From contig OZ024746.1 in assembly GCA_964016885.1 (NCBI GenBank), forward strand, positions 19,468,001-19,532,000: DNA of 64,000 nucleotides, given 5' to 3'. This DNA is from Eledone cirrhosa (taxonomy: Eukaryota). The translations under genes were made by a program, and so were the position numbers. Position 1 is the stretch's first letter. Every line of letters begins with the position of its first letter. Below the pieces are notes generated by a model, which had not been told where the DNA came from, ran no database searches, and worked only from the letters and a program-made list of their open reading frames with translations. Of this stretch, positions 1 to 64,000 are shown piece after piece.

Positions 1-459
1 AGAGAGAAAGAGACATATTTTCGAAAGATAACATACGCTAAAAAAAAAAACACAACACTACTGCTATTCGCGATGTTTAAATATAAATTAAACAGTATCA
101 ATGAAAATTGTTTTAAAACAAACTTAATTTAATTTGCAACGGACCACAATTTAGTGGATTAACAATAGAGGAGATATTAAATGTGCTGTCATGCTGAAGC
201 AGTTGGGTCTTAACAATAACAAAAGTTGGTCGACGATCAATGACATCTAATTAAAAGACACTCATGGGATGAGTGTTGTAGTTCAGATAAGCTAGCAGCT
301 TGCTAGAAAAAGGGGGAATCCCTACTGATGACAATTTCGAAACCAATTCATATAGAGAGAGCAATATACACACTCATACCTACACACACCATTTAAGTTA
401 TCTTTTGCAGTCACACACACACACACGTACATATATATATATATATATATATTTATTTA

Positions 460-659
460 TTTATTTTATAGAAGGAGCTTCTACAGGACTAGTACTGTTT
501 CATTCAGATGAAATCTTCAGGAGCTTCCTGAAGATTTCATCTGAATGAAACAGTACTAGTCCTGTAGAAGCTCCTTCTATAAAATAAAAAAATGTTTACT
601 CTGCCATGTATTGAGTACCTTACTTACTGTGGTTATCCCCGACTCAACCCGGGACCAAC

Positions 660-660
<1 letters not shown>
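460..660 (+). mobile_element. Fold-back (63-bp perfect arms, 3-nt loop) hammerhead-bearing element, probable Penelope-like pseudo-LTR remnant
   Basis: 460-522 is the exact reverse complement of 526-588; flanked by (TA)n on both sides; contains an HHR and the downstream ACTC..TTGAGT motif. Confidence 0.7.
519..575 (+). ncRNA. Type I hammerhead ribozyme
   Basis: Stem I aggagcttc(519-527)/gaagctcct(567-575); core CTGAAGA 528-534; stem II ttc-atct-gaa with a U.U at its base; GAAA 547-550; stem III ACAG-tactagtc-CTGT; cleavage triplet GUA after 566. Confidence 0.8.
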
Positions 661-694
<34 letters not shown>

Positions 695-758
695 GGAATA
701 CTGTTGGCTTCTTGCTACAATACTTTCTATACCTTTCATTCATTTATATATATGTAAA

Positions 759-806
759 TGGTAGCACAGTGGTCCGGATAACCAAAGATGTGGGTTCGAC
801 TCCCAT
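759..806 (+). mobile_element. tRNA-derived SINE head fragment
   Basis: A-box-like TAGCACAGTGG and B-box GGTTCGACTCCC, but no complete cloverleaf. Confidence 0.4.
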
Positions 807-1126
807 GTACGTCAATACTCATCTTTTTCCATTTCTCCGAGGGTTCTTAACCCCACTATCAGGCTAAATAATTTCTTTAATTTCTTTAGTCAAAATACGG
901 CGATAGCTTACATTTCTAATAATTTCAAACCAACTCGCTGTTTCGAAAATATTCTTACTATATATATATATTTATAACTCTATTACACGCACCCTCTCTA
1001 TTGTTTATATTATGTTATCTCCTGTTCTCAATATTAGGGTATAAATATTGAGTTTTGCCATAAGTTAATCACTACCTTGACTGAATCTTAACCATCTACT
1101 ATGTAAGGGTATGTCATGTATCCTTT

Positions 1127-1193
1127 TATTTTATCTGATGAGGACGTACTGTTGAACTTAACTCAGTACCTCTGAAATATGTATAATAAAATA
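1127..1193 (+). ncRNA. Minimal type I hammerhead ribozyme
   Basis: Stem I tattttat/ataaaata; CTGATGA 1135-1141; stem II gtactg..cagtac; GAAA 1174-1177; short stem III; AUA triplet. Confidence 0.7.
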
Positions 1194-1269
1194 TAATTGA
1201 TCACAAGAATATCTATTTTGTTAATATTTTGAATTTAAAAAAAATATATATATATATATATATATATAC

Positions 1270-1570
1270 GATATATTAACAAATGGAAACTATATTTATA
1301 AAACCATATTTATTTCATGATACATATATTTCAAGGACACTAAGTCAAATTATGGTGCGCTTTCATCAGATAAAATATAATATAGATCAGTTTTATAAAT
1401 AAATATTGACATATCCTTGAAATATGTATAATGAAATAAATATGGTTTTATAAATATAGTTTCCATTTGTTAATATATCTTATTTTTACTCCAATAATTT
1501 GTTGAGTGCTTTATATCAGTTATAAAAATATTTGCTTGTTGTATCCCAACAATTTAAATAGAACTTCTAC
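1270..1570. mobile_element. Inverted-arm pseudo-LTR-like element carrying an HHR (family shared with 12847-13020 and 52950-53190)
   Basis: 1270-1337 is the near reverse complement of 1414-1479; near-identical sequence at 52950-53190; (TA)n flanks. Confidence 0.7.
1311..1377 (-). ncRNA. Minimal type I hammerhead ribozyme
   Basis: Minus strand: tattttat CTGATGA aagcgcac..gtgtcctt GAAA tatatgta TC atgaaata. Confidence 0.7.
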
Positions 1571-3988
1571 ATATATATATATATATATATATCCCAAGTA
1601 CCGAGTCCCCTGCTGAATAATGGTCTTACTAGTTTAAAACTGGTAATCCTGAACGTAGAATATATATATACATATATATATTCTACGTTCACCAACTTCA
1701 TCTTCGTGTGTCTGAGACATTCATAATCAAAAAGCCAGGCAAAATATAATTATGGAGAGAATCAGCAGTCCACAGACAGGGGGCAAACACGCTGTTGTCG
1801 CCGGTATAAACACGATTCTCAAAGGAGTTAACACACAACTGCCAAGTGACAAACTTCCCTCATTTCTTCCAAACGTAATTGCTAAGGCAGACACCTTGCC
1901 TCAGCTAGACAGATAAACCAACAGAATTCAACGTTTCTATACGAGGGATAAAGAGAATATAGCGAAACAAGAATACATCTTAACTGTTGTTTATTTGTTA
2001 GCTAAAATCTTGTCGAAAACACATTTAGATATTACTCTTTTACGTGTTCCAGCCGACTGGATGAGGCCATGCTGGGGCACTGACATTCAGTTGAAAGAAA
2101 AATGAAATCGATAAACAAATAAAAGGTAAATGAATAATGAAAATGTTAGCATTTGTTGAGATTTTGATGGCCCAAATAAATAAATACTATATTTACTTTA
2201 TTTGGAAGTTAATGTGCAATAGTGGATTACCCCCCCCCCCCTCCCCCTCCAATAAAATAGGTGTATCCTAAGAAATGATCGATAAATTGATGAGAGATCG
2301 AGATTTATAAAATAGAAAAGGTTAAATAAGAAGTTATGAATGTCTAAAAAAAATAGCTGCAAAACAAAAACAACATATTTATGGTTTTATGCATATATAT
2401 ATATGATACATATACACACATATATATGCATACATATATATAAATATATATATACATACATACATATAAATATATATATACACACATGCATTGAATTGAA
2501 ACTACAAAACTGTGTCTACGATATATAAACATAAAGGCACTTTATAATTCCTTTTTGGAAAAGAAAAAAAAGCTGACGATTGATGGTGCTCGCGAAATTG
2601 ATCTGCTACGATTAATCGAATATCATTATGAAACTCGGAGTATCGACGGCAAAATATGCATATTTACCATGTATTTTAAACACATATCATTATCATCAAC
2701 ATTTAACGTCTATTTTTCATGCTTGCATGGGTTTGACAGATTGTCATATTATAGGATCAAACATTTCAGGTGACCCTTTCTTGCTCAGTCAGATCTGGTT
2801 TGGTTTCCTACAGCTTGATGCCCTTTCTAATGCTAACCATTTTGCATTGTGTTCTGTATATATATATATACACACACACACATTCTACATATCTATATAT
2901 CTACACACACACACAGATATATATATATACACACACAGACATACATTCTATATATCTACACACAGTATGTACACAGTGCTCGGTGATGTCTATAGCCCTT
3001 CTCCGTTTACCAAATGTAGGTCAGCCAGCATGTCCACCACCACCTCCAGGCGCTAAGTTGAGGCGCGCAGGTCCGCCTCCTCTCTATTCCTACCATCCTC
3101 TACTACTCCCTTATTTACACTTTATATTTCAGATACTTAGATTGTTTAGACGTAGATTCCACCTAGAACGGCGCAACTTTTGCTACTGAATTTTAATTGT
3201 CTTTTAACATAATTAAAGAGAGAAAGAGGAATAAACAAACAAATTCTTGTAGAAAGTAGAAGATACTACTAGTAGTAATGGAATTGCTGGGCAGGAAGGA
3301 ATAATACAGAAATGTCTTAATCGCTGTTAACATCAACACAACCTTATCGAATACAACATATTTCTTTGTTTTCGGAAAAAAAGGAAGGGAGCGAAAGACC
3401 TAAAACAGTGCATTTAAGGCACTGACTGGGAAAATGTGACTGCTTTCGCTTTATATGTTTTTACCACAAGTTCATTGAATATATAATTTAAGGAGAAAAA
3501 ATTGAAGATGATGTTTTTCATTAAGAACTGTGATGTTTAACAATAAAAGATGTTTACAAATGATATTACTATTCTAAAAAAGAAAACAAAAATAAATGTT
3601 AGATTATGTTAAAGTGACCTTCGCTGACAACATTATATATATGTATATCTCTCTCTATATATAAATATATGTATCTATCTATATGTATTATCTATATATG
3701 CACACACTCACACAAATTGGTGATTCAATTACCAAAACAATATTTTCGAATTAGTAAGAAAAACTCCTTGTCCTTTATGCTAGATTCCCCATCAATTAGA
3801 TGGCATCGAACATTATCTACAAGGAAAGTAAAATAAAATCAGAATCTCCATTTCTTTCGCTGTTGCAAATTCAAAGCCCCTTTTTTTTTCTTCCTTAGAT
3901 AAAAATCTAAATTCCTAAACTTACTCTTAAACTAAGCCATATTTGTAGATAGACGCGAGAAAACATTTAGCGACTTATCTACTTTCTT

Positions 3989-4044
<56 letters not shown>

Positions 4045-4160
4045 CTTACTCAGAGATGAAATGTACATTTCACTGATTTGAACTACTTAAGAATCTCAAA
4101 AGTATAAACAAAGTCAAACATGTGTTTGTATACTATATATATATATATATATATATATAT

Positions 4161-4230
4161 TCATTTTATTATAGAAATGACTTCTACAGACTAGAACTGT
4201 TTCATTCGTAAGACATCACCAGGAAAGTCC
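4161..4230 (-). pseudogene. Degenerate hammerhead (core CTGGTGA), homolog of the 519-575 family
   Basis: Minus strand: gactttc CTGGTGA tgtcttacgaat GAAA cag ttctagt ctg TA gaagtc; adjacent to (TA)n. Confidence 0.6.
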
Positions 4231-4348
4231 TTTAATATAATATAATTGTGTCTACGTTAGGCACAAGGCCAGCAATTACCCAGTGCATTACTGAAATGAA
4301 TATACCTATACTCTACTAATATATTGAGTACCTTTTTTTAACAGTTGT

Positions 4349-4395
<47 letters not shown>

Positions 4396-4694
4396 TATAT
4401 ACAGTTGTGTGTGTGGTTTACAGGTTCCCTTGATCGTGTGTTTCGTAGTGAGAGGAAGAACAAAAAAATGAATACAAAGACACCAGCATGGCACTGAAGT
4501 TGGTGCAGAGTTGAGTGTAATCAACTTGATATGAAGTATGTTTCTGAGTTAAGTGTATAACACTACTACATCTTTATATATATATATTGTTGTCTAAATG
4601 TGTGGTTGTAATCACTAATGAAAAAGCCACTCGGGAAACTCCGAGCACCTAGGAATGTATACACCAATTAGCCACGTATTTTATATAAATATAG

Positions 4695-4744
<50 letters not shown>

Positions 4745-5339
4745 TACCCTAATTATCAACATACTACATTACGTTGAACACTGACTAGTGACAAGACAAT
4801 GTTTTAAACTCCAGCAGAAAATATAAAAATAAAGACATCAGTCTTCACAACAATAATTTTGTACATGATCTCAAGTGTAGAAAAAGGGATAGGCTACTGT
4901 ATGTGGTTAAGTCCTTGTACACATCTTGAAGTAGTTAATAGGAAAGTCGCTCCGGAAAGGACTTCCAAGTCCAGAATGTAGACGAAAGTAGTCAATACTG
5001 TCATATAAATTCAAGCGACTGTAGTAAATTACAAAACCCTTAATTAGACTCCCTAATAAATTGGCATAAAATATCAATAGTGTTGGTGTTCATTTGTTTT
5101 CTGATGACATCAGGAATGTGAATCGAATACAACTGTTAGTAAAATGAAAGCTGGTATAATTAGTGAGAGAATGTTGTACAAGATAGGAATTTATGACAGA
5201 TAATTATGCCATAACGTCCTTTTGCTAAGGGGATATTTATTAGAAATCGAAGAGATATGAGTATCGAAACCGAGTCACATTCACGCAACCAAAGAATTTA
5301 CCGCCGCATCACCACCACTATCAATTAATAACAATCAAT

Positions 5340-5478
5340 AATGGTTTCTAATCTAGGCGCAAGACCAACAATTTTGGGGGAAGGGAAAGTCAATTAAATC
5401 GACCTCAGTGCGTTACTGGTACTTTATTTTATCGACCCAGTAAGGATGAAAGGCTAACCTCGACGGCATTTGAACAAT
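5340..5478 (-). mobile_element. SINE family A, 3' part
   Basis: Shared core gcctttcatccttacggggtcgataaaataaagtaccag (recalled as Deu/Nin-domain-like) seen in many copies in the window. Confidence 0.7.
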
Positions 5479-5759
5479 AATAATTATTTCTTTCGTAAAC
5501 ACACACATAATTAATTTCGAGACAAGGTTGGCACAAGTCAAGTGATTCGGTCCAGTATGTAATGCATGTATGTTACTGATAGTTGATTTCTTAGATATTA
5601 GAAAAATAATTAAATAAATAAGCGGGAGTTTATGACAACAGGATTGCAAACGAGAGCAACGACTGTAAAGCACTATTTATATTTAATAAAATTAAGCGAT
5701 CTGAATGAATGTTTTAGAGGGGCAAAAATGAGAAATGTGGTGGCTAGGGATTGAATGAA

Positions 5760-5957
5760 CTATAAAATTATATAGAGGTGCAGCGGAAAAGTGCATTCTA
5801 TTTACTAATAAAAGTCAGATTATAGAATTATATAGAAGTGCAGAGTTTCTTAAAACCCTACTATTTTATTTAGTAATAAAAGTCGAATTATAGGATTATA
5901 TAGAAGTGCATAGTTTCTTAAAACCATACCATTCTATTTCGTAATAAAAGTCAGATA
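5760..5957. repeat. Degenerate ~65-bp tandem repeat, about 3 copies
   Basis: Recurring ttatatagaagtgca...taataaaagtcaga. Confidence 0.7.
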
Positions 5958-6914
5958 TTTATTATTAAAAGGCGAGTAAGCGATCCGCGGTTAAAATTGT
6001 TAAATTTGGGTTGGGGGCTAACTAACTTTAGCAGCTGCAGACTTTAAACAGCAACAAAACAGCTGAACAGAAAGAAACATCAGCCAACATAAATACATAC
6101 ACACAGAGAAATGACTAAGACTTTTTTTTATTAAATCGTAAAAAGAAAAACTAACAAAAATACAAATCAAACCAAACCAAACTAAACAAAACAAAATTCA
6201 AAATATGAAAAACAATAGGAAATCAGTATAAACACGCACATGTAGAGGCACAGCTAGCGAACAAACAAAATGTACATGTTGGAAAAATGTAGAAAAATTG
6301 TTTGGTAGTAGAAGAACGTCATTAATGACAACAATGTCGTCCACTGAATTCCGAGCCTCTCCATAACATTTCACTCAGTGTTTACTTCACCTTTAGCTAG
6401 TTCTTAAAACAAAAGGTGGCTTTTAATAAAGAAATCGTTTTCTTAAAAACAAACAAACTAGCCAGTCGGTAGTAAAATAAATATATAAACAGTTCAGAGG
6501 AAAAGAAGGTATTTGAGAGAAAGAGATAGAAAATGAGAGAAGAAAAAGTTGAAAATCTGTGAAATGTCCGGAAGTTACACGGCATAACTATGTCAAATAT
6601 TTCAGAGATTTGAATCCCGTCAAACCAGAAAGCATTGCTGTCATGCCAGCTAAAAGAAAAATAACAGGCGCGCTACTTTCTAAATATCTTTCCCATCGTG
6701 TTGGAAATAACAACGAACATCCAACTTTTTTTAGTTTCCCCATTGCAACATTTAATTACAATTTAAATGTCCATTATATATATTTTGGAAGTAAACCAGA
6801 AACCATTATATATATATATATAGAGAGAGAGAGATAGTAAAAAAAGTTTTTCTCGTAAATAGCTTATAAATACAAGCGATATATTAAACGATTAAAATGA
6901 ATGTATTTATATAT

Positions 6915-7350
6915 ATATAACATACATTACATAAATATAGGTGTTATATATATATATAACATACATTTCATAAATATGGGTGTTTTATATATATATAACA
7001 TACACTACATAAATATAGGTGTTTTATATATATATATATATATATATAGATATACATACACACGCGCACAATGTACATTATATATATATCTACACACGCA
7101 CAATGTACATTATATATATATCTACACACGCACAATGTACATTATATATATATATATATATACGCACAATGTACATTATATATATATATATACGCACAAT
7201 GTACATTATATATATATATATACGCACAATGTACATTATATATATATATACGCACAATGTACATTATATATATATATATATACGCACAATGTACATTATA
7301 TATATATATACGCACAATGTACATTATATATATATATATATATATAATGT
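6915..7350. repeat. Compound minisatellite: ~39-bp unit x3, then ~28-32-bp unit (cgcacaatgtacatt + variable TA) x~9
   Basis: Direct reading of repeated units. Confidence 0.85.
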
Positions 7351-8151
7351 ATACATATAATATATATTCTTTCATTACTTTTAGCTTCAGACACTTTCAA
7401 AACTTTTAAACAAACGAAACCTTCTAAAGCGAGACTAAATATTTTAGATCTTACACTCCTGGTTATAATAATAAAACGCACATTTATGATAATAAAAGTA
7501 ATATAAACACTAAATATAATCTCCAAGACAATTTTATACAATACAATATAACTAACCCGTGCTGTCTGTTATTTACAAATATAAAATCTAAATTTTCGTT
7601 TATTTAAACAAAAAAAAAAAACTATTAGTAAACAATCCATTCCTATGTTAGTTGCTAATGTCGCTTCCTTCCTCATGTAATACCCAAAGCCAGCACCATC
7701 AAACTACCCGTATTCCACCCTACACACTCTTTTGCCATTTGCAGTTGTTTTAATAAATAAATAATATAATAAAATAGCTCGGTCTCTCTCTTTTGCAGCC
7801 AGCATTATGTAGGATTTCATTGTTCTCTATTGACGTTCTATCCTTTCTCTCTCTGTCTTTCTATGTATTATTTTGACAGTAGCAACACCACCATCAGACT
7901 AGATTTAAACATGTCATTGTTGCTACAGCTAATTCTTCTCCTCCTGTTTCTGTTTTCCTTCCTCCGACCAACGGCCGCCAATACTTTTCTCTATTTTCTC
8001 AACACTGAAGGAACTCGAAAACAAAAAATAGATCTCTCTCTCTCTCTCACTTTCTGTTCTTATCGTCATTCACGCACCCTCTCATATTCACTCCCGCTAC
8101 CTTCTAATTCAATTATCATCATCATCGTTATTATTATTTCTAACGCCTTTG

Positions 8152-8408
8152 GTTTCTAATTAAGACACAAGGCCAACAATATACAGGAAGGGGAAAGTCA
8201 AATAAATCGATCCCAGTGCGTTACTGGTACTTTATTTCATTGACCCCGTAAGGATGAAAGGCAAAGCAAATCCCACTGTGGTTAGCTTTTCATCCTTAGG
8301 AAAGGGTCGATAAAATAAAGTACTGAGGATCGATATAATCGACTTTCCTCTCCCCATCTGCCCTTTAAAATTGCTGGCCTTGTGCCGAAAAGTAGAAACA
8401 ATTATTTC
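8152..8408. mobile_element. Two SINE family A 3' halves joined head-to-head (inverted pair)
   Basis: Minus-strand half 8152-8270 and plus-strand half 8270-8408 of the same core. Confidence 0.75.
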
Positions 8409-9634
8409 TACCGCCTTTAAAGTTTTTACTTAGTGATACACTGTCACTTCTATTGAAATGTCTCCTCTTACTATTACCACCACCACCATGACTATCTTAG
8501 TTTGGCCTAAGTAATTTTCCCATCACCACCTCTCGTTTATCTTTGTGATTACTTTTAATTTAAATCTCCTATTCTTTCATACAATTGAACAAATAAGAAA
8601 ATTATAAAAAAATATGAATATAAAAAACTAAACTAAATGCTTTCCTTATATAAATAAATAATAATAAATAATGATTTTAAAAAAAATACTCGAGTTTGTT
8701 ATAATAAAAAAGGACAAGGGAGGAGGAGGAAGCAGTGAGAAACAACAAAGCGCTCCCTCCACCTCCAGTTGATTTACTACTGCTACCACTACTCTTGTGT
8801 TGTTGCTACTAAACAAGAAAACACGAGGCGTCGTAATAAAAGAGGCGATGGTGGTGGCAGCGGCAGTGACGACGACACCCCCCCCCCCCCACATCCATAA
8901 GGCGTCGTAATAAAAGAGGTTGTGGCGGCGGTGACGACACTACCACCACGGTAGCACTCTGAATAACAGCAGATGTTCAAACAACACCATCACCACTAAT
9001 AGTAGTAGTAGAAACATTACCACCACCACCACCACAACTAATAACAATAATAGTAGTAGTAGTAGTAGTAGAAAGATCACCACCACTAATAATAATAAGA
9101 ATAATAATAATGGTGGTAGTAGTAGAAAGATTATAATAGTGGTAGCAGCAATAATCAGAGCAGCAGTGAAGTGATAGTGGATGTGAGTAACAGTAGCAGT
9201 GTTGGAAACAGTGAAGAACAAAGTTTTCTACTCAGAGTGAGATGAGGTGTAGTGTGAGTAGAAGAAAATCTCGAAAGGAGACGAGAAAAATAACAACAAC
9301 AACACACACAAAAAAGTTTCTAAATGCCCCCACCATCACTCTGTGTCTCTCTCTCTCTCTCTTCCTTCAACATTCACTCTATCACTCACACTAAACCACT
9401 CACACTCAACAGCAGCACGCTTTCTTTTTAATGCCAATAGCTTTCTCCGTCCGTATCTAATAACTGTTTAGGAGTTTGGGTATTTTTTTTGCCTGGAGCT
9501 GACTTTTCAGATATTATTTTCCGATGGTCCTAGAGCAAAATTCTCCAAAGGAAACAAAACAACAAATAACATGGACAGATGAAAAGAAAAAAAGATACAT
9601 AAATATTCACACACACGCAGACATGAAAAAGGAA

Positions 9635-9830
9635 AGAGAGCGGGAGAATTACATGTATATACAGAGCGAGGGGGAGAGTTACATGCATACATAGAGAGAG
9701 GGGGAGAGTTACATGCATACATAGAGAGAGGGGGAGAGTTACATGCATACATAGAGAGAGGGGGAAAGTTACATGCATACATAGAGAGAAGGGGAGAGTT
9801 ACATGTATATACATAGAGAGAGGGGGAGAA
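9635..9830. repeat. 30-bp minisatellite (ggggagagttacatgcatacatagagagag), about 6 copies
   Basis: Direct repeats. Confidence 0.9.
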
Positions 9831-9931
9831 AGAGAGAAAGAAAGATTGAGAGAAAATGATCAGAAAGAAAATTAAAAAACATAAAAATTATGAAAATTTT
9901 TTTTTCTTTTTTTTTTTTGATGAATACTCAC

Positions 9932-10060
9932 CAAAAAGGGCCGAGATAAAACGGTATTCTTGTTTCTAAAATGTAACGGAGTTGTGGAAAAAAATGAGAA
10001 ATTTTTAAAGCTTCAAGAAGCAAGCCAGCCGCTGGTATGTGAGGAATGGCACAAAGAATC
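9932..10060 (-). other. Putative non-coding first exon of a minus-strand gene
   Basis: Strong donor TG|GTGAGTA at 9931 on the minus strand just downstream of a CpG-rich patch; candidate acceptor ttttgctctAG at 9530; upstream boundary uncertain. Confidence 0.4.
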
Positions 10061-10185
10061 TGGACTACGTCGGGCGGCCGGGCTGTCAGTGCGCATGTGC
10101 CGGGCGTAGGGGCGGGCCGACCGACACGTAGGGAGAATCTAGCAGCTGATCTGTGGTGCTCTGGCACCCGGGGTGGGTTGCCAAT
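10060..10185. promoter_or_regulatory. CpG/GC-rich promoter-like island
   Basis: GC-rich, CpG-dense patch in an AT-rich background; GC box GGGGCGGG 10109-10116; NRF1-like TGCGCATGTGC 10090-10100. Confidence 0.5.
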
Positions 10186-10369
10186 TCATCATCACACTCT
10201 TCTCTCTTGTGTGTGTATATATGTATATATATATATCTGTATATATACAAAATTTCGTTGCTTCCAGCATAACATAACATACATTGCATGATGATTTTAA
10301 AAAAAATATTTGTGTCGATTTATGAAAATTCATTGCTTCCAGCATAACATAACATACATACATTGCATG

Positions 10370-10433
<64 letters not shown>

Positions 10434-12671
10434 GATTTATGAAAAAATCTTACGTCAAACTTAGCTTAATTAATTAATATATAAGAAGTAGTCATAATGT
10501 TTATTATTGTAATAATAGAACTGTCGCGTCTCCGAAGACTGGGTCTTTGGATCCACTTGTGCTACATTCTTTGACAATAACATGTTATTATTATTAATCA
10601 TCCAACCAGACCTTCCTTCTTTAATTGCAGTTAGACCTCGTAGGGTAAAAACATGAGTTTTTTTTTTCTTTTCTCTTTTATATATATAATCAGAATATGA
10701 AAAAGAAAAAAAAAAATTGCGAGTGCAAGATGTGAACCGTTTCAGTATTTCTGTATGCGTGTGAATATAATATATGTGTCTTCATGTATGATTGTATATA
10801 AAATTCTTAATGTTTATTATATGTATTGACATGTGCACAAAATATGTACATTACCGTTTGTTGTAAGAATTAGAGAAAACTATGTTACTACTTCTAACTA
10901 TTCCAAGTATTTCAAGCATTGCAGAATAGAGAGAAAAATGTTTTTTATTTTTCTTGCTTTTAGCAAAGGATTATAGCTATTGATTTATATATTAAAATCG
11001 ATACTAATTTATATATATTAAATCATCTACGTATATAAATATATTTCATTACAACTGTCTGTTAGTTTAACACTCTAGGATGTGTCTGCTGTGTAATCAG
11101 GATACTTTTTTAAATACCGACATTTTGAACACGTGAAATATGTCAGGATTGCGACGAATCTTTCCTAGCATTTGTCAGTTTCTCCACTAAATACTTAAAC
11201 ATACAATAATCATTATTAATTGAAAGTGCCATTTAAAAAAAATAACTTTAGTCTTAATAGTTAAGTCGTGTTATTTTACTTGTTTTTAATTCTTATATAA
11301 CTTTTTGGTGGGTGATTTTGTTTTTGTAAAAATTCCTAACATCAGCAACATTTTGAGGAGTAAACGAAGTAGCTTGTACAGGTTCGCTGATCTGCTAGAA
11401 ATATCAGCCAAACCGCCCTTAAATCACACCTACCGTATAAAATAAAAAAAACGAAACAAAGGACACATTTAGACAATATAATGAAATACAAACAGATGGG
11501 ATGGCCATGGCTGGAAAGCCATTAACCTGGGCTGGCATTGGGGCTAAAGAACTTTGTTGTGTGATTCTGATTCCAGTTATATAAAAAGAACACACACGCA
11601 CGCACTCACATACATACACATCTGTGGAATGTAGAGCTAACATTTCGGCAATTCTCTAGATCTGAATACTTTTTAAAAGTTTTACTTAGAAGTTAGGCGA
11701 GACAAATAACTACAAAAATATCCTTATATATATATAATTATGTATACACATATATATATATTTATGTATCAGGATCTCTCCCTGTCTCCCCTAAATAGTT
11801 AACGAAAAGCACAGAGAGAGGAAAATATGTTATATATAATAAAACATGTATTTAACTAGATACATACCTGCTGCCAGCTGTAAATTTCTGACGTAGATGT
11901 GGGTAAACTTACTATGTTCATTTTGGAAATGGAATTTTTTTTTCTCGTTTCCTCTTGAAATGTATTTTAGGAGGGTTACTATACACAAATACACCTCACA
12001 TCGAACTTGTAAACTCCACAGTAATCACTTATTGTTGGTATTAGTACTGTAATTAGTAATAGTATTATTATTATTATTTAATGGTTTAACGCCATGTGTA
12101 ATTTATTGTATTAATGTCAATCTTGAAATAATAATCCATTTGCTATAATAGTAGACTGGCGGAAATTCCTGACAGTTACAAAGCGAGTTGTTGGCCCTGC
12201 AACAATTATGGAATTTGGTAGAATGTTTAATATTTAATACTACTTTTACTATACTTTTTTTTTAATATTTTTTTATATATTTATTTGTTCATTTAAATTT
12301 TTTTTTTTTTTTTTTTTTTAGTTTACTTAATGTTTTATTTTCCATTTTACTCTATTTTATGGATTCATATATACATATTTATTTTTACATTTTTAGAATA
12401 TTTTTTATTTATATTATTTATTTACTTTTAGATTTATTTATTTATTTATTTCAATACTTCTTTTAAATTTTTTTGGTTTAGTTAATGTTTCCTTTATACT
12501 TTATCAATAATTACTATTCCTTCATACTCCTATGTAACTATTTATTATACATTTTAAAAAAAAGTATTTATATTTAACTTTAATCATTGTTTTTAGGAGT
12601 TCTTAATCTGTTTCTGTTAGGAATATAGGAATATCATTATCTAATTACGCGTCTCGATAGTGTGTTTGTAC

Positions 12672-12715
<44 letters not shown>

Positions 12716-12846
12716 TAAAAGATAAAGTTTATTTATCCTTATCAAGCCCTCTTTGGATTTTACTCATCAAATTTATTATTATTAATATATATATATATTA
12801 GGTAGACCACACTTTAATATATATATATATATATACATATATACAA

Positions 12847-13020
12847 TGATATTAAATAAATGGGAACTATATTTATAAAACCATATTTATTCTATTATAT
12901 ATATTTCATTCCATTTATTTAATATCATTGAATATTTACTCCAGAAAACTTGTCGAGTGCTCTTAATCAGTTATAAACATTTATATTTCTTGAATTTCCA
13001 ACAAATTAATGCCTTCTACT
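12847..13020 (+). mobile_element. Degenerate copy of the 1270-1570 fold-back family
   Basis: gatattaaataaatgg...ccatttatttaatatc inverted ends, then actccagaaaacttgtcgagtgc. Confidence 0.6.
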
Positions 13021-13113
13021 TATATATATATATATTTAATATATGTATATATAAATTTAATATATGTTTTCTATATATAATATGTATATATATATATATA
13101 TTATATAATATAT

Positions 13114-13148
<35 letters not shown>

Positions 13149-13229
13149 TTCTCAACCTGTTAGTTCTTTCGTTACTTTGGAATATTGTTAGATTTTGCCT
13201 ACCACAATGTTCAATTTGTCAAGCTATTT

Positions 13230-13388
13230 AAATATATATGTGTATATATAATATGTATATATATATTACATATATGTATATATATATTACATATATGTAT
13301 ATATATATTACATATATGTATATATATATTACATATATGTATATATATATTATATATATGTATATATATATTATATATATATATAATA

Positions 13389-13428
<40 letters not shown>

Positions 13429-15784
13429 GTATATATATATATATATATATGTATGTATATATATATATTATATATATGTATGTATATATATATATTATAT
13501 ATATGTATGTATATATATATATTATATATATGTATGTATATATATATATTATATATATGTATGTATATATATATATTATATATATGTATGTATATATTAT
13601 ATATATGTATGTATATATATATATTATATATATGTATGTATATATATTATATATATGTATGTATATATATATATTATATATATGTATGTATATATATATG
13701 TATATATATATATATTATATATATGTATGTATATATTATATATATGTATGTATATATATATATTATATTTATGTATGTATATATATATATTATATATATG
13801 TATGTATATATATATGTATGTATATATATATATTATATATATGTATGTATATATATATATTATATATATGTATGTATATATATATATTATATATATGTAT
13901 GTATATATATATATTATATATATGTATGTATATATATATATATATTATATATATGTATGTATATATATATATTATATATATGTATGTATATATATATATT
14001 ATATATATGTATGTATATATATATATTATATATATGTATGTATATATATATATTATATATATGTATGTATGTATATATATATATTATATATATGTATGTA
14101 TATATATATATTATATATATGTATGTATATATATATATTATATATATGTATGTATATATATATATTTATTATATATATATATGTATGTATATATATATAT
14201 ATATATGTATGTATATATATATATTATATATATGTATGTATATATATATATTATATATATGTATGTATATATATATATTATATATATGTATGTATATATA
14301 TATATTATATATATGTATGTATATATATATATTATATATATGTATGTATATATATATATTATATATATGTATGTATATATATTATATATATGTATGTATA
14401 TATATTATATATATGTATGTATATATATTATATATATATGTATGTATATATATATATTATATATATGTATGTATATATATATATTATATATATGTATGTA
14501 TATATATATATTATATATATGTATGTATATATATATATTATATATATGTATGTATATATATATATTATATATATGTATGTATATATATATATTATATATA
14601 TGTATGTATATTTATATATATGTATGTATATATATATATTATATATATGTATGTATATATATATATTATATATATGTATGTATATATATATATTATATAT
14701 ATGTATGTATATATATATATTATATATATGTATGTATATATATATATTATATATATGTATGTATATATATATATTATATATATGTATGTATATATATATA
14801 TTATATATATGTATGTATATATATATATTATTTATATGTATGTATATATATATATTATATATATCTATGTATATATATATATTATATATATCTATGTATA
14901 TATATATATTATATATATGTATGTATATATATATATTATATGTATGTATATATATATATATTATATATATGTATGTATATATATATATTATATATATGTA
15001 TGTATATATATATTATATATATGTATGTATATATATATTATATATATGTATGTATATATATATTATATATATGTATGTATATATATATATTATATATATG
15101 TATGTATATATATATTATATATATGTATGTATATATATATATTATATATATGTATGTATATATATATATTATATATATGTATGTATATATATATATATTA
15201 TATATATGTATGTATATATATATGTATGTATATATATATATATTATATATATGTATGTATATATATATATATTATATATATGTATGTATATATATATGTA
15301 TGTATATATATATATATTATATATATGTATGTATATATATATATATTATATATATGTATGTATATATATATATATTATATATATGTATGTATATATATAT
15401 GTATGTATATATATATATATTATATATATGTATGTATATATATATATTATATATATGTATGTATATATATATATTATATATATGTATGTATATATATATA
15501 TATTATATATATGTATGTATATATATATATTATATATATGTATGTATATATATATATATTATATATATGTATGTATATATATATATATATTATATATATG
15601 TATGTATATATATATTATATATATGTATATATATATATATATTATATATATGTATATATATATATATTATATATATGTATATATATATATATTATGTATA
15701 TATATATATATTATGTATATATATATATATTATATATATGTATATGTATATATATATATATTATGTATATATATATATATTATG

Positions 15785-15819
<35 letters not shown>

Positions 15820-16750
15820 TATATATATGTATATATATTATATATATGTATATATATATATATTATATATATGTATATATATTATATATATGTATATATA
15901 TATATATTATATATGTATATATATATATTATATATGTATATATATATATTATATATGTATATATATATATTATATATGTATATATATATATTATATATGT
16001 ATATATATATATTATATATGTATATATATATATTATATATGTATATATATATATTATATATGTATATATATATATTATATATGTATATATATTATATATG
16101 TATATATATATTATATATGTATATATATATATTATATATGTATATATATATTATATATGTATATATATATTATATATGTATATATATATATTATATATGT
16201 ATATATATATATTATATATGTATATATATATATTATATATGTATATATATATTATATATGTATATATATATTATATATGTATATATATATATATTATATA
16301 TATTATATATGTATATATATATATTATATATGTATATATATATATATTATATATGTATATATATATATTATATATGTATATATATATATATTATATATGT
16401 ATATATATATATTATATATGTATATATATATATTATATATGTATATATATTATATATGTATATATATATATTATATATGTATAAATATATATTATATATG
16501 TATATATATATAGTATATATGTATATATATACATTATATATGTATATATACATATTAGATATGTTTTATATATATTATATATTATGTATATGTATATATA
16601 CATATATAATATATATCTATATATGTATACATATATATATATCTATACATATATATATATTATATATATATATTATATATGTATACATATACATATATAT
16701 ATGAATTGTATATATACAAGAATTGTATACATGAATTGTATATATACAAG
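13230..16750. repeat. Giant (TA)n-derived satellite, unit about 17-23 bp (e.g. tatatatatgtatgtatatatatat)
   Basis: Direct reading; explains the spurious ~1000-aa Y/I ORFs. Confidence 0.95.
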
Positions 16751-16849
16751 AATTGAAAGACTTCGCCAGGTGGTGCTATTAAGTTAGACATGGCCTGGGC
16801 CAATACTGGCCAAAACTTTTCAAAGTTAAAGTTATTCAAAGTTATATTT

Positions 16850-17835
16850 TATATATATATGTATACATATATAGATATGTATACATATATAGATATGTAT
16901 ACATATACATATATATATATTATATATATATGTATACATATATATATGTATACATATACATATATATATATTATATATATATGTATACATATATATGTAT
17001 ACATATATATATATATGTATACATATATATATGTATACATATATATATATGTATACATATATATATATTATATATATATGTATACATATATATATATGTA
17101 TACATATATATATATTATATATATATGTATACATATATATATGTAGACATATATATATGTATACATATATATGTATACATATATATATATATGTATACAT
17201 ATATATATATGTATACATATATATATATGTATACATATATATGTATACATATATATATATATGTATACATATATATATATATGTATACATATATATATAT
17301 GTATACATATATATATATATGTATACATATATGTATACATATATATATATATGTATACATATATATATATGTATACATATATATATATTATATATATATG
17401 TATACATATATATATATGTATACATATATATATATTATATATATATGTATACATATATATAAATGTATACATATATATATCTATACATATATATATATGT
17501 ATACACATATATATATGTATACATATATATATATTATATATATATGTATACATATATATATATGTATATATATATGTATATATATATGTATATATATATG
17601 TATACATATATGTATACATATGTATATATATATGTATACATATATATGTATACATATATATGTATACATATATATATGTATACATATATATATACATATA
17701 CATATATATATGTATACATATATATATACATATACATATATATATATACGTATACATATATACATATATATATATATATGTATACATATATATATATATA
17801 TATATATATGTATACATATATATATATATGTATAC

Positions 17836-17867
<32 letters not shown>

Positions 17868-18001
17868 GTATACATATATATATATGTGTATACATATATA
17901 TATATATGTATACATATATATATATATATATATGTATACATATATATATATGTATACATATATATATATATATGTATACATATATATATATATATGTATA
18001 C

Positions 18002-18033
<32 letters not shown>

Positions 18034-18180
18034 GTATACATATATATATATGTGTATACATATATATATATGTATACATATATATATATGTATACATATA
18101 TATATATGTGTATACATATATATATATGTGTATACATATATATATGTATACATATATATATATATATATGTATACATATA

Positions 18181-18236
<56 letters not shown>

Positions 18237-18485
18237 TGTATACATATATATATATATGTAATACATATATATATATATGTATATATATATATATTATATA
18301 TGTATACATATATATATGTATACATATATATATATATGTATACATATATATATATATATGTATACATATATATATATATGTATATATATGTATACATATA
18401 TATATATGTATACATATATATATATAATTGCATATATATATATATATAATTACATATATATCTTATATATATAAATACATATAAT
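16850..18485. repeat. (TA)n-derived satellite with palindromic TGTATACA cores
   Basis: Direct reading. Confidence 0.95.
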
Positions 18486-18489
18486 ATCC

Positions 18490-18962
18490 TCATCACCATC
18501 ATCATCTTTTTATGTCCACGTTTCCCCGCTTGCAAGGGTGGGGCGTGTCCTATCCAGCACATCATCTTTCCAATTGTCACGGTCCTTCGTCATCTCCTCC
18601 ATGAGTATCAGTGATCTGAGGTCTGCTCTCACCACCTCCGCCCATGTTTTTCGTGGTCTACCTCTACCACGTCTTCCTTCAACTGGCATTTCCTGGCACT
18701 TTTTCACCCATCGGTCATCCTCCATGCGCATCACATGTCCATACCACCTCAGTCTCCTCTCCCGTACACTACATTCTATCCCTCTCAGACACAGTTTCTC
18801 TCTCAACACATTCATGCTGGGTCGTTCCCGCACATTGACATGGCACAGAGCATGCATGCCTCATTTCTCTGCAGTTGCTGCCCATGTCTCACTACCATGC
18901 AGCATCGCGCTCCTCACACAGGCATCATATAACCAGTCTTTCGATCGCAGGGAGAAACCTTC
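18490..18962 (-). mobile_element. RTE-clade LINE 3' fragment with (GAT)n tail
   Basis: [18 protein letters not shown] and ERRLRWYGHVMRM..GRRGRGRPRKTW motifs; internal deletion; ~55-bp flanking duplication. Confidence 0.85.
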
Positions 18963-19237
18963 ATATGTATTTATATATATATATGTTATTGCATATATAT
19001 ATATATAATTACATATATATATTATATATATATAAATACATATATATAGATATATATAATATATATATAAATGCATATATATGTATATATATATATATGT
19101 ATATATATATGCTTTTATATATATATTATATAATTGTATATCATATATATACATCTGTATATATATATTATACATATATATTTGTATATATCATAAATAT
19201 ATGATATATATGTGTGTGTGTATATAAAATATAAGCA

Positions 19238-19298
19238 GGGGAGTGCGTGGCTCTAATGAACGCCAACAAGCCTGAAACAGACTGTCAGCATCTCTCCC
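19238..19298 (+). pseudogene. Degenerate hammerhead (core CTAATGA)
   Basis: gct CTAATGA acgc-caacaa-gcct GAAA cagactg TC agc; extended stem I gggag../..ctccc. Confidence 0.55.
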
Positions 19299-19801
19299 TT
19301 CTTTCACCAAATAGAAGTAAGTGACATAGTCACTACTTTAAAACTGATAGTGTATGGTCTTCTAAATGTTTTTATTTAAACATATGGTATATTACCAAAT
19401 ATACTATACATACATTTATATATATATAATGTGTGTGTTATGTGAACATGCATTCGGATTACAATCAGAAGATTGTGAATTTCATTCTCGGATTGGGCAA
19501 TGCGTTGTGTCCTTGAGCAAGACACTTTATTTTCACTCCAGTTTATTCAGCTGCAGAAATGAGATTTCACTGGTGCCAAGCTGTATTGGCCATTGCGTTT
19601 CCTTTGGACAACCGTATATGTCTCTCTTTCTATATATATATATATATATGACTATATATGTATATATATATGAATATCTCTCTCCTCCTCTCTCTCACTC
19701 ACCCCTCTCTCTCTCTCACCCCTCTCTCTCTCACCCCCCTCTCTCTCTCTCACCCCTCTCTCTCTCACCCCCTCTCTCTCTCACCCCCTCTCTCTCTCTC
19801 T

Positions 19802-19876
<75 letters not shown>

Positions 19877-19878
<2 letters not shown>

Positions 19879-20285
19879 CACATGGCTTAGTGGTTAGAGC
19901 ATTGGGCTTGCAATCGAAAGGTTGTTAGTTCAGTTCTCGGACCGGGTGATGTGTTGTTTCCTTGAGCAACACACTTTATTTCACATTGCTCCAGTTTACT
20001 CAGCTGTAGAAATGAGATGATAGGACCGGGGTCCCTATCATTCCACTGCAAAGTAGTTGTGGAGGTGGCACGGCAAAAAAAACACCCAGCCCACACTGTA
20101 AAGTGGACATGTAGGTGCCATGGAAAAAAAAGCACCCAGTACTCACTGTAAATGGGGTTGGTGTTAGGAAGGGCATCCAGCTGTAGAAATCAAGCAAGAC
20201 AAGGTCAGCCGACAAGACGACCCGTCTAACCCATGCTAGCGTGGAAGAACGGACGTAAAACGGTGATGACGATGATGATGATGAT
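19877..20285 (+). mobile_element. SINE family B: tRNA head + CORE-like domain + RTE-derived tail
   Basis: ggcttagtggttagagc A-box; ccttgagcaa..ctcagctgtagaaatg; 3' half matches the RTE 3' UTR at 25045-25270; (GAT)n end. Confidence 0.8.
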
Positions 20286-20479
20286 ATATATGTCTATTCA
20301 CACTCGACTTTATGTGTATATATATTTATATGAATATATATATGTCCTTATCCTCATTTGACATCCATTTTCCATTCTTGCATGGGCTAGACAATGTATA
20401 TATGTATTCAAAAAAATACATACATACACACACACATATATAATATATCCGTGTGTTATTGACAGAGATGAGAATGTGT

Positions 20480-20640
20480 AATCAATACTGAAGTAGAGTT
20501 TAAATATTCATTTATTATGCTAACTGGTGAGACTTGTTACTGTGGAGTTTCACCTGCGCATTCACCGGACCTGATGATTCTGTACATGTGCAGGTGAAAC
20601 TCCAGTGTAACAAGTCTTGTCACACAACTATAATAAATGA
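20480..20640. mobile_element. Fold-back element with back-to-back hammerhead cores (family shared with 60060 and 60495)
   Basis: Imperfect arms 20508-20560/20580-20640; CTGATGA 20571-20577, GAAA 20596, ctccagtg TA acaag; mirrored CCGGTGA core on the minus strand. Confidence 0.65.
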
Positions 20641-20679
20641 TTATATACATACATATTCTAATACATATGAAGATGTTGT

Positions 20680-21010
20680 GACCAGGTTTAGATCAGCAAA
20701 ATATTCTTTCGTGAGGATGAACTTCTCTGAAGAGAGGAGAACCCCAGATATGTTCCTGATAGCAGGTATGGGGGAGGACTTCTTATTACAAAGACAGTGG
20801 ATGGTCTGCCAGAATACTTTATTTGCTGATCTGAAATCGGATTCCAGCTTAACCCGAAAGTCCTGCCATGTCTTAACTTTGGACGCTTTTACGATCTCTA
20901 CTACAAATTATCGCACCTGTGTGTTCAAGAAGGAACACTTATTTTCAAGCCAAGCTTTGTAAACCTCCTCCTGTCACTCAGTGCCACACCAAGCTTCTTT
21001 TACCTGCAAC
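20680..21010 (-). mobile_element. Decayed RTE-type LINE fragment (EN-RT linker)
   Basis: Minus translation YKAWL..KTWQDFRVKLESDFRSANKVFWQTI with stops. Confidence 0.55.
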
Positions 21011-21808
21011 ATTTAACAACTGAAGCAGAAACTGCTCAGCAAAACAATCTACACTGTTTCAACATCCACAATTTTCTCAGTGAGTTCTCTGAATTTGAAT
21101 ATGATAGTATCTGCATAACTGGGCCAGACATCCTTATCTTGTAAGTGCCGCTGGACCTGTCAGCTTTGTGGGCTTTCTTGGCTTTATATATATATATATA
21201 TATATGACACAACAAAAAAGCACCCAGTCCACCTTGCAAAGTGGTCATGTTGTGACATCAAAAAGTGCCCTGTCCACCCTGGAGACATGACAAAAGCACC
21301 CAGTCCACCCTGTTAGATGGTCTTTTGTTACCACGATATAAAGCACCTGGTCCACACTATAATGTGGTTGATGTTAGGAGGGGCATGCAGCTGTAGAAAC
21401 CAAGCCCAAGTATAGATCCGTATGAGCAAAATGTGGTCTCCTGACCTGATATGCCTCATAATATACAATACATCTAACCCAAGCAAGCGTGGAAAAATAG
21501 ACGTTAAAAGTTGATGATGATATAGTTTTGTTTATTAATGACAATAGATATTTAATATTTCTTTATTATGTTTTCCGATATGTTCCAATTTCATGAATTT
21601 GTGCACTGTGTCTTATGTCTGTTGAAGCATGACACTTAATTCAACATGTATAAGATTTGTGATTCTTTAAGAAGTCATTGCTATTGTATTTCTTATAATC
21701 TGTGTAAACGAAAATATAACCTTGCCTTTTCTGTCTATGTCAAATGCAGTCAAGGTATAGTTTATTTTTATTCTGGTGTAGGTGTGAGTTGATAAAATTA
21801 ATGCTTCA

Positions 21809-21848
<40 letters not shown>

Positions 21849-22374
21849 AAGAAGATGTGTTATTTTTATTTTTATTTTTACTCTTCTCTTGCAAATCAAC
21901 TCACTGTAATTTATTTGTCTTGTATGAGCTTCTATTTCAATTGTGTGTGTGAGTCTGGGTAGGGAGAGATAGCTGTTGATCATCGTCATCATCATTTAAT
22001 GTCCATTTTTCCATGCTAGCATGGGTTAGACGAGTTGCCCTGTTGTGAGACAAGTCAGGTCAGATGATTGTATCTTGCTCATTTCTGGCTTGTTTTCTAT
22101 GACTGGATGCCCTTCCTAATGCCAACTACATTTACAGCGTGGACTGGATGCCTTTTATCGTGGCATCACTCCTTCATAGTCATCCTATGAACTTTTCAGC
22201 CAACTCTTGTATATAAGTAACCTTTTGGAAAACCTAAACTGGTGGTTCTTAATGTTTTTGACTTTGTGGAACTTTGAAGATCAAATAAATGATTACTGAC
22301 AAATTTACACTTCACGTGGAAAATAAAATAAAAAAAAAACAAACACTATACTTAGAACGAATATACAAAACAGT

Positions 22375-22551
22375 TAATATAAAGAGTGGTGTACTTATGC
22401 ATGGAGATGCTATGAAATAGCATATAAAACAGGGTGAAGACCCTTAAAGATAGAAAAAGTTGCAGTCAATGACAACTTCTTTTTCCATCTTTAAGGCTCT
22501 TCACCCTATTTTATAGCATTTCCATGCAAGAGCACACTACTCTTTATATTA
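22375..22551. repeat. Imperfect inverted repeat, ~80-bp arms
   Basis: taatataaagagtggtgt...gggtgaaga versus tcttcaccc...acactactctttatatta. Confidence 0.8.
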
Positions 22552-23015
22552 TCTTTATCCCCTCAGCACTTCGTAAAAGTCCAAGAGATCTTATATTGTT
22601 TTATCAATCATTCTTAAATCATATTAAGGCTTGAATTATATTTTAAAACTTCACAGCATATCTAGATATCCTTGTGGTATGGTCCACTATTTGAGAAATA
22701 TCCATCTAAAGATTGCTTTAGTTTTAATTTAAAATTGTCTTTTTGGTTGTTGTTGATACTTTAGTGTTTTATCATGGCTACAATGGACATTATATAGTCA
22801 AATGTTTAAGAAGTTCACTTCACATTCATTAGGTCCTGGGTTCAATCAACTGTGTGTCTTTTGGGTAAGTGTCATATTTACCTTAACCTCAGATTGACGC
22901 ATGTCTTGTGAGTAGAGAGAAACTGTTTGGAAGTCCATTGGATGGACTGTACCTGTAATTCAAAGGACCAGCTTTTACACACATTATGTCACACTGAATC
23001 TCCCTGAGAATTACG

Positions 23016-23208
23016 TTAACCCTATAGCATTTAAACAGGCCGTATTCAGCCAGGATTCTCTCACTCTTTCTGTTCAAACCGACCATAACCGACTGCTCAT
23101 ACTGATGTTAAGGTATTGTTCTCAAGCTAAATAATATCAAAATCTCGTAGATTCAATATAATGTAAGATAATAGTAAATATGGAGTAGTGTAAATACTAA
23201 AGGGTTAA
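23016..23208. mobile_element. piggyBac-type MITE
   Basis: TTAA-ccct..aggg-TTAA termini; second copy at 27527-27747; interrupts a repeat also seen at 37100-37270. Confidence 0.7.
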
Positions 23209-23764
23209 GGGCATGTTAATTTCAGGAGCAATCTGTTCTGTTGATCAAATAACTGGAATGCTAATTATTGGAAACAATGGAAGTTCATGGCTACCTTACA
23301 TGTATTTTTCTTTTATCGACTGACAAGATCCCAAACTTCATTCACTTATCAAGTGGGGTGGAACTCATCAAATCTCTTTTTTCATTATTTAATTTTTCTT
23401 TCTTTTTCTCTCTTCCTGTTTATTATTTTAATATTTTTTTTAACATACTTTCATCGTTGTATACTTCTGTTCAACACTATATTTTGTCTCTTAGTTTTTC
23501 ACACTACATCTGTCTCATAATTTATTTATTTTGATGGACTTTCTTCTCCCCTATAAGCCAGCAGCTTTTTATCTATTTGGCCAACTTATTGATAACCTAG
23601 AGAGAGATAAGCTCTGCTATGCTTAAAATGCCAAGAAATGCTGGATTTCACTATGGCACCCCTACAATTACAAAAGGAGTTACGGGACCTTACCATACCA
23701 TTGATAACCTCACAATTTTAGTTTTTTTATCTAGTTAGACATAATTTATATATATCCTCAATGT

Positions 23765-24105
23765 GAAGTCACATAGCTTAGTGGTTATAGCATTGGGCTT
23801 GGAATCATGGGATTATGAGTTTAATTTCTGGATCGGGTGATGGTTTGTTTCCTTGAGCAAGACACTTATCTTGCATTGCTCCAGTTCACACAGCTGTAGA
23901 AATGAGTTATGACGTCACTGATGCCAAGCTGTGCCAGTCATTGCCTTTTACTTGGACAAAATCGGTGGCATGGTGAGGGGTGACTGGTATACATGGAGGA
24001 CAGCTGGTCTTTCACAATCAAACTTGCCTGGACTTATGCCTCGGAGTAGAACTTTCTAAGTGCAAATCCCATGGTCATTTGTGACCGAAGGGGGTCTTTA
24101 CCCTT
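23765..24105 (+). mobile_element. SINE with tRNA head and CORE-like domain
   Basis: gcttagtggttatagc..ccttgagcaagacactt..cagctgtagaaatgag. Confidence 0.65.
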
Positions 24106-24499
24106 TTATAAATATCCTCATTAGAAGTAAAGTTTTTCTCTTTTTTTTTTAACATACAAAAACAAAACAAAAAATGGTGCGTATATTAGATTCCAATTGG
24201 AATTTCAAGAAATTCAATTCTGTCATCCATAATATAATTCTACAAGTATTGAAGTAATGAAATTAGGGTAAGTATCATCAGTAACAAGTAACATGAGTAG
24301 GAGTATGAAAATATTGAGGATTAGGTAATGAGTGCTAAATATTAATATCCAGAAAATCCATGTGTCAAAAAAGAGAAAATTAGAATTATAATATATATGA
24401 TGATATATATATATATATGTATAATATATATATTTATATATACGTATTATATATTTATATATATATGTATTATATATTTATATATAATACATATATACA

Positions 24500-24690
24500 T
24501 AATTGTTTCTACTTTAGGCACAAGGCCAGCAATTACCCAGTGCATTACTGGTACTTTATTTTATCGACCCCGTAGAGGATGAAAGGCAAAGTCAACCTCG
24601 GCGGGATTTGAACTCAGATCGTAAAGGGATGTAACTGTGCTGGAAAGCATGGCGTCCGACTCTCTACCGATACTGCCAATCCACCGCCCT
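24500..24690 (-). mobile_element. SINE family A, full-length
   Basis: Matches the copies at 50775-50970 and elsewhere. Confidence 0.8.
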
Positions 24691-25044
24691 TTACATATAT
24701 ACATAATACAAGCGAGACATGGTCTCCCGACGATTCCCTGCATCAAATGGAACAAAACCGTCTAACCCATGCTATCGTGGAAGATGGACGTTAAACGATG
24801 ATGATGCTGTATTATATATTTATATATATATGTATTATATATTTATATATATATATATTACATATATTTATATATATATATATATATGTATTACATATTT
24901 TTACATATATATGTATTACGTATTTGTTTATATATATATATATATATATGACATAATTTTATATATATATATGAATTATATATTTATATATATATATATA
25001 TGATACATATATATACGTATGTATTATATAAAATATATATATAT

Positions 25045-26728
25045 ATCATCATCATCATCATCACCGTTTTACGTCCGTTCTTCCACGCTAGCATGGGTTA
25101 GACGGGTTGTCCTGTTGTGGGCAGTGTCTGGTCGGCTGACCATGCCTTGCTCATACAGGAACTGATTTGGCTTGATTTCTACAGCTGGATGCCCTTCCTA
25201 ACACCAACCTCATTTACAGTGTGGGCTGGGTGCTTTTTTGCCGTGGCACCTCCATGACCATCTTGCAGTGGGGGGTGTGGGGGCATATTGTCTATATGCT
25301 TCAGCTTGTACCCATGGGAGGTTGGGGTACTCTGTATTACTGCATGACGCCAGAGGTCACGGTCGTGTGTCATCGCCTTTGAGAGGTGTAATTGGGTAAG
25401 GTCGGCTTTTATCACCTCATCCCAGGTCATCTTGGGTCTCCCCACTCCGCGGTTTCCATCGACTTCTAGTGCTCTGCACCTTTTTATGCAGCTGTCATCC
25501 TTCAAACGCATCACATGTCCATACCAACGCAACCGCCTCTCCTGCACACAGCATTTGATTCCTCTTATGCTCAGTCTCTCTCTCAATTCATTTATGCTTT
25601 GTCGTTCGCGTATATTGCTATTACACATCCATCGGAGCATGCAGGTTTCTCTCTAATCTACGTAAGCCTTCCACCTTCAGCGCCCAGGTCTCACTACCAT
25701 GCAACATCGCTGTTCGGATACATGCATCATACAGTCTGCCTTTCATTTTGAGGGAGAAGCCTTTTGCAGCTAGCAGTGGTAGTAGTTCCCTAAACTTCTT
25801 CCATCCCGTTCTTACCCTAGTTATTGTACTTTCTGAACACCCATCTCCGCTGCTAATTCGGTCACCTAGGTAGCAGAAGCTGTCTACTGTTTCTACAGAG
25901 CCCTCCTAGAGATTGGTGGTACTTGTTTCATTTGGCTGTTTGCTGCTTGCTGTCCCAGCACAGCTGCTGCATGTGAAGCCTACATTCTTAATTAAGCTTC
26001 CTGAGATCCCGCTACATCTCTTGTGTACCCATTGTTTGCATTTGGGGCAGAGAATGGAGTTCCCACCTACACTTTTCCTACATACTGAGCAAGGCCATTT
26101 CCCTGAGGGGATCTGGGTTCTGTTTTCTCGTCTACTTACAAGGACCTTAGTCTTTGTCATGTTGACTTTGAGACCCTTTCTTTCTAGTCCCTGCTTCCAA
26201 GTTTGGAATTTCTTCTTTAGTTCTACCATAGATTCAGCTATAAGTGTGAGGTCATCAGCATACAGGAGTTCCCATGGGCATCCGGTCTTAAACTCCTCCG
26301 TTATTGCCTGCAGGACTATGATGAACAGGAGGGGGCTAAGAACAGAGCCCTGGTGGACCCCAACCTGTACGCTAAATTCCTCGCTATACTCATTGCTAAT
26401 CCTAACTTTGCTGACTGCTCCCCTATACATGGCTTGTACCGCTTTCACAAGCCATTCATCTACTCCTAATTTTCTAAGAGCCCACCAGATTACAGCACGT
26501 GGAACTCTGTCAAAGTCTTTCTCAAGATCGACAAATGCCAGGTAGAGTGGCTTACTTTTAGCTAGGTACTTTTCCTGTAACTGCCTGACAAGGAAGAGGG
26601 CATCAGTGGTGCCTCTTCCTAGTACAAACCCAAATTGCATCTCGTCTAGTTTCACCCGGTCCTTAATCAACTGTGCTATAACTCTTTCTGTTACTTTCAT
26701 GACCTAGTCCATCAGCTTTATACCTCTA
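25045..26728 (-). mobile_element. 5'-truncated RTE-clade LINE (RT domain with PHD-like C4HC3 insert, C-terminus, 3' UTR, (GAT)n tail)
   Basis: ORF 25906-26700: QFGF, FVDLEK.FDRVP, GVHQGSVLSPLLF, YADD, CxxC..CxxC..HxxC..CxxC; continues after a frameshift as FCYLG..GSETW and RRLRWYGHV. Confidence 0.92.
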
Positions 26729-27526
26729 TATCATACGTATATGTATTATATATATATTATCATAATCGTTTAACGTCCACTTTCCATGCTAGCATGGGTT
26801 AGATGGGTTGTTCCATTTGAGGCAAGTTGGGTCAGGTGTCTGTGTCTTGCTTATATAGAACTATTTCTGGCTGATATCATCATCATCATCATTTTACGTC
26901 CGCTTTTCCCTGCTTGCAAGGGTGGGATATATATATATCAGCTTACAATGTCAAAGCAATTCTTTTATGAAATATTCTTATAAATTTTTTTTCTAATATG
27001 TTATTTTTTCTCATAAATGTTGTGCGTGTGTTTCTATGTAACATGAATTCAAGATTATCATAATGAATAAAAAATGCTTTATAAGCAACACAAAACATTG
27101 TTTTATCTTCTTTACACCCTTCTGTTTATTTTATATCATAATTGGTAAATTTTATATCATGTTGGTTACATGTTTCCAGTGTACCAATTAGGGCCCATCA
27201 CATTACTGATAGCAGGAGTAACAAGGGAGTGTCTGTAACTTGGTGCAGAACAAGTATATGAAGGGACATCATTAAAAAAGCACTGGTTTTGGGGGTTCTT
27301 GGCAAAAGATACACTAACACACACTTGATGTGTGTTTGACAGACTTCTGCACAGTTTCTGTCTACCAAATTCTACTGAAATGGCTAGTGAGATCTAACCT
27401 GGAACCACATGTTTGCAAATCAATTTTTTTCACCTCAGAGTCATGCCTGCTCCTATTTCTTCTAAATCAGTTTTAAGTCTTTTTTTCTTTTTTTTTTTTT
27501 TCTGCTTAGTTAATTATTTTTGGTGT

Positions 27527-27747
27527 TTAACCATTTAGCATTTAAACCAGCCGTATCTGGCCAGAATTCTCATCTTTTTCATTTCAAACTGGCTGTAACT
27601 AGTCACTCATAGTTATGTTAAAGTATTGTTCTCATAAATAATCAAAATCTCATAGATTCTATATTATGTGAGATATTATATAAGATAAAGCCTTTACCGT
27701 GAAAATACAATAGTATATATAGAGTAATGTAGATGCTAATGGGTTAA
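27527..27747. mobile_element. piggyBac-type MITE, second copy
   Basis: TTAA-ccatttagcatt..gatgctaatggg-TTAA; homologous to 23016-23208. Confidence 0.65.
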
Positions 27748-27784
27748 TTCCCCAGCATTAATCTTCCTATTTTATTAATATTGT

Positions 27785-28920
27785 ACGTTCTAAGTTCAAA
27801 TCCTGCAGCAGTTAGCTTTGCTTTTCATCCTTACAGGTGTCAATAAAATAAAGTACCAGTAATGCACTGGAGTTGATTTAATTGACTTTACAATTCCCTT
27901 CCCCAAAGTTGTTGGCCTTGTGCCTAAATCAGAAACCATTATTATTATTTTTATTTTTGGCAGTATCGGTAGAGGGTCGGACGCAATGCTTTGAAACAAA
28001 GAGTTACGGCCCTTTATGGTCTGAGTTCAAATCCCGCCGAGGTTAACTTTGCTTTTCATCCTTACGGGGTTGATAAAATAAAGTACTAGTAATACACTGA
28101 GATATTTGCTGGCCTTGTGCCAAAAGTAGAAACAACTATTATTTTAATTTTTACGTTCTGAGTTGAAATCCTGCCGAGGTTAGTTTTTCCTTTCATCCTT
28201 ACGGGAGTCGATAAAATTAAGTACCAGTAATGCACTGGGGTTGATTTAATTGATTTTTACCCACCCCCAAAATTGTTGGCCTTGTGTCTAAATCAGAAAA
28301 TATTGTTGTAGCAATGTTGAATTAAATGAAGTAGTCCCCCCCCCCCCACCGCATCAGTTATAAGTAAGTCTCCCAAAGTTTGATAGAATAAACCCCACCA
28401 ATTGTATTTGTCTCTGGATCAGTAAACTGTATTTATTGCTGGTATCTACCTGTCTATTGTAGGGGCCAATAACGTTGTTTGAACTCCCTGTAGTCACCTA
28501 CTAATATATAATACGCTTGTGTATTTACATTATTCTATACGCATACAAGAGGGCGGTGGTTTGGCAGAATCGGTAGAGCGTCGGACAACACATGCTCTGT
28601 GACATAGAATTACGTCTCTTTACGTTCTGTAGTTTAAATCCCGCTGAGATTAGCTTTGCCTCTCATCCTTATGGGGGCGATAATATAAAGTACCAGTATC
28701 ACTCTGGGGTCGATTTAATCTACTTTTCCCCCCTCCTCTAAAGTTGTTGGCCTTGTGCCTAAAATCAGGAACCATTATTTTACACCGGCCCTTGCCATTC
28801 TGAGTTCAAATCCCGCCGAGGTTAACTTTGCCTTTCATCCTTACGGGGTCGATAAAATAAAGTACCAGTAATACACTGGGTAATTTGCTGGCCTTGTGCC
28901 TAAAGTAGAAACAATTATTT
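27785..28920 (+). mobile_element. Cluster of about five tandem SINE family A copies
   Basis: Repeated gagttcaaatcc..ctttcatccttacggggtcgataaaataaagtaccag..ggccttgtgcc. Confidence 0.8.
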
Positions 28921-29984
28921 TACACACATATACATGTAAACATGGTTGCTTGTGTGTGAACAAAATATACCTGGCAAGGTCACTGGAGATTTCTGAAATC
29001 AGTGTGTGTGTGTGGATGTATACACACGCCAATTTCATCGCTGTGATTATTTCTTATTTTATTTCTTCTTCTCCTCACAGTTTCTCACATCTAGTGCGAT
29101 TGTTGTTTTTGGGTCGCCCCTCCCTTTCGTTCTACGTCTCCTGTTGTGATTTCATATGTTCCTTCCCCCTCTCACTCTCTGTCTCTCTCACTTTCTTCTA
29201 TCGCTCTTTCACTCCCACTCCCCCCCTCTCTCTCTCTCCCCCCTCTCTCTCTCTCCGGCTCTATGACTCATCACCAACCCACGATTTAACGCCACCACCG
29301 TCTACCTATAGCACCCTCAACAAATCAGTCAGTCAGATTACCCCCCCCCCCCGCGCTCACCTTCGTCTACTTCCACACTGACTAGTCTGTTTGTTGTTGT
29401 TGTTGTTGCCTTTAACCAACACACACACTATACCCTCACCCTCTCAACTCCCCCCTCCCTTACATCCCTTCTTTCTGCTCACGGTGAGGCAATTTTTTTT
29501 GTCGGTAGATTTTTTTGCGTGATTTCATTTTATATTTCAACAGCACACTTTATTATTATCATTATATTTAGAATTTCCTATTTTTTTTTTCCTGTCGTTT
29601 AATTTGTTCAGTGAAGTAAAAAATAGGAAAAGAAACAATATATATATATATATATATGTGTGTATATGGGTCATAAAAGAACGTAATTAGATAACATCCT
29701 GGTCGTTTTTTGGTTGGTTGCCTTTTGAAGGTATAGAGTGAAAGAAAATGTCTTTCATTTCTCTATTTCACCCCTAGGTATTATTTTACAATAATCATTT
29801 CCGAGACTACGGCATTTGACCATTATTACCAACCACATCAGTATGGTAAAAGAAATGATAGATACAATAGTGGATTAAACGTAAGTTTCGGCTACAAACT
29901 TAAAAAGCTTGCGATTCAAGTACCGCTTAAATTAATTGTTTATTTCAACATTTTTATCACGTTTGATAAATTTTTTTTTCAGTT

Positions 29985-30185
29985 AACTTCTTCTTTTACC
30001 TGGATGATAAAGTCCTCAAACACCCCTTCCAGCGAGTCCTGTCAGAAGCAACTGTCACAAATTGATCCGGCTGTGTCCCCAAGCAAGTCCTACCGAGCTC
30101 GTGGTTGTTATCCAACCATTCTTGCTCGGGGTCTACTTCTGGTTCTCCTGTCGGTTGGTTTTGCTCGTAAGATCTGGCCAGCGAT
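29985..30185 (-). mobile_element. RTE-like LINE 3' end (family shared with 56207-57041 and 62150-62534)
   Basis: agtcctcaaacac..cagaagcaactgtc..gatccggctg..ggttggttttgctc homology. Confidence 0.7.
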
Positions 30186-30814
30186 TATTTTTCAATTGAC
30201 AAATTTAAAACGAAAACCCACACATTTCACAATAATTCTAGTAGATAAAATTTTGTATTTCTTTTTTATGTTTTTTTTTTTAACCAACATTTCAGAACTG
30301 CCTAGTAACATAAGAAGCCAAGTGTTTTGCAATATAAAGTTTTTATTCTAGATTTAATTTAATTGAGAAAAGCGTTGTAATAAAATCTTCTAACTTTTAG
30401 GTTTTGTATCCAAAACTTTAAGTCGCCCCAATAAGACTGCTTTCAAGTATATATTATATTAGATTCTGACTTGAAAAAATAATCTGGGAGATTATAGAAA
30501 AACAAAACACACCATTAAAGGGAACGAAAAAAAAAATGAAAAGAAAAAAAGAATCAAGCAATGAAAGAACGGGTGAGGGGTAGGGAAAGACCCTACACCC
30601 CAGTCTGAGCGGTGCTTCAGTTGCGCCCCGCGGACAAAACAGCAAAGATGTTACCACGGAGAATGGCCAGACACAGCCACAGCACCTCATGAATCTCCCT
30701 CCTCAAGAATGTAAAGGATGTCTCTGAATACTGCAAGGCATTTAATCAATCCCTTCACCGAGTTTGCTGTTCACTGAGCTTATATGTGCTGTAGGAAAGA
30801 AGGAATCGATCAAC

Positions 30815-31048
30815 TAGATTCCAGACCTCATTCGCTTACCGAGTTGGGTTGACCTCGACAAATAGGACCAAAGAAACAACATTTCCATTGGTCTTTCCAT
30901 TGCTGATACTATATACCGGTTGCAACTCCTGGCAGAAAGAACAACGTGAAATAAAGTTTCTTGTTCAAGGTCATAACGCATTGCCCAGTCTGGGAATCGA
31001 ATCCGCAACCACGAATTGCGAGTTCAATCCTCTAACCACTCAGCCACG
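30815..31048 (-). mobile_element. SINE family C (tRNA head, CORE-like, gaaagaccaatggaaac tail)
   Basis: Homologous copies at 40615-40805, 43695-44035 and 58600-58800. Confidence 0.7.
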
Positions 31049-31799
31049 TGAAAAATATATCTTGCTTTACACCAGTAACTTCTTTTTAGATGTCATTGAC
31101 CCGACGTTGATATCGATAACATATATTGTCAATCAGTCCTCGTCTTACATTATCAGTAAAAATATATCAACATATTTGCTTTTTAAACGTAATTTATTTT
31201 ATCACAGCATGTCATGTAAATGTTTTGCTGTCCTGGCAGACAAAATGATGAATGTACTACTCTGAGAGATGGTGAGGAAAAATGTGCTGAAACAGACATT
31301 CCGCTTCGTTGGGTTAATTCTTGTGATGGCCATCTCTACCTAAGTTTACTGAGAAATAAGGTGGTTTAGGAGACATAGACATTGCATATTTCTACCACTC
31401 TAAATTTGAGAAGAAACGTTTTCAGCAAGAGAATATATCACTGCAGGTTGCATCTTAGATTAGATACTTACCGTATCAGAACAAAGATTGTCGTGCCATT
31501 TGGTATTTTGCCGTCCCCTCAGCTAACCTCACCAATTCTAGTTGTAATGTAAAACTGACGGAGTTCAAAGTAGGTTTAACGATATCATTGAGAGAGGCCT
31601 GCTGAAGGAGGGGGTCAACACTGAGATGGAATGACAATGGTTGGAGTCTGAAGACATCTGTAGATCTGCAATAGTATTTGTGACATTTTCAGAATTGAAA
31701 AGTTCATGCCAGAGTGAAATACTTATTCAGAGACTGTCGTTCTCCAGAATGGCTCTCAACCGTTTCTTCAATGGAAATTACGAAGGTTTCGTTGTTAGA

Positions 31800-32030
31800 G
31801 CTAATGTTCGTACTTTATGGCACGAAGGAATGAAAACCGTTTGATTGGCCTGGATGAAAGAAGCGAGGTGTTGGGTGGCAACAAAACCACAATTTTGGTC
31901 TTTGACGAACCGGAATGGGCGTGTGCTACTCGATTTCAAGCGGATGTCTGCAACTTTTCAATAACACTTTGCTCAAATTGTGATGGACTGGAGACGGTAG
32001 TGGACTTTGGCGTCTTCCTTGATGACATGC
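31800..32030 (-). pseudogene. Possible decayed pogo/Tigger-type DDE transposase relic
   Basis: Minus translation AH..KIVVLLPPNTS then, shifted, FIQANQTV, resembling DDE_1 'VVFLPPNTTSxxQPxDQ'; stops and frameshift. Confidence 0.3.
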
Positions 32031-34567
32031 CGCCGTTCTCGGCAGACAGTAAGAAGTGCGACGAAAAGCCAATAACAACAGCTGTGCTGTATTCCAACAT
32101 ATGCTGTGGGCATCCTGCTTTTATCCAAAGACTACATTATCCAATGCATCTTTTCTAAAGCAGTGGGCGTGATTTTAAGGAGACTTGGTTGCTATTTTTA
32201 GCAGGCTAAGCAACCATTGCAATTATTGTATCAAATTCAATCGTCATTACTTACTCCATCACCACCACAACCACTTCCTACTCCAGCACTTAAATTAACT
32301 CTCATTAAGGTGGCGAGTTGGCAGAGTTGCTAGACCGTCGGATAAAATGTTTTGTGGTATTCATTATGACTCTCTGCTCTCTGAGTTCAGATCCCATCAA
32401 GGTCAATTTTGTCTTTCATCATTTCGAGGTCGATTCTTCCTCTCTGTATCTCTTTCTCACTTCCATTTTCCCACTCTCTATCCTTCTCTGGAAGAAATCT
32501 TCTGTATTCAGACTTGGAGTGATGGGCTCCGCCAGGCTTAAAATTTCCAAGAAACGCCACATGCTAATACAGCGCCCCTGCGACTTCACTCGGAGTTATG
32601 GGACCATACCATGCAAAGCAAATCTATCATCAAAAGCAATCAAGCTATGCTCAGTGTGTCTTTTATTAAAATATATAGGATCACCTTTTCTAGTGTGCCT
32701 TTCTCAGCTAGTCGGGTGTAATTTGAGGGCTATTTGGCAACTATTTCTTACGTCTTACGGGTTGAATGACCACATTAGGCTATTATTTGGAAGGTAACAT
32801 AGCGAAAGGTTCTAAAATTACGATGAACAATTTTAATTTACACAAAGACTTTTTCAAACATACGTGTCCATTGTTCAACATAATTTGTCAGCTGTGCCAT
32901 GAAGAGAGCTAATTGAGTAGAGTCAATAAGGTTTAATAAAGAAATAGCGATCGATACAAATGAATTATAGGTGGAGTTAGTGAGCAATTTAGAAAAAAGG
33001 TCATTGCAACGAAAATGGCTCCTTGGTGGTTTCTTCAATGGAAATTACATTACGAATGGACACTTTCACAAACCCACTTTGGGCTGGTGAGAGATGTCTT
33101 TTCTTGAGAAAATGGGTATAGCTTTCCTTATGTAAAATCTACCCATTTTGCCTCATTTCTCCTCGTTTTGGGGCACCTTTTTTCATGGTACTCCCCGTTT
33201 GTGATTTTGGAGGTTGGCAGCTCTGGAATGGACACTTTCATACAGACCGTATTTGTGTTTATAATAGAACCAGAATAAGGCATAGGTAGGTTGGTATCAC
33301 AAGGGTTTTACATTAGTCATTAACATACACCAAGAACCCTGTGGTGTTTCGCTCCATAATTCATTAAATTAAGGATCAATTTGGTCAGCTGCAAGTCACA
33401 AACTTGTCACACTGTCACTTATAATTTTTCTTCTCTGTGTCAATAATAAAGTGAAATATGAAATGAAATAATAAAAAAAAATCCTCCTAATTCAGTCTTT
33501 GTTATTATTTTTCAATTGTTCTCGCTCTTCATTGTTGTTGTTGTTGTTATTGTTGTTTTCTTCTGTGAATTTGTAGAGTGGGGGAGGGGGGAGGGAGCAT
33601 TCTGACAGATTAATTTGCTCCGATAAAAAAAAAAATGGGTCTAATGCTAATATCTTACCCTCCCCTTCTTCTGCTCTCTTCTCATTTAGTCTGTATTCAG
33701 TGTTCTTTGAATGAATGTCTAACAGCTGTTTAAGATATAGGAGTAGGTGGAAGTGGTGATGGTGGTAGTGGGGGTGTGTGTGTGTAGGGGGGGTGATAGT
33801 GATGGTGGTCGTGAAGGTGATGGTGGTGGTACTGGTGGTGATGGTGGTGGTGATGATCGTGAAGATTTTGATGGCGATGGTGATGGTAATTGTAGTGAAG
33901 GGGCCGCCAGCAGGAGGGGAAGAGGGGAGAAAGAAGTAAATTTTTCAGTTTTGCTTGTTATAAATATCAGATACATTGTTTTATGCTTTGTAAAGAATAT
34001 CTTTTTGTTGACATTTCTTGCATCAAACTGCTTAAGATTTCCAGAAATGTCAAAAGGCGTGTAAGAAAACGGAAATACATATATAATATTCACACGCACA
34101 TGAACACAGACACACACACACACAGACACACACAGACACAGGCACATACAGACATAGACATACACATACATACACACATGAACACACACAGACCCACACA
34201 GACATACACACATACAGACAGACTCGCACATACACACAGACACATACTTACACACACACTCGTTCACACATACACATACACACATATATATATATATGTA
34301 TATATATATATTCTCTTTCCTTTAATTTTGAGTCTATTTTTAACCGGCCACCTTCCCGGTGGCAAAGTTGTAAAGAAAAGGAAATTGTTGCCGTCTCTTG
34401 TGTAAGTGTTCGCCTTTGAATCGTAAGAATGTTTCACTTATTTTGAATGTTCCAGATATCGCGGCCATTTGTTGCTTATTGATTAAAGAGCTACGTTCTT
34501 TCTCAACAAATCTAAGTTCACTTATACTTTGGCCCAGGTGGGTTGGTATATAACCTCTAGCTTCAAT

Positions 34568-34760
34568 AATAATTGTTTCTACTTTTGGCACAAAGCCAGC
34601 AATTACCCAGTGTATTACTGGTACTTTATTTTATCGACCCCCCCCCCCCATAAGGATGAAAGGCAAAGTTAACCTCGGCGGGATTTGAACTCAGAATGGC
34701 AAGGACCGTAACTCTATGCGTCAAAGCATGGCGTCCGTCCCTCTACCGATACTGCCAATG
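34568..34760 (-). mobile_element. SINE family A
   Basis: Core and tail match. Confidence 0.8.
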
Positions 34761-35794
34761 GGTATGGAACTGAATGTATATCTTGGATACTGGATCTGCA
34801 AACTCTTTATCAATGGTCTATAGATATCCTCCTTCTCTTGCATCCTTACAACGTTGACATCAAGTGAGCTGCTGACTTCTACAACAGAGCATGTTTTTAA
34901 TGTGTCGTCCCAAACAACAATATTGGTTTAGTTGTGTTTTCATTTGGTCGTAGTTTTTATTTTTAGTTACCACCAGTATTACTTTGAGCAATCAATCTTA
35001 ACATATTCCCCACTATTTGATTTGATTTTCGTCTTCCATAATGCATTCCAGATTGTTCTAGCTATCATATCATGCCTCATGGGGAGATAGTAATGAGAAA
35101 ACAATCTTTCAAATTTAGTAATAATGTAGCTAACATAATCGATTTTTATTTTTCACAGCCTACTTTTAGTGTCAATTGATAACCTTCCTTTTTTGTGCAG
35201 TAGGTACTTGGTGGGGATTTCTTGTTCCTGGATTGCATGGTGGTATCCTTCAAGATTGGATGTTATGAATCTTATTGGAACACATTGCCAGGCTTTTACT
35301 ATGGCAAATCCCCTCTATGGTCTGTATTTTTCGTCTCAAGTTCACATGTACAGCTTAGTAAATTGGCCTATTTTGAAATTTTGATCGAGCATTCAGTAGT
35401 CTTCCAATGTTCTTGGGAGGGAGATTTCTATCGGTTTTTATTTCGTGTCTCTCCTCTAGATCAGTGACTACATGTATCTTTTTCTGGTTTCATATTTATA
35501 TAAATTTTTACCAACACAGAGAGAGTCGGTTTATAACATAGACACAAGACTCTTTCATTGGAATTTAGACAACATTAGCTAGGTAGATGTGTATGCGTGC
35601 ATGTGTGTGTGTGTAGGTACGTATGTTATTGTATGTGTGGATATGGATGTTTTGAGTTGTATATGTACATATGCATATGTTTTGCATCTGTACGTGTGTG
35701 TATGCAGTTATTACATGCAGAATTTTTGGAATGTTTTACATATTTTTTTACTGTTTCATCAATAGATTGTACTTGTAATTTCCTAACTAGCCGT

Positions 35795-35867
<73 letters not shown>

Positions 35868-36335
35868 CAACACAGATACAATCGCACAGTCATTAGTTTC
35901 ATGCTTATATATGTGTGTGTGTATGTGTGTGAATTACATTTCTTCGCTGTGATAAGAATGAAATGTGAAGTGTAAACATTGTCAACGATTCATCTCCACA
36001 GAAAAAAAAAATGAGATTATCTTTTTGCGCATTTCAATAACAACAGTGTTATGGTTCAGGATATTTTTAGATGGCGTGACAAAGGACGCAACCTTATCTA
36101 TCTTACATTGGAAAGGAGTACAAACTCTTCGTACTCCTGGAGATGAGGGTTGCACATTTTTTCGGGGGTATGTGTTACCATATAAACTGTCTCCCCCTAT
36201 TGGGGAAAATCGACTAACTTTTTAAATTACATTTGTGATAACATTTTACACGTTTTTATTGTATGTAAACTTCCCCCTTTGTATTTGTCCCTTTCTTTTG
36301 TGCCCCTGTGGCTAATAAAGAAACATATCTTACAT

Positions 36336-36950
36336 TGGCAGCTTCGATAGAGCGTCAGACAGCATGATTTGCGGTATAGAGTTGCCCCCCTTTACGTTCT
36401 GAGTTGAAATCCCACCGAGGTTAGCTTTGCCTTTCATCCTCACGATAAAATAAAGTACCAGTAATGCACTGGGGTTGATTTAATCAACTTTCCCCTCCCC
36501 CCCAAATTGCTGGCTTTGTGCCTAAATCTGAAAACATTATCTATCTTACAGAAATGGCTACGGCCTTTCAATGACAAGGTTTCATCATATGTGTGTGTGT
36601 GCACAAACATATATGTATGTGTAGATACACACAGACATATATGTGTGTGTATATATACACACAAACATATATATATATATTGATATTTAAATTCAGTGTT
36701 TAGAAGGCGAAAAATTAATTAGTAAAATAAAAATATAATGGTTCTTGATTTAGGCACAAAGCCAATCATTTTTTGGAGGGTGGGGTGGCGTGGTTCGATT
36801 AAATCTACCTCAATGCGTTACTGGTACTTTATTTTATCGACCCTGTAAGGATGAAAGGTAAAAACCCACATCGGCGGGATCTGAACTCCGAACATAAAGA
36901 GACGTAACTCTATGCGGCAAAGCAAGTAGTTGGACGCTCTACCGATTATT
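36336..36950. mobile_element. Inverted pair of SINE family A copies (+ 36336-36540, - 36735-36950)
   Basis: Same core in opposite orientations about 200 bp apart. Confidence 0.75.
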
Positions 36951-38177
36951 GCCTTTATGAAATGAAATATGAAAGAAACTTTTTAGTATGTACTTTTAAT
37001 GTAACACTTTCAGCAGCTAAATTCTAACTCCATTCAAATATATTACAATATTTTAAACAGGTTTTGGTACTATTTCTATCAGAATTACAGTATTTTAAAC
37101 ATGACATTGTGTGTGACAAAGCTGGCCTCTGGAATTACAGGTACAATACATCTTGTATTGTAGTGTAAGTGGCCGAGCATTCCACATATATGTGTACCTG
37201 TTACGTAATTCTCAGGGAGATTTAGCGGAACATAGTATGTGACAAACCTGGCTTCTGGAATTTCAGGTATTGTCCATCCTACTGGTTTCAAAACAATTTC
37301 TCTCTACCCAATTTCACTCAGAAGGAATAGGTTGACCCTAAGCTATATTGGATAACAGTGGTATCGAACCCGGGACCTGTTGAGTGTGAAGCGAATCTCT
37401 TAATCATTCGGCCATGCTGTGCCCACATGAAATGTAATATACAGCATTGTCTTGTTATTTGGAAAGGCATGAACACCACATCTTAACATTTCCATCTTTT
37501 GCAAAAGTCTAAAGCTTCGTGAATATATGAGAAATTACACGTACACAATTGTTTACACGTCTCTGTATCTCTCTCTCTCTCTCCCTGTCTCTCTTTCTCC
37601 CTGTATGTACGTATGTACGTACGTATGTATATATGTATGTATGTACGTATGTATATATATATATGTATGTATGTATGTAGAAATTGTTTGCCATATGTTA
37701 GTAAGCCAATTGCTAAAGTTAAGTTCTAGGTCAAAGCAAACCTCTCAAGATCCTATATATTTAATGACTTTTAAATCTGTATTTCACCTTTCTTCTTCTC
37801 TACCAAATTACACAAAAATCTCAGCTTGTGACGGTGTGATGCACCCTTTGCATATGTTTCTAGCGTCTGCAACTTCCTCACGCAACATTAGAATACAGTA
37901 AACAAGGAACTGTGCATCAAAGGACTATATGCTAACCACTGACTATCTCTCTGTCTCTCTCGTCTCCTGTTTTCTTTTATTTTGTATTTCTCAGCATGAG
38001 TACTGTTTATTTATCTTTCTCCTCCACCCCTGCCACAACCATTACCACACCATCATCATATCTTTTAAAATAGTCCTCCTTGTCTTTTTCTCTATCTTTC
38101 TGATCATTGTCTTCTTTATACACACATTGACTTAAACACTTTATACTCCTCTTTCTTTCTCTTTTACTTTCATTTTA

Positions 38178-38730
38178 GCAGTACCGGTAGAGGGTCGGAC
38201 GCTATGCTTTGACGCATGGAGTTACGGCCCTTGCCATTCTGAGTTCAAATCCCTCCGAGGTTAACTTTGCCTTTCATCCTTACAGGGTCGATAAAATAAA
38301 GTACCAGTAATGCACTGGTTATTTGCTGGCCTTGTGCCAAAAGTAGAAACAATTATATTTGTGTATTACTTAGGGTGGTGGATTGGCAGTATCGGTAGGG
38401 GGTTGGACACTATGCTTTGACGCATGGAGTTACGGCCCTTGCCATTCTGAGTTCAAATCCCGCCGAGGTTAACTTTGCCTTTCATCCTTACGGGGTCGAT
38501 AAAATAAAGTACCAGTAATGCACTGAGTAATTGCTGGCCTTGTGCCAGAAAGTAGCAATTATATTTGTGTATTACTTGCTCCTGTAGGCGTCGAATTGAC
38601 AGAGTCGTTAGAACGTCGGATAGAATGATTTGTGGCATTGGTTCCGACGCTCTGCTCCCTGAGTTCAAATCCTGTCAACGTCAACTTTGCTTTTCATCCA
38701 TTCGAGGTCGATAAAAAAACTACCAGTCTA
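38178..38730 (+). mobile_element. Tandem SINE family A copies (two near-identical, including flank, plus one older)
   Basis: caattatatttgtgtattactt repeated after each copy. Confidence 0.8.
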
Positions 38731-38757
38731 GTACTCGTGTCGATTAGTACTGCAGGA

Positions 38758-38805
<48 letters not shown>

Positions 38806-38939
38806 TCCATATATATATATATATGAATGTATGTATGTATATATATGTATATATGTATATATATATATGTGTATATATATATGCATGTATGTATGTATAT
38901 ATATGTATATATATATATATATAAATATAGACATGTATG

Positions 38940-38993
<54 letters not shown>

Positions 38994-39333
38994 CAAGGTT
39001 TAGCAAATAAGAAAAAGTTTCAAAATAAATTTCAAAAAATTCACTGTACTTACTATGGTTACCTTTACGGAAACGGTTTCGAGTCTCAAAAATAAATAGA
39101 TAGTCCTTGCGGGCCTCCATTGAAAAGATAAACCTTCGTTTATAAAATTCCCGAGTTCGAATTACGAACTGGCGCTATTCAAAATTGTTCCCGAGATGAG
39201 AATGAATGATGTGGAAGCAATTCTGTCCAGTGCCGTGTGCAAAGATAGGAGGTAGAGGCAGAGAGGTCAATCTACTACCACTATAAATAGCAGTAGTCAA
39301 AACGACCAAATTTTATCTCGACCAGGGGGAGAT

Positions 39334-39571
39334 TAATAATAATAAAGTATATATCCCTATACGCAAAAAACGTATAGGGACACATGTATTATCCAACCAT
39401 ATGCACATGTGGTTCAATGGCAGGTTAATAAATTAACGAGCCAGAACATACCTTGATTATATATGTTCTGGCTGGTTAATTTATTAACCTGCCATTGAAC
39501 CACATGTGCATATGGTTGGATAATACATGTGTCCCTATACGTTTTTTGCGTGTAGGGATATATACTTTATT

Positions 39572-39578
<7 letters not shown>
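39334..39578. repeat. Near-perfect fold-back, 117-bp arms, 11-nt loop
   Basis: 39334-39450 is the reverse complement of 39462-39578 (two mismatches); internal hairpin tccctatacg-caaaaaa-cgtataggga. Confidence 0.9.
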
Positions 39579-39603
<25 letters not shown>

Positions 39604-39829
39604 TATATATAATTATATGAGAATAAACGTGCTGGGGAGTTGCAAATGGGTTACATATGAATAAAGTGGTCCTTCATCAGTGATCTTCCAACCATCATCG
39701 GTATTTCTTCGCTTTAAAGACCATATACCTCCGGCTGGTGCGAGCAACGGCTAAAGAAAGTCGTTGGGACATGTAAATAAAGGGAACAGCGAGAGTGTAA
39801 ACAAACAAAGATGGTGAAGCAACGAAAAG

Positions 39830-39867
<38 letters not shown>

Positions 39868-39873
<6 letters not shown>

Positions 39874-40002
39874 AAGAATGAAGAACAACATGGTCGGATG
39901 TACAAAAAGGGTTTTATTTACAGTATTAACAATTGTTTCCTTGATCAGGTGAGTCTAAAGGCCGCTAATCACTCGAAGTTGCGTCCCTCGACCTTAAATA
40001 CA

Positions 40003-40040
<38 letters not shown>

Positions 40041-40201
40041 CCGATGATTTGATCAGAGACACACACTGTATTTAAGGTCGAGTGACGCAACTTCGAGTGA
40101 TTAGCGGCCTTTAGACTCACCTGATCAAGGAAACAATTGTTAATACTGTAAATAAAACTCTTTTTGTACAGCCGACCATGTTGTTCTTCATTCTTTCACT
40201 A
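39868..40201. mobile_element. Fold-back (~139-bp arms) around (TA)n carrying a hammerhead with a long stem II insert
   Basis: 39868-40006 is the reverse complement of 40063-40201; tatt CCGATGA tttgatcag...ctgatcaag GAAA caattg TT aata. Confidence 0.75.
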
Positions 40202-40213
40202 TATATATATATT

Positions 40214-40265
<52 letters not shown>

Positions 40266-40347
40266 AAAATTAAACGGACAAAACACAACAGACGATGAAG
40301 TACAAAGAAGGTATATATTAGTTTCACGCTTAATATAGTAGGAAAAG

Positions 40348-40383
40348 TCTTAACGTTTCGGACGCTAGTCTTTCTTCAGAAGA
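40348..40383 (-). ncRNA. Minimal Penelope-type hammerhead
   Basis: tctt CTGAAGA aagac-tagc-gtcc GAAA cg TT aaga; palindromic AACGTT stem III. Confidence 0.7.
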
Positions 40384-41167
40384 AAGAATGAAACATTAAA
40401 GAAGAAATAGAAAGATAGATGAGAGTGAGCAAGAGTAGAAACGAAAAAATTTTCTTCGAGAAAAATCGCGATCGTTCATTTCCCCATTCCCCATCTCATA
40501 GAAAACTTTTGATAGGAGCGTTTATGGTGTAGGAAGTTCCAGTTTGCCATCTTTTGAAAGGCTGTGCTTCAAAACATCTTATATATATATATATATATAA
40601 AAGGAACGATCGACTTTCGTCAAATCGGACCGGGGGAACAATGTTTCCGTTGGTCTTTCCAATTGCTAATACTATCTATCGGTCGCAACTCCAGGTAGAA
40701 GGAGCAACGTGAAATAAAGTGTCTTGCTCAAGGACATAACGCATCGCCTGGTCCAGGAATCGAACTCACAGCCTTACGATTGCGAATCCAATTCTCTAAC
40801 CACTCATACATATGAATAAAATGGCGAGCTGTATGGTTGCATTTAAGTATAATGAAAATAAAAGTTACGGGCGAAAGGGTAATATCCATCATCAGTTGTC
40901 TGCTAGGAATCATAGGCATTTCTTCGCGTTAGAGACAAGATACCTCAGCCTAGGGCGAACAATAACTAAAATAAGTATATATGCCCAGCATGGCCTCAGT
41001 CGGATGGCTGGAATAGGTAAAAGAGTAAAAGAGTATATATATATATATACACACACACATGCACACGCGCGTCCGTTCGTGCGTCTTTTCTCCGATCTAT
41101 TCATATATTTATCTATTTATATATCCAGTTACATATTTGTAGTAACATCTGTCGATATGTATATACA

Positions 41168-41363
41168 TACGAGGGGCTGCTGAAAAGTTCCTGGCTTTAA
41201 GGGTATCACCAAAGAGCAGAGCTGTTACATTTACAAGGGAGGTAGGACCGCTGCAACAAGTGTGTGAATCTGAGAAGGGAATATGTTGAAAAAAATCAAA
41301 ATTAACTGACCCTCCCGTATTTTCTTTTACCCAAAGTCAGGAACTTTTCAACACCCCCTCGTA
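41168..41363. mobile_element. mariner-type MITE
   Basis: TA-cgagggg.tg.tgaaaagttcctg / caggaacttttcaacaccccctcg-TA TIRs. Confidence 0.75.
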
Positions 41364-41495
41364 TATTTATCTTTTTTTATCAATCTTTTAATCTTTCTAT
41401 TTGTCCACCATACTCTTACTGTCCCTCTCTTACATTTATATTTCTGTCTCCACCACTTCCTAATCTCTCATTTTAGCTCTGCCCCCCCCCCCCCC

Positions 41496-41541
<46 letters not shown>

Positions 41542-43299
41542 TTCTTTTTTTTCTTTATTTTCTCTTCACCTTTAATTTTCTTGATTCTATTCCTGTTTGT
41601 TATTTTGGTTTGATTTTTTTCTATATTCTTACATTAAACAAAGAAATCTTTGTCAAAATCTGTATCCATACGAAAATTGTTAATCTAAATTTAACGTTAA
41701 TCATAAAATTTAAATAGGTCGTTTTTCTCTTATGTTGTTTGCTGTAAAGGTGGCGGAATCAAGTAGCAGCAGCATTTTGGTGGACAGACTGCAATTTAGA
41801 TTTTCTAACGCGGTAGTCACCAATTTTACTAAGATGTTTCATAATGTTTTTACAAAAGGTTTAAACTTATTAAATAATCATGTTAAATTATCATATCAAG
41901 TATAGTAAAGCAAAGAATGAATAATAAATTTGTTAATGGATCGAAAGTTAAGGTTTCGGGGGTAGGGTTTGGTGACAATGTAGCATTTTCCTATATTTTT
42001 CCAGCTTGTAATAGCGGGCTCAAAAAGGGTTAGGTAATTATGATATTTTGGGGGATTTATTGTAATTTTTTTTACATAGGCTGCTTGCCAGTCTGGATGT
42101 TAAATATTTAGCTTCAAAAGTTATTTATTTTTCAAGTGACATATTACAACAAACATTTTAAGACCATCTTTTATTTTTAATTACAGAGATATTTATTGTC
42201 ATATAACAAATATATAAGATTAAACAGAAGTACATACATGTAATGAATTAATTATTGCTAGGAACCTTATAAATATAATACACGTTAAAGCAGGGTCTAG
42301 CTTCGCAGGACCCATGACAGGCTTAATATTCATTATGGCAACAGGGGATTTTTGTGGAAATATTTAAAAACCTAATACACTTTCTAACAGTAACCCTTTT
42401 TGTTGCCTCATACAACAGGTGAGGATATTCTGTATCTATTTTAAACTGAATACGTACAAGTATTTTCATGTGGTTTATTGACTTACTGTCCCAATACTTC
42501 TGATGTTATTTCAGAGGCCTAACTAGGGGAAATAGCACCTATGGCAAGCAAGGAAATTGTGCTCTTGCTCAAACATAATTTATATAACTGGTTTAATGAT
42601 CCAGCCACCATATTGCTTCTCACCTAGGATAATCAAAGACAAATCATACTTCTGAAGTGTTTTTTTTTGGGGGGGGGGGGGGGGGGGAGTTCACATTCCG
42701 ACGATAGCTTATCTGACTTTAATAGAAAGTGCTCTTAGTCCAAGAGGCTCCCCTCCCCCCACCTCATTCAAGTGGCGCCCATGGTACGTGCCATGCTTAC
42801 CATATCCTAGTTACATTTCTAGTTACATTATTGCTAGCCACTGCAAAGAAGAAAAAAAAAAACCCACGGAAAAATCGAACAGTATGTCGTAAGGAATCAG
42901 CAGACTTCATGTAGTTAATGAACCGGATTGCATGGAAATTGTCTTTAGATACTTCATTAATAAATAAATATGATAAAATTAGGTTAACAAGGAAGTTACA
43001 GCAGAATCAAATTTAAAATATTTTGTATGATGAAAAAAAAAGTGGGTAATAGTAGATGAAATAGGATGAGAAAAGGGGATTAAAAAGAAAAAGATATATT
43101 GAACAAATCAATTGATTCAAACGAACAATAGGAGTAGGATATTGATTAGGGAGAGAATTCTAAACCTCAAAAATATAAATCAAATTATGACATCATCATG
43201 GAAGAGGAGTGGAAGGATACCAGAGAAAAAGAAGGAAGGAGAAAATAAAAATAAAATAAAAATTCTATAATAGTTTTTTTAATAAGCTGCAAAAAAAAT

Positions 43300-43530
43300 C
43301 TGAAAGAACTACATGGTGTTCATGTAGATGTTTTCAAGAAACATCTCGACATTCTGCTAACCAAGATCCCGAATGAATCCACAGCACGAGGTGAAACAGA
43401 AATAAGGGCAGCAGCAACAAACTCCACCTCTTACATCAATGGCCAGCCAAAGAAGACTGGATATAGAAAGTGTAACGTCAATGGCGGTACTCCAGAATGG
43501 CTTCAACCAGTTGGTTGAAACGCGTAAAAA
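43300..43530 (+). mobile_element. CR1/L2-like LINE 3' end remnant
   Basis: Translation LKELHGVHVDVFKKHLDILLTKIPNE..RAAATNS, similar to the CR1-group C-terminal FKxxLDxxLxxxPDE..RAAxSN motif. Confidence 0.5.
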
Positions 43531-44403
43531 AGTAAAGACTAATATTTAGTATTATCCAGTACTATTGAGAAGGTCAAGGACATCCTCCTAGTTTGAATTC
43601 CTTTTCTCTATAGATCCAATATCTGAAATTGATAATGAGCATCTAATTTTGATGAGCATCGATCGAGAAACTAGAAATTATCTCCAGTGAAGGTGGGTGG
43701 CTTAGAGGTTAGAGAATTGGATAAGCAATCATGAGGTTTCCAGTTGATTCCCGGACTGGGCGATGCGTTATGTTCTTGAGCAAGACACTTTATTTCACAT
43801 TGTTTTTTTTTCTGCCAGGATTGCAACCGGTAGATAATATCAGCAATAGAAAGACCAATGGAAACATTGTTCCCTTGGTCGATTTGACGAGTTTCACCCT
43901 CACTCGGTAAGCAATTGAGCCCTGGGACCTTGTCTATTTATTTTTCAGAAATAGAAAGACAAATGGAAACATTGTTCCCTTGGTCCGATTTGACGAGTTC
44001 CACCCCACTCGGTAAGTGAATGAGGTCTGGGATTTTGTCGACTGATTCGATCAATTAGATCGATTGGATCAATTCGATCGAGATTAATTCCAAAGAACAG
44101 AAACCGCAACACAGTTCTGCTCACTAGTTGAAGCCATCTCCTTTCTCATACAACTGATAATACACTCTAGCACACCAAAGATTTCATATCCCATTACACT
44201 CCAATCCAATCCAGGGTCCTTCTCACTCCTGCCGGAGGAGGAAACCTTCCCTGGTTGAACTCAACTGCTTTCCACCTACCCTAAAAATAGTTTGAAACGT
44301 GCCTAATGGAAAACAAATTAATACATTTAGAGAGTGAAATATGTTATTTCCAAACCAAAATGACATATTTCCTTGTAACCATTTTTATTTTGCTAGATAT
44401 ACC

Positions 44404-44589
<186 letters not shown>

Positions 44590-44921
44590 TATATATATTG
44601 AATAGTCATTTTATTATTAACATATTGCACAAACACATCTGACAACTGTTTACCTTTTGTTTTTCACTACAGTTTTGTTTAAACGTTTTACTAAATGATA
44701 CGGCGGCCATTGTTTTAGTGTGCAAGCGATTGATACATTCCTGAACAAGCGCATAACATGTGTTTACATTTATTCTGGACTCGCCAGAAATTTGTTGTTC
44801 TTGTGAAAAAGTTAATAACACAAAACAACAGTTATATATATATTGTTTAAAATATAAGCAAAAACTGTATCAGATCACATATTTACCTTTCGTTCCTTCG
44901 TTCTCTTTCCGTATATACATA

Positions 44922-45010
44922 AACAAGGTGTCCCTAAAAAATGTATACACTACACACTTTGATTAAAATGCCGTTGAAGTGTGTATATATTTTTGGGGAT
45001 GCCCTGTATA
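44922..45010. mobile_element. Short Tc1/mariner-like MITE
   Basis: caaggtgtccctaaaaa..tttttggggatgccctgTA inverted termini. Confidence 0.5.
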
Positions 45011-45087
45011 TATAACTTGTTGAAGCGCCTGATGACTGGGTCACAAATTTGATCGCTCTTCCACTCTGCACCACAGTGTACAATCTG

Positions 45088-45480
45088 GGGAGGCGGTCAA
45101 TTGGCAGAGTCGGTAGAATATCGGATAAAATACTCTGTGGTATTCGTTCCGACTCACTGCTCTCTGAGTTCAAATCGCTCCGAGGACAACTTTACCTTTC
45201 ATTCTTTAGAGGTCGATAAAATTAAGTACCAGTAACGCACTGAGGTCGATTTAACCTACTTTTTCCTCCCACCAAATTGTTGGCCTTTTGCCTAAATCAG
45301 AAACCATTATTTTGTCGGACGCCATGCTTTCCAGCATAGTTACGTCCCTTTACAGTCTGAGTTCAAATCCCGCCGAGGTTTACTTTGCCTTTCATCCTTA
45401 CGGGGTCGATAAAATAAAAGTACCAGTAATGCACTGGGTAATTGCTGGCCTTGTGCCTAAAGTAGAAACCATTATTTTAT
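45088..45480 (+). mobile_element. Two tandem SINE family A copies
   Basis: Core match. Confidence 0.75.
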
Positions 45481-46353
45481 CAATCTCGTGTGGATGGAAC
45501 TCAAATATTACCTCGGTAGGATTTACTCAGAACTTAAGAGAAACCAAACTACCATTGTGAGTAGTTGAGGTGAGGGTGGAGGGGGTGCTTAGTTCGAAAA
45601 TCTATCATTCTGCCGACTCTTTCTTTCTACAGAGTTGAAAATATTTATTTCATTGCAACAATATTTTAATTAATTTGTTTGTTGTTATATTTATTTATTC
45701 TATTTACTTATTTATTTATTTATTTATTGTTTGTTTATTTAATGCTATATAAGAAATTTAGGCTCCAAAGCTCTAAGATCTCAGAACTGAGTTTAAACTG
45801 GAAAGAAATTTATCGATTTATAGTTTTTAAAAAATTGCAGTATGTTAGGAATGATTTCAAGGTAGCAACTTCTTTTCCTTAACATAGAAAAATACATTAT
45901 TGAAAAAAACAGGTGGAATTGTTTTGGTGAGGTGTCATTTAACTCCAGGCAAATCGAATGATGTGTTTGATGAAAAACATAATAAGAGTTTCGGATTTAG
46001 GTTCCTCCAAAATTGGTGGCACAAGGCCAGCAATTTTCGGGGCGTAGAAAGTCGATTAAATCGATCCCAGTGCAATACTGGTGTTTTATTTTATCGACCC
46101 CGTAAAAAAGCTAATTATATCTCTCCGAACCCTTGATTATTTTCAAAATTAATTGAAACTCATAAGTAAGGTATTTCTTTAGAGATACGGAAAAGAAAGG
46201 GTTGGGTTTGACCCCACTGAAATCCCTATGATTAATTGTTACGAACTATAAAGCAGAGACAGTCTGTATATAACTGTTTATTGCACCCAAATGACCTTCC
46301 GTATCGTGTTTGGAATATAGAGGGTAATCCTGCAGCTACTGCTGGCCCACACT

Positions 46354-46570
<217 letters not shown>

Positions 46571-47024
46571 GCACGCACATACACTTATATATGTATGTTA
46601 CAGGTTTCCTCTGGAATGCGAAACCTTAACTTTACATTCACCCATCTTTTGATGTGGTTATTGTTTCGTTAGAACCGGATATATGCCAAAATATTGATCA
46701 ATATATGGTCAGGACTTATTCAATCCCAAACCTGGATTTCTAATTCATTAATATCTCACCAATCACTCCTTTCCTTAGCTGTCGAAATCAACGACGCTAT
46801 AAACTCGACGCAGAATGTGATTTTACCTCCTGCAGTAAACCATGTGGGATTTCGTCTCCATGCTGTCAATCTCGTCTGCAACAGTTCACCTGAGTGTTAT
46901 CTCGCAAAGGAATTTGATCGCAGACGACTAACTAAATCTTCCAGGCGAGCATTTCTTCGCCTGCTAAATGGTGGTCCAGCTTGAGTATTAAAAACATGTT
47001 TTTCCTCAAACAAAAACGACATAA

Positions 47025-47222
47025 AAGGTCAGCTGAAAAGTTCATAGGCTGACTATGAAGGAATGATGCTAGAGCTGTGAAATCTTGCATGAATTCATTT
47101 CAACTCATTTTATTAATAACTGCTTTGTTTCTTTCCAGGGACTATATTAGAAAATAAATCTCATTTGATCATTCCATGAGAGTATCTTGGTCAGGCTATG
47201 AATTTTTCAGCCAAACCTCGTA
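47025..47222. mobile_element. mariner-type MITE (second copy at 47679-47880)
   Basis: gctgaaaagttcataggctgac / gtcaggctatgaatttttcagc..cctcgTA; internal homology between the two copies. Confidence 0.7.
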
Positions 47223-47243
47223 TATATATATATATATATATAT

Positions 47244-47425
47244 AACTGTTTCTACTTTAGGCACAAGGCCAGCAATTACCCAGTACATTACTAGTACTTT
47301 ATTTTATCGACCCCGTAAGGATGAAAGGCAAAGTTAACCTCGGCGGGATTTGAACTCAGATCGTAAAGGGACGTAACTATGCTAGAAAGCATGGCGTCCA
47401 ACCCTCTACCGACACTGCCAATTCA
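47244..47425 (-). mobile_element. SINE family A
   Basis: Core match. Confidence 0.8.
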
Positions 47426-47439
47426 CCATATATAACGAA

Positions 47440-47622
47440 GGAAATGTGGTAAGGAACCAGGTGGACCATAACGCACCAAAGTACTCAATACTTAGGGTAG
47501 TAGAGTGGGTAATAGGAACGAGTAGGACCCTGACGGCTGAGCTCAAGCCGTTTCGACGGCTAATTCTGGACTGAATTAGTCGTCGAAACGGCTTGAGCTC
47601 AGCCGTCGGGGTCCTACTCGTT

Positions 47623-47627
<5 letters not shown>
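47440..47627 (-). mobile_element. Fold-back (55-bp arms, 6-nt loop) built on a hammerhead stem II, 5' core deleted
   Basis: 47512-47566 is the reverse complement of 47573-47627; each arm reads stemII-GAAA-cggct tgagctc agccg-TC-agggtcc; downstream actctactaccctaagtattgagtac on the minus strand. Confidence 0.65.
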
Positions 47628-47678
<51 letters not shown>

Positions 47679-47681
<3 letters not shown>

Positions 47682-47880
47682 GAGGGTTGGCTGACTATGA
47701 AGAAGTGACGCTAGAGCTGTGAAATCTTGCATGCATTAATTGCGACTCTTCTTTTTAATAACTGCATTGTTTCAGTCCAGGGACTATGTTAAAAAATAAA
47801 CCTCATTTGGTCATTCCATGAGAGTATCTTGGTCAGTCTATGACCTTTTCAGCCAATGAACGTTTCAGTCGACCCTCGTA
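47679..47880. mobile_element. mariner-type MITE
   Basis: cgagggttggctga / tcagtcgaccctcgTA. Confidence 0.7.
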
Positions 47881-48250
47881 CTGTATATTATGCCTACATC
47901 TATAATATACTCCATCAGTAGAGTTTATATAACATTGACTTCAGAGATATTTGTGCATGTTACACATCCATATATAACATGTTACTTCGACATAAGAAAC
48001 AGCAGCTGTTAGAAATTCCCTCCAGTGAACTTTCCTGTTTACTTGATTGGTTGTGATCAATCTCATTATTATTGTTGAAGCTATATAAATACAGTCACAC
48101 TGTTGCACATTGTGTTTACATTAGTGTTGTGTTATTCTTCTTCATATGTGGTATCCAACCTCCATTTACCCCCCCCCCCAACCCCCTCCCTCCATCCCTC
48201 CCTGCCACACAATCTCTCTTCTTCACTAGTAACCCTGTCTTGCAATCTAC

Positions 48251-50171
<1,921 letters not shown>

Positions 50172-50774
50172 AATGAAAAGTATAGAAATTGTTGTAGCGA
50201 GAAGCTAACAGTATATGTCCGTGAAACATATACACCAGGTCCGAACACAAAGGAGCCAAACTCCCACTGTAACTGCCTCCGTCTCTCCCACTCCCACTCT
50301 CCTCATCTCTCACTATCATGAGCGAATGGGGGCCCGTGCGCTGGCTGCCCCCCCGTGGCCCCGGTGGACTAGCTTCTAGCTGCTAGCTGCTCCGCGGCCC
50401 CGCAAGGCTTGCCGCCCCGTGGGTCCGGCGGACTAGCTGCTCCGTGGCCCCGGCGGACAGAATAGAGAAGGTGTTTCCCCGGGGGATGGTGAAAGAGACG
50501 CGCTGGAAGAGCCATTCCAGCTCTTCAGAAACTAGGGAGTTTCACACTATATCAAAAGATTTGGTGAAATCGATGAAGGTTATATACACTGGGTTGTTAA
50601 ATTCGCATCTGAAGGGTTACCCCTGGGTGGTGCTCTCCTATCGGGGAATATTTATTGTTATAATTTTATTGTTTAGTGTTATGTTTTGTAAACCCCCACA
50701 GTCCCTATCTCTTGTAGTGTCCTGTATGTTTCAGCCCTTGTGGTCAATAAAGAAATAATAATAATTATTATTAT

Positions 50775-51370
50775 TAAGGGCGGTTGATTGGCAGTATCGG
50801 TAGAGGGTCGGACGCCATGCTTTCCAGCATAGTTACGTCCCTTTACGGTCTGAGTTCAAATCCCGTCGAGGTTGACTTTGCCTTTCATCCTTACGGGGGT
50901 TGATAAAATAAAGTACCAGTAATGCACTGGGTAATTGCTGGCCTTGTGACTAAAGTAGAAACAATTATTATTATTAAGGGCGGTTGATTGGCAGTATCGG
51001 TAGAGCGTCGGACAACATGCTTTGCGACATAGAGTTGCGGCCCTTTACGTTCTGATTTCAAATCCCGACGAGGTTAGATTTGGCTTTCTTCCTTACGGTG
51101 TCGACAAATAAAGGACCAGTAATGCACTGGGGTCGATTTAATCGATTTTCCTCTCCCCAAAAATTACTGGCCTTGTGCCTGAATTGGCAGTATTGGGAGA
51201 GAGTCGGACGCCATGCTTTGACGTATAGAGTTACGGCCCTTGCCATTCTGAGTTCAAATCCTGCCGAGGTTAACTTTGCCTTTCATCCTTTACGGGGTAG
51301 ATAAAATAAAGTACCAGTAATGCACTGGGTGATTGCTGGCCTTGTGCCTAACGTAGAAACAATTATTATT
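50775..51370 (+). mobile_element. Three tandem SINE family A copies
   Basis: ttggcagtat(c/t)gg heads repeated at about 50787, 50987 and 51184. Confidence 0.85.
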
Positions 51371-51504
51371 TACTATATAAAACGAATCGTTAAAAGTAAA
51401 TATAAAATAAAAAGAAGTTAGACAAAAAGTATTGTTTGGTATAAAATCTTACTTTCCAGCTTTCAGACATAAAGTGAAGGAACCACACACACAGAAACCT
51501 ATTC

Positions 51505-51587
<83 letters not shown>

Positions 51588-52885
51588 TTATCTATCAATC
51601 TATCTATTTCTCTCCCTCTCCTCCGTCTCTCTTACATTACATGCCTCCTTCCACACACATTTACAAATATTATTACATCACTGAGAAAAATAACCCCCGA
51701 AAAACAAAAAGCTAGAAAGTTGTAACGTTCTTGTTTTTCTCTCTCTAGAGCAAGCATCGGTATCGTAAAAGAAGTGACTGTACTACAAACTGGAAAATAT
51801 GGAAATCAGGTCAGGACATCAGCTAGCTGAGTGTTCCCTTTATTTACTTCATGCTATCTTACTAGCAATTCTGTTGTCAACTAACCTCACCACTTGGTTC
51901 TACCATTTCTCGGTTTCAACTATAAACAGAAAGAGTTCGAAGAAGAAGAAGAAGAAGAAGAAGAAGAAGAAGAAGAAGAATTTAGCAAAACCAGTCAGAG
52001 GATCCTTTCCCAACAAGTTATTATAGAAGCCCCAGAAGGGTCGTTTAGTTGCAAGAAATAAGAGTCATATCTCCCTCCTGGTGGAGTCGTAGGGGCGTTA
52101 TATAGACATACGGCGTTTCTTAGAGCATTTTAAAACCTGGCGCGGAGCCCATCTCCTCTCCGCAGATTTCTTCCAGTGGAATATAGAAAATAAAAGAAAG
52201 ATAGTGAGAAAAGAGGAAGAAATATAATGTAAGAATCAATCCCAGTATTAGACTGATACATTTTTTATTGACTCCGAATCGATGAAAGGCAAAGTTGACC
52301 TCGTACCCTACAGTCTTAAAACAAGAAATGTGGATTGGACAATGGCCTTGAAATAAAATAGATGCTTTTTTTTTTACCATAGAACACATGTATGGTTGAG
52401 TGGTTAAAACATTCGTGTCGCAGTCATAAAGTCCCGAGCTCGATCCCATCGAGCGTATTAATTCTGGCTCTTAACATAGAAATCACGCTGAGTCCAACTT
52501 TGCCTTTTATTCTTCTAAAGTCGATAAAGTATAAGTGAAGTACAGGAGTCGATATAATCGACTTTCTCTGCCATCAAATTGTTGGCTTTGTGTCAAACCC
52601 ATTATTAACGGGTTGAGACATCGACAGTGCATGGCAGAATCGGAAGAGCCTTGCAAAACTCTGTCTCAGCGTTATCTTTATGAGTTCAGATCATATCAAG
52701 AATAATTAGGGTTATAATCCCTCAGAGATCGATATAATATATACAGATCAATATAATATATGTCATTTAATTTCTGTGGAATTATTGACTGCAACTATTC
52801 ATAATAGATTGTGCTAATGTTAGATATGTATAGAAGGAATGGAGTGTGAGATAGAATGGTGTATGGAAGAGAGGAGGACGATGAT

Positions 52886-52949
<64 letters not shown>

Positions 52950-52952
<3 letters not shown>

Positions 52953-53190
52953 GAAGTTCTATTTAAATTGTTGGGATACAACAAGCAAATATTTTTATAA
53001 CTGGTATAAAGCACTCAACAAATAATTGGAGTAAAAACGATATTAACAAATGGAAACTATATTTATAAAACCATATTTATTTCATTATACATATTTCAAG
53101 TACACCAAGTTAAATTATGGTGTGCTTTCATCAGTTAAGGGTATGTCAATATTTATTTATAAAACTGCTCTATATTATATTTTATCTGAT
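52950..53190 (-). mobile_element. Hammerhead-bearing element (1270 family) with its 5' segment inverted
   Basis: Minus strand CTGATGA aagcacacc..ggtgtactt GAAA tatgta (53088-53134); native upstream segment present in the opposite orientation at 53136-53190. Confidence 0.7.
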
Positions 53191-53217
53191 ATATTATATA
53201 TATATAATGTGTGTGGA

Positions 53218-53560
53218 GGCACATGGCTTAGTGGTTAGAGCATTGGCCTTGCAATCGAAAGGTTGTGAGTTCAAATCTAAGACCGGATGATGTTTTGTTT
53301 CCTTGAGCAAGACACTTTATTTCACATTTCTCCAGTTTCCTCAGCTGTAGAAATGAGATGATAGAGACTGGGGTCCCTATCATTCCACTGCAAAGTGGTC
53401 GTGGAGGTGCCACGGCAAAAAAACACCCAGCACTCACTGTAAAATGAGGTTGGTGTTAGGAAGGGCATCCAGCTGTAGAAATCAAGCCCTAATCTGTTCC
53501 GTCCCACCCTTGCAAGCAGGGAAAAGCGGACGTAAAATGAAATGATGATGATGATGATGA
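53218..53560 (+). mobile_element. SINE family B with an alternative RTE tail
   Basis: Near-identical to 19877-20190, then cccacccttgcaagc tail matching the RTE at 18490-18545. Confidence 0.8.
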
Positions 53561-53638
53561 TAGAGAGAGAGAGAGAGAAAGCTTCGTGTTTGTTTTTGAA
53601 GGCATTATTAATCAATATTGAATATATATCGACCCCTC

Positions 53639-53745
<107 letters not shown>

Positions 53746-54953
53746 CTTTCTTTTTATAATTATTTCAATTCTTCCCGTAAGGAAGGAACAGGCTTGTAAC
53801 GATTTCTGACAAAGAAAGCAACATTGCTGGAATTTTGGATAAGGAATACGGTGTCACATATTAAACTTTACATGTTTTTACTATCCCGATTACAGATTGT
53901 ATTTGTAAGGTGAGTGATAGTTAATTAATTTCTTTGAAAACTTCAGCTTTTCTAGATTGGTAATTATGTATTTACTAATACTGTCGCGTGAACCAATAAT
54001 TATTGTTATAAAGGTGAGTTTATAATTTTGGTACAGAAGCTCAAGTTTTCGAAGCTGTTGTCCGTAATTCTCTTACACAAAGAATTCATTTACCGCATTT
54101 TGGGGGCTATAAGACGCACATTTACTTTAAAGAAAAAAGTTTCGGAAAAAATTGTAGTAGTATTTAAAAATGAAAAAAAAAAAAAAATTATTTGAATTCT
54201 TAACTCACACAAACATTTATTTATTTAACTTCAAAACCTACAGAATCTTTGTAACAATCCTCATTTTACGTCCACTTTCCACACTGGCATGTATTGGACG
54301 GGTTGTCACAGTCCAGGACCAGGAATATCGGTGCGACCTCATCTTGCTCATATATTACATATTTGACATGGTTTCTATAGCCGGATGCCCTTTCTAACAA
54401 TAACCACTTAAAATGTTTATTATTGTTCTGATAACCTGATGTCTCTAAAGTTGAGTAAGTACATTAAATATTTTCTGTTAAAAATATAGTTCACAATGTC
54501 AAAGGGATAAAACTAAAAAACCCAACAGAGGGCACAAATAAATTACTACGGCCGTCGCTAGTGCCCCCCCCCCCCCCGCAGTGGGGCCCAGATCAATTGC
54601 CTCTTTTGGCCTCCATTAAATCTGGCTCTGATCTGATATATATATATGTAAGAACATATGTATGTATGTATGTATATATGTACGTACGTATGTATGTTTG
54701 TATGAACGTCTGTAAGTACATATGCATGTGTACACACACACACACACACTGACACACACACATGTACATACGCATGTCCTTGTACTGAAAGGCGTTTATT
54801 TCACATATCTTGTGCTTTTACGAGAATTTGATCCATAAACAAAGATATATTTTCAAAGTACAGTCATCACATCCGCCATTTCTGAACAATTTTCATGTCT
54901 TGCCATCAACAGTTTGAACATCCACCTTTTAAAGAGGGAATAGAGTTTGAAAT

Positions 54954-55049
<96 letters not shown>

Positions 55050-55257
55050 ATATACAGAAACACACACACTCACTAACAGACACACACTCACAGACACACA
55101 CTCACAGACACACAAACTAACATCCCCAATACACAGACGCATATACATACACACGCTTACTCAAGCACATACACACGCTTACTCAAGCACATACACAAAC
55201 ATACATACACACAAATACACATACAAACACCCACACATACACACACACCCACGCACG

Positions 55258-55289
<32 letters not shown>

Positions 55290-55841
55290 CACACACACAC
55301 TAACATACATACAGACCCACATCGTATGTATAAAATTTCTAGTCTTGCGGATGTCAATGACAAATATCTGCCATTCTCCCGTTCTCTGTTTTAAAAAGTT
55401 CCATCTACATATGTGATATATCATAGAGTTTACGGTAATATGAGATACTATAGATATACATGTTATGATGGATGAAGTCTGAGCTAATGGTTTTTCTACT
55501 CACTCCTTTCAGTGCTTTTTACTAAGCACGGTAAGACAGTCATTGCGACCATGTAATACTGATGAACCACACTAATGACGTGAGAGTCAATATTAGATTA
55601 TTCATTAAAGCATTACGAACGACATAACGACGTAACGACGTTTAAAACATTAACACGAGATGTTATGATAGCAGGAGAAAGGAGAGAGAAAAAATGTTAA
55701 TGATCTGTTGAAGTTGATGTGTGTTTTAGAGAGATTTAGAGAAGAAAAATACAACAGGACTGTCATCATTTGTGAAATGGTGTGGAGATGAATAGAAACT
55801 GCACCAAGAAACAACAAAAACAACAGGTGCTGCTTCTGTTG

Positions 55842-55891
<50 letters not shown>

Positions 55892-55892
55892 G

Positions 55893-55929
<37 letters not shown>

Positions 55930-56206
55930 ATCACAACAAACAATGACAGTTGTAACGATATGACTAACAACGACGAAAACACCAACAGTGAGACCAGCAA
56001 AAGTTACAATAACACAAACAGGAACAGCGAAAATAACGGTTTTTGATTTAGGCACAAGGCCAACAATTTTATGGGGAGGGGGAAGTCGATTAAATCGACC
56101 CCAGTGCATTACTGAAGCTTTAAAATGCAATAACAACGACAACTCGCGAGTCTCTATATGGTCACTCGACTTTCTAAAAATAGTAGCTAAATATTCCTCA
56201 AGCCAC

Positions 56207-57041
56207 ATTCTTCTTCTTCTTCTTCTTCTTCTTCTTCTTCTTCTTCTTCTTCTTCTTCTTCTTCTTCTTCTTCTTCTTCTTCTTCAGAATGTCATGAAGT
56301 CCTCAAACACTCATTCCAGTGGGTCCTGCCAGAAGCAACTGTCTCCAACTGATCCGGCTGGATCCCCAAGCAAGACCAGCCAAGCTCATTGATGTTATCT
56401 AACCATCTTTCTCGGGGTGAACCCCTGGGTGTCCTGCCGGTTGGTTTTGCTCATAAAATCTGTCCAGCGATTCTTTCCTGAGATATTCTAACCACATCTC
56501 CGTAGTATCGGAGCTGTGATTCTTTCCTGAGACATTCTAACCACATCTCTGTAGTATCGGAGCTGTGATTCTTTCCTGAGACATTCTAACCATATCTCCG
56601 TAGTATCGGAGCTGTGATTCTTTCCTGAGACATTCTAACCACATCTCTGTAGTATCGGAGCTGTGATTCTTTCCTGAGACATTCTAACCACATACCCGTA
56701 GTATCGGAGCTGTGATTCTTTCCTGAGACATTCTAACCACATCTCCGTAGTATCGGAGCTGTGATTCTTTCCTGAGACATTCTAACCACATCTCTGTAGT
56801 ATCGGAGCTGTGATTCTTTCTTGAGACATTCTAACCACACCTCCGTAGTATCGGAGCTGTGATTCTTTCTTGAGACATTCTAACCACATCTCCGTAGTAT
56901 CGGAGCTGTGATTCTTTCCTGAGACATTCTAACCACACCTCCGTAGTATCGGAGCTGTGATTCTTTCTTGAGATATTCTAACCACATCTCCGTAGTATCG
57001 GAGCTGTGATTCTTTCCTGAGACATTCTAACCACATCTCCG
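56207..57041 (-). mobile_element. RTE-like LINE 3' end with (GAA)n tail whose 5' end is a 49-bp tandem array
   Basis: Homologous to 62150-62534 and 29985-30185. Confidence 0.8.
56469..57041. repeat. 49-bp minisatellite, about 11.7 copies
   Basis: Unit gattctttcctgagacattctaaccacatctccgtagtatcggagctgt; starts at 56469, 56518 ... 57008. Confidence 0.95.
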
Positions 57042-58309
57042 TTCACATTTTCCCCAAAACTTTGGATGGTGACGGCCGAATTGCCTATGATCATATGTCT
57101 GCTTGATCAATGCTGGTTGACCTGGGGCTAAACAACATCAACAATATTGAAAATCCTCTGTAGTAAAGTAGTAAATGTAATAACGAGGTTAATAACTAAC
57201 CACAATAGTAACAACAACAACATACAAACAATCACAATAACAAATGCAGTGACGACATAATAATAATATCCACCTTTACAAACAGAAACAACATCAACAA
57301 CAAGAGCAACAACAGCAACAGACAATGATGAAGATTTGTTTCATGATCCCTAATTAAGTCATCTTATCTGCCACAGAAAACTTTTGTATTAAGCCGTTTT
57401 ATTAAAATGGCGTCCGAGCGTTCGTCATAGCTTTGTCATCAGACAATAGGTTTATCAAGTCTATAAGCCCTTGATCGGAAATTTTCATTCTCGGATTTCC
57501 TGTTCATATAATTGCAAAACGTAAATTGTAAATATATATATACATATATATAAATATAAATAAATACAATAAATATAAATATAAAAAAAAACGTAAAATA
57601 TTACACAGGACTAGCTGCACAATAGTCTATTGTATTCTTCGGTTACATTTTATGACAAAACTGCTGGTAGTAGTAGTGTGTACCAATTCTCAGTGCACAC
57701 TGACTACTACAAGCAATGTTCTTAAAGCTAGAGCTGTAGTTGGGTTTTATTTGTTTAGATTTCACGCATTTAATCTAGTTTCCATATAATAAAATACGTA
57801 ATCAAAAACTCAAGAGAAATTCTTAAATGGTATCCTTTGATAATTCCCATAGATTGTCATATCTTAAAATTATGTTAGAATTGCCTTATATACTCAAATA
57901 AGGCGATTCCAACATAGTTTCAAAACTATATATAGTTTCAAAGCTATATATATATAGGCTTAGTGGTTAGAACGTTGGGCTTACAATCGCCTGGTCGTGA
58001 GTTCAATTCCGGTACCAGGCGGTGTGCTGAGTCCTTGAGTAAAACACTTTGACCAGGTGGTGTGTTGAGTCCTTGAGTAAAACACTTTATTTCATGTTAC
58101 TCAGCTGTAGAATGTTGCGGCATCACTGGTGCCACGCTGTATCGGTCTTACCACTTTCCCTTGGTCAACATAATCTATACTGTATATATGGTGTATATTA
58201 TAGTCTCTACCTTTCTGTACTCCAATGGGCTGAAACTTGGATAGGATTGATTAAACATTAAGTAAATCTAAAGATTTAATTAAGCTGTTGCTAATATTTT
58301 AGTCCTAAA

Positions 58310-58530
58310 AAGGGCGATGGATTGGCAGTATCGGTAGAGGGTCGGACGCCATGCTTTGCAGTTTAGAGTTACGGCCCTTTATGATCTGAGTTCAAATCCC
58401 GCCGAGGTTAACTTTGCCTTTCGTCCTTGTGGGGTCGATGAAATAAAGTACCAGTCACGCACTGGGATCAATTTAATCGACTTTCCCCTCCCCAAAATTG
58501 CTGGCCTTGTGCCTATATAAGAAACCAATA
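58310..58530 (+). mobile_element. SINE family A
   Basis: Core match. Confidence 0.8.
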
Positions 58531-59347
58531 TTCTAGTCCTTAAATCACGGGTTCCCTATAAATTTACACCCAGGTCTAAATATCTTCTACTCAGGGAGTA
58601 AATTTGATGATTCCCGGACCGGGCGATACATTATGTCCTTGAACAAGACACTTTATTTCACGTTGCTCTTTCTTTATGTCAAGAGTTGCGACTGGTAGAT
58701 GGTATCAGCAATAGAAAGACCAATGGAAGCATTATTTCCTTGGTCCGATTTGACGAGTTCCACCCCACTCGGTAAGTGAATGAGGCGTGGAGTCTTGTCT
58801 ATGGGAATTCTCTCATTGGTTGACTTCTCATTATCTGAATACTTCTAAAGGAATTTTCGGCCTTGAAATTGCGAAGATATTTTCAGTGAGTTAGTATGTT
58901 TCCCCACTCGCCATATTCAGACTGCGAAACTATTTGTATGTTTGCAGCACGCGCGCGCATATATGTATGTGTGCATGTATGTATGTATGTGTACGTGTGT
59001 GCATGTGTGTGTTTGTGTGTATGCATGCGTGTGTATATGTGTGTGTGTGTGTGTCTGTCTGTGTGTATATGTGTATGCGTGCTTTTGGGTGTGTTTGTTT
59101 TTGTGTGTGTATGTGTGTGTGTCTGTATGTGTGTGTACATATGTATATCCAACTAAAACTTTTCGTCTAAGAAGTAATGTTTACGATAAAATTAGTTTGC
59201 TCATCGCTGAAAGGGAGAAGTTTCCTTTCTCGACTTCCCCAGGAAATAAAGGAAAGACTTCAAATACAGAAAGACTTGTTGCTATTGGAAACAATCTGAA
59301 GACAGTAGTTCCTGTCGTTATATTTTAAGCAGAAACTATGGAAGCAA

Positions 59348-59545
59348 TAATAATTGTTTCTACTTTTGGCACAAGGCCAGCAATTATCCCAGTGCATTAC
59401 TGGTACTTTATTTCATCGACCCCGTAAGGATGAAAGGCAAAGTTAACCTCGGCGGGATTTGAACTCAGAATGGCAAGGGCCGTAACTCTATGCGTTAAAG
59501 CATGGTATCCGACCTTCTGCTGATACTGCCAATCCACCGCCATAA
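59348..59545 (-). mobile_element. SINE family A
   Basis: Core match. Confidence 0.8.
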
Positions 59546-60059
59546 TAATTGTTGGAAGGTGCGTGGGTTTAGATTTGGTTGCTATTTCTAGCAGGTGAGA
59601 TAACCGCATAGAGGCTCCCAATTTTGCCAGACTTTGTAGTTGGATATTGTTAATGGTGTAACCGTAGTAAGTTATTATTTAGTCCAAAGTTAGACCTGAT
59701 TAAGCAGACGCACGATCAGTCAAAAAATGTCATTTTTTTAATTGTGGTATTTCGTGTTGCTGTTGTTGTTGCTGTCGTTGTTGCTGTTGTGACTCTTGTC
59801 ATTTCTGCCATTAAAGAAAAGAGAAAAGAATAACATACAAACAGGAGTGGCATTCACGTTAACACTCTGGAAAATTTCAACCGAAAAGATTTAACCATAT
59901 GGAAATATTTGACACTATCTTGGAAAATATTTAGGATAAACATCTATATTTAGACTCTTAAACATTAGAGAAAACACAAACACTAGTTACACACACACAC
60001 ACACACACACATAGCGTTCATACGCACACACACACACACACGCAGGGACACGCATAAAT

Positions 60060-60255
60060 ATATTCATTTTATTAAGGCTAAAGAGTGAATCTTGTTACTC
60101 TGGAGTTTCTCCTGGTTTTCGCAGTCATCAGACGAGACCCTGTGTGATGCAGGCGAAATTCCTAAGTACAAATGTCACTACTCATATAGCCTTAATAAAA
60201 TGAATATTTAAACTCTACTTCGGCATTGAGTACTCTTTTCTCTCGACCGTCAACT
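60060..60255. mobile_element. Fold-back element with a minus-strand hammerhead (60090-60137)
   Basis: Arms 60060-60080/60187-60207; minus strand tctcgt CTGATGA ctg..cagga GAAA ctccagag TA acaaga. Confidence 0.7.
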
Positions 60256-60269
60256 ACATACCGATATAT

Positions 60270-60347
<78 letters not shown>

Positions 60348-60469
60348 TGTAACTGGGGGAGGGGGTAGGAGGGACATGTTGTGGAATAAAAAGAGGGGGT
60401 GGAGTGGGGGGCGTCTGATAAATTAATAAGCGGAGGTGGGGGCAATTATTCAAGATCTGAGAATACATG

Positions 60470-60652
60470 AATTATTGACGGACGTAAGAATGAACACTCA
60501 ATACCGAAGCGGAGTTTAAATATTCATTTATTATAGCTAATCCTTGATACTCTGGAGTCTCACCTACGTACTCACCAGACAAGACTGGTGATCCTGTGAG
60601 TGCGCAGGTGAAACTTTAGAGTAATAAAGGTCACTAATAGCCATAATAAATG
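60470..60652. mobile_element. Fold-back element with back-to-back degenerate hammerhead cores
   Basis: TCACCAG acaaga CTGGTGA (60572-60591); tcctgtg..cgcaggt GAAA ctttagag TA; arms 60525-60539/60638-60652. Confidence 0.65.
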
Positions 60653-61011
60653 TATATATATATATATAGAAGATGAATAAATTGGGTATAATACCAGTTT
60701 CTTACCAAATGCGAAGAAACTCGATATATTAACCCCTTAGGAAAGGGTTCAGAGCATAATTTTTTTTTAATTATATACAATGGCGATGGAACTGGGGAGG
60801 GGGGGAGGGTATACCCCCTCCAATTATATTTTCTGCCCAAACCTCCAAAACACACATCTATTTGGATATGCGCTACAATTTATGTACATGTTATGTTTAT
60901 CGCATATCGAAGTTTTCAGACCATTTTAGAGTGCAAAGAGCTAAACTAATCACTACAATTAAATTGTCCAAATTTGCCCCTCCCCACCAATTCAGAAATG
61001 CTTCCACCGCT

Positions 61012-61058
<47 letters not shown>

Positions 61059-62149
61059 ATTCTTCTTTCTTCTTTTCCCAGCCTCATTACTGAGGGTCGA
61101 GAACCATGGACAATTGCTCGCGTTTTTTCTCAAAAGAGTGGACCTGCAATAATTTAAACAGAACAACAATATCTCTCCGGTCTTGGAAGACGTGTGAAGG
61201 TGATGGACACTTACCTCTTCTTTCAGACCTACCAAAATAATATACACAAAAATACTATATATACAAACTTCACAAACAACAGGCTTCCACAAAAATTTCG
61301 TATTAATCAACCCAAGGCTTGAACAAACCCCAAACCAGGACGCTACAAAACATTCCTCTGAAGCACACAGCCATTTCTGTGCCTATATTAAACGATATAT
61401 ATTTCATATAAATTATATAATCATTAACAATATACAAGGTAGCCCAGCCACTAGACCATTTAAAATTATAATATATATGATTTCTACTATCAAAAATAAT
61501 GATTTCTACAATACAATATATATAAAACGGTTTAGTTACTTTTGGGCCACTCTGTATATTGACAATAAGCACGCGTCCCTAATTTTGTTAATATTTTTAC
61601 TGTATATTTAGAAAATTTCTTTAAGATTCTGCATTTCAATGACAAATAAAGCAAATCAGTCAAAATGAACCAGAAAGACACGAACCTTCAATTACACACT
61701 ACAAGAGGGAATGCCGGTGTTGCTCTCTAAAGATCTTTGAAACAGCCCCAAAACACTCATGGCATTACCGCGGCTGGAATAACCAAGCGGCAGCAAAGAG
61801 CATCACCAGATACCTAAGCCGTAACGATGATAAAAACGTCGCTGTTTACTAATGTAAAATACACATACATGCTCGCATAGATAGAAAAAATATTAACTCC
61901 CACTCTGTTATAGAGCGCTACTTGAATTTACTTCAAGTAGAAAAGAACATTCCATCTTGCTTTTTCTTTCTTTTTCTTTTTATATGGCTAAGAAATGATG
62001 TCACAACAGGACCACACAAAGATCCATTATATCATAAGAAATTTTGAAAAATCTTGTGGTATGCTATCAAAAATATTTAGGTGACATTTAAGGAAAACAA
62101 GCGAGCCTAAAATTTCGGTCTCAAGTATAAGTTGATTATTAAGTTTCGG

Positions 62150-62534
62150 AGGACAGAGAGTTGCTCCAGGTAGAGCCGTTACTTCTCCGAATTGAGAAAT
62201 CACAGCTCCGATATTACGGACATGTGGTTAAAATGTCTCAGGAAAGAATCACTGGACACATTTTACAGGCAAAACCCATTGGCAAGAGACCAAGGGGTAG
62301 ACCCAGAGATAGACACAGAAAGAGACCCCAGGTAAGATGGTTTAGATAACGTCCATGAGCTCGGCTGGTCCCGCTTGGAGATATAGTTGGATTAATTAAT
62401 TGGAGATGGTTACTTTTGATAGGACCCGCTGGAAGGATTGTTTGAAGACTCTGACCCCACGACCCTCTCAGGAATAAGTGGACGAAGAAGAAGAAGAAGA
62501 AGAAGAAGAAGAAGAAGAAGAAGAAGAAGAAGAA
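62150..62534 (+). mobile_element. RTE-like LINE 3' end with (GAA)n tail
   Basis: IEKSQLRYYGHVVKM..GKRPRGRPR motif. Confidence 0.8.
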
Positions 62535-62865
62535 AGTTTTTGGACTCTTTTACATCAAGAATGGTGAATCTTGATTTTCTAAAAGCAAGTAGACGGTCAA
62601 TGATTTTACATTCAAATGTTCTTCCTGTGTACCCATTACTCAGGAGTGACAGGAAATTTACGACTACATTCTCAGCAATTTTATCTCATCCGTGTTTTTA
62701 TTTTTAATTCTTTTGTTTATTTGTTTCTTAGAACGCCGTCATAGATGGGATTGGTTATTATTGCATAAATTAAAAAACACAGAGTTGATTATAACAAATT
62801 ATATTCCCACAATTGGTTGAGGATATCAACACTTTCTCGTTTATATATATATATATATATATGCG

Positions 62866-63564
62866 ATGGAAAAGTATAAGACCCTCATAGAACTGGACAT
62901 GAAAGGAATTTGCCCATTATACAGGAGCAAATCATGGAATAGCTTAGATAGGGCTAGACATAAGATAGGGAAGGCCACATCATGGTACGACAACCAGAGA
63001 TATCAGAGTGTCATGTTTGTGGACGCCACTCCTGGGGGGAAATTAGCTAACCAGTGTAGAAAGGCCCTGAGAAAGACCCACTTAAAAATAAAGGTGGTAG
63101 AAAAGCCAGGAACCACCATAAAATCCCTGATCAGCAAAACCTACCCTTTTAAGAAAACCCACTGTACCAATAGGAAATGTATCATATGTAAGGTGAACCC
63201 CCGGATAAACTGTAAAACTAGAAACGTAGTCTATAGCATAAGATGTACAGAGGGTACTTGCAGAAACATGACAACAACATACATAGGTGAGACAGCTCGT
63301 AGCATAGGTGAAAGGATAGACCAACACTGGGGGGAACTAAAAGGACGAAAAAACGGGTCAGTACTATACGAACATGCTAGACAACATGACGGTAACATAG
63401 ACAACATAGAAATTAGAATAATATCTAAACATAGGAATGACCCAGCAGATAGGCAAATCAGAGAGGCCAGTGAAATAGAAATTAGAAGACCAAAGCTAAA
63501 CAGAAAGAATGAGTGGAACAACAACAACACCCAAACAAACAACACTGACCTAAGAGAAGTATAA
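62866..63564 (+). CDS. Penelope-like retroelement ORF C-terminus: RT thumb, Cys-rich linker, GIY-YIG endonuclease (5'-truncated)
   Basis: CTNRKCIIC linker; VVYSIRC..C..YIGETARSIGERIDQH..SVLYEH..H..RQIREA.EI..PKLN GIY-YIG with CCHH; begins right after (TA)n. Confidence 0.85.
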   Translation: MEKYKTLIELDMKGICPLYRSKSWNSLDRARHKIGKATSWYDNQRYQSVMFVDATPGGKLANQCRKALRKTHLKIKVVEKPGTTIKSLISKTYPFKKTHCTNRKCIICKVNPRINCKTRNVVYSIRCTEGTCRNMTTTYIGETARSIGERIDQHWGELKGRKNGSVLYEHARQHDGNIDNIEIRIISKHRNDPADRQIREASEIEIRRPKLNRKNEWNNNNTQTNNTDLREV

Positions 63565-63822
63565 ATAAGTAAATAAAATAAAATAAAATAAGATAAATAA
63601 ATACATACACAAGCACAATAACAACAAGCACATAAACACACAATAGTCACCCAGCAGACACAACACTAGTCACACAGCAAACATAACACTATACACACAC
63701 GCAAACGCATGCGCAAAGAACACAAAATAAAATAAACAAACAAGCAAATAAATAAATAAATATATAGACAGACTGAATAAAAAATGGCGTAGACATACAA
63801 CACAGCAGGAGGAAAAAATATA

Positions 63823-63865
63823 ACACCATTGACGATGTTGCAGATGTGCAACGAAAGATTTATGT
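63823..63865 (+). ncRNA. Hammerhead-like motif (C3U core variant, weak stem I)
   Basis: TTGACGA t gttgca-gatg-tgcaac GAAA gatt TA. Confidence 0.45.
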
Positions 63866-64000
63866 AAACTATATATATGTGTTTGTGTCTATATTGTATC
63901 TGTATTATTTTTGACCGTCGGTCAGTCAATGGCAACATTGAGGACCGAGTAAGTTAGATCGCAGATATAAAAGACAGCGAGAAGCGAAAACCAACCAAAC

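What the first reader, a model, noticed from the sequence alone, without database searches (positions are those of the whole stretch)
47512..47627. Palindrome grown from hammerhead stem II
The 12-bp hairpin gacggctaattc-tggact-gaattagtcgtc is directly followed by GAAA, stem III (cggct-tgagctc-agccg) and GUC on both strands, but the CUGANGA half is missing. This is the product expected if cDNA stopped at stem II, folded back and was extended. It is the clearest single example of the self-priming model.
Basis: partly seen in the sequence, partly recalled or inferred. Interest (0 to 1): 0.7.

Follow-up and report, generated by a model that had tools for sequence, protein, structure and literature searches.

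The report
Penelope-type insertion joined head to head
This 116-base mirror repeat is the meeting point of two short, cut-off copies of an abundant animal repeat that carries half of a predicted self-cutting RNA; the two copies were likely made separately from both ends of one DNA cut by a Penelope-type retrotransposon enzyme, not by one strand folding back, so it is an ordinary example of a known insertion shape.

Summary
The palindrome is real: 55-bp arms, 2 mismatches, 6-nt centre, with GAAA, stem III and GUC on both strands. The 12-bp 'stem II' is not the parent's stem II. Family reads and contigs run through the centre in the left arm's orientation. They then continue for at least 30 more letters, ending in a strand complementary to the stem II 3' strand, so the native stem II encloses about 30 nt, not 6. 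No CUGANGA lies within 52-55 nt of GAAA; further upstream could not be read. The insertion is a 138-nt arm plus a 55-nt arm between TA repeats. Both outer ends are fixed family-wide, 77 nt apart. Other copies turn at many unequal positions. G47573 matches the right arm, not the left arm's continuation (A in 869 of 897 reads). Best reading (0.65): two cDNAs primed from both target ends at two fixed RNA sites, then joined. Fold-back at a 4-7-bp micro-hairpin stays possible (0.2). Inverted 5'-truncated copies with a one-sided tail are a published Penelope-like pattern, and this scan already reported double priming on other DNA of this genome.

The parts
47428..47434 (.). Left TA remnant of the target microsatellite, directly after a SINE-like repeat (47242-47427)
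   Evidence: Sequence; many copies of the SINE-like repeat in the window
47435..47572 (-). Long arm, 138 nt; hammerhead sense is the minus strand; runs from fixed end 1 through the 6-nt centre
   Evidence: Family reads cover it throughout and diverge from 47573 (G>A in 869 of 897 X17 + reads); whole stretch in one contig (record 1)
47435..47511 (-). 77-nt tail present on the long arm only (between fixed ends 1 and 2)
   Evidence: TA-repeat loose ends before 47445 (subfamily variant of end 1) and before 47512 (1082 reads in X17; 3069 reads in X18)
47532..47554 (-). Hammerhead 3' half in the long arm: GAAA, stem III, GUC; predicted cut between 47532 and 47531
   Evidence: the cut site is inferred from the hammerhead consensus (recalled)
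47567..47572 (-). 6-nt centre; belongs to the long arm, not a native stem II loop; junction at 47572|47573
   Evidence: (tables 3, 7)
47573..47627 (+). Short arm, 55 nt; hammerhead sense is the plus strand; ends at fixed end 2 (mirror of 47512)
47585..47607 (+). Hammerhead 3' half in the short arm: GAAA, stem III with self-complementary loop region 47594-47601, GUC; predicted cut between 47607 and 47608
   Evidence: joints of other copies begin at 47608 (tables 5 and 5c)
47625..47678 (.). Right (TA)n target microsatellite
   Evidence: Sequence
47531..47531 (+). C>T change in the long arm only (CpG site), rare in the family
   Evidence: Family C in 7484 of 7795 (X17 +) and 10661 of 10925 (X18 +)
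47580..47580 (+). C>T change in the short arm only; makes the apparent G-U wobble of the 12-bp hairpin
   Evidence: Family C in 2834 of 2903 (X17 -); the mirror variant occurs in 1183 of 10004 X18 + reads from 24 starts

Best explanation
The palindrome is the head-to-head junction of two 5'-truncated copies of one abundant repeat inserted in a TA microsatellite, likely made when a Penelope-type enzyme cut the TA repeat and primed one cDNA from each DNA end, at two fixed sites 77 nt apart on the RNA. Shown: two arms of 138 and 55 nt; TA at both outer ends; both ends fixed across the family; junction at 47572|47573; no CUGANGA in this copy. Inferred: both cDNAs passed the uncut hammerhead site and stopped inside a long stem II, 6 nt apart. 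Their 3' ends were then joined, probably helped by a near-complementary stretch of up to 6 nt. One C>T change arose later in each arm. The copy is a dead fragment that cannot form a complete hammerhead. Whether the parent is a coding Penelope-like element or a non-coding passenger was not determined.
For: (1) Two fixed TA-joined ends: TA loose ends before 47512 in 1082 of 25028 laid X17 reads and 3069 of 24043 laid X18 reads, and at the 47428-47445 end in 1237 and 1416 reads, plus the reads that run over that end. In vitro, a Penelope enzyme cuts and extends both target strands and starts at two internal RNA sites that delimit the genomic 'tail' (PMC11167929, parts 1-2 of 4 read). (2) Parents do not hold the 12-bp hairpin: loose ends behind 47576 (X4 1 contig, X5 5 contigs) and behind 47579 (X1 34, X4 1) give 30 further letters, ending in AAATAGCCGA-like words in three of these four rows. 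(3) 47573 is G, the short arm's own base, where the long arm's family continuation is A (869 of 897); a plain fold-back would keep A. (4) Other copies turn at unequal positions with 0-3 shared letters: 10 distinct head-to-head joints among the 15 of 19 rows shown, for example 47475/47569, 47503/47572 and 47459/47510; some arms start at the predicted cut site 47608. (5) In three older copies of another family in this window the short-tail arm carries CTGATGA (CTGGTGA in one copy) that the long-tail arm appears to lack, which fold-back from the long arm cannot give (read by eye, arms only about 70-80% alike).
Against: In this copy the short arm lies wholly within the mirror of the long arm and shares its subfamily letters, so copying from the first strand is geometrically possible. 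In one parental variant (loose end behind 47579) 5-6 of 7 letters beside the centre are self-complementary, enough for weak fold-back. In 8 of the 10 joints one arm ends at 47566-47572, so this region may be a preferred turning place (the reference ended at 47572, so this is not controlled). Three X1 contigs cross the centre in the same register with 13-16 differences (records 6-8). The outer ends of the other copies' arms were not seen. The parental CUGANGA and any ORF were not seen. The in vitro work used a different clade and did not show inverted products in the parts read.
Confidence: 0.65

Rival explanations
1. Self-priming. One cDNA primed at the left TA end stopped just past the centre, folded back on a 4-7-bp local hairpin, and copied itself. 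The second strand was then cut or captured at fixed end 2 by the endonuclease.
For: The short arm is contained in the long arm and has the same subfamily letters. One parental variant has 5-6 of 7 self-complementary letters at the turn. Arm ends may cluster at 47566-47572. Self-priming was proposed for palindromic Penelope junctions (PMC3846280, passages), and endonuclease resolution for the tail (PMC8557442, passages).
Against: The turn is not at the native stem II. G47573 needs an extra change. The other parental variant offers only 4 of 7 matches. Unequal joints in other copies have 0-3 shared letters. PMC3846280 itself notes that head-to-head products would need an antisense template under its RNA self-priming model. 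The first strand ending at 47572 leaves its last 11 letters unpaired in the predicted DNA fold.
Confidence: 0.2
2. A single long-arm insertion was later turned into a palindrome at the DNA level, by break repair or replication template switching.
For: The arms are 96% complementary and the region is rich in microsatellites.
Against: The short arm stops at the family-wide end 2, which a later DNA event has little reason to hit. The same long/short layout occurs in other families in the window.
Confidence: 0.05
3. Two independent insertions, the second landing in opposite orientation at the truncated 5' edge of the first.
For: The family is very abundant (about 21,000 contigs laid from one run), and neighbouring copies separated by short TA runs exist (joint 47428/47512; 5c rows).
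Against: There is no TA at the junction, although the family's ends join TA. Both arms carry the same subfamily letters at 47519, 47520, 47525, 47535, 47538 and 47563, some of which are minority states.
Confidence: 0.05
4. Assembly or library fold-back artefact.
For: No listed read or contig reproduced this exact junction (only the longest pieces are shown).
Against: Each arm has its own rare C>T change, the arms are unequal, both end at family-wide sites, and head-to-head joints of the family occur in both contigs and raw reads.
Confidence: 0.03

Closest known systems
Endonuclease-bearing Penelope-like elements, (TA)n-targeting Hydra and Naiad clades (Craig et al. 2021, PMC8557442; passages, supplement searches and part 2 of 59 of the supplement seen)
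   Same: An inverted 5'-truncated copy next to the main copy, a tail at one end only, insertion in (TA)n, and a type I hammerhead near the 3' end.
   Different: The tail is 77 nt against the published 30-40. The inferred stem II encloses about 30 nt, against loops of 3-10 nt in the Hydra rows of File S2. Stem III is 6 bp with a 7-nt loop. No ORF is linked here. Three of the seven 8-10-nt window motifs searched had no hit in the supplement or only one, and no displayed hit showed this family (not all hits were displayed).
PAc Poseidon element of Anolis, in vitro (Frangieh et al. 2024, PMC11167929; parts 1-2 of 4 read)
   Same: Two fixed initiation sites bounding a tail, an AT-rich target, both target strands extended, and uncut RNA as the main template, which fits cDNA passing the cut site here.
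   Different: Another clade. Its hammerhead overlaps the ORF start. Head-to-head products are not described in the parts read.
Animal non-LTR retrozymes (Cervera and de la Pena 2020, PMC7229834, passages; Li et al. 2026, bioRxiv 10.64898/2026.07.22.740005, part 1 of 5)
   Same: Abundant non-coding repeats with type I hammerheads, proposed to be moved by Penelope-like elements.
   Different: No tandem monomer array at this locus; unit length, RNA and circularity unknown.
Palindromic junctions of Adineta vaga Penelope elements (PMC3846280, passages)
   Same: Head-to-head inverted repeats with a palindrome at the junction and a one-sided tail; self-priming was proposed for them.
   Different: Here the parent could be read across the turn, and it does not hold the hairpin that self-priming needs.
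Penelope hammerheads with palindromic helix III (Cervera and de la Pena 2014, PMC4209133, passages)
   Same: Self-complementary helix III loop region (47594-47601).
   Different: Helix III here is a stable 6-bp stem, not 1-2 bp, and helix II is much longer than their 7-8 bp.

Membership tests
Type I hammerhead ribozyme | GAAA core followed by helix III and an NUH triplet | tested here: met
   GAA-A, 6-bp helix, GUC on both arms
Type I hammerhead ribozyme | CUGANGA core 5' of helix II, in this copy | tested here: not met
   Absent on both strands; no hammerhead among 43 Rfam matches with E up to 10, and none at the gathering score in the window
Type I hammerhead ribozyme | CUGANGA core in parental copies | tested here: inconclusive
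   Absent in the 52-55 nt above GAAA; loose ends stop at about the inferred 5' strand of helix II, just short of where the core is expected
Type I hammerhead ribozyme | Helix II closed by G10.1-C11.1, and helix I | tested here: inconclusive
   About 8 bp of complementarity seen by eye between loose-end letters and 47574-47582; the closing pair and the 5' strand of helix I were not reached
Type I hammerhead ribozyme | Self-cleavage after GUC | not testable with these tools
   Indirect only: joints of at least 2 distinct contigs begin at 47608. The single arm is predicted to fold an alternative hairpin with GAAA in its loop
Penelope-like element insertion | Inverted 5'-truncated partner copy | tested here: met
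Penelope-like element insertion | Tail at one end only (two fixed 3' ends) | tested here: met
   Ends at about 47435 and 47512; 77 nt, longer than the published 30-40
Penelope-like element insertion | Insertion in microsatellite or AT-rich DNA | tested here: met
   TA at both ends here and in family loose ends
Penelope-like element insertion | Linked RT and GIY-YIG ORF between pLTRs | not testable with these tools
   No genome held; four collection scans empty; none in this copy
Non-LTR retrozyme | Tandem 150-450-bp monomers, each with a complete hammerhead | tested here: not met
   Single two-arm fragment, no other copy in the window; the family elsewhere could not be read
Non-LTR retrozyme | Linear and circular RNA monomers | not testable with these tools
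   No RNA run was available to lay
Fold-back (self-primed) palindrome | Centre equals the loop of a hairpin present in the parent | tested here: not met
   The parent's stem II encloses about 30 nt; only 4-6 of 7 letters beside the centre are complementary
microRNA precursor or MITE | Rfam family at the gathering score, or the palindrome copied as one unit | tested here: not met
   Only sub-threshold hairpin matches; family joints fall at many places

The most novel reading that the evidence does not exclude
This family carries an active type I hammerhead with an oversized stem II of more than 50 nt, and the reverse transcriptase tends to stall at the base of its distal hairpin (47566-47572). 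The thousands of head-to-head junctions would then form a genome-wide map of stall and cut sites, showing that Penelope-type inverted ends come from priming at both target ends and overturning the published self-priming proposal.
Probability: 0.25. Interest if true: 0.55.

Novelty: new member of a known kind. Interest (0 to 1): 0.3.

Why it matters
How Penelope-like elements make their inverted, tailed insertions is called open in PMC8557442, and self-priming is a published proposal (PMC3846280). This locus looked like a proof of self-priming. Reading the parent shows that the hairpin is mostly a by-product of the inversion, a caution for anyone who calls a palindrome centre a 'stem II'. The locus itself is a dead 193-nt fragment. 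Its value is as one more junction in a genome-wide test that the scan has already proposed.

Tried and rejected
Own-genome search: no genome held. BLAST in the window: no second copy of the arms. Pattern scans gave 0 loci each in metagenome contigs, prokaryote genome contigs and viral contigs. Earlier-findings look-ups near the locus, by sequence and by relatives were empty. Rfam: nothing at the gathering score; sub-threshold miRNA-like hits reflect the hairpin and TA runs. Sequencing runs: no RNA holder listed. Of the 19 runs listed, 8 were laid. X4, X6 and X7 (other organism labels) gave only 3, 5 and 41 records, so nothing is claimed about other species; small-share rows were not used. Read-end piles at 47565, 47574 and 47577 were rejected as biology, because they fall on AATT words in RAD libraries (my inference of a restriction cut). 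Joints at 47518/47613-47615 were rejected as products of the mirrored reference and of subfamily divergence after 47518. The G-U wobble in the 12-bp hairpin was rejected as evidence of strand or structure, since the family has C at 47580. A permuted hammerhead (CUGANGA downstream of GAAA) was considered; none is present in the long arm. Same-register contigs across the centre (records 6-8) were treated as close to neutral, since a few are expected among many junctions. Literature: 'octopus' with 'hammerhead ribozyme' gave 5 papers, 4 listed. 'Penelope', 'twin priming', 'inverted' and 'retrotransposon' together gave 2 papers, seen as listings only, neither titled on this mechanism. These searches, are the only basis for saying that I found no paper on this family. 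bioRxiv supplements were not seen and may list it.

Full report
Observation. The window is AT-rich animal-type DNA full of microsatellites and SINE-like repeats; the repeat at 47242-47427 resembles octopus SINEs (recalled, not from a call). At 47512-47627 lies an inverted repeat with 55-bp arms, two mismatches and a 6-nt centre. It is far beyond chance: score 44 against a maximum of 11 in 100 shuffles. Each arm holds GAA-A, a 6-bp stem III around a 7-nt loop, and GUC, with no linked CTGANGA. Rfam has no hammerhead match.

Finding the parent. No genome is held, the window has no second copy, and four collection scans were empty. Public runs hold the stretch, and I laid 8 of the 19 listed. The family is very abundant in organism A: 21208 and 20427 contigs in two runs of one sample, and 25028 and 24043 RAD reads in two other samples. 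These are not copy numbers.

Outer ends. Family reads cover 47428-47572 continuously, so the left arm is 77 nt longer than the palindrome. TA-repeat loose ends appear at two places: the far left end (about 47435; a subfamily variant shows as loose ends before 47445) and before 47512 (1082 reads in X17, 3069 in X18). The right arm ends at the exact mirror of 47512 and runs into 54 nt of TA. The insertion is thus TA, long arm, short arm, TA, with each outer end at one of two fixed family sites. Craig et al. describe this layout for Penelope-like elements: an inverted 5'-truncated copy, a 30-40-bp tail at one end, and (TA)n targets (PMC8557442, passages). Frangieh et al. showed in vitro that a Penelope enzyme cuts and extends both target strands, starts at two internal RNA sites that bound the tail, and uses mainly uncut RNA (PMC11167929, parts 1-2 of 4).

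The centre. Family sequences match the window through the 6-nt centre in the left arm's orientation. They differ at 47573 (A in 869 of 897 X17 + reads) and then run on. Loose ends behind 47576 (X4 1 contig, X5 5) and behind 47579 (X1 34, X4 1) give 30 letters each. Three of these four rows end in AAATAGCCGA-like words; the X1 consensus differs there. By eye, these words are the antisense of a strand complementary over about 8 bp to the 3' strand of stem II. The native stem II therefore likely encloses 30-32 nt, with a further small hairpin inside. A third variant (loose end before 47582; 1312 X17 reads) also shows 30 letters without a core. No CUGANGA occurs in the 52-55 nt above GAAA. It would be expected just beyond what the tool prints, so the family's hammerhead status is likely but unproven. 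Its 'ggaccct' is the mirror of the sequence after the cut site, and the T is rare in the family (C in 10661 of 10925). The apparent G-U pair comes from a second rare C>T at 47580 (C in 2834 of 2903).

Fold-back or two cDNAs. Fold-back at the native stem II would leave a centre of about 30 nt, which is excluded. Fold-back at a local hairpin remains possible: beside the centre one parental variant matches the needed letters at 5-6 of 7 places, the other at 4 of 7. But that product would keep A at 47573, and the window has G, the short arm's own base. The first strand ending at 47572 has no paired 3' end in the predicted DNA fold. Other copies turn at unequal places with 0-3 shared letters. One search shows 15 of 19 joints. 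After dropping one tail-to-tail row and three same-strand skips, and merging one duplicate, 10 head-to-head joints remain; four of them have an uncertain first coordinate near 47518-47519 because subfamilies diverge there. In one search (15 of 60 joints shown, plus table 5c) at least two distinct contigs start the second arm at 47608, the predicted cut site. In three older palindromes of another, Hydra-like family in this window (20443-20650, 60050-60270, 60470-60668), the short-tail arm carries CTGATGA (CTGGTGA in the third) that the long-tail arm appears to lack. Fold-back from the long arm cannot give that, though these arms are only about 70-80% alike and the three may descend from one unit.

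Results against this reading. Here the short arm lies wholly inside the long arm's mirror and shares its subfamily letters. In 8 of the 10 joints one arm ends at 47566-47572, which may mean a preferred stop or turn, or may be an edge effect of the reference and of the minimum side length. Three contigs cross the centre in the same register (records 6-8). The far ends of the other copies' arms were not seen. This exact junction was not seen in the listed reads. Self-priming has been proposed in print for such junctions (PMC3846280, passages).

Mechanism. Likely: a Penelope-type endonuclease cut a TA repeat; each DNA end primed cDNA on the same RNA or a sister RNA, at site 1 and site 2; both cDNAs passed the uncut GUC site and stopped in the structured stem II, 6 nt apart; the ends were joined and repaired; two C>T changes followed. 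The anatomy is shown. The enzyme, the RNA and the order of steps are inferred. I put this at 0.65, local fold-back with a fixed second cut at 0.2, and the other readings at 0.05 or less each. My first guess favoured fold-back at 60%. Earlier scan notes supplied the double-priming wording. They are unchecked AI notes and are not counted as evidence; the shift rests.

Known and new. It works like a Penelope-like insertion and meets three structural features. Membership of a clade, or of the retrozymes (PMC7229834, passages; bioRxiv 10.64898/2026.07.22.740005, part 1 of 5), could not be tested. The self-complementary stem III loop is precedented (PMC4209133, passages). The 77-nt tail and long stem II exceed the Hydra rows of File S2. 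I found no paper on this family in four searches; bioRxiv supplements were not seen. Verdict: real, a new member of a known kind, and not the proof of self-priming it appeared to be. Interest 0.3.

Noticed in passing
window 20443-20650 (+), 60050-60270 (-), 60470-60668 (+): Three old head-to-head copies of a Hydra-like hammerhead family. Each has a long-tail and a short-tail arm; the long arms appear to start at the base of stem II and the short arms carry CTGATGA or CTGGTGA.
   Followed up: partly
window 455-660: 68-bp-arm palindrome with a 3-nt centre, a CTGAAGA...GAAA motif in both arms, TA at the left end and about 65 extra nt before TA at the right; a relative lies at 4144-4231.
   Followed up: partly
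window 39334-39578: 117-bp-arm palindrome with an 11-nt centre, ending in TTA/TA repeats on the right; no other copy in the displayed BLAST rows.
   Followed up: no
window 1124-1380 and 53040-53190: AT-rich CTGATGA...GAAA motifs with long stem II; two related copies face each other tail to tail across a TA run.
   Followed up: no
window 62821-63564 (+): 247-aa open frame with cysteine pairs and a YIGET motif, like the end of a Penelope-type ORF (recalled resemblance); no Pfam match at E 0.01.
   Followed up: partly
window 25179-26703 (-): Broken non-LTR retrotransposon: RVT_1 (E 1.4e-27) followed by a PHD-like finger.
   Followed up: partly
window 47047-47214 and 47689-47856: 168-bp direct repeat, 88% alike, flanking the SINE-like repeat and the palindrome; its ends recall a small TA-inserting DNA transposon (recalled).
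   Followed up: no
window 47548-47563 (-) and mirror 47578-47593 (+): The stem II 3' strand is also complementary to the stem III 5' strand, giving a predicted alternative 6-bp hairpin with GAAA in its loop; it could hold the ribozyme inactive.
   Followed up: no
window 47494-47511 (-): The sense sequence just downstream of fixed end 2 is rich in A and C, loosely like the AC-rich initiation loop reported for PAc (PMC11167929).
   Followed up: no
window 22372-22554: Imperfect palindrome of about 180 nt with a 12-nt indel between the arms, not TA-flanked.
   Followed up: no
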